From: Amoeboaphelidium protococcarum X5
Lineage: Eukaryota > Fungi > Aphelidiomycota
DNA length: 64,000 nt
Assembly: GCA_023515725.1 (NCBI GenBank)
Contig: JALDTO010000212.1
Span: 62,001 to 126,000, forward strand
Direction: 5' to 3'
Shown here: positions 1-64,000 of the stretch, piece by piece
How positions within the stretch are numbered: position 1 is the first letter of the stretch
Layout of the letters: every line of letters starts with the position of its first letter
Translations under genes and position numbers: made by a program
The notes under the pieces: generated by a model
Database searches by the model: none
What the model was told of the DNA's origin: nothing
Seen by the model: the letters and a program-made list of their open reading frames with translations, nothing else

Positions 1-2
1 AA

Positions 3-812
3 GTGCTGGATATGAGTGAAGGTGTCGCTCAGGAAAGAATGCGTCGACTCATCAGGCGTATCATTCTTATGCATACTATACGCGGTAAAATTCTCACTCT
101 CCCTGATTTGGACCAAGTTCTGTTGAAGGCAAAGTTTAGTTCTGGTCTCCCGAAATGGTGGGAAGTAGGAGTGCATGACCGTGCTCTGCTAGAAGGAGTG
201 GTGAAGCATGGATTTACACCGTTGAAGTAAAATATTATACTGTTTGACCAGGATTTGCCATTTAGGAAGATCTGTGAAGAAGAGCTGGAGAAGAAAGGAT
301 TACTGGAGTAGTTGCCACGTCTGCAGTAGTTGAATACATTGTCTAAGAATGAGCTCAAGGATCTAGAAGGCAAACCTGTGGATAACGCTGCAGAAGAGTA
401 ATAGATCCTGGGTGGTTAGAACTTGGAGTCTTTTATGGGATGGCCAAAAGATTTGATAAGGACCAGACGTATTGAGATTCTAGTGATGCTAGTTATGAAG
501 GAGTTTGATAAGAGCTCAAAGACGAGCATGCCATTCAATCGTGAGAATCGGCGCAAGTATGAAATTCTGCACATGAGCAGCTCTGCATCGAATATGTCTC
601 CGAGTGGTAAATACGCTGGTGCTGTTGAAGATCTGAATGATTTGGATTATATCAAGGATGAGACTGTGCTCCAGGCCATCAATCTGTTGAGGGATGAGAT
701 TAATTCGCTTAAAGCCAAGTGGGAAGAATCGAATTCGCGTGCTTCGTAGTTGATTGATTTATTGCAGTAGTCGTAGTAGTAGTAGTAAGAGTAGCAAGAC
801 GATAAAGAATGA
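3..812 (+). CDS. 3' end of CHD6-9/kismet-type chromodomain helicase chromatin remodeller (partial)
   Basis: One open frame with TAR=Gln up to TGA at 810-812. Motifs LPKWWEVGVHDRALLEGVVKHG and GWPKD are typical of the CHD7-family C-terminal region. Ends in a TAG/TAA-encoded polyQ tract. Confidence 0.7.
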
Positions 813-1774
813 TAAAGTCATAAATAAAATATAAAAAGAGTTGTTATCAAGCGTAACATAATTTATGTATCACCTATATTTGAGTCTCTCGCGCGCGATA
901 AGCTAAACAAAAGTGACGTTGAAAGATAACACAGCAATTCGTAAAAGTGATACGAAAAACCGCCAGACATGTGCACGCCAGGTTTAGTGTAGAGCTGACA
1001 TTCAGATGTATGACGGCAAATCAATATCACTTATAATTGCACAAAGAGATATTATATAAGATAGTTCGCGAATGAACTAATCAGAATTTATCGGGGCGAA
1101 AAAAAAACTTATCAAAATTGATCTTCACGACATCAAGCGAAAGATAAGGGGTTTGACTTGTTGCCAGGATTATACAGTCCGCATGACAACCGTTTGATCC
1201 AGCCTTTTGATACGTCAAATCACTCCACGAGTTATCTCACGCAATCTCTTAGATAACGAGATAGCGTTACACAATGAGAAATATGATTTTGATCGATCAA
1301 ACTTTATTTTCAATAATTCATCATTACCATTAACTAATTGCCAGGGAGTGTGCAAGGAGAAATAACCAGAAAATGCCAAGCGACACGAAACTCGGTGCGC
1401 GTTCCAGGCCTTTTTTGTACCTTAGCCGAAAAGTTGTTGCAGAGTGATCGATCATACGTTAGGAAGGGGAAAGTCGACGATTGATCCCATCGATCAAGAT
1501 GGTATACAGCTATAAATCAGAACTAAAGCAAAATGCTAAACGCGCCTCTATAGAACAAGTCGATGTTATCTCGCACAATTATCAACTGGGCAATGCTATT
1601 TATATCTCTGATAAATAAACGCGATCATCCATCACTATCATTCCGCTTAAAATCAGTTCTATCAAAGTGAGGCTATTTTTATGAAACACACAATGTCCTA
1701 GAAATTTAATTATAACTTCTCTTTCCACAACCAACTAATTTCGTTTATACACAACTATTTAAATTGCAACAGAT

Positions 1775-4700
1775 ATGGCAGAGAAAGCTATAAAGACAGA
1801 TTCCTTAGATAGAAAAAGAGCATTTTCAGGTCTTCGCGCAGGGACGTTGCCGAGATTGTAATCGGCTCAGGGTCAGCCATAATCATCACTGATGAAACAA
1901 GATAGTAAGAATGGATCTGGTTCAAAGGGAGCGTTAAATATGGAGGATGGTAGTAACAGCAGTTAAGTGCAAAAGAATGGCTCAAGCAAAGATTTAGCTG
2001 AATCCGCTGCATAAGGAGGAGATGGAGTGCGATCATGGTATAACCGTTATCGCAAAACTCCATAAGTGTAACCTACTGCACCTGGAGGTGACAAGACTAC
2101 AACTCAGCAGAAGCCGCAGAGCATGCTGTTTGATGTCAAGAAATGGCCGCTGGTAGAATACAATCAAGTAATCGAGGAGGTTCATGATGAGCCACAGAGT
2201 CCAAATAAGGGTACCATTGTAGATAAGTTGTGGCAGCGAAAGAAGAAGGCTCAGAATGCTAGTAAGAAGACACTGACGCTTGATCACGAGAAGTTGAATC
2301 TAAGTAAAACTGATCGCCGCCGTCAAGAGATCATCTATGAACTGATCGTCACTGAACGCGATTATGTCCAGGATATGAAAGTGTTGGCGGATCTGTTTAT
2401 CAAGAAGATTCGCGATAAGAAACTGCTTTCTCAGTACAATATCAGGAAGATCTTCTCAAACGTGGAAGAACTGGCTGGTGTCAATGAGACTTTTTACAAC
2501 TCGATGTTTGACAATAGAGCGACTGCATTCGAGCAGGCTCATCAGGTGATGCAAGATAAGAATATGACTGAAGCAATGAGACTGGAAAAGGCTTCTGAGG
2601 TTATTGTTGGATACACTGTTGGTGACATCTTCACGCTGCTAACTCCGTACTTTCGCTCGTACAGTTTGTACTGCAGTGGTCATACTGAAGCATCGGAGAC
2701 GCTGAATGCCATACTGAAGATGGCCAAAGCCTCAAAGGAAGCGCATAAGACATTGCGGAAGAAGAACATGACCATTAATCCCCGCATAGCCAAGTAGTTG
2801 AAGGGAAGTGCACTGGTTGAAGATGATATGGAGTATGACGCGGAGAAGTAGCGGGAGCGTGCCAAGGAGCTGGCTTTATTCTTATAGTACTGCAGTTTCC
2901 GGCCAGAGTGCAAGAATCTGGATATCTTCTCCTTCTTGATCAAACCAATCTAGAGATTGTGCAAGTATCCGCTGCTGTTGAAAGAGATTCTAAAAGTCAC
3001 AAGTGAGAGTCATCCGGATTACAAGTTGCTTAATGAGGCCATGGCTTTGGTGGAAAAGGTGGTAGGTGAAGTGAACGAGCGTAAGAGATTTCATGAAGGT
3101 CAGTAGACGCGTATTGTGGACTTGCGTAAGAAATTTGTATTTGATGGCGCGAACCTGGTCGGTATTGAAGAGGGAAGAGATAAACGCTTTGACTTGATGG
3201 GCGTAGTATCTAGGCGCCTTATCCGTGAGCTTGGTGAGAATGGCGAACTATTGGAGGTGAAAGATATAATCCCTGGTAAGCCGGTATCATAGAGTCAGAC
3301 CACTTAACGCTGGCTTCTGCTGTTTACCGATATACTGATAATCAATAAGGTGAGCGAGAAGTCGGTATTCGCAGGTGATGTGTCAAAAGTCAAAGTGAAG
3401 TACGTCGTCTCTCTGAGCAATCTAATGTCTGCCGAACGACTTGAGCAGGATGGAGTGGATACTGTTATATAAATTGGCTCTGAAAAGACGCCGCACTGGG
3501 TATTCAAGGTGAAGATACACGAACTGCTCATTCCTAATGAAGGCTATTCCACAGTGAGGTAGAATGCGTAAGTGTAGAAGCAGAGACCAAAGGATGGATA
3601 TATCTGCTTTGCCTGTCCTACAGAGTATGAGCGTGACTCTTGGGTCCTTGAACTGAATAAGGTCTTATCTGAGATCAAGAAGGACAAGGAGTAGAGGGAG
3701 AAGTTGATTAATGATCGTCCTACCACTGTTGTGGATAAAGAGATTAATGATCGTCAGGAGAAAGTCAGGTCCATAGTTGAAAAGTCTGCTTAGAAGGATA
3801 AGATTAGATTTGATTCCCCTAATGAAATGGTGGTTGATCTTAGAGGCACAGAGGAGTTTAAAGTTAAAAAGGCAAATTTTGCGCAGTCTCTCAATCCCAA
3901 CTTGTTTTTATCTAATAAAGTCGAGGAAGACGATGGTAGTGGTAATGGATTAAGGAGAAATTTGTCATCTGAGATTCTGGCAATGTCTAATGCTACTCCA
4001 AAGACCAAGTTCTTAGAGAACATGGAAGCTCTTGGTTCCCGCCAGTCTATGGATATATTTGATGATGACGATGAAGATAATGATGATAAGAATGCTTAAA
4101 GTGTTGATGATGTTAATACTAATGCCGATCAAGGGAAGTTGGACGCTGGTATCGTCTCATAGAACGTATAGCCGTAGTCAAATCAGTCTCAAGTAGATTC
4201 AGGTGAGGCTTAACCTTCTGTAGATTTGAAAAACTAATAGAGTCCACCTGTTACTGGAAAAGTCAGATCATCCTTGTCAAGCAAGTCATAGGAGAAGGTT
4301 AAAACTTCAATAATGACTATGTTTGACATTGGGCGTGAATCTAATGCTGGTGATGTTTAAATTAAGACTCAAGGTAAAAAGATCAACATGTCTTCTATTG
4401 AAGAGCCTAGTAACTCTGTGGGTTAAAATGACATTACCACGGACAAGGAAGCTGCACCCGTCATAGTAGCTTCTGAATAACAAAAAGTTGATCCTTCATC
4501 TGGGAGTGCGGATCAGTAGTAAAGTCAAACAATACCGACAGTACAAGCCAGTGAGACATAATAATCACCAGGGCAGAAGGATGACGATAATAGCAAGAAA
4601 TAGAAGCGTGTCACCATGTTACTGGAGAAATTCGAAAGCATCAGCGTGTAATCCATTGACAATCTGGCCAGAAGTTAATCAAAGCTGAATGGATCTAGTC

Positions 4701-4864
4701 AATAGCTTGCAAGCGGCAATCTAAGAGGTAGTAGAATTCTCAATCCCCCTGCATTGCCTGCCAAGAGCGACAACAAAGGTAAGAAGATGTTCGATAAGAT
4801 CAAGAATAGCGAAGACCTTCTAAAGAGCTAACAGATTTCCAACTCGGCTGATAATTTGCCATGA
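1775..4864 (+). CDS. Rho guanine nucleotide exchange factor (DH-PH domains), ~1029 aa
   Basis: DH motifs RRQEIIYELIVTERDYVQDM and FLIKPI(TAG=Q)RLCKYPLLLKEILK, then a PH-like region ending ERDSWVLELNK. Continuous frame from ATG 1775 to TGA 4862-4864. An upstream exon is possible. Confidence 0.85.
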
Positions 4865-5111
4865 TTTCTCGACCAGCTGTTGTTGTTGAATAGAAGGCGA
4901 ATACTGAGTTTGTATGTTTTTGCGTTAAATCAAGCATTTATTGAGTGTTGAATGAGAAAATGATGATAAAATATGATGATAATGATCATGATTTACAAAT
5001 TATCGCCGCTCTTCTCGTTTCCTTAATCGTATTCACTTCTCAGTTCGCTACCACTTACAAACCTTTCCATAAAGATCCCCGTACGGTATTTCGTGATTCG
5101 ATATAGCGTAA

Positions 5112-5846
5112 ATGTCAAGTGTAACTTTTAAAAATTGTCCAGGTTGGGTCGTCGCTCCATCCAACAAGGATAGTAAACCAACTCGTGGCCTCATAATCAA
5201 TAGTGAGTGGTGGGGGTTAAATGATCAGTTGAAGGCATTGGGCGCGAGATTTGCTAATGAAAGTTATGATTTCGGTAAAGATTCTACCAAAAGTGATAAT
5301 GCTGATACAGGCAGTGGTAACAGTGGCGGATATCTTGTGGTGTGTCCAGATTTGTACCGCAGTAAAGTTGTTCCATACGGCAAGGACGATGAAGCGAATC
5401 ATGCCATGCAGAATCTGGACTTTCAGAAGGCTGTCGACGAACTGAAGCTGTGGAGTGATTACCTGCGTGAATAAGGTTGTGAACGCGTCGCTGTCACTGG
5501 AACTTGTATGGGAGGTGCTCTATCTCTGGCGCTGGCCAGTAAGTACCCCGACGCAGTAGATGCGTGTGTCCCATTCTACGGCTTACCAGGCGCGTAATAC
5601 TTTCCACCCGCCAACATTAAAGTCCCAGTGCTGTTCCTATTTGGTAAGGAGGATACTATGAAAGGCTTCTCTGATCCGGAGTCTCTAGAGTAGTTCAAGA
5701 AGCAGCTCAAGTGTCGCCACGAGACTGCCATGTTTGAAGGCTGTGGACACGCTTTCATGAATGAACACCGTCCAGAGGTGTATAGTAAAGACAATGCAAC
5801 AAAGGCTTTCAAGAAGGCACTTGAATTCCTAAATGCTAATCTGTGA
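5112..5846 (+). CDS. Dienelactone hydrolase family alpha/beta hydrolase, 244 aa
   Basis: EWWGLN motif, PDLY, nucleophile elbow GTCMGG, catalytic D (GKED) and H (GHAFMN). Confidence 0.85.
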
Positions 5847-5936
5847 ATCTATTGAGTTAAACTTTATGATTAGCTCAAAATCAATAAACTCTGTAACTGG
5901 CATTTCATCAATATCTTAAATGAAGCTTAATTATCA

Positions 5937-7435
5937 TCATTAAAAGAACATTGAAGCAGCCACTTCAACATTTCCATTAGTTGCCCTCAGTGCTTTAATA
6001 GCTTCATCTCGACTCATTCCAATATTGATCAGACTCTGAATAGAAGCATCTGGAAACTATGCAGTTGATGATTGTTAAGTACCACCCGTGGATTATGTCA
6101 CCTGTCTCATCTGACTATTATTGTCAGACTTGGAAGCACTACTGGAACTACCAACCTATTAAGAACCAAAATTATTGGCTTAATTACCAGAGGACAATAA
6201 CTGCTATGGCTTCTAAGTAACAGGAGACTTCTAAGCCACTTCACCGCTATACTCACGCTTGGCATAATCAGGAAGTTCATTCTCAGACAGGAAATGAGTC
6301 TCAAACTCTCCAATTCTCAATACATTCTTCTCCAGGTCGATACACGCCGAAAATCTTCTCAACATATCCAATCCAATTAGAATATCCATCTCACCCAGCT
6401 CAGTTATAGTGAACGAACACTATACAAATAGAGAGTTGTAGTCTTTAAATTTATTCTACTACTACTCTGCAGCAGAATTTACAGCATCTTGACTCTACTA
6501 CGACTACTACTATTACTCTGATAAAGAGGAACCTGCATCAATCTTCTTTTGCTTACCAATCAAATTTAAGGTGGCAGCATGAATCCTGCCCAAAATCTTT
6601 GAAGTTCCCACACCTTTGGCTATACCTGCGAATCGGGAGTCACACAGATGCATAATACCACATTTCTCAGCACATGCAGGCGTCATTATAGTTGCCTGTG
6701 CACCAGAGTCTATGAATGCCTTTATATGACGACCATTGACCTCCACGTCAACATACAGCATATGAACTTTAGTGAACACTTCTGGATTAAACTAGTAGGC
6801 CAATTCCATATTCTCATTAATGTTCTCCATTCTAATCTACTCTTCAATTCGCTTCTACATCTCAACATCAAATGGATCTGAATGACTGATATTCTACGGA
6901 GACACTGCAGGAAGCATCTACTCACCCATCATGGTCTACAACATCTACTTGAACTTTACAGGATCATTCTGGGCGGCATTTAAAAGACCAGGATTAGTTG
7001 CTTGCATTTACTATCTCATATTAGGATCAGACAGCAGCTACTATCTCAACACATCCAACTAAGCATCAACTTATGAGGATTATTAATTTTAAGACTGACC
7101 ATGACTACTTTATTACTGAGAACGTTGCACCTAACTACTATCATGAACAAATAGAATATCGTTATCTTGAATGCCCAACTGCTAGAGAGTACTAGACTGA
7201 GCTTACAACGAGATATTTAACACCTTACTATCCTTATAATACTATTGCGATTACGCAGGAATATTAAACTCGGCTTCCACCAGCATCTTCAAAGTTGATA
7301 TCTACAGAAATACTAAAATTTTAATAATCCAATTAAAAGAGCTATTATATAATTTAATTTAAATCTCACCTCAGTGTCCTGAGTCAACTCAAGGGAGTAA
7401 ATCTCACCCTTCTAATTAGTAATAGTTATTTGCAT
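5937..7435 (-). CDS. DDI1: DNA damage-inducible protein 1 (UBL, retroviral-type aspartic protease, UBA); intron 7302-7369
   Basis: [23 protein letters not shown] protease motif, [11 protein letters not shown]-terminal UBA ([17 protein letters not shown]), N-terminal UBL. Confidence 0.92.
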
Positions 7436-7951
7436 TAGATTGAATTTACTAAAGTTTGAATGAGTATCCTGGGCAAAAATTGAAACTTGGACAAGAATAG
7501 AAGAAGAATGATGATGAGAGAAAGTAAAAAGTTTCATCGCGCGACAAATCGAAACGGTCCATCAGGCTGAAACAACTTTGTAAATCATTCAATAGAACGT
7601 GGATAGTTACACAGTGTGCTCTCCATAATTATTCGATACGTTAAACGAAAGCGGATGTTATCACCTTTGTGATGAAACACCATTCTGTATGATTGTAGCT
7701 GTTAAATCTCTCAACTGTAGTTCAAGAATAGAAGACCTTAATTTTCAATAGTTCTGGTTGGTTGATACTGATCACGTCATTAGAATTTAATCAGAGTTTG
7801 ATTTCATAATCAACTCACTCTCCATTTATTCTTGAGTTTAATTTTAGAATAATTTAGTATATTTGAATTAGTGTATTTTATCATAGCACTATAAAGCTTT
7901 AACCTCCCAGAGATTTGGGAATTCTTTAGTGTCATACTCCCTTATAGGAAA

Positions 7952-9021
7952 ATGTCTGATCTGTAGATCCTGTCAATAGTTATTGGCTGGGTAAGATTTC
8001 TTACGTTAAAACAATGCTTTGAAGACTGTTTAATATTAATCATTTGATGATGATTTTTGTAGAGTTATTTCGCCGCATGGTCGATTAGCTTCTATCCATA
8101 GGTGAGTAATGTTTATCTATCGATGCAACTTTCTCCATACGATTCGATAAAGTTTTGAGTAAATTTGTGTAGATCTTCCTTATTATTAAACGGCGATCAT
8201 CTCATGGACTCTCGCTTGATTTTGTTGTATACAATGTTCTTGGATTCCTTTGCTATTTTGTAAGGTGTTTGTCATGCTGTTTATCATTTTTGGCTCGTGT
8301 CATTGTATTAAAGCGTTTTGTAGATTTATACCATCACATTCTTTAGTAATGATGAGATTAGGCGATAGTACGCGGCTAGAAATAATGGAAATATGCCTCT
8401 GGTGTAGTTAAACGACGTTGTGTTTGCGGCTCATGCGTTCTTACTCACTGTAGTCACGTTGGTTTTGGCGTTTATGTTCAGAGAGTCTAATGGTAGGTTA
8501 ATTACGCGCTTTGCATAATACTTACTAATCGCTGCGTTTATCGTGATATTTACTCTGCTGCTTATCACGTCAATCATGCGTGTTACTGACTGGATCACTA
8601 TGATCTATGCTTTATCTTACATCAAGATAGGGACCAGTTTAATTAAATACTTACCGTAAGCGTACTTTAATTATGTGCGAAAATCTACTGCTGGATGGTC
8701 AATCATTAGCATATTGCTGGATTTTACTGGCGGTTCATTATCATTTGTACAACTCATTCTAGACGCTTACATTACAGGTAAGTATAATGATCCTCATTAA
8801 GGTTTTTCATCATCGTTGGGTATTCATTTATTATTTCAAATGTAGATGACTGGAATGGGATATTTGGAAATTTGATCAAGGTCGGTCTTGGTGTAACGAG
8901 CTTGGTATTTGATGTTTTATTCATCGTCTAACACTATGTTTTATACCGCGAGTCTGCTGCTGTATTCTCAAACGGCGCCGTAAAGTCTGAAGATGAAGAA
9001 GATCCTACTCAAGAATATTGA
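7952..9021 (+). CDS. Cystinosin/ERS1-like PQ-loop lysosomal transporter; introns 7991-8062, 8102-8172, 8260-8323, 8778-8845
   Basis: AWSISFYP(TAG=Q), GLSLDFVVYNVLGF, NDVVFAAHA, KYLP(TAA=Q)AYFNY.RKSTAGWSI, DFTGG, FIV(TAA=Q)HY. Confidence 0.9.
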
Positions 9022-9225
9022 TGTGTGTAATGCAGTCATCTTGTACAATACAATTGTTAATAATGTTAAATTAATTTTACTCTTCATTAGCAGATGAAGC
9101 TTCATTCTTATGCTCTAACATATTGTCTGAAATTGTAAAGATAACCATAGATGGGACTCTAAAGCAGTAAAAACGCATTGAAGATCTATTTTTTAGTCAG
9201 TCAACAGGTCGTTTCACTTAGACGG

Positions 9226-9266
9226 TACGGAATCCGAGAGCCGCAAAAGCGCGTCGCTATTTAAAA
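9226..9266 (+). repeat. Left terminal inverted repeat
   Basis: TACGGAATCCGAGAGCCGCAAAAGCGCGTCGCTATTTAAAA. An internal copy of its core (TTCGAGAGCCGCAA) lies at 9313-9326. Confidence 0.8.
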
Positions 9267-10015
9267 AGCAGAAACGAATATTTGTTTCTTACAACTGTTT
9301 TTGTTTTTAATGTTCGAGAGCCGCAATCAGTGCCTCACATTAATACATAACGTTTTTGCACTTGTAATACGCGAATGCGACTTAACAAATTGATTAATTT
9401 TTGTGATTACTTTCTTATTTATATCATGCTGCAAAATCAAATGTATTAGTCATGCACCGTGTGTGTGTTGCTTTACTTTAATGTGCAACTTGCGCAACTG
9501 CAGCAGTATTGGTGTAAATATCTCAAGATTTTTAATATAGCAGTATTTGCTCCGCTTCTCTAGTAAAGAAATATATGCACCAAACCTCAAGCAAAAATTT
9601 GCAAACTGTTTGTGAGTAGTGGTTGCTCGATCTTTGTCACAACTGATTGCTTGATGCGTTAATCTCGAAACTGGCGCTTGCAATTTAACAGTAAGTAAGC
9701 GATTATTTGTGATAAATTGTTTTGATACTGAATGATACTTTATTATCTCTTACACACTATTCACTAAACTACTTTTTAACAACGTACAATCTTATTTGCG
9801 AGATAAGCATACAGGTATAAGCAATGCAGCATTGGGACGCCGTAGTGTTGTCATTACTTGCTGCGCCACCCCCCTTACGCCACTCTAAGATCTTACGCAA
9901 TCATATTATTAATAACAGCTCTCATAGTTCAGATAACTAAAACGCGACAAATATACGCAATCTCTTTAGTTGATATCTATATCCTAGTGTCTTTTGAATA
10001 GAATCAGTATCAAGC

Positions 10016-12031
10016 ATGTTTAATCCGTTGTAAGATGTGTTATGTCCCAATTCGTCCGGACTCAAAAGGGAGGACTGTCATTGTGCTGGATGTAAATCTT
10101 GGCAATAGGCGCAAGCCTAGTTGATGCATTCACAAATGCAATTTGAGTAAAAGAAAAAGCTTGCGGTGCAGACAAGAACCGAGTCAATGGTAAATAGATT
10201 GCACAGTGGATACCAGACTAAGCCGCCGCCCCCTGTTCATAGAAACGGTCCTGGTAGTGGAAATAGAGGTTTGACGCGTAAAAACGCGCTGGTGCAAATT
10301 AGCATTGTCCCTTGTATTTCAGGATCAAAGGTTGGATAATTTAAGCGTCTGGAAAATGTTGGCCCATAGATGATTTAGATTGACAAGTATAATGACAATT
10401 ATCAATCTGTCTTAGCATAAGCTTGTGCATTGTTTCACTATCAAGTTGAGCAATCGTCAATTGGACAAAGTCAAATCCACCAAATCCCCTAATTTGGAGT
10501 TGATTTTGACGTAATATAATGGACCCAGAATATTCAATTGGCAGGATGTAAGTATACCTCTAATAAGGATAAGGTGCTATATTTGATTCCGTTGGTTGAA
10601 AGCAATCGCGTGTAATTGCATCCTAGTTTAAAGAGAAACTATGAGTCTCTACAGTAGCTGAATTTTTTGAATGTCGAGGACTTTGATTACTAGTATGGTT
10701 TGCCAGATGAGAAGATGCAGGATAAGGATGATTTTGAAATTGTTGAACCGACGCGTACTTTAGATGAGCCTATTATTCAACCTGTCAAGCCTGTCAAAAA
10801 GATCAAATCTGCGCAGGAGTCTACGATCATACCTGTCAGTTCAAATGTTGCGAGAAATAGTTAGATTGAACATAAGAATAAGTTTTGCTAGTTTGAAAAC
10901 ATTTCCAAGGTGTCCCCTCAGCGTGTAATAAAAAATACGCGCTCCTTGTAAGGCAGTGTGGTTGTGCATGTCTACGACTATGAAACAGGCTCCTGGTTCA
11001 CTGAGGATCCAGGAGTAGTTGGAATGCCAGATCTGGCAGGAAAGACTAACAAAGGGAATATAAAAAGATGCTACTATAATGGATCTCTGGTCAAGTTTTT
11101 TCCAGATCTGCCAGTAGTCTTTAAGTGCGCAATTGATAAGGATGACGATGATTATGGATTACATGCTAGGGAAATATTAAACTCTGTTTGCGCTCAAAGG
11201 TGCTTCCTAGATTTTGACGCGGAATTGATTAAGACGCTGCTGGGTTAAGAATATCTATAGGTTGCTGGTGAGTAGCGTGGAGTTTGTGCTGGCGTGATGC
11301 TGGAGATTAGAGACAAATAAAATGAGGAATTTGGTGATATGGTGGATCTAGCAAAGATATGGACAGTTGAACCCTTCGTAGATGGCCAATTTGTGAAGTA
11401 TATCGACAACGAGCATTTTATGCAAATTTGTGATGATGATCAGACTTATGAGGAGAACTTTCGTGAAGAAGTGGCCTGGGCTTTTGCCCATTACTCCTAT
11501 TATTGGTTTGAGAAGGAGAACTACGAGTAAATGATAGTTGATATTCAAGGCTCTAAGTGTCACTTTACAGATCTTTAGGTGTGCACTGTCAATGGCACCG
11601 ATTGCAGTATTGGCAATATGGGTTTACCAGCAATTGTGAAGTTCTTCGTTATGCACTAGTGCAATTAGATTTGCAAGGCTTTGCATTTAGATGTCGCGAC
11701 CATTCCGTCTTTAGTAATGGAGAAGATTATGGAAGATTCTCTCTTAATGGATAAATTCGAGTCCACTGTGTTTGGATCTCCAGCATAGGCCGCTCCTAAT
11801 CCTCTTGGATAGTAGAAGACATCATTGAAGTCGGATGTCTCCATAACTTCTGTGTCTAAACAGGTAGAAGTTAATAATCAAGCCACTCAGGATTTGCAGA
11901 TAGTAAAGGAGAAATCTAAGATTAAGTTGGTGGATCCTATTGTTAAAAACATACGTCCGTCTAGCAGAAGACCTAATACGCGTGCTAAAAATGCTGCGTA
12001 GAAGAAATTGCCAACTTTGACTGAGGATTGA
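10016..12031 (+). CDS. Alpha-type (eEF2K/MHCK-like) protein kinase, ~671 aa, transposon cargo
   Basis: GNIKRCY loop, VVFK, EPFVDGQFVKYIDN, AFAHYSY, MIVDIQG, FTDLQV, GNMG and zinc motif HQCNQIC. Intronless frame with TAR=Gln. Confidence 0.88.
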
Positions 12032-12116
12032 GTATTTAGTAGCTCTGGTGGAGTTAACAATGAGTACGTAAAGATAGTAATAGCAATAAGAAATTTTTAA
12101 TTATTCAGACCATTCT

Positions 12117-13496
12117 TCACTAAGCAATTTCCTACCCTCTCACTTACTATTCTGCTATCAACAATTAATCTCTAAATGCATCCAGCGCGCTTACGAGATC
12201 GCCATCGGACACTAAAGCCTTGAACACATCTTGACAATTGTCAAAGGTAAGTTGATCAAAACCTTTCTCTATAACAACTTCATCAATAAGATGCCTAGCG
12301 TAATTAATTCTAAACCTATCATTCATATCTATAGTACTTGGTCCAAACAATTGAATAGCCATATCACGCATGTCTTGAGGAGGCTCCAAACCACATTCTA
12401 CTCCATCAAACATCTCGGGAACTTGATAACGCATGATGGGCTGTCCTTGATTTCGAATCTTATGGTAATTCCACAAGGTGGTAATTTTATCTAAACACTC
12501 AGCGATATAATGTCCAAAACAATACTGAGAAATTGTCTTATGAGAATAAAGCGTGGTATTAAAATAACCTGCAAAGTGAAGATTGTTCAGCGTTCCTATC
12601 CAATATTCAAGCCCATAATGATTCTATCTGCCCCAGTAACTTTCTATACGCGTATTGAAATTGGATGAACCCACAATATAAGAGTTCTCACCTACCAATA
12701 TTTCTTGCAATTACTTGATGTAATTGTTCTCAGTTCCGCCATCAACACGAACTTTTCCAGGCATAACATTGCATTTGTCAGCCGCATCCAGAAAATATTC
12801 CAGTATGTAACGCGCGGGCCTATTCGTATCTGCGACCATACTAAACACAACATACCTACTAAAACCATCTACACACGCACTTATTCCAAAGCCAAACTAC
12901 GACAGCTTATCGAAGCCATCTATATGCCACACTTAATTAGGACCATCATTTTAATATTCACGGCGTTTCAACTTGCGCCTTTTACGCATTTACACAGCCT
13001 CTGGATTGTCGAATCTTTAGCAAACCATAACCATGTCTCGAGATACTTATTGGCCTGATAGTTCACGAAGGACTTATGTAGTTGATCTAATTCCCAATCT
13101 TTCACCTTCATCCTGATTTACAACATGCACTAAATCCAAAACTTCGACAGGAGATAGCGCACAATGTCTCGTTCCAATTTAATGCTGCGACAAAATCGAT
13201 TGCAAAGTCCTTAAGGACATTTAAATATTATGCTTCTATTTCAGCCAATCCAATAATTATTGTTAAGTGGACCCGCCATTAATTAGATGGCGAGCTTCTT
13301 CAATCCAATGTTCACTTTAATCCGCAAATGTGGCTCTATTTAAAGCAGTACTCAATCCATGTTCAGTCATAAACCGGTCCAATTTGGACTTGGAGCAGAT
13401 TGTTCCACTAGAATTTAGAGTATCTAAAATTTCCTTGCGCTTCAAACCTTAATTTACTAACTGCCGTACCTGTTCCAAGTCGATTTCTTAAGACAT
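12117..13496 (-). CDS. DDE transposase/integrase with N-terminal HTH (Clr5-like) repeats, ~459 aa
   Basis: RRKLKRREY..GPNQVWHIDGFDKL, CVDGFSR, PGKVRVDGGTEN, GSSNFNTRIESYW, WNYHKIR. The D, D and E residues are intact. Confidence 0.88.
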
Positions 13497-13670
13497 TTTG
13501 CTGCAAAAAATGAATTCGAGTTAAGATGTCCCCTATTATAAGGCGGATATAGTGCATGATAAGAAACAAAATAGCAATGAATTTATTTTTAAAATTACAA
13601 AACAAAATAAAAATTAAAAATCATTTAAAATATTAATGGGAACTTTCATTTTACTTTCTATGTTTAGTAA

Positions 13671-13711
13671 TTTTAAACTGCGAGGCGGTTTTGCGTTTCT
13701 CGAACTCCGTA
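13671..13711 (-). repeat. Right terminal inverted repeat
   Basis: Reverse complement reads TACGGAGTTCGAGAAACGCAAAACCGCCTCGCAGTTTAAAA, matching 9226-9266 at 33/41 positions. Confidence 0.8.
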
Positions 13712-14371
13712 GACCGGAGAAATAACGGTTAGCTGTTACAACTACTATTCAGACAGCCCCACTTTACTGAACGCAATTTCTAGTATAATGAACTGGCTTC
13801 ATGTCTTGTTATGGACGAAGTAAGCGGCTGTGTTGGACCGTGAGATCCCAGCGCGATGATAATTCTAGGCTCCGCGCGCAAAGGTATGATCAGCAGTCAA
13901 TATTAAACGCGAGGAGTATCGCACAGAAATGGAACCAAACTATTAGCGCCATCACGATTCCTTGCCAAAAGGATGTCTTCGCTGATAAGGCTGCAGGTGG
14001 GGCACAGACTTAACCTTAAGTTTTTTCTTCCCTATTACTAGCTTATTTCTTTTTGGAGGCATTTTGTTGGTGGTTAATAATATGTAATAAAGGAGCTCCA
14101 CGCCATTGACGATAACACTACCGTAAACTAAATCTGATGTGTGACACACGAACTCACGCGTGATCATTGAGGTTGCTTTGACGAGTCACGTTGATCCAGT
14201 ACTTTGAAGCATTTACATCATACAATGTTTCATTCAGTAACTACAAGTGGTACAAATTGATATTCAAGCTCTTTAAAAGGTGCTATTTCAAAGATCGTCT
14301 TCTTATTTTAGTAATATACAGCATTTGTTACAACCAAAAAAATTGATAGACTATTGAATATAAGCAAAACT

Positions 14372-14638
14372 ATGAAATCCATAATTCTTACTTTGGCCAT
14401 CGTAATTTCCTTGATAGCTCCTCAGCTGCATGGTGCTTCTGTAAAGAAAATAGATTAAGACCCTGCTAGATGTGGCGAAGGTGTATCATGTAAGAGGGGT
14501 AAATGCTGCTCTGGTCATGGATGGTGTGGCAATTAACCGGGTCACTGTGGGCTTGGTTGTCAATTGCCTTGGTCTCATGGTCTGTGCGATCCCATGTACC
14601 AGAACCCTGAGATGAGGGAAAGATATCCACTGAGATGA
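14372..14638 (+). CDS. Small secreted hevein-like chitin-binding (CBM18) protein, 88 aa
   Basis: Signal peptide MKSIILTLAIVISLIAPQLHG followed by CGEGVSCKRGKCCSGHGWCGNQPGHCGLGCQLPWSHGLC (8 Cys, CCSxxGWCG). Missed by the ORF track. Confidence 0.85.
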
Positions 14639-15012
14639 TTATGGGAATCTTTTTCGTGCAGTAACCCCGTAAAGTGACGAGGTACTTCAAGTCGGCATCA
14701 AAGCTATTTTCGCGTTTGAGTACGGATTTGGAATGAAGCATTAATATAAAAGTGATATTCAATATTGAACAATGTTAGCAGCCCTTAAATTAATTTTTTT
14801 TATTTTAGAAGAAATCAAATAGCTTAATTTATTCCATAAATAAAGTTTCTGTTTCAGTGTGCATGCAATCCGACCTGACATCAGAACGAAGAGAAACAGA
14901 GCGAGATCGGCGTTCAATTTGCAAGACGGCGGTCAAACCTTTAATTTTGTTTAATAAAATATCTATCTTCTCCTCGCACTATTACGCTGAATTTAGATTA
15001 GAATTCAAAATC

Positions 15013-15858
15013 ATGTCTTCATTGGATAGCAAGTATAAGCCTGTCGCTCAGGATATTTAGGAGTTGATGAAGAAGTACAAGGAGTACGATGATGGTCATA
15101 TTGGGCCGCTACTTGTGAGATTGGCATGGCACGCATCGGGAACGTACAGCAAGCATGATCAGACTGGTGGTAGTGATGGTGCAACTATGCGCTTCCATGT
15201 GGAGTCATTTGATGCTGCCAATAATGGCCTGCATATCGCTCGTTCCATCTTGGAGCCTATCAAGTTGAAGCACAACTGGATATCTTACGGCGACCTGTGG
15301 ACACTGGCTGCTATTCTGGCCATCCACGATATGGGAGGACCGGTGATTAGATGGAGACCTGGTAGAGCTGATAAGTTATAGGAAATGGACTGCCCGCCTA
15401 ATGGAAGACTGCCTGATGCCACTCAAGGAGCCTCCCATATCCGTGACGTTTTCTACCGCATGAATTTCAGTGATCGCGAGATTGTGGCATTGAGCGGCGC
15501 TCACTCACTTGGCCGCTGTCATTAGGATCGTTCTGGATTCATTGGGCCATGGACTTACACTCCTACCAGATTCTCTAACTAGTACTACATTCTATTGTTG
15601 AATGAGAAGTGGAAGCCTGTACACAAGTATGCGAACGGTCCTTTGTAGTATGAGAATAGCGATGGCGAACTGATGATGTTGCCGTCTGATATGGCTTTAG
15701 TTGAAGATAAGGAGTTCAAAAAGTATGTGGAGATGTATGCAAAGGATAAGGCTTTGTTCTTTAAAGATTTTGCTGCTGCTTATGAAAAGCTGTTGGAGCT
15801 GGGATTCAAGAGACCATCAGGCTACGTTAACGTGTGCCCAGTGCGTCAGAGAATGTGA
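15013..15858 (+). CDS. Class I heme peroxidase (cytochrome c peroxidase/CCP2-like), 281 aa
   Basis: [15 protein letters not shown] (distal R/W/H), [19 protein letters not shown] (proximal H), [13 protein letters not shown]. Confidence 0.92.
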
Positions 15859-15941
15859 AGTGAGTTGTATCGGAAACGAAGTATCATTGCTCTTTTTATA
15901 TTATTTAAAATTCTAACTCATGTTCTAAATGCTTCTTGAGT

Positions 15942-17567
15942 TCATTGATTTGATTTAGCTGCTTACCTTTTTACCGGACTTATTGGCAATTTCGCAACAG
16001 GCCTTTGAATTGTCTCCAGTGGAGTAATGAACTGACCTCTGAGCATTTGAGGTGACATAAAGCCTTGGGGAAACATCCTCGGTGTGTATTTCTATTGCTA
16101 CACCGAAGTCATCGGAGACACGTACTGAAAGACGGGTACTAGCTGATACTTTGGCATTAGCGGCTGGTAATTAGTGTATAACTGCTGAGCTAAAGCACTG
16201 TTGGGATCCAGTGTAGGCTACTACTAGCTTTGCATTAAAAGTGGCAATTTCGGAGCAATTAGCTATTGAGCAGGCTTCGATGGAGTGCTTGGATCATTAA
16301 AAGTTATCGCTGATTAAGTAGGAGCTTCCCAATTGTCGCCACTCCCACTGCTAATTTAGCTGGTATGCACGGGACTTTCTTAAGGAGTCTGCGGGAAACC
16401 AGAGTCCAATTGTCTATTAGAAGATTTAGCAATTTTACGCGCATACTTCAAGCCGCAAGCATTGCATAAAGTCTTCAAACCATTCGGACCCTTTCTCCAT
16501 TCAGGACTATCTCTGATACCACAACTCTCGCAATGTTAGTTTAGCTAACGCAGGATCTTAGCACTCTTCATCATAGTAATCTTCTCCTCAAGCTTGAACT
16601 TGGTGTCCACGCGTAGATTCTTAGCGTCTTACTTACTATTCCCTTCATTATCACCATCCTATCCTAATGTTACAGAATGATGTGCCTTCTTTTTGCGGAT
16701 ATTGCTTCTCTTCTTTACCACCTTCTTATCGTGAGACGATTTTACGCTTGCAGTTTATGTTCCCGCTGCTCTACTAAGAGCCCGCAAAGGATCTTTCGCG
16801 TTATCAAAGAATTAGTTGACTGGAGACGTGATAAAATTAGCAAACTCATCTAGATTAGAATTTGAGCCTTCATATCCAGAATCATTAACGAGAGGCCTTT
16901 TAGGTGACGAATATACCATCAGAATCTAATCTGTTAACTACAATAGAGCTACGTTTGTGTCAGCATGATGGTAAACTGCATAATCGTCAGCATTCAAAGT
17001 ATCATTATGCTCATTAATTCCAAGATCTTACATAGTAAAATCGGAATGACGCCCAGTTACATAATCAGACTTCGTAACATCGTATGCACCAATAAAGTCA
17101 TCTGCATGTTCCAAAGCATCAGAAGCAGCAGAAAGTAATGCCAGAGGACCTTACGCTTTTTAATCGGCACCGTTCGCCTTAGATTTTTCATAATCGTCCA
17201 GAAAGCGCTATAAATACTTCTCAAAGTTATTAAGAGGCTACAAATTACGCTCTGACTACTAGTAGTTAGCATCGCCGCTTGATAAACGAAGTAGAGCCGT
17301 GTTTTGATCAATCAGCAGCCCAGTGACTAAAGTTAGACGTCCACCAAACTTGCAATCACAAGTGCGGACACTTAAATAATCCTTCTTATCATACAACTTG
17401 ACTAATAGTTATTTAAAGTCATCCTGATGTTCCTCTCCTAATAATGAAAGCAAAGAGCATCCAAGCCAGTATTAGACTATTGACACTTGATCATCATCCT
17501 GCAGAGGCAGCGCTGAAACAACACTTAAATCCTGTAACGAGACCAACAAGCACGCGTAATGGTACAT
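15942..17567 (-). CDS. GATA zinc-finger transcription factor (CX2CX18CX2C), ~541 aa
   Basis: [33 protein letters not shown] near 16435-16535, in a continuous frame with TAR=Gln. Confidence 0.85.
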
Positions 17568-17983
17568 TATATGTCTTTAAAGCCAATTGATTATATACTA
17601 AAGTAGAAGTCTAATTTTTGTAAATTGAATGGTAGAGAAAATACAAAGCTCAAGCAGAAGTAAAGAAGCAGTCAGTTGGTGAGATGGCGGTGGTTTGGGT
17701 AACTTTGATCGCAATCTCTATCCAGCACTATAAATAGCCCAACCAGTCACAACAGTTTTCGATCACTCACCAATATCACACAGAGTTGCTTAGATGTCAC
17801 CTTACCCCTATGTGGGCAGGAAATAAAATTTATATAATCTCGTCTATATGAAATTCCCTTGTAAGAGTTAACAATGTAATCAATAGCATCACAGTGACCA
17901 AATTTTCGAGAATCTTTACTTCTTTGCACCATCTCGCCGGAACGTGACGCGTGTAAAGTTAATAGTGGAATTCACATTGAAAT

Positions 17984-18433
17984 ATGATTGTAGATTGCAG
18001 TGATTATTCTCTTGTGAAAGAAATACTAAAGAACAGTAGGAAGATTGATGATAATATCATTAATATCCTGAACACGACTGCAACGGTTGATCATAAGGAT
18101 TACAAATATGAAGAGATCAATAAAAAGTGTATGAATCTGATATCATAGCTGGATAAGGTGTATAAATAGCGAGGAGAAACTATCAATGGCTGTATTACAT
18201 TCTATAAGAAGGAAATCCAATCGCTCAACTCGCAATTGAGCAGAGCTAATGATGGAGATGACGGCGATGACGCGGCAGTAGAACGTACTGAGCAAAAGCT
18301 TTTGGTGGAGGAGCGCAAGCTACGTCAGCTGAAGAATGAACAAGTGGTGGAGGATATTCTACGCGACAAGACTATCAATGAATTCAAAAAGAGATGCAGA
18401 GGTGTCCAAATATCTTTTGACAACAAGAATTGA
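17984..18433 (+). CDS. MIX23: MIX23/CCDC58 mitochondrial intermembrane-space protein, 149 aa
   Basis: C.DYSLVKEILKNSRKIDDNIINILN, R..TINGC, E.VVEDILRDKT...FKKRCR. Confidence 0.8.
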
Positions 18434-18569
18434 ACTCTATAGACACTAAAATATTTTAATAATTTGTCTACTTTCATTTTAATCAGACTGTGATTGACAT
18501 TTATTTAAGCTGTTTTTCGTACCGACGGTGTTACAATAACTGAAATCTTGCAGAAGAGCAGAAATTACT

Positions 18570-20297
<1,728 letters not shown>

Positions 20298-20608
20298 AGA
20301 CTTGAAGAAATGAACTTTACACCATTGAAATATTTGCGCCTTTATTCATTTAAGTTCTTGTCAATAATTTGTCCAATACAAACATTTAAGACATTAGAGC
20401 TATATAAAGAGCTTAGTTTATTGAAACGACTCAAGTCGCAGTAGTTTTAACAGAACGGGTTAAAGTTTCTCTTTTGACGCGTTTCTCCTACTGAAATTCG
20501 CGTTTCGTTTGTAGCTGTCTGTTACAGTGCTATATAAAGTGTTGCATATTACTGGTTGCTTATACTCTGTATATTATCTAGGCAAAAACTAATATTAAGA
20601 TCGACAAT

Positions 20609-21331
20609 ATGGATCTGGGATACAATTTGATTCATAAAACTATAATGCAGGGATTTCTTAGGAGCGAAAGTCAGTGTTACACTTAGCAGGAGCTATTGCA
20701 GTTATTAGAGAAGGTCACGACAGTTTTCCAGCGTTTACATGGAGGCTAAATGGTATTTGACAGAGCACAGCTAGGACCATTCATTACATCGTTGAGAAGT
20801 GCCGTTGATCATTTAGGTCTGGATGTGAGACGTTTCCAAGATCCTCGTAGTAATGAAATTCTTTACATGCTGGTCAATGTGCGCGAAGATAGCATTGTAA
20901 AGAATGAAAATGTTGCATCTACCCAGTAGCTCATCGGAACAGACTTGTCTCTGAATGAGCTAGGCGTACTGAGAAGATGGATTGATGCTATTGCTGATTC
21001 TGGTGCTAACTATGAAGCAGATGATGATGATGATGATGATGATGAAAGTAATCCTAATAATAATGCCGACGCTTAAATGCACAAATGGTCAATCTCAATT
21101 ACTGAGGCTCTAAACATTGCATTATTCCCCACGGAGGAGAATGACCAGAACGTGAAATTGAGCGCGAAAGAAGCTTAGAATTTAGTCAAGAAATTAGTTG
21201 CCCAGAGATGGCTAGTCAAAATCAAAGTTGATGAGGCAACAGCTGCGTAGAACGACGATATTAATCACATCGCTCTCGGTCCACGCGCTCTAGTTGAATT
21301 GAAATCATTACTCAGCCGCAAGAATAACTGA
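20609..21331 (+). CDS. NSE1: Nse1 subunit of Smc5/6 (winged-helix region only; no RING), 240 aa
   Basis: HKTIMQGFL, LYMLVN, T.LSLNEL..L..WIDAI, SISITEALN, LSAKEAQNLVKKLV..RWL, LGPRALVELK, then TGA. Confidence 0.72.
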
Positions 21332-21751
21332 GATTATTGTAAATACCATCACAGTCTGATTAATTGCAATATTTCTATTATTTCCCTTGATATGTATATC
21401 CGTAAACATGATCAAGACTAATCTGTTCATATATTCATTCACATGGTGTCTAATGCATAAGGATGATGTCAACAAGATATCTAGTGATCTCAAGGGCGAT
21501 AAATGACGCGACGGTTTGTCATTAGTCTTTTCGGCCGTGCCTTCTTTTAGTCCTTTCTTCTTTTTTCGGCGTTAGAGAGATCGGCTCATCAAATTAGCTA
21601 ATATTTTCAAAGCAAAGCAATCGGCAGGCTCTCCTTCTCTCTCTATACGGCAGACAGAGTTTATATTTGCATACATTGTAGTTACTCAATTTATTATATT
21701 GGCATATTTTACGTACATTCCTGTCGATAACATTTGATAGTATTATTAACT

Positions 21752-24595
21752 ATGAAGTTAGAGGACTCGACATTGTTCTAGACTATGAATTGCATTTTCG
21801 ACTTTCTGATATGTATTGCATATTTCTCTATCCCCGTGGAGATTCTGATATTTGGTCGAAAGTTTCCCGATATCAGTTACACATGGAAGGCTGTGCTGTG
21901 GCTATTTGTCTGTTTCATTCTACTCTGTGGCACTACACATCTGGTTAACGCGTGGAACATGTGGTGGAAAACGCCAGTGGTGATGCTTCTGTTCAAGATT
22001 CTGACTGCCGTTGTATCCCTCTATACATCAGCTATCTTGATATTTATTATACCGAAAGCTTTAGAGTTTCCAGCCTATGCTCGGAATATGGAGATTGAAA
22101 TTGCTGAGCGTATTGAATGTGAGCGGGATTTATCATATCAGAATCGACTTCTTGGCTTATTTAGAAATGTGTCTCATGAGATTAGGTAGACGTTGGATGG
22201 TAAGGTGATATTGGAGACGCTGTGCTAGTAGATTATTAAAAACTGCCATGCCGAGTAGTGCAGTGTCTATGTACGAGAATCACACTCATTTCATGAGGTG
22301 TGTCGGTCTATCAAACGACGCTTGAGTGTTGGATCATCAATGGATTAGACTGGTGGTAAGAGTAAAGTTATGGCGTCAAAGAGTAACAGCACTGATAGTA
22401 AAAGCGGTTCTGCGAGGAGTCTTTTAGGATATTAGCGGATACATGATTCTGCTCCATAGATATCTGGTGCTTTTGATGAGATTCTTTTACTTGACGATCT
22501 TAAAGCGCGTAAAGAGCATCTTATGGTATAGTCTGTCGGTAGCATGATTTATATTGTTAGCTGCTTTAAAGGTGGCGCTTCCAAAGACTATTAACTCATC
22601 ATATAGTTTAGTAAAAGGCAGCCCACATCCTAGTCTGGTATTAATTTATCTATATTCAGTCGATCGTCCAGTGCCTGGCCCCCTATGGTATCGCAGACTA
22701 AAGATATTATTCTTGATATTCTGGAATAGGTGACTATTGCCATGTAGTAAGCATCAATGATTAAGAGCGAGCGTGGCACTATAGAAAAGCTGAATTTATT
22801 GAATTAGAGCTTACAGGCTGCCTAGAAGGAGGTTAAAGTGGCGTAAGCTCAGAGAGAGTTCCTCGCCGTAATGTCTCATGAGATGCGAACACCTCTCTTT
22901 TCTACTAGTGCTCTCACTCAAATGCTTCTTGATTCCAATGCTGTATAGAATGCTTCCCCGGCTGATGCTATTGAGTTGAAAGAATCCCTCACCATGATGA
23001 AGAAGAGTAGTGATATGCTTGCATCGATTGTCAATAATATCTTGGATTTTAGCAAGTATGAGGAGGATAAGATTAATATGACTAGAGAAGTGTTCTCTCC
23101 GCGTGATGCACTTGAGAATGTTATGGATATCCTGTTTCTCTAGTAGTCGGATGATATGCACAAGCTACCATCACTTACATATAAAATTGAAGATGGACTT
23201 GATCCCACAACTGGTAAGCCTAGATTTGAAGAGTTTGTTGTGGGAGATTTTACGAGATTCCGTTAGATTTTACTAAATCTGGCTGGGAATGCTGTCAAGT
23301 TTACACCTCCTGATGGACATGTGATAATGATGCTTAGTTCTAGAACCGTCGATGATAGCGGGAAAGTACGTTATTACATTGATGTCAAGGATACAGGTAT
23401 CGGTATTCCGCAATAGGCGAAGAATAAGTTGTTCGAGACATTTTATCAAGTGGATCGTAGTATTACACGAAAGTATGGCGGCACTGGGCTCGGATTGGCA
23501 ATTGTGAAAAAATTGGTCGAGTGTATGGGTGGAGTTGTGACTGTGCATGATAATGAGGATGATGGGGTGGGCACTAGATTCCATGCGGAAGTATTGCTCG
23601 AGTCTTACGTGCCATCGCAGTGGCCCGATCTATCACTGCGCTCATTCACCTCATATGAAAGCACGAAATAGTTTGTCGACATTAATGCTACTTTTGTGTG
23701 TGCGGATAAATTGTAATGTGGGTGTTTTATAAGCTGCATGTCTGCACTTAATGTTGCCAAAATTCAGACTGTTAACTCTTTTGATGATGCTTTCAAGACT
23801 GCGTTCAACGTCATGGTCATTGATCTTCAGTGTCTTGCGCATGAATAGTAGTTGCAGGTAATTGGGGATAGACACATGTGGAACAAGATTTTAATAACTG
23901 GTACATAATCCCAAATTTAGTCTTGGTAAAAGTTGATCACTTAAACCGCTCCTGATTGCACTATCATTTATACTAGAAGACCGGCCAAGATTGCCGTTTT
24001 ATATCAGTTCCTGACCTATCACCTTACTGGTCCTCAAGATTTCGCTGGAAGTGTTATGAATTTGCAATAGTAATCCAGATCCACTATATTTCATAATGAG
24101 TTACCGCGGCTGAGAATTCTACTGGCTGAAGATAATGTTATTTCGCAGAAAGTATTGAAGAAAATATTCGACAAACTGGGCCAAGATTGCATTGTAGCCT
24201 CAAATGGCCAGGAAGCGATTGATTTGTGGGAATAGCATCGGGATTTTGACATTTTCTTCACTGATCTTATGATGCCTATCAAGGATGGAATTGAAGCTGC
24301 AGGTGAAATCACTAGGAGATGTAGCGCGTTAATTCAGTAATAGTAATAGAACTCCGTTTAGTCCTCCTCGTCCTCTTCCTCCTAGGAACAATACAGCAGT
24401 AGTCAGGACGATCTTATAGTCACCTACAAAAAGCCATGGATTATAGCTATAACTGCGAATGCGTTCTGGTCTGACCGCTTAAAATGTCTCGAGGCTGGAA
24501 TGAATGATTTTATTTAAAAGCCAGCGTAAGTCGCTGAAATAAAAAAGGCCATTCTAAATTTTATCGCACAGAAGAAGGATTCTATAGTTTAATGA
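21752..24595 (+). CDS. ETR1-like ethylene-binding hybrid histidine kinase (3TM sensor, GAF-like, HisKA, HATPase, receiver), ~947 aa
   Basis: [31 protein letters not shown]-box [36 protein letters not shown]; receiver LAEDN, FTDLMMP, TANA, KP. Confidence 0.92.
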
Positions 24596-24698
24596 AATTC
24601 AACTAAAAAATAAAAAGATAGATGGTTACATACGTGCAATATTAAGAACAGTTTTCTATTAGATCTCTGGTATATATCACTGATACAATATGCTTCGG

Positions 24699-25103
24699 TC
24701 ATAAGCTTCTCTCCGAGGCGGCCTTGTGTTAAATCGCCCTCACATTCATCACTTCAACCTTTCGCGGTGGACTCGGCCATAGTCCAGCCTTGGATAGAAT
24801 CTTGGACACCATCGAGGATGGCTCTGCCCCTTGAGCCAACCACGCTTTACATCTATCAAAGTGCAGAGTGATGTGTTTATATGCAGCGATAGGCTCATCT
24901 GAGGCACTCACATCTTTATAGCTATATGACGCGTGCGGATAATAAGTACCCAAGACATCATGTACGCTCTTATTCTGCTATCGATGTCTAGCCTAAGCCA
25001 CTACGATGTTATAGAACGCGTTATTTCGCGCACCAACTCGCTACAATCTTATCCTCAATGGTCCAAAATCCGCTGGCTCTCTAAACACTTTTCTAATTGG
25101 CAT
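24699..25103 (-). CDS. MRPS16: Mitochondrial ribosomal protein S16 (bS16m), 134 aa
   Basis: LRIRLQRVGARNNAFYNIVVA, LGTYYP, HFDRCKAWLAQGAEPS..V..IL.KAGL. Confidence 0.88.
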
Positions 25104-25326
25104 AATTTTACTATCAGATTATCAGATTCGTTTTCTTTTACCGGGTTGATTAAACTTTGAGAATCCCGTGCTGATGGCTTTCGAACTTGATGGAATATAA
25201 ATTGTTAATTTCATCAGTTTTATAAATTTTCTCTCTTCTTCTTGATATCTTTGTAATAAGGATTTTTTTGTCAATTATTGTATTAAACAAAATAGCATAA
25301 AAAAATATTTGAGAATCATCAATAAT

Positions 25327-26928
25327 ATGTTTTCAAGTATTAAGAGAGTGCTGAATGAGGATGAGGTGGACAAGGTGGATGATCATATGCCGACGGTGAT
25401 CCATGATACCATGTGTATGCAATGCGGTTCTGGACATGGAAAGACTTAGCTATTGCTCACCAGTATTCCTCACTTTAAAGAGGTTATCATTTCTGCATTT
25501 GAGTGTCCAGATTGTGGTTGGACTAATAATGGCGTGGAGAGCGCCTCTTAGATTCAAGATCACGGTGTCAACTACGTGTTATCAACCAGTAATAGTGCCA
25601 GAGATCTAAATCGTCGCGTGATCAAGGGAGAGTATGGCTGTGTGGTGATCAGAGAGGCGATTAATGGTGGTAGTAGTGCTTCATAGAATGGTAATAACAG
25701 CGAAGCACTTTTAGAGATACCAGCAGGTACGTAGAAGGGCAGTTTGAATACTGTTGAAGGATTCCTAGTGCAGGCTATTGATGATATCAGAAGTAGTTAG
25801 GGAGAGAGATTGCGCGTATCCCAGGAGAAGATGCAGAGCGCCGACTCCAATACTAAATAGGAAGGTGAGTACATGTACGCGCTATATTAGCAGTTGGATG
25901 CAGTGTCTGATAAATTACAGTAGCTGGTTGATGGTAAGATGAATTTTCAGTTCTCTGTCGATGACCCATCTGGTAACTCTTACATTGAATCTCTTGATGG
26001 TGATACCGCTCAAGTTCTATCAAAATCGTTCTATCAGAGGACAAGTGAATAAATATAGCAAATCGGTCTGAGTCCTGAGGCTGAAAAGCAATTGACTCAG
26101 TAGCAGTAGGAGAATAAGATGTAGGTTGAGGAGGCTGTAAAGATTATGCAATAGTAGCTGGTAGAACGCGACTTGAAGAGACGTAAAGTTGACACTTCAC
26201 TACAAGAGGAGACATAATAACCAACGGAGCAGAATACTTCATAAGAAATTGATAGTGAGGAAGTCTTGCAGTTTCCATCATCCTGTCCTAATTGCTATAG
26301 TCCCACAGTGTGTAGAATGAAGTTGTTGTCCATTCCGTATTTTAAAGAAGTTTTGATTATGGCCACTGCGTGCGATGCTGATGGCTGTGGATATAAATCT
26401 AATGAAGTCAAAGCAAGTGGAGCAGTAAGTGAAAAGGGAAAGAGAATTCAATTACTGGTGACTAGTAAAGATGATTTGGATCGTGATATTTTGAAGAGCG
26501 AGAGTTGCGGTATTGCCATGCCTGAACTGGAACTTACTCTGGATGCGTATACTCTTGGTGGAAAGTTTACAACTATCGAAGGCCTACTGACACAGGTGAA
26601 GGATGAACTGTATTCCCGAATGCCCTTCCTGAGTGGTGATAGTGACGTGTAGAATCACGCTGCACCTGAAGACGCGCAGAGATCATAGAGACTGAGAGCA
26701 TTCTTACAGAAATTGTAAAGGTGCATCGACTTTGATGTGAGCGATTTGCCAAACCAAAACTTTCATTTTATCATGGACGATCCACTGGGCAATTGCTACA
26801 TGCAGAATCCATATGCTCCCGATGCTGATCCCAATATGAAGATTGAGTTGTACGAACGCTCGGATGATCAGAACGAAATGCTCGGCTTGAACGACATGGA
26901 CGTGACTACCGGTGTGACTTATGACTGA
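25327..26928 (+). CDS. ZPR1: Zinc finger protein ZPR1, ~533 aa
   Basis: Two repeats of CxxC..LLT/LSIP(H/Y)FKEV..CxxCG..N, LNRRVIK / [13 protein letters not shown] / [15 protein letters not shown] / [11 protein letters not shown]. Confidence 0.93.
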
Positions 26929-27065
26929 CTTTAATAAATTATATTATTATTATTTTTAATCCTTTGAAAGTTCATAATATTAAACTTTGAAGGGCTTTCT
27001 TTTTAGTTGTCCCATCTCTTTTTTCTCCTGACAAATACTACTTTGCGATTAAATCATATAATAAT

Positions 27066-27677
27066 ATGCCAAAGAGTAAGGATAGCGAATTGAAATAAAG
27101 ATTGAGGAGTATAAGGTAAAAGATTGCCAAAGCACAGTCTGAGAATAAAAAGGAAGTGATTAGAGAGCATTAACGGGTGGATGAGCGCGCACCTCGACGC
27201 AATAAATACCATGAGAAGGAGCTGAGAGAGTTGCAGCATGATCTTGAGATTGAGCAATAGCTGGCCGCTTCCACCTCTTCTACTAGTCAAGGTGTCAGCG
27301 ATACTCTGGATGCAGATAGATTAAAGAATTTGACATACACCGCAGAGGCTGTACACTAGTGGAATGAGAAATAGAATGATGCATTAGACAGATAGAATGC
27401 ATATGAATCTGGTAGTCGCCTGGCACTCAGGCAGCATTTAAAATTGTAAGAGTCCCTTCCCGCTGATACTTAAAAAAGAAATTTTCTAAAGTAATAATTA
27501 TAGTAATAATAATAATCATAGAAGGGTAATAATGATAATTTTGACGCGTTAGACTTTGTAAATATCAAGAATACTGACGAAGAGATTGAGCGGATGATAC
27601 AGTTGACGGCTGTGAAGAAGCGTCCCGGTGGTCCACGCTCTCCTAAACAGAAAACAGCTGATTAAAGTAATAGCTGA
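27066..27677 (+). CDS. SYF2-like pre-mRNA splicing factor, apparently lacking the conserved C-terminus, 203 aa
   Basis: RLRSIR.KIAKA..ENKKEVIREH and DADRLKNLTYTAE.V..WNEK resemble SYF2. Missed by the ORF track. Confidence 0.55.
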
Positions 27678-28157
27678 TGCTAGATCATGCCACAGTTGTG
27701 TATAATATAAAAAGAATAATAGTTTAGATTGTCTATACATTCTTTACATACATCCTTAATTTCTGTACTATATAGCGCGTAAATAAATTCAACGCGATAA
27801 GTTTATATTATGCGTCTGTTGCATTGCCCTTCCCTCGCGGTCCGTTTCCCTAGTAAATTCCGCTCTGCATGAAACACTTACAGAACTGTTTGGCAGTTGT
27901 TGGTGTGTGAATGAACGTGTTCTTCTAGGAGAATCGCTGTGAAACACTTATTAATCCTTCTTTACTGAAACGATCATTGTTTTCGCTGAGTGACAATCCC
28001 ATTGAGGTCTTTTTAGTCATTCATTGTTTCGGTAGTCTGTATTGTAAAAGATCTGCACTGTGTATAGTACAAGTGTGTATTCAAGTGCTTTGTTTAGTAT
28101 ATTTCAGAAATTGAAATCGTATTTAAGTAATAATCAGTGTATCATATCAAGGGAACA

Positions 28158-30575
28158 ATGAACATATTGACGTGTCTGGATTTGTATTAGACCAAGTAGC
28201 ATATGTACATTACTGGGTAGTTGTACAGAAGATCAGACTGTTTCAGAATATTAAAGATCGATCGCAGCTCTGTGGACCAGCATGTTGTAACTGTTGACAA
28301 TACAGAGTATTCTAGGGTGGAGCTTGACTCTCTCCTCCAGATGATTGATGATGGTAATAAGAGTCAAGGTGGACTGAAATCTGTTCTGCGAGGATGTTAC
28401 GGCTTGGTTGGATTTGTTAAATTCAACTTGCTCTATCTCTATATCATAACCAAAGCTTCAGAAATTGCTTGTATTAATGGGCATTATGTGTATTAGATTG
28501 AACAGGTCAGATTGATTCCGGTGACAAATGTCAACTTTAGTGCAAATGCTCAGCTGTCTTAAGAGTTGTAGCAGTTGAAGAGATCTGATGATGAGCTGCG
28601 TAAAATAGACCTTCTGTCATCTGTAGATCTTACCAAGCACTGCTACTTTTCATACACTTGTGACTTGACTCATACTTTTTAGAATCTACTTACTGCTGAC
28701 CGTCCTTAACAAATACGTGATAAATACATGTGGAACTATTACCTCTGCTCCAATGGATTCTCTTTAGATTAGATAAAGTATGGAAATTGCTGGGTCTTGC
28801 CTATAATACATGGATTTGTAGAATCTGCTAATGTTAACTAGTCTCTTAATATCACTCTGATTGCTCGTAGATCTAGACATTATGCTGGTGTTCGGTACAT
28901 GCGCCGCGGTATTGATGATAGCGGTAATGTGGCGAATGAAGTTGAGACTGAGCAGATTCTACAGGATCAATTTTATTTATCGAGTCACGTTTAGATTAGA
29001 GGGTCCATACCGGTGCACTGGCAGCAGGAGGTTAATAATCTTGTTCCAAAGCCTCCGATATCTATTCATTTCGTGGATCCGTATTACAAGAGTACGCTTA
29101 AGCATTTCAGTCAATTGAGATCATATTATGGTGTTAGTGGTATTACTGTGCTCAATCTGGTAAAGCATAATGATCTTCGTCGGGAGACTATTTTGTTGGG
29201 CTCATTTAATGCTGCCATCTCATTTGTGAATTAATTTCTGCCTAGTGGAGAGAGGATAAATTATATTGCTTTTGATATGGCCAAGGCGAGCAAATAGAGC
29301 AAGTAGAATTGGTAGACCGCGTAGTAGAGAGCCAAAAGCAGATCCTCTGATGAAGGCACATTTCTACTGAATAAAACCAACAAGAATGATGTTATAAGCA
29401 TTCTGGAGAGAATTACAGCAGATTCTGTGCTATAAACTGGTCTATTTTGTATTAAGAAATGCTCTGGTGAAATTCTTTAAGTATAGCGTGGCATCATACG
29501 TACCAATTGCATTGACTGTCTCGATAGGACGAACGCTGCTCAATTTATAATCGGAAAGCTGGCACTTTGTCGGCAGCTTAACAGCATGAAACTATCAAGC
29601 AAGTCATACCTCACTTTTGATAATGACTCTGTCAAGTTGCTGATGAGAATGTGCAATGATATGGGCAATGTGATTGCGCTGTAGTATGGCGGCTCAGCTT
29701 TGGTGAACACCATGGAGACGTACAGGCGGAAGAACGCTGCTGCTCACTCGCGCGCAAGTTCAGCCAGTGAGGGGAATACCCCGGAAGATGATGAAATGGA
29801 GTATGGCGGAATGGGGAATGTTTTCAATTAGCGTCTCTAGTCATACTTGTACTCGAGTAGAGATATGCTGGAGACTATTAAGCGATATTACAGTAACTCT
29901 TTCACTGATGCAGAAAAGCAGGAAGCTATCATTTTGTTCATTGGTTATGATAGCCAAAACTCCAATTATGTTCATGTAAATTCAACTTCTGTGGAATCTT
30001 TAATTAAAAGTTTTCAAGAGCTTCCTCGCCTGTCTGAGGGTAGTAATGGTCAAGAAGATGAAGAGCATAATTAAAGCGACTCTATAGTCAGCGCGCAGAC
30101 TTCTTCAGAGAGGCTCTTAGTATCTTTGCAAGATTGTGTAGAGTACAAGTTGCTGGAACGGGCAAGTGCTGAAGGTAGAATGTCACAAGATGTAGTATTA
30201 TAATCTCCAGTCACTGTTCTCAGCCGTAAAAAGTCTTCACCTTTGATGTTATCTGGTAATGAGCTGAATGCTACAGAGTCAGTGAACAATTACAACAGTT
30301 AGAATGGCAAATATAATCAATCGTCTGACTGGAGTGAATTCATTGATGTCAAGAATGATTTTAAATTAAAGGAACTATCCGAGAAGGAAATTGACGAATA
30401 CCAACGTTATGTGGATCAATTCAAAGGCGACAAATTCGAGTCTGATGACAACATGTAGCAATACAACAATGACTACTATGCATAGTATGTAAAGATGGGA
30501 CTGAAACCGGTCAGCAAGGAAGACATGCAAATATTCTCAGACTATGTCAACTTCACTAAAGTATTAGAAGCGTGA
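28158..30575 (+). CDS. FIG4: SAC-domain polyphosphoinositide phosphatase, ~805 aa
   Basis: [44 protein letters not shown], catalytic [41 protein letters not shown]. Confidence 0.92.
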
Positions 30576-31027
30576 TTATCTATATAAAAAGAATCATTTC
30601 AATTTAATAATAACCATTTTAAAGATATTTACAGACATTTTAGTCCAGTTTATACATTGACAGCCGCTGTGTGAGGAGTGTACATGCTTTGATCTAACGT
30701 GCCCCCCTGATGATTGAATCACCGCTTTCAATCTATAAAGATTTTTTTGAGACCGATCGTCGTAGAAGGCTTTTCCGGGACTCGTCGCATTCTTCTTTTT
30801 CCCATAGACGCACACACACAGACTTTCTCAAAAGAGCTGCAGCCAAGAGAAAGCGACGCTGAGAATTTTGTCTTAAAAGAGCAAAGCTTAGGCGTGTGAA
30901 TAACTTTTACATTTTGGCTCAAACTTTTCATTGCTGTGACGTTCATCATTACGATTTGATCATCATTGTGTTACTTGTTGTTGATTGAGAGTAAAAGTTT
31001 AATTTGATGATACATTATTACAAGAGA

Positions 31028-33241
31028 ATGATAAATTTATTAGCTCATTAGAATTTTGTGTCTGTATTACTGCTCCATGTCTTGGTGGTTGATGCTAGAC
31101 AGTTCAATTCGCGGTATCATTTTTAGGCTCCTTCCAACTGGCTGAATGATCCTTGTGCGCCTCATTATGATAATAACACTGGCAAGTATCACATCTACTA
31201 TCAGTATTCAGATTATCCTTCGTGGAAAGAGCCTCTGTTATGGCGTCATGCCACTGCAGACAGTTTAATTGGGCCTTTCGCAGATCAGGGCGTCATACTC
31301 TCTCCGTCTGCTCCATATGACAAGGAGAGCATTTTCACTGGAAGTGGCGTCGCGTTAAATATCCCGAAAGATTTGGCGCGTCATATTATGGGCAATGTGT
31401 CCATGTAAGATCCATAATAATAAAAGTAATAGCAGGAATTGGATTAATTTAAGGTTGCTTATTACACTGGAGTGACTTAGTTTCCTCTTAGTTGGCCGCT
31501 GCCTTACGTTCCGGGCACTGAGACTCAGAATCTTGTTTGGTCAACTGATGGTGGTTATACGTGGAATAAGTATGAAGGGAATCCTATCCTGGGACAACCT
31601 CCACCAGCTATTAATGTTACTGGTTGGCGAGATCCTTTTATATTTTAGGATGATCATATTGATACTTTGCTGGATGGGTAATTGAATGAAAAGAAGGAGC
31701 GCTATTACATGCTCATAGGATCAGGTCTCCGAGGTTATGGTGGTGCTGTTATAATGTACTATTCTTATGACTTGGTCATTTGGACAGTATTTAAACATCC
31801 AGTGTACACTCGGCGTCATGATAACTATGGGCTGGATGATGGATTACGACCATTTGGTTATGAAAAATTTTCGTTTGGGTTCAACTGGGAAGTTCCTAAT
31901 CTTCTCCCTCTTGGCAAGTGGAAAGATGGTGAGTAGTTGTATTTGCTCTCTATTGGCACTGAAGGCTTTGCTTACCATCTTAGGGGCCATCATCAGTAGA
32001 CTTACCTCGTCGGGACATTGAGAGTTGCCGCGGATACGCAATAGTCTTCTGAATTTATACTTGGTGACTCTGCTGGTGTCTCATTGGAATTTGTACCAAT
32101 CTCTGCCGGCTTGCTCGATCACGGAATGTTGTATGCTGTCAACTCTGTGAGAAATGTACCTCTCACCTCCGATAACGTTGTCCTGGGATGGATTAATGAG
32201 GATTGGGAACCGTCAGATATGCTCAAAGAAGGGACATCTGGTCTGTTTGGATTACCACGTAAAGTGACTCTGATTGAAAACACAGATGGTATGCCTGACG
32301 TTGCTGTTCAGCCAGTGAAAGACGTTAAATAATTTAGAAAGTCGGGTTCTCACGTTCGAGTAGACGATTTGCTACTCATTGGTGGCAAGGAGTCAAATAA
32401 TCATCATAGCAGTGGTTTAGTGCAGGCACCTCATGTTCCTCCTCCTTTACTTCCACCTGATCACACGGGAGAGCCTGGTGATGGCCGTAATGTTGGCATT
32501 TGGTATTATCCTCTGGAAGGTGTTAGATCGTCCAAGTTTATGGAGATGCGTGCTCGTCTCAAGGTTCAAGGCGATCTGGTGTAGAATGATACTATGAAGA
32601 TTGGATTTGTCATCCATCACTCGAAGCCATTTGGGCCTCAGTTGATGCATTTTGACCCGGGTAGAGCGCCTGAGGAGTAGCATCCATGGGGTGATTATAC
32701 CATAGTTTACATTGAGCCCGTGCAGAGGGTGTTGTACGTATCAAGATGGAGATCCAGTCGAATTGTGACTGCTGACAACTTTGGTCTAAATGCCACAATT
32801 CCGTACAGTAATCGCGACAATAGTACTTTTGAGGTGAGAATTTTTGTCGACAACTCAGCATTGGAAATATTCGTTAATGACAGAGTGTCGCTATCTACTC
32901 GTATCTATCCTCAATACGCTCCATCTCTGCTTGGTGACTTTTAGAATTAGCACCATCATTCAGTGGTTAGTAAAATTGCTCCAGCCGCGATGCAGGAGAC
33001 ATACATGGGTTTCATGGTGTCTAAAGATCACAAGTCTGACTGTAAGATTATCGTTGATAAAGCTGATGTCTGGTATGATATTGGCCGCCGTCAAGACAGT
33101 TATGCTGTTTACAGTGAATCTGGTGATTTCTTTCTATTTGGTTAGCACCTTGATATTCTCTGTATTGTCGTTGTTATATCTGTAGTATTTTTGGGCGTGG
33201 TAAAGACTGCTGAGTATGGTTCTCGAAGAATGAAAGTATGA
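31028..33241 (+). CDS. GH32 beta-fructofuranosidase (invertase/inulinase-like) with signal peptide and C-terminal TM helix, ~737 aa
   Basis: YHFQAPSNWLNDP, IFTGSG, GWRDP, WEVP, IFVDNSALEIFVND...STRIYP; hydrophobic C-terminal ILCIVVVISVVFLGVV. Confidence 0.9.
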
Positions 33242-33337
33242 TTATATGTAATGTGAATTCATTTTACTCGGCTCTCACTATTGTATTTTGTGAATACTTG
33301 ACGTGTTTATATTTGATAGCTTGTATTGTTGGCGATA

Positions 33338-34673
33338 TCATTGACTATTGTGAACATCCAACAATAGTTGACGCAGCAGGTGATTCTCACTTTGCAGTAT
33401 CTGATTCTGCACTTTTAAGCGTTCAGAGGCTTCGTTGTTGTTGAAATCAGCAGCACCCTGAAGAGACTAGTCAATAGCATCAATCTGCTATTCTTAATGT
33501 AAATTACTAGCGAATCTGACCCATAACTTTTACAAATTCGCTGGCTTTCGAGGTTTCGGGATAGACAGCCTGACAGCTGATCTATCTTTAACTTCTTGCT
33601 AAATAATTGGGAGCAGGGGTTTCCTCTTGTGCACTCTTACCGCTGTCTCAGTATTCGAACGCTGTCTCTTCTTAGTGACATCACGACCGTCTCCGCAATC
33701 ATCGAGACTACTTGACGATGTCTTCCGCAATTACGCGCAATTACTGCAACTGCAAGTACCCAAACATACCGCGCATTCGTAAGTATAATCCCTTAGTGCT
33801 TCAATGAAATCGGCATTGAACTTTGAGATAAGGCATTTTCCACACATATAATATCCCGCTCTAGCAGCACCACGTTCACTGCTCTGATGGCAAGAATTAG
33901 TGCAAGCTACTAACACAGTGGAAGGTTTTCGCTGACGACAACGATGACAGCTAAATCCGGGAACCTTCATGATGACACGCCCATGCAGCCAATAACTTAC
34001 AGTAAGCAACGATCGTTTCTTTGGCTTTCCATCCCTACAAACTCATGTGTAATGATTAACGTGTCTTCAAACTAATAATAAAACCAAATTACTTCAAGTT
34101 TGGCGCGCATTTTACCAGATTAATTGCATCAAAAGACTTGACGAATATATCTTTAAACCACTTCACTGCATCATCGTAAACTTCAATCAGGTCGCTTATC
34201 CAATAGCGCTGAAACAAGATCTTGCAAGGAGCAGCCCTCAGATCTTCACAGTTGAGAAGACACTCTGAGCAATAATACGCGTCAGCATTACTCTTAAGCT
34301 TCCAGCACCTGTTCCAAATTATTGCATTACAGTCGTTGCAAACTTTCATATCCGATCCCATTTCCGTAATCATGGCCAACTTCTGACAGAGTCCACCTTA
34401 CGATCCCATAGGCGATTGCGGTAGAAGATACATCAATTTGACATTCACATCATTGCCTTTAGCACGTAAATCATCTTGATCGTGTTCATCGATCCATTCA
34501 TGTTAAATTGCAAAGTACAGATTGGAGATCATAGTAGACATTTTCTGGCCAAGAGTTCTTGAAATTTGGTCATCATGCAGATTGAAAGCAGCCATTGGAT
34601 CAATAGATTCTCTCAAGCGCGTCAACCATCTTTACAGCTTCAGAAATAACTACTCAGTCTCACAAGCGTTCAT
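33338..34673 (-). CDS. zf-4CXXC_R1 zinc-finger protein with an upstream CxxC..CxxC finger; intron 34035-34092; start uncertain
   Basis: CHRCRQRK..CTNSC..CGKCL...YECAVCLGTCSCSNC; upstream CNDCNAIIWNR..YCSEC. Confidence 0.72.
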
Positions 34674-34993
34674 TGTTAGTAAGCAAGCAATACTTCTCAC
34701 AGAACTTTGATGTGGACTAGAAATGAACTTTCTAATCTTGGATGAAACATCCTACTAGGCGGACGAGGCTGAATATTTACTCGTTTCATTGCTCTTTCAG
34801 ACTTCAATACCTAAACGGGAAATGATTGAGATGTTTCAACGTCGTTTCAGCCGTGATTTGATCTCCTTCGCGACCATTAGCCATTAAAATTAAGTAACAA
34901 TGCAGAAAATAGATTATACTTTCTACCATAAAAAAGTGTGTATTTTTTTACATTAAATCTGAGATTATCTTAGACTATTGATTTAGAAAAGAC

Positions 34994-36358
<1,365 letters not shown>

Positions 36359-36572
36359 ATGAATATTTAACACCTAGATGTTTAAATTTATGATCACCTT
36401 AAGTGTTTCGACCTGCGAACTGTGGCGCGCCTTCATTTTAAGCGCGTTGTCGCTCCATCGCCGCTGATCTGATTCAGAATGGGCATCTTCTCTTCTGATC
36501 AAAGCTCTATCTACTCTTAGAGGATTAATCGACTTAATTATACACTACTGAACTTTTAACTGAGAAATCAAT

Positions 36573-38731
36573 ATGGCGGTGGAAGGTCCAAAATTTGACA
36601 AGATTGACGAAAAAGTTATTAACACCGTCCGTACTCTGTCCGCAGACATGGTGTTCAAGGCCAACTCTGGTCACCCTGGAGCGGTAAGATTTCAAGTTAT
36701 TAGATAGTCGGACAACGTAATCACAATCATATCTTCCTTTAACTTCATCTCATGTAGCCTATGGGACTTGCACCTCTTGCTCATGTTCTCTACTCGCGCT
36801 TCATGAAGTTCAACCCAAAGAACTCGCATTGGTTCAATCGCGATAGATTTGTGTTGAGTAATGGTCACGCCTGTGCGCTGTAATACTCGCTGCTGCATCT
36901 GTATGGCTACAATCTGTCTTTGGATGACATTAAATAGTTTAGACAGTTGGATAGCAAGACTCCTGGGCATCCTGAAGTTCATCATACTGATGGAATCGAA
37001 GTTACCACCGGGCCGCTTGGTCAGGGAATTGCGAATGCTGTTGGTATGGCTGTCGCATCTCATCATTTGAATGCTCACTTTAGTAGACCGGGCTATGAGA
37101 AGTTGGTGGATAATTTTATCTACTGCATAGTCGGAGATGGCTGCTTGCAAGAAGGTGTGGCTAGTGAAGCGTGTGCTTTGGCCGGACATTTGGGCTTGGG
37201 CCGATTGATTGTCTTGTATGATGATAATCACATTTAAATTGATGGCTCTACTGATTTGGCGTTCACAGAGGATGTTTTGTAGAGATTTGAGTCTTATGGA
37301 TGGCACACTTTGTATGTTGAGGATGGTGATAAGGATCTGGCTGGTATTTACACTGCAATCGAGACTGCTAAAGGTGTTCACGATAAGCCATCCATTATCC
37401 GTATCAAGACCACGATTGGATTTGGTAGCAAGTTGCAAGGAACTGAGAAAGTTCATGGTGCACCTCTGAAAGAAGATGATCTGCAGAGTGTGAAGAAGGC
37501 GTTTGATTTTGATCCATCTTAAAGTTTCGCCGTGCCCGAGGATGTGTAAAAGTTTATTCATTCTTACACCGAACGTGGCCAGTAGTTGGAAAGCGAATGG
37601 AATAATCTATTTGACAAGTTCAAGGGTGAGCACAAAGATCTGGCAGCAGAGTTTGAGAGAAGAGTTGCCGGTAAGTTACCTGATGGATGGAAAGATAACT
37701 TGCCAAAGTATGATGCCAAGAGTGGAGCTATAGCTACGCGTAAGACTTCGGAGAATGTTTTGAATGCTATCGGAGATCTCTTACCTGAATTGATTGGTGG
37801 TAGTGCTGACTTGACTCACTCCAACCTGACCAAGTGGAAGTCTGCTCAGGAATTCTAGAAGGATGGAAGTAAGTTGGGCACATTTGGTGGACGGTATCTG
37901 CGCTTTGGTGTCAGAGAACACGGTATGGCTGCAATGCTGAATGGTATTGCTGCGTTTGGTGGCCTGATTCCATTTGGTGCAACATTCTTGAACTTTATTG
38001 GCTATGCTCAGGGTGCTTTCCGTCTGAGCGCATTGTCGCACTTTAGAGTACTGTATATCATGACTCACGATAGTATTGGTCTGGGTGAAGATGGTCCTAC
38101 TCATTAGCCTATAGAGATTCTTCCGCTGCTGCGTGCCACGCCTAACGCGTGGTCTATCCGTCCTTGTGATGGCAATGAGACCAATGGTGCGTATGTTGCC
38201 GCTCTGGAGACTCACCATGACGGCCCGACTGTGTTGTGTCTATCTAGACAAAACTTGCCTCAACTGGAGGGAACCAGTGTTGACGGAGTGCTGCACGGCG
38301 CATACGTTCTGAAGGATACTAAGGGTAGAGATGCTGCCGGAGGGAAGGTTGATGTTGCCATTGTAGGTACCGGTTCTGAGGTGAGTCTATGTATGGAGAC
38401 TGCACAGCTTTTGACTGAGAATCACAATTTGAATGTACGTGTCATCTCCATGCCGTGCTGGGAGGCTTTCGAATTGCAGAATCTAGCTTATAAGAAGTCT
38501 GTGTTCCCCGTCAATGTTCCAGTGCTGAGTGTCGAGGCGTACTCCACCATGGGTTGGGAACGTTATTCTCATGCCCAGGTTGGCTTGCATCAGTTTGGTG
38601 CATCTGCTCCGTACCAGTAGATCTACAAGTAGGTTGGTTTGGTGCCAGAAGTGGTGGCAGAGAAGGCTCTGAAATTGGTCAATCATTATAAGGCACGCGC
38701 TGTTCCATGTCTGTTGGAGAAAATTATTTGA
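36573..38731 (+). CDS. TKL1: Transketolase; intron 36684-36757
   Basis: [63 protein letters not shown]. Confidence 0.96.
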
Positions 38732-39251
38732 GTTACGATGGGATTTGATAATGTCATACGATGGTAAGACTGATTATTGCCGAAGAATTGAATAAATGAA
38801 TCTTAAAATTAGGAGAGATTACTAAACAGTTTTTTATAATTTTCTCAATATATCGCGATTTAAACTAGGTACTGCGTGTGGTGATTTCAATTGTATGACT
38901 CAATTTATGGGTTTCAGTTAGCATTTCTCCCTTGTTATTTACAAACTGAAAAATGGGAGAGATGCGGAGCTCTCACGGCCTTATTTTCTTCATCTGCTTA
39001 TGCTGACGCTTCTAAATGTTATTACAATTGTCTTCAGCACAAGTTTCAATATCAAAGTGTTGGTTGAGACAATCCAGGACATGTTGCATTGTGACCAGCC
39101 AGTGACAGTGGTGATCGCACAGAAGGCACATTATTTTAAAAGTCGCTGATAGCTTTGACGCGGTATAAAGTCTTAAGTTTTACTAATTGACTTTGCTGAA
39201 TAAACTACAGTTGAAGCGACATTGTTATAGCTTTTCGCTGACAAGATATTC

Positions 39252-39315
39252 CGTATGCATAAAAACTGCATACGCTCAGGTTGCGTATGCATCAAAACTG
39301 CATTCGACTTTTTTT
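39252..39315. repeat. Array of four alternately oriented CGTATGCA motifs followed by T7
   Basis: CGTATGCA-TAAAAAC-TGCATACG (39252-39274) and CGTATGCA-TCAAAAC-TGCATTCG (39284-39306); the junction GCATACGC-TCAGGTT-GCGTATGC is also palindromic. Confidence 0.8.
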
Positions 39316-39789
39316 GGGCCTGATTAAGAGCTGCTTGCTAAATCTACTTGAAATAGATATTTTATACACGGAGTATTGTATATTTGCTTAAATTGTGTAG
39401 CCATATCTTCTCTAGTTCTTACAGCGTAGTTTCAAGTGAGACTGGACGTCGCGTGTTGTGAACAGTCAGCGGGGATCGACAGAGCAAATATTGGTTCGCC
39501 GCAATCAATGGTTGAGTCCCTACTGAATTCTATCACATGGATCTAATAGAATACGAATCGATTGATATTTAAATGGAATTCTGGTCAAAACTGGTAGATT
39601 GGCCAAGCAATTACCTTAACTGCATGCAGTTCAACACTCCTTTGCGGAATTTTCCCTTTTACGATTCTCCACTTGTTGTCGGCCATAACAGAACGTAAGT
39701 GATAGTGGGCGAGATTGTGGATCTCCAACTCTACTTCTTTTATTTTGACGCGCTGTATAAAAATTGTTAAAATTTACATATATTGATTA

Positions 39790-41373
39790 ATGGATCTAAT
39801 AATTATAGATCCACCTGTATTCTCAGATGGGAGAGTGTGTTACCATCCGCAGGAGCTGTACACTGCAGAGTTTGTGAGGCGAAACTTCATGACCGCTCAA
39901 TTTATCGAACGATTATGGAAACTGGAGTATAGCCCATAGATTGAGTCTGATTAAAATGGAACTTATAATGTTGGCAGTTATGTACCTATAAAGATTTAAT
40001 TTAACATTCTTTCGGATAGAGATGAGTAGAGTTATGTTTAATATTTGATCGAATTGTCGCGTCTGGTTCAGGAACTTTAGTCGGGATCTTAGTAAGATTA
40101 TGACACGTTAAACTATTGGAGTTCTTCAGAGTACAAAGATGCTGATGATATTTAACGGATACTGCGCGATTTACCATCTGGATATTTGCTGGTCGAAGAA
40201 TGGGTTGTAGAGTACCCGCTCCCTTGTCCGTATTACTTTGCATTAGATCGACGGAAGTATTTTAGTAAAACTGGCATCGATAAGTCTTTGGATAGTAGTG
40301 GCCCATTCGCTTTGAATATTAAATTAGTTAAATCTCTTAAAGTGTATGGTCATCCAAGTGGTCAAGCTTTTGAGTCGGCTTATGGCTTTGCTACTCACAT
40401 CTTTAACTTATACTCTATTAAACGGTGCGATGAATTATGCTCCCCTCTCTGCTGTGATTGTCCTTTCTATGACTCTGATATTGCTTCGTCTTGTATAGTA
40501 TCTAGATGCGGCGAAGTTTATATGATTGACATTCAATATTGTGACTTCTCTGATACACTCCTCACGCTCTTATTAGATATGCAGATAAAACTATGGCCAG
40601 GTTAGATAGTTGAAATCATTAATGGGTAGCTATTGCGCGTTGAGTTGTTGCATTTCCCTCTCCTATGCGGCATAACATCCCGTATTGTAGATGTAAATAT
40701 GCTGAAAGGTGATAATTCTCTAAGCAGGGAAAGTCTCAATTATAAGCAAGTGTTAGAACTTGGGAATTAATAATCAATATCTCCTCTGAATTGTATCATA
40801 TTGGAACATTATCGATCAGCTCTAATTTAATATCATGCTCTCCTCTCCACCTGGACTGCAGATAGTGGTATCTCCACTATAGTTCACTCTGGTAGCAAGT
40901 CTGTGGACATGGTGTTTATGCGCGGATACTGCATCTGTATCAATGATATCATTGCTGTTACTCTAAATTCTGCACCTCGGTACATGCTGGTTCAACGTAT
41001 TGAAGTCTATTCAGAATTAGGCTACTAGAGAAATGAGCTCTTTCGCGGCTCTTTGCTCTAACATTAGTTGAATGATGATGGTGAGATCGAGGCTTTAAAT
41101 GATGTCTCCTGCGGATTTGAACACTTTATCTCACGAAGCCATGGTGTTTCGTATTGCTCTTCCGTCTACGATTAGCCTCTACTCGACACGTATAACAATA
41201 ATGATGCTGTGGCTGCTGCTTAATTTAATAAATTCTTTTCAAAAATGAACATGACTACAGGCTATAAGAATTGCTCATACCACAGACACACTAGTGATCG
41301 AATGCTGGAAGAGTACATGGAAGAGACTATCCTTCGCGTACCGCAGCTCCTCTTGAGCGCACCTCATTAATGA
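39790..41373 (+). CDS. Clr2-like (SHREC complex) transcription-silencing protein, ~527 aa
   Basis: FSDG, LRDLPSGYLL.E, VYGHPSGQAFES...FATHI..L...CDC (Clr2_transil signature), R.GE, LWPG.I, and a C-terminal BAH-like ICINDIIAV. Confidence 0.7.
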
Positions 41374-41541
41374 AAATGTGAATAATAATAGATAAGCTTC
41401 ATGTATGATTGTAACTATATTCGTACATTTTGTTCATCACTATCTAGTCCTAACTTGTAAAATTTGATTTAATGATATGGCGTCTATACAAGCGCCAGAT
41501 TTAAACTTGAGTGTGGACATTTCAACTTCCCATATTGCGAC

Positions 41542-42231
41542 TCAGTGTTCAGTGCTCAACTAGTCTTTGGAAAAGTCGTGCAACGAGTCCATTGGTGTTT
41601 GAACTCCTAGATATCCCATTGAAACCTGAGGAGATAGACCGCATGAGGGTAGTTCAAACACAAGATGGTGATGTTGTTCATCATCAATGTTATGAGGACG
41701 TGCGCGCATCTCGTCTCGGCGATATTATTTGATCAATCTAAGCAACTAAGCGCGTGCAGTCAGCGTCTTTGAAGGCAGATCCTATTGACTACTAATGATG
41801 GTACGAATAATTACGGAATTTCTAGAGGCAAATTTAGAAGATGCCGCAGTTGGAATGTGGACAAGACTCATTCTTGATGACATTGTGGATGACTTCTATT
41901 ACTATTGATGCGATTAAACCTGATGCGCAATGGCAATCTTGCTGGCAGCGCGCATTGCACGAGGAGTCTTACTTGAGTTGGATGAGTTGACAGAGGAACT
42001 AATTGAACGAGATTGACGTGGAGAGTTGCCTATAGATTATTGCAGATATTGCTAATAAGAGTCAGTGTGTAGGAAAGCATCAGCAGGCCTTTGGAATTCC
42101 ATGTAGGACATTTCTTCGGGCAAAATACGCGCCGCAGCATCAGACAAGGCCCTTATTCTGAACTGAACACCAACGTTGCGTCTTGCGTAAGGCGACGAGT
42201 TCAAACTGTGACAACCGATGTTGTTTTGCAT
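41542..42231 (-). CDS. Hypothetical low-complexity Ser/Gln-rich protein, 229 aa
   Basis: ATG-to-TGA open frame under TAR=Gln fills the intergenic gap; no recognisable domain. Confidence 0.5.
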
Positions 42232-42769
42232 ACTTTCAGGTAATCAATCGTTGATACTAATGTTAGTCAAAGTTGTTAGAATATCGTCAATATTGATAAT
42301 GATGATTTCTTCTGTTTATAAAAAAGATTAATCATTCACAAGGCGTAATCTCATGACAGACGAAAAATGGACCAAGTTGGTCATCGGTTGTATGCGAATC
42401 GAATTCCTGGAATTCTAATTAAAGCTTTGTGTTAATTGAGGCCTAATCACAACGCGGCCGGTTTACTAGTAACTTGTAATCTAGACCATCCAGAACAATA
42501 CTCTGGTACCAGTAGACGTCAAGTTTACTTTTTTCTTTTACTGAGACGAATAATAGTTAAAAGCGATATATTACGCTGCAAGTTTCAGCATATGTTAATA
42601 AAATGGTTTAGCCACCATTTTGTGGTCAATTGGAGCTCACCTTTTGACTGATTGTTTCAACAAGTTTTCTTGTCGTTCGTTGCTCAGAGAATCAATTGTT
42701 AAATATTGGATATTTAATACCGTTTATATACATACACACAACTAAATAAATTTTGTCGACTATCTTAAT

Positions 42770-44284
<1,515 letters not shown>

Positions 44285-44395
44285 TTGTTATTAACTCTTT
44301 CATGGTATTTTCATCTTAAACGATTTTCAAGTTGGCATTGATTAATACTGGTAGAGAGAGAGAAACTGTCTTGACATACTAAAACAACGATCATA

Positions 44396-44534
44396 TCATA
44401 TCCATCGTTTCTTGTTTGGAGTAGATTTGCCGATTATTGACGTGACAGGACGACTTCGCAGATAAGGAGACGTGACGTTCATATTCTTCACTTACTTCAG
44501 CATTGATGACGAACGAGAGGGTAATCTAGGACCA

Positions 44535-44592
<58 letters not shown>

Positions 44593-45642
44593 TCTTACTG
44601 CTCAGTGAAGATGTGGATACCAATTGTTAATGAGAGAACGGGCGAGCAGATCTTGAACGAGGCTAGTACATTGAGAACAGCTATTAATTGATGCCAGATT
44701 GCTTCTATAATGTCTGCATAGGAGTTGTGGGATCCGGAAATTTCATCTAGCTAGAGCGGCCTCTAGTATAGTTTGGAGTCCTGATCTCCCTGTCACTTAA
44801 ATTTGATCTCATACGACCGTCGGACCATTGACGTTTCTTATTGTTCTCAGCTGAGTACTGATGAGTAAAAGGATTCTTACTATTGCTGTTACTGCTTGAT
44901 TACTATGGCACATCCAGATGATGAGCCGGTGACTATGCATGGGAACGCATGAATGGAGCTCCTCTCTGACCAGCGTATCCGTCCCCTTGTATTTGCAAAC
45001 GCAGTTCTTGATACTGCTCTTCGATCGCTTGCAGTCTCTTCACTTCTAACACCAGCTGATCAATCTGCAATTTTTGTGAAACGAGTTTCTGTTTCAGCGT
45101 GTCCATCAGATTGTTCGACTTGCTCGTCTGAAACTTGAAAGTCTCCGTAATTTACTCAAGTATTACGATTGGATCTCCCATAAAGCTTTATATACTCTCT
45201 GGAAGCTACATTAAAGTGCATGTACATAAGATAAATTGGATCTTACATTTTGATATTAAACTTACGCGTTGATTGGTGAGGTGAAACGCGACAAACTCAT
45301 TGCATATTGGACACACCACGGCCATATCTCGAGCTACAAAGCGTGTATTGATATCTAATAAAATTTTCATTTAATAACATACTTACGTCTTTGACTTTGA
45401 ATGCATGAAGTACACACTATGTGACTACACAATAGTACTGCCAAGGATCTATCATCTGAAGACTGAGAAATCTGAACACCCATCTCCACTTCGGCGCGTG
45501 ATCTTCTTTGTTAAGTGCCATAATCCCATAGGCAGCTACAATATATGTGGTTCTTACATTATATTTGTTATTTATCAATAATTTACCTTTCACAGTAGAC
45601 CCATTATTGATGTACAAAACTATGTTCCTGTTACTAATCCAT
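44396..45642 (-). CDS. Zip3/RNF212-type meiotic RING E3 ligase; introns 45536-45586, 45334-45386, 45206-45265
   Basis: Spliced product WVYCESC...LLCSHIVCTSC...CPIC....LPESIQSFMGDP..LEQITETFKFQ, then a coiled coil and a disordered S/N-rich tail. Confidence 0.72.
44538..44591. repeat. (TTA)18 microsatellite, read as poly-Asn in the minus-strand RING gene
   Basis: Directly visible perfect trinucleotide repeat. Confidence 0.95.
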
Positions 45643-45760
45643 TGCAATGCAGTATGTAAGAAAGAGATATCTAATAGTGAGACCAAACTTGAAACGAAAA
45701 GAAGAATAAAACTCCAACACCAACGTTTCATTCAATATTCTTTTGGAATTACACAGAAGT

Positions 45761-46222
45761 TCATTCAACTATATGCTGCTGGAGTGGCTTATAAAACAAA
45801 TGTGGTTTGGTGATTGTCTTCTTGAATCCAAGTCGTAATAGATCGTCCTCGGTTGGCATTCCAGGGTCAAATTCATCCCTTTCGACTATATTCAACGTGT
45901 CTGTACGTGGAGACGATGTTTCTACGCGGTCAGCTTAGCCATTATCTAGTCCGAATTAACCAATTTCACCATTAATTGAATCGCCTGATAATTCTTGAAT
46001 ATTACACGTTAATTCAGGACTTGGACTTGAAGTTCTTTATCGTTTACTGCCAGTGTCGCCCTCATTCCGCGACGCAGAACTCTCAGCCTATGATTAATGC
46101 TACCTCATCAGCTCAACTAACTCTTTCTTCTTAAGGCCGTCAGTGTTAATTTACTTCTGCTCCAATAAATTCCGTAATTCTGCAACTGTAAAGGACTCAA
46201 TATTATCACTAGATCTCTTCAT
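45761..46222 (-). CDS. Small SAP-domain protein, 153 aa
   Basis: N-terminal IESFTVAELRNLLEQKQINTDGLKKKELVELM matches the SAP consensus. Confidence 0.65.
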
Positions 46223-46653
46223 TGCAAAAGTCTTTAGCACTTTGAAAGCAACAAGCTTGATGCTGAAAGTGGAAAATTCGTTAGGCAGTTGCGCGTTTTA
46301 TATCTGAGTGCATAATAACTAACAGTGAAGTAATCAGGACGCAACTAAGGCGCAATATTGAATGGTGGGACAGAATATTACTATCTGGTCTTTACTCACT
46401 CGAATGGATGGTGGGAGACTTATGATCATGTTCCATTTTGCAGCCTGGGTCCACCATGCAAAGATTATTCGTCAGCTGTTTCATCCAAGCGCGGCTCACG
46501 GGGCGACGATCATCTTCTCTGTTTGAAACTCTCTCTTCTTTTAGTGAAATTGGAGTATCGAGTATACTCATTTGTTTTAGTAATATCTCTTTTAAGCTGG
46601 GTTTATCTTAACTAAAGCATATTCCCAATTTTTATATCAAGAACGGAATAGAA

Positions 46654-47634
46654 ATGAGTTTATAAAACTATGTGATTGAGAAGCGGGTTGGTAAAGGCCA
46701 GTTCAGTGAAGTGTATAGAGCCAGGGACGTTAGGACTGAAGTCATTGTTGCTCTCAAGAAAATCCCTGTAAGATATCTGTCTCTGAAATGGTGTAAAGTC
46801 TAGATTGAGTTAATTACCATTATGAAACCTTGTAGATATTTGAGATGACGGATGAAAAAGCTAGAAATGATTGTATCAAAGAGACTGACCTGCTCAAGTC
46901 ACTGGATCATCCTAATATTATAAAGTATATGGAGTCATTTGTGGATAGAAAGGATTTGATTATAGTGTTAGAGCTGGCAGATGCTGGAGATCTGTTAAAG
47001 ATGATAAAGTTCTTCAAAGCTCAGAATAAGACGATGCCTGAAAAGACTGTTTGGAAGTATTTCGTCCAAGTTTGTAGTGCCATTCAACATATGCATAGCA
47101 GGCGTATTATGCACAGAGGTTAGAATTTTATTTCAGTTGATATATATTTTGATTTAACCACAATGACGACGTTCATGTGTAGATATCAAACCGGCTAATG
47201 TTTTTATAACCGCTCAAGGTGTGGTAAAGATGGGCGATTTAGGACTGGGACGGTTCTTTGGAGCCACCACCCAAGCTGCTTATTCTCTTGTTGGCACACC
47301 ATATTATTTGAGTCCGGAGCGTATTCATGAAGCCGGATACAATTTCAAGAGCGATATCTGGAGTTTGGGTTGTCTGTTGTATGAACTCGCTGCTCTGCAT
47401 AGTCCATTCTACGGAGAGTAGATGAACCTGTACCTATTATGTTAGAAAATTGAAAAGGTTGAGTTTCCTCCATTGAGCAACACATATTCTCCAGAGCTCA
47501 GAGATTTGGTATCTAAATGCTTAATAGCTAATCCAGATGATCGCCCTGACATTGATTATGTTTATAATGTGGCATAGACGATGTTTTAGAAGCTGAGACG
47601 TGATTTCTCTGTCGCACCCTCGACTGCAAATTGA
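46654..47634 (+). CDS. NEK6/NEK7-like NIMA-related kinase; introns 46768-46835 and 47119-47182
   Basis: [93 protein letters not shown]. Confidence 0.9.
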
Positions 47635-47783
47635 ATACGATTGTTTAAAGAGATTTAGAGTTTTACGATATTTAAATTCATCGTGTTGTTGACTTTGGCA
47701 TGTAATTCTATTAATTGTATTGTATGAAGTATAACGGAAATGCTAGATAGATCATGTAATTACTTTTCATTTTGTTTAACCAT

Positions 47784-49664
47784 TCATTCATGCATCATCA
47801 AATCTTTCATATTGTCGCGCCGATTTCGATGTTTATCGTGATCAGTGTGAGTATAGAAATCTTTGGAAAAAGAATTCAGCTTCAAGTTGGCTGGCGGCCG
47901 ACTGTGTGGAGAGTATGGCCTTTCATTATCAGCTTCTTCAAAAGTGCGCGTAAATGATTTTAGCGTTGGACTCTAAACTCTCCCACCAGCACCCATCTTG
48001 TTCACAAAATGATTCTCATAATGCTCTGTAGAGTATGATCGATCGTGCTGTATATCTCGCTAATGATTTTCACGCTGGGATGCTACCTGAGAATCTAGAT
48101 TATGTCTCAATTCTAGCTACTCTGGACTTATGGCATGTGCTTAGCGAGGTTTGGTTGCTTTACGCAACTCGTCCCTATTCCATTTCCAGTAATCAGTTTC
48201 CAGGTGCTAGTTGGTCTTCTACCTTTCTTCTGCTTCTCGCTTGGATTGCTATAGCTTTTACTCGCGATCAAACTAGCTCAACTCTCGCTGGTATTGCTCT
48301 CGCTACTGACGTCGTATTTCAAGCACATCTTCCGGGTCATTGCCTTTATGAGTCCAGGCGTGCTTACCAGACTTTGGTACCAAATGATCTTTACCGTACG
48401 GGAAATGATCAAGATGCAACTTGACAAGACCCTGTTCCAACTCAGACTCACGCTTCCTGGTAATCTCCTAATCTTTCTTGACTTCCTCCAGATCACTGCG
48501 TATCTGAGCGATTTGGTCCATTTTGTAACGTTATTCAGTAGCATCTAGAGATTGACGATGAAATTTGCGCTTATTAGCATTCTAATCTCCAATCTTCAAC
48601 TCTGCGTCTGCCATTCGACCATACAATGAATCAACGCGTCCACCATCATAGAATTTTCCACTGACATTGGTAGGATCATGCGATGATTAGCGTCTTGCTC
48701 TGACTTTGGAAGTAGTTAACGATGTATCGACCTCACCAGTCTTTTTTCGCTGCTGCTCTTGTTAAAATTGAGATTTCAAATCAACAAGATACTCTGCAGC
48801 CTTCTTCTTGGATGGATTCTGCGATTCTAATGTCAATCTTCTCTAGCGCTTTCTCTCTTGCTCCTCCTTATGCATCTGAGAAGATTAGACAATCTTATCG
48901 TAGATTCCATCCTAGGCCTCGGTTCATTCTTACTTCTCCTCATTGCGCCTTCTAATTTGCTACTCCTTCTGCTACTACCACTGATCAAGAGTTTGATCAC
49001 CAACCGGATCTACCTTGCGCTCAAAGGTACGCGCCAAACGAGTGTTCGCATTGTCAGTTGGATTCATACTTTTCTATTGATACTTATCAGGGCGTGATAC
49101 CGAGCCCACCAGCTTAGAATGACCGACAACAGGATCATTACCAATTGGCAGTGATGTGGCTGGATCAGTGCTTGATTGAGACTGTTCCAACGCCTGACGT
49201 CTCTGCTCGTGCATCTGATTCTTTAGCGACTTTAAGTAGTCTTCCTTCTGACGCTGCTCATTGGCAACTCTATGCTCAGGCTCATTTGGATTAACTTTGC
49301 GACTCAGTCCCGATTTGATACTGCGCGTCTTGCCATCAGTAGACACTCCATTGAAGACAGTTGGATGTTCAAATTCTGATTTCGCGGCGCTCTTCTTTCT
49401 ATTAGAGCTACTTGTTTCAACATTGTTGGGCTGTTGCTGTTAAGTGGCTCCATCAAGGGTCATTCCGCCGTGAGAGAAATGATCATATGGCACTGTCTTG
49501 CCATTCTACTTCACGGCTGCAACTTCAGTCTGCGGTTTAACGTAAAGACTATCCAAGCCAGTGCTCTTGACGCGTGTAGACTACGCAGGCTTCTAATTAT
49601 CTTTCTCTTACTTCTTGAGGACTAGCGGATCCAGAGGACTCATATCATGATGCAGGAAGGACAT
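47784..49664 (-). CDS. Coiled-coil protein with repeated Y-x3-L-x2-Q motifs (CSPP1/CCDC66-like), interrupted by one in-frame TGA at 48924-48926
   Basis: Single frame from ATG 49664 to TGA 47784 apart from one TGA. Repeats EDYLKSLKNQMHEQRR, AEYLVDLKSQFQQEQQRK, EQYQRELSQFDREQK. Family assignment is tentative. Confidence 0.55.
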
Positions 49665-49810
49665 TTTAAATTGATGATGGTGATTCGTAAGTTTAGATAT
49701 TTCACTTTTATTTCAAACAACTAAAATATAGCACTGTATAAAGAATCGAAAAATAAAATCATTCGTTTATGTGATAGTGAATATTTTATGGCTTTGAAAT
49801 TGTGATCCAA

Positions 49811-50188
49811 TCAGAGGCCCGGTGTAAAAATAATAACGGTAACTGAAATGCAGTATAAGTCAAAGTTGAACGCTAAACCCGTGTAGTATATACAATGTTT
49901 AAAACAAATAATTTATAGTAGTTCTAGCGCTGCATAAAGGTCCGCTATAACTTTTAATTAGTTCATTTATTGGCATATTACAGTATGGTTCATATCGCGA
50001 AGATAGTGTTTACCTTCCAAATCATTTTCCATCATTGCTTACAATAAGGCGAATATTGAATCAGCATTGCTGCAATATAGTAGACTATCAGCTGTAATAA
50101 ACGATTCAATATTATTACCTCCAAGAATCAAATTATTGAATTCAAATGGTTGAGATTATTTCAACTTACTTTCATGCAGATGTTCCAT
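49811..50188 (-). CDS. Hypothetical protein, ~125 aa
   Basis: Open frame under TAR=Gln only; no domain recognised. Confidence 0.25.
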
Positions 50189-50490
50189 AATTTTACCTGA
50201 AGAACGCCTCACAAAACTGATTTTGATTCAAGTCCACAAACTTTGAGCGATTAGAAATACCCTCCTGTTACTAATAGTCATAACCAATATTGAAACATCA
50301 AATCAATTATCACCAGAAGAAGATATTGAAACCGCAACACGCGAACGCCTCTGAAAACTCCACAATAATCGCTGGCCAGACGCGGCCTTTTTCTCTGGGT
50401 ATTCGGACTCGTTACCACATTGGATTTCTCATTCATATGGGCATTTCCTAATAATAATATTGAATTCCCATTTCGACACATCACAAAGGT

Positions 50491-52270
50491 ATGAAAGATT
50501 AAGAATTCATAACTGTCTATTTTGATCTTGTGCAATTTAAAGAGGAGTGTGAATAAATCATCCGTAGAAAGAGCGAAGTAGTCTAATAAGATGCTAGTTT
50601 GACTGATTTGTGCAAGGTTGTTGCGGAAACACGCAATCTGCCAGAATATGTTATTAGCGATATGAAGATATATTTTGACTAGAGTTAATTTGAAAATGGT
50701 GTTGAGTGTCCGAGTAGTTTTACAGTGTAAGATCTGTAATCCGCTGGGTATGGCTCGTTAGAGAATCGAATTGTCATCACAGTGCCTGATCGTAATCTTT
50801 TGTTTGGAAATGCTACATTTTCCAGTTTGAAAGGGCCTATCTCTGAATTTGAAGATTATTAACGCGTCGCGCAGTTGATGTTGGATTGTGACATTGTCTA
50901 AAATGTGGAGTAGAAAGTCTAGGATCTGTACAGTGGAGGGATTGAGCTTCCATTCATCTTCATTGAAGGCTCTTCTGGATGTGGTAAATCGTAGTTGGCC
51001 ATGTCTCTATACTACAAAAGCTTGCTGCCAAATTCTGCGCGTAAAGTTTACTATCTCAACTGTGTAACTTATAAGCTGAGTACTTAGAATATTTATCGTT
51101 ATTTCGAATCACCATCGGCGTTGTTCATGAAATGCATTGACTCCGATTTTAATGCTAAAGTATCTCCAAGTGAATCAAGAAATCAGTTGCTTGGGAATAA
51201 GCTATATGTGTTTGACTTTATTCGCTAGCTGCTCTTTGATGATATTTATGGAAAGTAAGCTGAAGTTTAAGTGAAGAAGTTTTAAGGCACAGAACTCGCA
51301 TCCTTGGTAAGTAGTAAATTTGATGCATCCAATAGGCCTGTAGTTATTCTGGATGAATTTTTACCTCGCACTGTGAATGAGGATTCAAGTAATGAAAAAT
51401 TGCTGAAATTTATTCGCAATTGCTTCTTGACTGTTGGTATCATAGTGGGTGGACTTGGGTTTAGAGCTATCTATCAGGATGCGGGAGTGTGTCCATTACG
51501 AGTACGCATGAAAGAGCTGCTACAAGGTGCGCAAGCCAAAACCAGTTTGAGTTTATATGATATGAAAAATGCTCATCAAGTTTCTAATGATGGGCAATGG
51601 CTTGAGGCTTTAATGACATCTGCTATTTGTTTAGCATCTCGCCAAGGTGGAGTTAAAGGCATTCTTTAAGCATTTGATGTATGAGTTGTAGCCGGAAGGT
51701 ATTGCTTTTGACGAGCTGAAATTACAAAATTGGGATCTTATCGACGAATTTGCTCATATTGTTGTGCCGTTTTACTCTGCTCCTGGTGCTAAATGGCCTG
51801 ACTTTATTTTGAATTGCAAGGAGTTTAATTGCAGAAATTGGGACCGCACCGTAAATACAGAAATGGTGGATGCGATTGGCACTTTAAAAGAAATTGATCG
51901 AGCTGACAGCGTATAAAAGACGACTCTACTTTAAGCTGAGGCCAAGTGTTGGTCTACTCCTATTAATTTGGAGTAGATTAAAAAAGTAATAAAAAGAATT
52001 CGCTATGACTCTGAAATCTCTCTGGTTGTAGGGACTACATTTCAAGGTACGTATTTTAATCGTAAGACGATATAAAACTTTGTCGAAGAGGAGAAGTTGG
52101 ATTTGTTTCAGTGTAAGTTTCTAAAGCTGTTGCAGTAGAAGGACACTCTGTCTTTTAGATCTGTTGATGGTTTGAGTGACTGGACTTTAGCTGGAGAGAA
52201 GCGTGGTTCTGATGGAGCGAAAATTTACAAGCAATTGGTAGTATTGATTGAAATTGGTCCGTTTTCGTGA
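50491..52270 (+). pseudogene. Crinkler (CRN)-like effector with Ubl-like header, P-loop NTPase and REase-like C-terminus; frameshifted near 51665-51680
   Basis: LPFIFIEGSSGCGKSQLA (Walker A), VVILDEF (Walker B), LKFIRNCF, LEALMTSAICLASR.GG, PFYSAPGAKWP, RTVN.EMVD...AEAKCW. The first frame hits TGA at 51682; the C-terminus continues in another frame. Confidence 0.72.
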
Positions 52271-52627
52271 ATCTCAATATTTGGATCATAGTTGCAATGT
52301 TGCATTGTTATCAGTTTTTAAGGTTGTGACACTGAAGAAATAGTTATTTATCTGTATATTCTCTCAAGCTTATCACGAAATAGAAATACCGTCAGACTAC
52401 CGGTCATTGAGACGAAAGATCTCCAAATCACGTTCTACTATCCGCATGATAGTGACGTGACACTAATCATAAAAGTTCTTTCAGTTACCCAGTATTCAGC
52501 GTCGCACAACATACAGTAGTACACTTTTTTTTTGAAATTCGACTCATCAATCGACACACACGCTCCTTTACTCTCCATTTCCCCTTTGTTGCTTTAAATC
52601 TAAAGCTGCAAATTTTGAAAATATATA

Positions 52628-54667
52628 ATGTCTAATCTCCGCCAAAGTTTATCACAACTAACTAAATTAGTCAATTATGCCCCATTTTCACTATATAAAT
52701 ATACTTACGGAACTGTTCAGTATTATCGTACGAATCCTCTGTAATTTAATGTGGAGATTCTAAGTGGCTTCTCTGTCGGTATCATGCAGGTTCCAGAGTC
52801 GATTGCATTTGCTTTCATAGCCTAGATCTCGCCCATTCGCGGACTATATTCTACATTCTTTATGGTACTTTTCGCTGCTGCACTCGGTGGTAGGCCTGGC
52901 ATGATCTCAGGTATTGCTGGCGCTATGGTTGTTGTCGTTCAAGAAATGGTTTACGAGATGAAGGCGCTTGGGATATGCGAGTTTGAGCGTTTGAATCTTA
53001 TTTATATTACCATTATATTTTGTGGATTGTTTTAAATGACTGCCGGACTATTGCAGATTCACAGATTATTCATGCTTCTACCATAGACTATCGCAATAGG
53101 GTTTGTTAATGGACTAGCTATTATCGTCTTTCGGAGCTAGCTTGGCGCGTTCCAGGTGGACGATTAGTCGGCGCAAGACTTTAATCCAGAGCCTACAGGA
53201 TGTCCTGCGCCCAATGAAACTGCTGGCATTCCACAGAGATGGTTAACGCTTGGTGAATTATAGACGTGGTTGGTATTGATTTTTGTTGCGGTGGTTATGG
53301 GTATAATGTTCTTGCAGCCTAAAATTAAAAAGACTATACGTGTTGGCCGATTTGTTATTAGTTCCAAGCTGATACCTGCCTCGCTGACTGCCATGTTGGT
53401 GGCTACATTTGTAGAACATGTCATATATCGCACTGCATTCAAAGTATCAACCAAAGTGGTTGGCGATGTCGCAAAGTTGTCGGGAGATCTGCCCACCTTT
53501 TACTTCCCTTAGATTGATGGTTTAAGATCATAATCGTGGCCTCTTATTCTCAAATATGCCGCTATATTAGCTGCTGTAGCCATAACTGAGAATCTTCTTA
53601 CTCTTTAGCTCATAACAGTGTATTTAAAACGGAAATTAAAGCCAAAGAATGGGTTGCAAGAGCTTATGGCTCAGGGTGTTGGCTGTATATTCTCTGGACT
53701 CTTTTAGTCTATTGGCGGTAATACTATGATTGGATAGTCGACAGTTAATATTCTAAATGGATCTCAAAATAGACTTGCTGGCGTATTTGCTGCCTTCTTC
53801 ATTCTACTAATGATTGCATTCGCTGGTCCTGCCATTGAATTGCTACCTATCGCCAGTCTGACTGGAATTCTGTTTGTCGTGGTTATTCATACATTCGAGT
53901 GGAAGTTTTTCAAGTATTTGTGGAAGAGGTAGGCTAATATCACCGATTATATTACCATAATTTTGGTGACTGTGATGGCAGTATTGACCAATTTGGCGTA
54001 TGCTTTAGCGGCCGGGCTGGTCTGGTCCGTTTTGGTATTCACCATCCAGGCATCATCTTCTCTCTAAATTACCTTTAGTGATGATTTGCACCAGGCTCCC
54101 TAGTGGACGGCTGACCTCTTGATAGATTAAAAGACAGACGATTCCACTTAACGGCGGCGAAAGATTCTATTCTGTAAACCGAGTGGATTGTTATTTTTTG
54201 GCTCTGTGAGGACTTTTGTACAGGAAGTCTCTTTGCAAGTGCGGTAGAACTTTGAGCGCAAGACAGAGAGTTAGTAGGAAGAAATCATTGATGATAATGT
54301 TGAGCTAGTTGATGGAGTTGTCCTAATTGACTGTATAGAGTTAGAAATATTTGACTTTTCTGCCATGGATGGTCTGAAGCAGATATCTAAGCAATGTTAG
54401 AATCTTGGCATTAAACTATATCTGATCAATGTAATGGAGCACAATTAGGCGCTGATGAGGAAGCATACTAATCTCAAAGCGACTCTTCTCTCTAATGATT
54501 CGGTTGAGTTGGAAGTCCAAGATGAAGACTACCAAGATATTGAACATATCAACACAGTTGGCGCGCTTGAAGGCCAAGATGTTCACCCTATCGTGGATCG
54601 CGTCGACCTATAGCCATCTTCCGACCTCCCTATGTATGAGCAGAATAGTAGCCAAGAGTCTGTGTGA
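52628..54667 (+). CDS. SulP/SLC26 anion transporter with STAS domain, ~679 aa
   Basis: EILSG..V..MQVPESIAFAFIA, GGRPGMISGIAGAM, GFVNGLAII.F, QELMAQG, MIGQSTVN, GLLFFGS, FDFSAMDGL. Confidence 0.9.
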
Positions 54668-55204
54668 AGATTTTGGTATATGCACTGTTGTTGATGGAAT
54701 ATATTAGATTTCTCTAAACGGTGTGACTGGTATGGGTTTGTATTTTCAGCCTACCTAGTTAGTGTAATGACTGCCATAAACAAAAAAAACTGCTTTGAAT
54801 TTTAACGCTTAGGCTCAATACGCTTAAAGTTTTGATAGCATTATCACCTGTACCCGATATGTTTGTTGTACTGCAGTACTGAACTACAAATGCGAATGAC
54901 AACTGAGTGATGCAATTATCATCTCACCTACCACTGGCGTAATGAAACTATATACATTGAATAAGGAATGATTATCTACATCATACTTTTTTATTTGTTT
55001 GGCGCCATCTGTAATGATTCTGTCTTATTAAGAATCTGTCGCATACTGTAATCAGTTCGGTGAAGACTGAGTGAGAGATTGACGCGTTTTAGTTCCGTTT
55101 TTAGCTCTGAATGCAATGATGAAAGTCGACAAAACATTATTGAAATTAGATGAAGATTCTAATACAGATTAAAGCACTTAATTCTACTCCTGAATTAACT
55201 AGAA

Positions 55205-57292
55205 TCACTCTGAATTTTTAATAACTTCGACAGTCTCCTCGACAATTTCCTCCACTTCTTCTTCGTACTGCTCCAATTATTCAGCGCCAGATTCTTGATC
55301 GGATTTTGCATTATCACCCAACAATTCAACATGCTCATCCTTTGTTTATAAGGCCCACTTGGCACACTCCGCACGCCATGCTAACCACTCGCTCCTCAGC
55401 GTTGCTCTGTGTTGACGAGCACGCAGATCCATACCACTCTGGAACTTCTTATCCTACTCATCGTACTTCTGGCTGTACTTGCTCAGATTCTTCTTGATAT
55501 TCTTAATCTGCTCTGCACTCAACATCGAAGGTGGTCGAGGTCTCCATTCAGCCATCTTGCATTTAGGTAAGACATTCTTGCTAACAATCTCACCCTTCAT
55601 ATTCCAAATGATGAACCCATTCTCAGATACAATGTTGAAATAGCTAACCAGCGACAACAGATACCTACCACTTGGATCAAATTCAACGCTGGAGGCATTA
55701 AAGTGGGAACATGTACACAGGGGCACAGATAAATCACCTTCAACATCATAAATGTCAAATTCTCCCGCCGACTTCAGAGCGCCAACCACAAAGAATCTTC
55801 CATTCGGAGACCACTTCACCATACTGGCACTCTTGCGCTCCTCAGTGTGCACCTCTTTAATATCCTGCTGCACCTTGGCTACAGTATAAAAGGTTCTACT
55901 ACCATCGGTGCTCAACAATACAAAATGATTACCAGTAGGTTCAAACGCCAGCGAAATGATAGACTTATCTTTCAGGCCCTCATACACCAACACTGGCACT
56001 CCCTTCTCAGTCATATCAAACAGCTCTATATTGGTGAAAGTGCTCTTCTTGGTCTTTGTAAATCTCTCAACCTACGCAGCCATATACTTGCCTTCAGATT
56101 GCCAATGCATTTGCAGGTCGGCGACTAAGAACAAGTTCTTGGTACGAATCACACTCTTACTGCGGACATCAACGACGGCAATCTTGGCAGGAATATTCTT
56201 GTCTTCAGGCACCCAGTACGCCAACTCATCATTACCTGGTCGCCATGCAAAGTCATGTACTTTGCCCAACTTGAGCGTATCTGAAGTCATTCTAGGAAGC
56301 TCGAATACCTCCAGATCGCTCTTGTCATTAAGCTTGGCGACATAGTTCTCAGTGGAAGTGGAAAATTTGAACAGAGGCCAGTTCTTGAAATTGGCTCCAT
56401 CATACTCTAAAGCAGAATCTTCCACCTTGAAAGCACGCAGCAACTTTCCAGTCTTGATGTCCCAGATACGAAGATTATCATCCTTCTAGGTAGATGACTC
56501 TGGACTCCAAGTGGTCAGATAAGACTCTTTGGCACTGAAATCCAATAGTCTCACGTTAGGATGAACAAATCTGGCCATTCTCTCCCAGGACTTGCCACCC
56601 CACAGAGCAATGCCTTGCTTGTGCATAGTGGCGAGATAAGTGCCCTGAGGCGACCACTTGAAAATATTTTCAGTCCAGTTATTACGCGCGTGGATAGGAT
56701 CAATGGCACTGATGTGAGCACTATTCCAATAAATGCACGTCTCTTCACCCACCAGGGTTGCCAATTGGTCCCGAGCCTGGGCATCCATAAGCCAACTGTT
56801 CAACTGCTCCTTCTCCTTAAATGGTTCCTCCACAGGAGCAGTGTATACATCAGGCGTATCCATAATCTTGTCAAAATCAGTCAGTTTAGCGGCGGTAAAC
56901 GTGTGCTTGGCATCCAGTCTCAGTCCATCAATAGATTTGACAGCCTGGGAGGCAACATCTCCAGAGGCGAATTCAACGAACGCGAATCCCTTTGACATTT
57001 TCTTACCACCCTTTGCCTCATCCTCCGCCATTGGCATTGTAATTCCACCTGCACCTAGCTTACCAAACTTTGAAAACTACTTGGTCAACACTGCCAGAAG
57101 CTTACTCTCACGTGCCTCATCAACAACAGGCAGATTATCCACCACGAGAATACTATCCAAAACCTGGGCTTCCTCAGCGTCACCGCCATTCAGCAAACTT
57201 TCATACTTTTTATCCAACTGAGACAGATCAATCTCATCCTCTTCCAAAATAATATCTTCTAATTTGATTTCTTCCTATTACTCCACGGTCAT
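55205..57292 (-). CDS. PRT1: Translation initiation factor eIF3 subunit B, 695 aa
   Basis: RRM (VVDNLPVV, KGFAFVEF), WSPQGTYL, RFVHPNV, RTKNLF, WRPRPP..L, IKKNL.KYS. Confidence 0.93.
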
Positions 57293-57558
57293 TTTGTTAT
57301 GATTCTCAATGAAATTACCAGAAATTATAGCTGTTAGCGTCTAAAGGGTAATTTCAGAGAGAGAGAACGAGTAAAAAAAGCGCTCTGATCTTTAACCGAA
57401 ATTTTGTTGCCCGTCGTCTTGACCCATTTGAAAGCGAGCTTTAAGGATTCATTAACGATGGTTTGTCCAAGGTAATAAGATGTGGTTGGATTACGCGAAT
57501 GACTGTATCAATCAATTTATGTCTATACACTTTTTTACGAGTTAAGTCGGCGGGAATT

Positions 57559-58718
57559 TCATTTATGCACATGAAGCTCTTTGTATCCGCAGAAGAATTC
57601 CTCAATGCGATTTCGCAAGCATTAGATATCTTCATCCGTATTATAGTTTTTCATATGATTCGCGTGGATTGACAGCTCATAGGATGGCGGATACAGCGCA
57701 TAATACTCGTGGTAAAGAATCTACTTATGCAAAGTCTCCTACAGACATCGAGCAGTCATTGAAGTCCAACATCTGGCAGTATTGGCATTGTTGTAACCTC
57801 CAGCGCCAAGTAAGAGCAGAGGAATATTCTGTTACAACAGCAGATCAAGCGTGAAACTCAAATCAGTCAAGTTCAGAGATCGCGTTGAATCATTGGCGAG
57901 ACCATCCGCACCGGCTACGAGAATCACACAATCAGGAGAGAAGTATTTCATACATTCACCTATTACATGGTTGTAGATGTTCTGGTACTAGCATTAAGCC
58001 AGTCCTTCTTTAAGCGGAATATTGAGATTACAAAACTTTCCCTTGCCAGCACCAACTTCTTGTATAGAACCGGTGCCTGGAAAGAATCCAGTTTCAAATC
58101 TGTGAAACGAGACGCAGAAAACACTGTCGCTGTAGTAAAACGCGTCTTGAGTGCCGTCGCCGTGATGCGCGTCAATGTCGATAATGAGGACGCGTTTGAA
58201 GTGACCCCGCAGTCTCAAAGCACTAGTAACAACATCATTAAAGTAGCAGAATCCTGATGCTTCAGCCATTTGAGCATGATGTCTACCACCGTTCCAGTGG
58301 ATGGTTATATCGCATTTATTCTCGATGATATGATCTGCTGCTTATATTGACGCACCACCTAGAAGTTGAATGTACTAGGCCATGTCTTTTACAGGAGGAC
58401 AGTCATCCTGTAATCCATACTATTCATTGAAGCCATCTTCCTATTCGCACTTTAATAAATACTCCACATAGTCAGGGTCATGAAAAGTACATAGATCTTC
58501 CATAGAGACATGTTAAGGTTCTATAATTTCCATCTTTTAGTCCAGACCGTAAGCTTGGATCAATCCATGAACTATTGAAGCCTACATTTACATGAAAATG
58601 TTTGATTAAAGATTGATTAAAGTTATAGCCTTACTCTATTAATATTTTGCGGGAGTTGATCAACCACGGAATTATATTGCTGTGAGTAGATGTAAGCAAC
58701 TCTTTTAAGTATGACCAT
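57559..58718 (-). CDS. Class I histone deacetylase, HDAC8/Hos1-like; intron 58582-58634
   Basis: NRASIVHGLI.AYGL, FHDPDYV, YGL.DDCP, HWNGGRHHA..EASGFCYFND, IDIDAHHGDG, FFPGTG, GADGLAND, GAGGY. Confidence 0.9.
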
Positions 58719-58877
58719 AGTAGTCTTGTTTCAATAATTCAAGTACAGTAAAAATAAGTCGTGAAAAGAAAGGTTAAGCAGTTTTAACTTTTGTCTATAT
58801 TCATCTCATCATCATTGTCATCATCCCCACCACCACCATCACCATCACCATCACCAAAAACAACATTGTAAGTCAAT

Positions 58878-61800
58878 TCATGGTTGTGCCTCTTATTACG
58901 GCACAACTTCTTCTTCACGGCTAAAGAAACCTGGATCCTCCTTCTCCTTTTCACGAAGCAGAGTCAGCTTACTCGGCTTAATCATGTTCTCCATAGTTTG
59001 CATCAGCACATCAGGCAACAGACACACGACGATGGTGAGCAACACTATAATCATGTAGTTGCCTTGGGACTTCAAAGCGTCAAAAAGACCAAAAGCTTCA
59101 TATCCGAGTCCTATTTTCGGCCACATCTGCTAGTAAATGGCTTAAAAGATAAACCAGAGCACGATAGACAGGATAGTCACAAACATTGTCGGCATGGTCC
59201 AAGTTTTAGATTCCACCATTGTGATTTTAAAGTTGATTACAAAAACAACAGCCGTGTATACAATGGTTCCTAGCAAATACATTGAGGTGTCCTATTCACC
59301 ACTAGAAATATCATTTTCAACCAATCCAAAGAAGGACATTGGAATCCAGAACAAGCACACAGCATGAATAGTACAGGCCATGAACCATTTTGCAATTGTA
59401 ACCAGATTGAAGGAGTCATTCTACTATCCAAGACGGTATATAGTTGGAACTTTGAGGAGCACATCTTCATTAAGATCCTTCTCAAAAATACCAATTAAAA
59501 TCACTGGCAAAGATGTGAAGAGCAAGTTGTACAGTGCCAGCGTCCATGACTCATACAACGATGTACCACTTGACACAGTGTACAACTAAAAGATCAACTG
59601 CGTTGCGTAGAAAGTGATGCACTTGTAAAAGCTACCCATAATGAATTTCGACACTCTGAAGTAAGACCAACGACCATGAATCAACAGCAGACGACTCAGA
59701 AATCTGAAGCGGTAAATGTAATAATCACTACTCTTGGCAGCCTGCAGACCCTCTCTACCTGCAATACCAATACCCAAATGAGCTTCTTTCAGCATCGCAA
59801 TATCGTTAGCACCATCACCGATAGCTAAAGTCACAATTTCTCTACCCAGACGAGCCTTCATCATACTGACCATCAACGCCTTCTAAATTGGACTGAATCT
59901 ACAGCAAATAACACCATCACTTACACTAAGCAATTTCACAGTGAGGTGCGCTAGTGATGAGAAATCATTATAGTTTCTAGCAATATTGCCGTTTTCACGG
60001 CGCAACATTTCATGCTAGACCAAACATCTGTCAAAAGTGGTACCGTCTAGTACAACGACAACATGACGTCTGATCTAAGAGGTAGTACCAGCACTACGAG
60101 GAATTGTAGATACAGTCCTGTTATCAGCGCCCTCAATTTCAGTTAAAATCTGATTTATGAAGGATGTATACGTCAAGTCTGTACCACCAATTTTCTTGTA
60201 ATCCAATACATGAACTGTGCTGTTTGGTTTGATCAAATGACACGAGTATCCAATGTTAATAGCAGTTTCGCGCATATCACCAGTCAGCATCCAAATCTTA
60301 ATATTGGCCTTTCTAAGGACATCTAAAGTCTCCTGAACACCATCTTGTAATTAATCCTCAATACCTGTGGCACCCAAAACCTCCAGATCTTTCTCCATAG
60401 CGTCAGCCAGCAATTTCAATGCATACTAGCGATCGTTGGATTGCAGTTGTACCTCATTGTACTTCCTGACCCAATCATCATAATCAGCCTGGGAGATAAT
60501 TTTCTGTGCGTACACCAACGTACGCAAGCCTTCCATGGCAAACTACTTGACATGACCTCTTACTTCATTAGTAGCTCTGTCCAGCGTAAATGCACCGTCG
60601 GTATGAGGAGACACCAAAGACATCTAGTCAACCTTCATTCTTCCCCACATCTCGGTATCTGCACCTTTACACACAAGTCTAATGGAACCATCAGGAAATT
60701 TGTAAATTACACTCATCCTCTTTCTCTCACTGGTAAACTCTAACACTTTTAAGACTTTGAATTACTTATCACCTCCTTGATCTCGCAATCCAGTAGAAAA
60801 TGGATTAGCAATTCTAACTTTAACAGTATCATTGTCTCTGTTCACGAACGTAACACCAAGATCTCGAGTAGCATTCACTATCGCCAACTCATCAGCAGAT
60901 GCAGCTTCATAAATGCTCTCAGTATTAGTCTTCTCCTTATTTCTACTCAAAGTTCCCCTCTTGGTGGTGGCAGTGACATTAGCCAGCTACACAGTGTGAC
61001 ACAGAGACATAGCCAGTGCTAATTTGCTGGCAGGGCTATCTTGCACAAAATTGTGAACATCATCAAATACTTGAGTGCCAGTGACGGTCGGTCCTGTGTT
61101 GGACACAACAACCGACGACACTTTATTTCTACCAAATGTTGACAATCTCTAAGATCTGGGGGTTCCACCAGGCCCAGCATTTAAAGTCAACTCATAGTTC
61201 TACTAACCAGTGGTAAATTTTCGAAATCTCATCACATTCTCAGTCAAAGTACCAGTTTTATCAGAAAATATATAACTGACACGGCCCAGATCTTCATTCA
61301 GAGAGCTGGTATTGGCCACAGCTGCCTGCCCATAATCGTCAGTCATCAGCTAATCACTTTGCATTAAGTATGCCTGGAACAACTTTATGATCTCCATCGT
61401 GACGTACAGGGATATTGGAATCATAGTATTGAACAGAATCAGAAATGTAAAGAATAGCTGTATTCCAGAGCCACCAGTCAAAGATTTTAACTAAAGATAC
61501 GGCATAGTACTTTACCATCTCTCAATCCAGATATTAGCAGACACCGTGCACAGCACAGACAAGACTATGATCAATGCAAAGACACTAATGACCAACAAAT
61601 CTGTGCGTCTAGCCATAACAGGCATCTTGGCTTTATGAACGGATTTTGCATTGATTCTCACCTTGGAATCCTCTCCTGTATAGATAGCCACACCATAAAT
61701 GTAATCTGCGCGTCTCAAACTGCAACCACGAAGAAGCAGTTCATTAATAGTTAAAGGGATCTTTTCCAACTCTTTAGAGCCGCCAAGCGCATACTCAATA

Positions 61801-62732
61801 GCACCTTCAAACTGAATAAGATCACTACTTTACGCCTGAACCTTAATACAGATCTTGGACTGACTTAGCTGGGCTAGAGTTAGATGGGTGAAATCTTTCA
61901 CGGCAAATCTCTACTTCAAAGTGCTCTCTCCATCAAGCGACTTGGTCTCAACATAACAACAATCATCATCAGGCGACACTGCCAATAGAACCATGTCACA
62001 TGGCACCTAGTCTCCTCTCTTCACCACGACAATATCTCCTACTTGGATATCCTATCTTGCAACCTTCTTCGTCTGCAGACCATCTCCATCTGCAGACACA
62101 CCAGAGTGGAACACATTCTTCATCAGGATATCGAAATCTTTCTCGACTGCGTCCACGTGTCTCATCAGCTCACTGTACGATGCAATGTCTGGATCAGTCG
62201 TAAACTTTGAACGGGCCACCTCAACTTGAGCCTAATTCTCGGCTGAGTCCTGCAGATGCCTCTTGAAGTCATCATACGCCTCCCTCAGCATTGACAACGA
62301 GACAAAGAGGATCAGTGGAGCTACGGTAGTGTACTTCCCAGTAGGACTCAAGCCGGGAATCTGTTACAGAATCGAGATGAGCAGAAAATAAATGTTGGCC
62401 ACCTTGCTGAACTGATACACCGCCTGCAGAGGAATAAAGTTGTACCATGTATATAGAGCAGAGGTCACACGATTGTCTTTGAACTGCTCATACGCCTGAT
62501 ACTTGTACTTGTTACCGCCTCCTCGGTGTTTCAGCTACTGTCTCGACTCGGCAGCCGCACCAATTTTGAAAATCTTCGAAACCAGACGCTCAATCAGAGA
62601 AGTTGTGATCTTGGGATCATATGCAAAGGAATAGTATCTATTCAGAGCTCCGGTGAATATCACACGGCCAGCCTAAGCCATGGACAGGTTGGAGTGGGTT
62701 GACTTGTTTTCCACAGCTGTCTATGAAGGCAT
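58878..62732 (-). CDS. P4-type phospholipid-translocating ATPase (Dnf3-like), ~1284 aa
   Basis: [63 protein letters not shown]. Confidence 0.93.
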
Positions 62733-63103
62733 TTCGTTTGTAATTTTTACTGATATCTCAGGTGGATCTATAAAAATAAGTTGCAATAACAGGTGGACAC
62801 AAAAGGTTGTTGAGATGAGCCTGTTGCTAGACTCGGAAATCGGTGTATAAAAATAGCATTACCACCCGCATGATTATCAATCGCGCGTTCATAATAATGG
62901 AGAATAATAAAGAGCACAGGAGCGTTCTTGGTGGAATTTGTTCTTCTTGCTGATATAGTGCGCGTTTTTAGATCTCTTTGGTGACGATTTCTCTTCTCTT
63001 GCCTCTCTCTCATTAGCGCTCTAAATCTCTATTTTGTTCCCTTAGAAAGAAAGGACGGGAGAGAGAGAGAATTTTTCAGTTCTAAATTACCAAAAAAACT
63101 ATC

Positions 63104-64000
63104 ATGATCACCTCATCTTAGAAATATTTAAAGTAAGTTTTTCATTTATTATTCAGCATTTATTGCATGATTTAATTGTGTAGAGTCGCTTCATTGAAGA
63201 GAATTGGAGCGAGCCGTGTGTTGTCCAATCGCTGGTATGCGCACAAGGTCATCAAGGTTCCTTAGATGGCGGACAGTATCACTGAGGGAGAACTGGCTCG
63301 CTGGGAGAAGAAAGTTGGTGAGTACGTAAAGTAGGACGAGTTGATGGCCACTATTGAGACTGACAAGGTGGATGTCTAGTTTAACAGTCCAGAGTCTGGT
63401 GTCGTTGTGGAGCAATTCTTTAAGGAGGGAGATAGTGTGCAAACTGGTCAAGATTTTTACAAGCTTGACTTGGACGGAAAGCCGTCAGAGTCATCTTCAT
63501 CTAGTTAAAGTCAGGATAAGAGCGAGTCGAAGCAGCAGCAGGAATAGGCAGTTTCTTCCACTTCTACTGCATCCACTTAGTCAGAGTAGAAGACTGAGTA
63601 ATCTGAGCCAGTTGCACCCAAGGAGAAGGCATCTTCATCGAGTGGTGAAGAACGCGTTTACTCAAGCAAGGCTTCCACCTCTTAAAGCGCACCTGCTCCA
63701 TCCAAACCTCAGGCTCAAGTAGACGCTTAACCATTGGTATTTAAAGAAGGCTTGGTACCGGGAACTTATCCTCTTCCTGAAGCTTTCAGAGGAGAGAGAC
63801 GCGTGAAGATGAACAGAATGAGACAGCGTATCGCTGAGAGATTGAAGTAGAGTTAGAATACCGCCGCATCTCTGACCACCTTCAATGAGGTTGATATGTC
63901 CAGTTTGATGGAGTTCCGCAGCAAGTACAAGGATGAGGTATTTAAGTAGCACGGCGTTAAGCTAGGATTCATGAGTGCTTTTGTTAAGGCATCTGTGGCT
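63104..64000 (+). CDS. KGD2: Dihydrolipoamide succinyltransferase (2-oxoglutarate dehydrogenase E2), 5' part; intron 63133-63183
   Basis: Mitochondrial presequence, lipoyl domain MADSITEG...IETDK, then [36 protein letters not shown] and KLGFMSAFVKA. Confidence 0.93.

Follow-up and report, generated by a model that had tools for sequence, protein, structure and literature searches.

Published marks of the IS3EU superfamily of DNA transposons are TA..TA ends and 6-bp target-site duplications (TSDs) (PMC10045372), and PMC8232023 cites two encoded proteins as a further mark of IS3EU/GingerRoot elements. Fungal members end with TAYGG..CCRTA (PMC12730594). The role of the second gene is unstudied (PMC11934779, PMC8232023). 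In all TET+ IS3EU families, which are hosted by seven rust species and Tuber indicum (PMC12730594), a TET/JBP gene lies between a transposase gene and an alpha-kinase gene in opposite orientations (PMC12730594, Kojima 2025, section 4.1). The rust and truffle examples are consensus sequences, and in the literature that we found the pairing of transposase and alpha-kinase occupies one sentence (PMC12730594). The first-pass annotation of the locus described here knew of no characterised system with this pairing in the lineage; the pairing had in fact already been reported for the rust and Tuber elements, without a function, and our literature search found no study of what the pairing does. Another IS3EU-related element, Styx/REP9 of Zymoseptoria, has four genes, with no kinase reported, and shows 6-bp TSDs, recent bursts and a link to chromosomal rearrangements (PMC8232023, PMC10853768). 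A literature search for HECT ligases as the partner gene in IS3EU elements of animals found no paper, and this idea is not used here.

Amoeboaphelidium protococcarum is an aphelid parasite of algae in which TAA and TAG are read as glutamine. We analysed a window of 64,000 nucleotides from its genome, reading open reading frames (ORFs) with translation table 6, and observed at positions 9226-13711 a complete IS3EU DNA transposon of 4,486 bp whose second gene encodes an alpha-kinase. Its boundaries were fixed independently: 17 full-length copies all stop at 9226 and 13711, and the element contigs of a biofilm-metagenome assembly break at 9225 and 13711, which constitutes a second line of boundary evidence. 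The left terminal inverted repeat (9226-9266, + strand) starts with TACGG at a boundary common to all copies. The right one (13671-13711, - strand), delimited by the repeat match and the copy boundaries, finishes with CCGTA and matches the left repeat at 33 of 41 positions. A further copy of the repeat core (CGAGAGCCGCAA) lies subterminally at 9313-9326 (+) and is probably an extra transposase-binding site; the motif GAGCCGC occurs within the element at positions 9238 and 9318 only. Between the repeats, two intronless and uninterrupted ORFs converge, namely the alpha-kinase gene (10016-12031, +; 671 amino acids in code 6; PF02816) and the DDE transposase gene (12117-13496, -; 459 amino acids in code 6; PF24764). 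Their stop codons are separated by 85 bp, and no TET/JBP gene is present between them. The two ORFs, the 41-bp repeats with TAC...GTA termini and the internal repeat core had all been described in the first-pass annotation, and each was reproduced at the same coordinates.

The transposase matches the profile PF24764 (rva_4) with an E value of 6e-27 (1e-8 with a stop-free piece), and its Atlas feature matches are eukaryotic rva_4 clusters (0.95-0.96). The triad is formed by D193 (in WHIDG), D252 (in RVDGG) and E285 (in NTRIE), and no N-terminal HHCC motif is seen in the sequence. All 20 PF24764 matches in the genome are copies of this element. With TACGG..CCGTA termini in all copies, 6-bp TSDs, inverted repeats longer than 30 bp, an integrase-like DDE transposase with an intact triad and two encoded proteins, the element is assigned by its sequence marks to IS3EU, which agrees with the earlier suggestion of an IS3/IS481-related integrase with IS3EU-like ends. 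IS481EU was rejected, its TSDs being about 4, 15 or 25 bp long (PMC10045372) against 6 bp here.

Comparison with the described systems shows both shared and distinctive features. Like IS3EU/GingerRoot elements (Repbase; PMC10045372; PMC6839031), the aphelid element combines an integrase-like DDE transposase lacking HHCC with TA..TA ends, 6-bp TSDs and two proteins; its repeats of about 41 bp are shorter than the 100-150 bp of GingerRoot, and its second protein is an identifiable enzyme. The TET+ IS3EU elements of Pucciniales and of Tuber indicum resemble it in pairing a transposase gene with an oppositely oriented alpha-kinase gene, in their TAYGG..CCRTA ends, in inverted repeats of more than 30 bp and in 6-bp TSDs; common ancestry of the kinases is assumed. 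In contrast to these elements, the aphelid one has no TET/JBP gene, measures 4.5 kb, is intronless, resides in an aphelid host using code 6 and is present in about 20 identical intact copies. What is new is thus the aphelid host and the minimal, TET-less, intronless and recently active form. The pairing of transposase and alpha-kinase is thereby extended to the sister group of fungi. An element so stripped down, intronless and present in identical copies, with very recent jumps and a long-selected kinase, makes it possible to test directly the use to which a transposon puts a protein kinase.

The distribution of the element was surveyed with the 4,486-bp sequence as query against the genome assembly (23.6 Mb, 346 contigs). 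Sixteen of the 17 full-length copies are identical and the remaining one carries a single SNP; in addition, one copy is split by another insertion, two are cut at assembly gaps and five ends lie at contig borders. Together they define about 20 insertion sites with 6-bp TSDs. Perfect duplications flank ten full copies and the split copy, and matching flanks on different copies or contigs give four further perfect pairs, which makes 15 perfect left/right pairs; there are also one perfect right/right pair and four imperfect pairs with indels of 1-3 bp. The target sequences show no clear consensus, and several insertions lie inside long host ORFs, which they break. Unique flanks have a second genomic copy at 87-94% identity, as a hybrid genome would show, and these homeologous copies supply the empty sites that are present for insertions. 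At more than 99% identity, the element was also detected in a further sample labelled as this species and in metagenomes from biofilm, freshwater and sediment. Loose ends detected in other samples are suggestive of sister families that have diverged.

We also considered whether the locus might be a single syntenic host kinase lying beside a stray transposase. The copy survey and the genome-wide alpha-kinase matches rule this out. A reading based on kinase-less copies or on other PF24764 families in the genome was dropped, none being found: no transposase copy lacks the kinase gene among those whose interior is assembled, and one copy has its kinase broken by another transposon. These data show that the kinase gene moves together with the transposase between TA-ended repeats, with 6-bp duplications at the insertion sites. 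The element is a real, intact, recently active and probably autonomous two-gene IS3EU transposon. The intact mobile unit proposed in the first-pass annotation is therefore borne out by the copies at different loci with the kinase between the same repeats, by their 6-bp duplications and by the homeologous empty sites, three checks that it had itself put forward.

The alpha-kinase assignment is based on a PF02816 match (E 1.5e-23, 84.3 bits against a cut-off of 21.3, profile positions 4-185, obtained with the NCBI model KAI3639036.1), and the kinase domain spans approximately residues 348-553. The best matches in the PDB are eEF2K (E 6e-13), MHCK A, the Entamoeba kinase 4KUJ, TRPM7 and ALPK1. 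Alignment with solved alpha-kinases identified the C-lobe residues E452, K461, D509, Q511, D519 and GNMG together with the zinc ligands H492, H547, C549 and C553, which are all kept; K370 and E386 of the N-lobe were assigned by motif. Judging from these motifs and from the zinc site, the kinase is predicted to be catalytically complete, and the proposal that a complete enzyme travels with the transposase is supported by the presence of these residues and of a kinase in every assembled interior. The protein shares the catalytic, GNxG and zinc-binding motifs of the cellular alpha-kinases, and its KYIDN motif matches that of 4KUJ. It differs from them by a divergent N-lobe, by an N-terminal region without assignment and by being encoded in a transposon. 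Its glycine loop contains Lys350 where most alpha-kinases have an arginine, and the amplified copy carries Leu408 and Arg483, where outside samples covering these sites have Pro and Cys. These three residues could make the kinase activity different.

The first 310 residues or so of the kinase have no Pfam match, and its N-terminus shows neither a signal peptide nor a hydrophobic leader at the sequence level. No calmodulin-binding, WD40, vWA or channel domain was detected in the protein. Models computed by AlphaFold from single sequences had low confidence (pLDDT 43 and 34), and fold searches with the one for the N-terminal region, itself poor, returned no match (best Z 5.0); these results lend no support to a suspected ubiquitin-like domain at the N-terminus. 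An insensitive search for distant relatives with short stop-free pieces returned only near-identical environmental or A. protococcarum matches, or nothing. The NCBI model KAI3639036.1 (MIR68_002566) is 99.4% identical to kinase residues 49-671, and its first 200 residues are 100% identical to the flank of another copy, L012. Its spliced start was rejected because the model joins a disrupted host gene in this flank to the kinase, and because relics of the gene retain the ATG at 10016.

We then estimated the age of the kinase and the selection acting on it. Alpha-kinase matches in the genome number 20 and correspond to 18 element copies, one relic and one host gene. This only host alpha-kinase, on contig C98, is distant from the element kinase and undetected at the DNA level, and capture from it was rejected because the two are too distant. 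No domesticated, element-free intact copy of the kinase is present in the genome. Two broken kinase relics were found, on contigs C212 and C233, and a second strain (GCA_023515745.1) shares the C233 relic at the identical locus; one relic contains a captured host Myb fragment. No transposase or repeat remnants were found beside the relics, which we infer to be derived from elements. Between the element kinase and the relics, dN/dS is 0.06 for the C-lobe core (CI 0.02-0.15; 80 codons, dS 0.70) and 0.16 for the kinase domain (CI 0.09-0.28; 177 codons), the relic comparisons spanning dS 0.5-0.7. The dead-copy control, in which two dead orthologous relics were compared, gave 0.84 (CI 0.34-3.1). 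Environmental variants of the kinase comprise seven synonymous and three replacement SNPs. TAA and TAG together account for 49% and 58% of the glutamine codons in the two element genes and for 29-53% in host genes; this usage and the old relics exclude a recent arrival from a standard-code donor.

The low ratios, which had been suggested as a check in the first-pass annotation, argue that the kinase has been under purifying selection for a long time in the code-6 lineage. The amplification burst is thus new, while the element family and its kinase are old. Since the kinase occurs in every copy with an assembled interior, is under purifying selection, lacks a signal peptide and is only distantly similar to the host alpha-kinase, it is a standing second gene of the element and neither fresh cargo nor a secreted effector. 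The earlier description of the kinase as cargo is right in that it travels with the transposase, and undersells a gene that looks like a permanent partner. The related idea of a vehicle for expanding effector-like kinases fails on two counts, the copies being identical rather than diversifying and the protein lacking a signal peptide.

How the transposase would act can be proposed from what is typical of the family. The integrase-like transposase would bind the imperfect repeats and the subterminal GAGCCGC motifs, cut at the TA ends and insert these ends into target DNA cleaved with a stagger of 6 nt; the number of copies would then rise via repair or replication of donor sites. The alpha-kinase would phosphorylate a host protein inside the aphelid cell, to the benefit of the element. 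Since selection keeps the kinase only within intact elements, copies elsewhere decay and the protein is not secreted, the kinase probably serves the element inside the cell. We hold with the same degree of confidence that the best explanation overall is a recently active two-gene IS3EU transposon whose standing and selected kinase acts intracellularly on its behalf. That one copy has a broken kinase speaks against this proposal, and movement may not require the kinase. Among putative targets, we tentatively put forward a silencing or chromatin factor; the transposase itself or the end-repair machinery seems less likely, and an eEF2-like translation or stress protein less likely again. The leaning towards an anti-silencing role comes by analogy from the TET demethylases that accompany the kinase in rust and truffle elements.

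Other roles for the kinase fit the data less well. A toxin-like or drive component harming cells or nuclei without the element, for example by eEF2K-like translation arrest, would suit a C-lobe closest to those of eEF2K and MHCK A, and kinase toxins occur in bacterial addiction modules; with no antidote gene within the 4.5 kb and twenty copies tolerated, we regard it as very unlikely. A benefit to the host, with the kinase regulating stress or translation or being used against algal prey and the transposon kept or amplified on that account, is only slightly less improbable. Purifying selection would suit any useful function, eEF2K is the nearest solved relative, and alpha-kinases are expanded in rust fungi, which are also parasites (PMC4469406; PMC5295586). 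However, the protein has no signal peptide, the copies are all identical and several disrupt long host ORFs, the two older kinase copies that lie outside intact elements are both broken, one of them decaying neutrally, and none has been domesticated. That the kinase was captured from the host and rides along passively is hardly credible: the kinase-broken copy and the Myb fragment, which indicates that elements do take up host DNA, would allow it, but a dN/dS of 0.06-0.16 over dS 0.5-0.7 largely refutes it, the sole host alpha-kinase is distant and goes undetected at the DNA level and the same pairing occurs in distant fungi (PMC12730594).

A separate question is whether the rust and truffle elements captured their alpha-kinase independently, the shared layout being convergence. 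Relatives of the kinase were found only in A. protococcarum and on near-identical environmental contigs, with short pieces and an insensitive search, and TET genes are known to move between transposon families (PMC12730594). Against this stand the ends, TSD length and gene orientation common to both groups, and GAGCCGC-like subterminal motifs seen by eye in part of the rust element sequences. Convergence is unlikely, although less so than the alternative roles above. The converse and wider scenario, namely that transposase plus alpha-kinase is the ancestral minimal IS3EU of the fungal lineage, predating the split between aphelids and true fungi, that the kinase phosphorylates a silencing or chromatin factor and that such elements explain the rust alpha-kinase expansion, remains doubtful as a whole. 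On this last point, IS3EU elements with an alpha-kinase may lie behind that expansion. If the scenario were true, the kinase would be a counter-defence of a kind not yet described for DNA transposons.

Finally, we examined the flanks of the copy in the window. AGACGG and GACCGG had been read in the first-pass annotation as a decayed TSD, a reading excluded by two homeologous empty sites that put the flanks in different targets, GACGCG and GACCGG. The left flank (9220-9225, +) is a remnant of the duplication GACGCG with one C missing: its homeolog on contig C98 reads CACTTA-GACGCG-CGTGCTC, in the biofilm assembly it runs on as an empty site, and the right flank that pairs with it is L024, situated at a contig end. 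The right flank (13712-13717, +) is the duplication GACCGG, as shown by synteny and by the empty site on contig C214, which reads TCAAGC-GACCGG-AGAAAT; the second GACCGG lies directly against the right end of copy L016 on contig C69. The join in the window arose either in assembly, as a mis-join through the 4.5-kb repeat, or by later recombination or rearrangement. Simple insertion followed by recombination cannot yield two right ends on one target. The sequence expected after the L016 left flank is not duplicated elsewhere in the genome, and 21 right flanks were counted against 20 left ones; a transposition of the right-end/right-end type, in which the donor flank was lost, would fit the shared target of L016 and the window copy. 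The duplications of L011 and L012, both on contig C142, are swapped, which indicates an inversion or a mis-join between inverted copies. As for Styx, the element is linked with rearrangements, here in the genome of an aphelid that parasitises cultivated microalgae.

Several junctions of the near-identical IS3EU copies have irregular target-site duplications. The 6-bp duplication GACCGG is common to two right ends, that of the window element (13712-13717) and that of copy L016 (right flank, contig C69), and one subgenome lacks the sequence lying beyond the left flank of L016. Taken together, these features make a right-end/right-end transposition accompanied by rearrangement possible. On contig C142, the inverted copies L011 (C142:18577-23062) and L012 (C142:361907-366392) have exchanged duplications, implying that either a segment of about 340 kb was inverted or the contig was mis-joined. 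Small indels of 1-3 bp were found in 4 of the approximately 20 duplications (the L006, L010, L015 and L020/L028 junctions), while the elements themselves are identical; they reflect either error-prone gap repair or assembly errors.

The insertions of L011 and L012 both disrupt long host ORFs. In the NCBI gene model MIR68_002566 (KAI3639036.1), the disrupted host gene from the left flank of L012 is joined to the element kinase; since the host-gene portion begins with a signal-peptide-like start, this fusion could be mistaken for a secreted kinase. The kinase of the amplified copy carries Leu408 and Arg483 (window 11238 and 11462), and outside samples covering those sites show Pro408 and Cys483. 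The kinase gene of one IS3EU copy is itself interrupted by a GG..CC-ended element of 4,036 bp (L054, G000:C146:611539-615574), which bears a 9-bp duplication (AAAAAGATG) and an ORF of 1,224 codons and is probably Mutator-like. This second transposon family moved later than the IS3EU burst.

Related sequences were also observed beyond the full-length copies. Contigs from the outside sequencing runs X5 and X8, one of them 3,128 bp long, match a portion of the kinase (window 11006-11215) at about 90% and then continue into dissimilar sequence; they represent probable sister families of the element. Locus L029 (C264:291589-291701), a 75% match to the left non-coding region (element positions 468-585), is probably a further relic. 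In the broken kinase relic on contig C233 (L023:1600-2240, L050:10001-10400), residues ~70-285 are replaced by a telobox-type Myb segment, and frameshifts mask the reading frame across the junction between this segment and the kinase. The Myb segment matches TRF1/TRF2 weakly (E 0.04) and is 58% identical to a pair of host Myb genes (L062 and L063).
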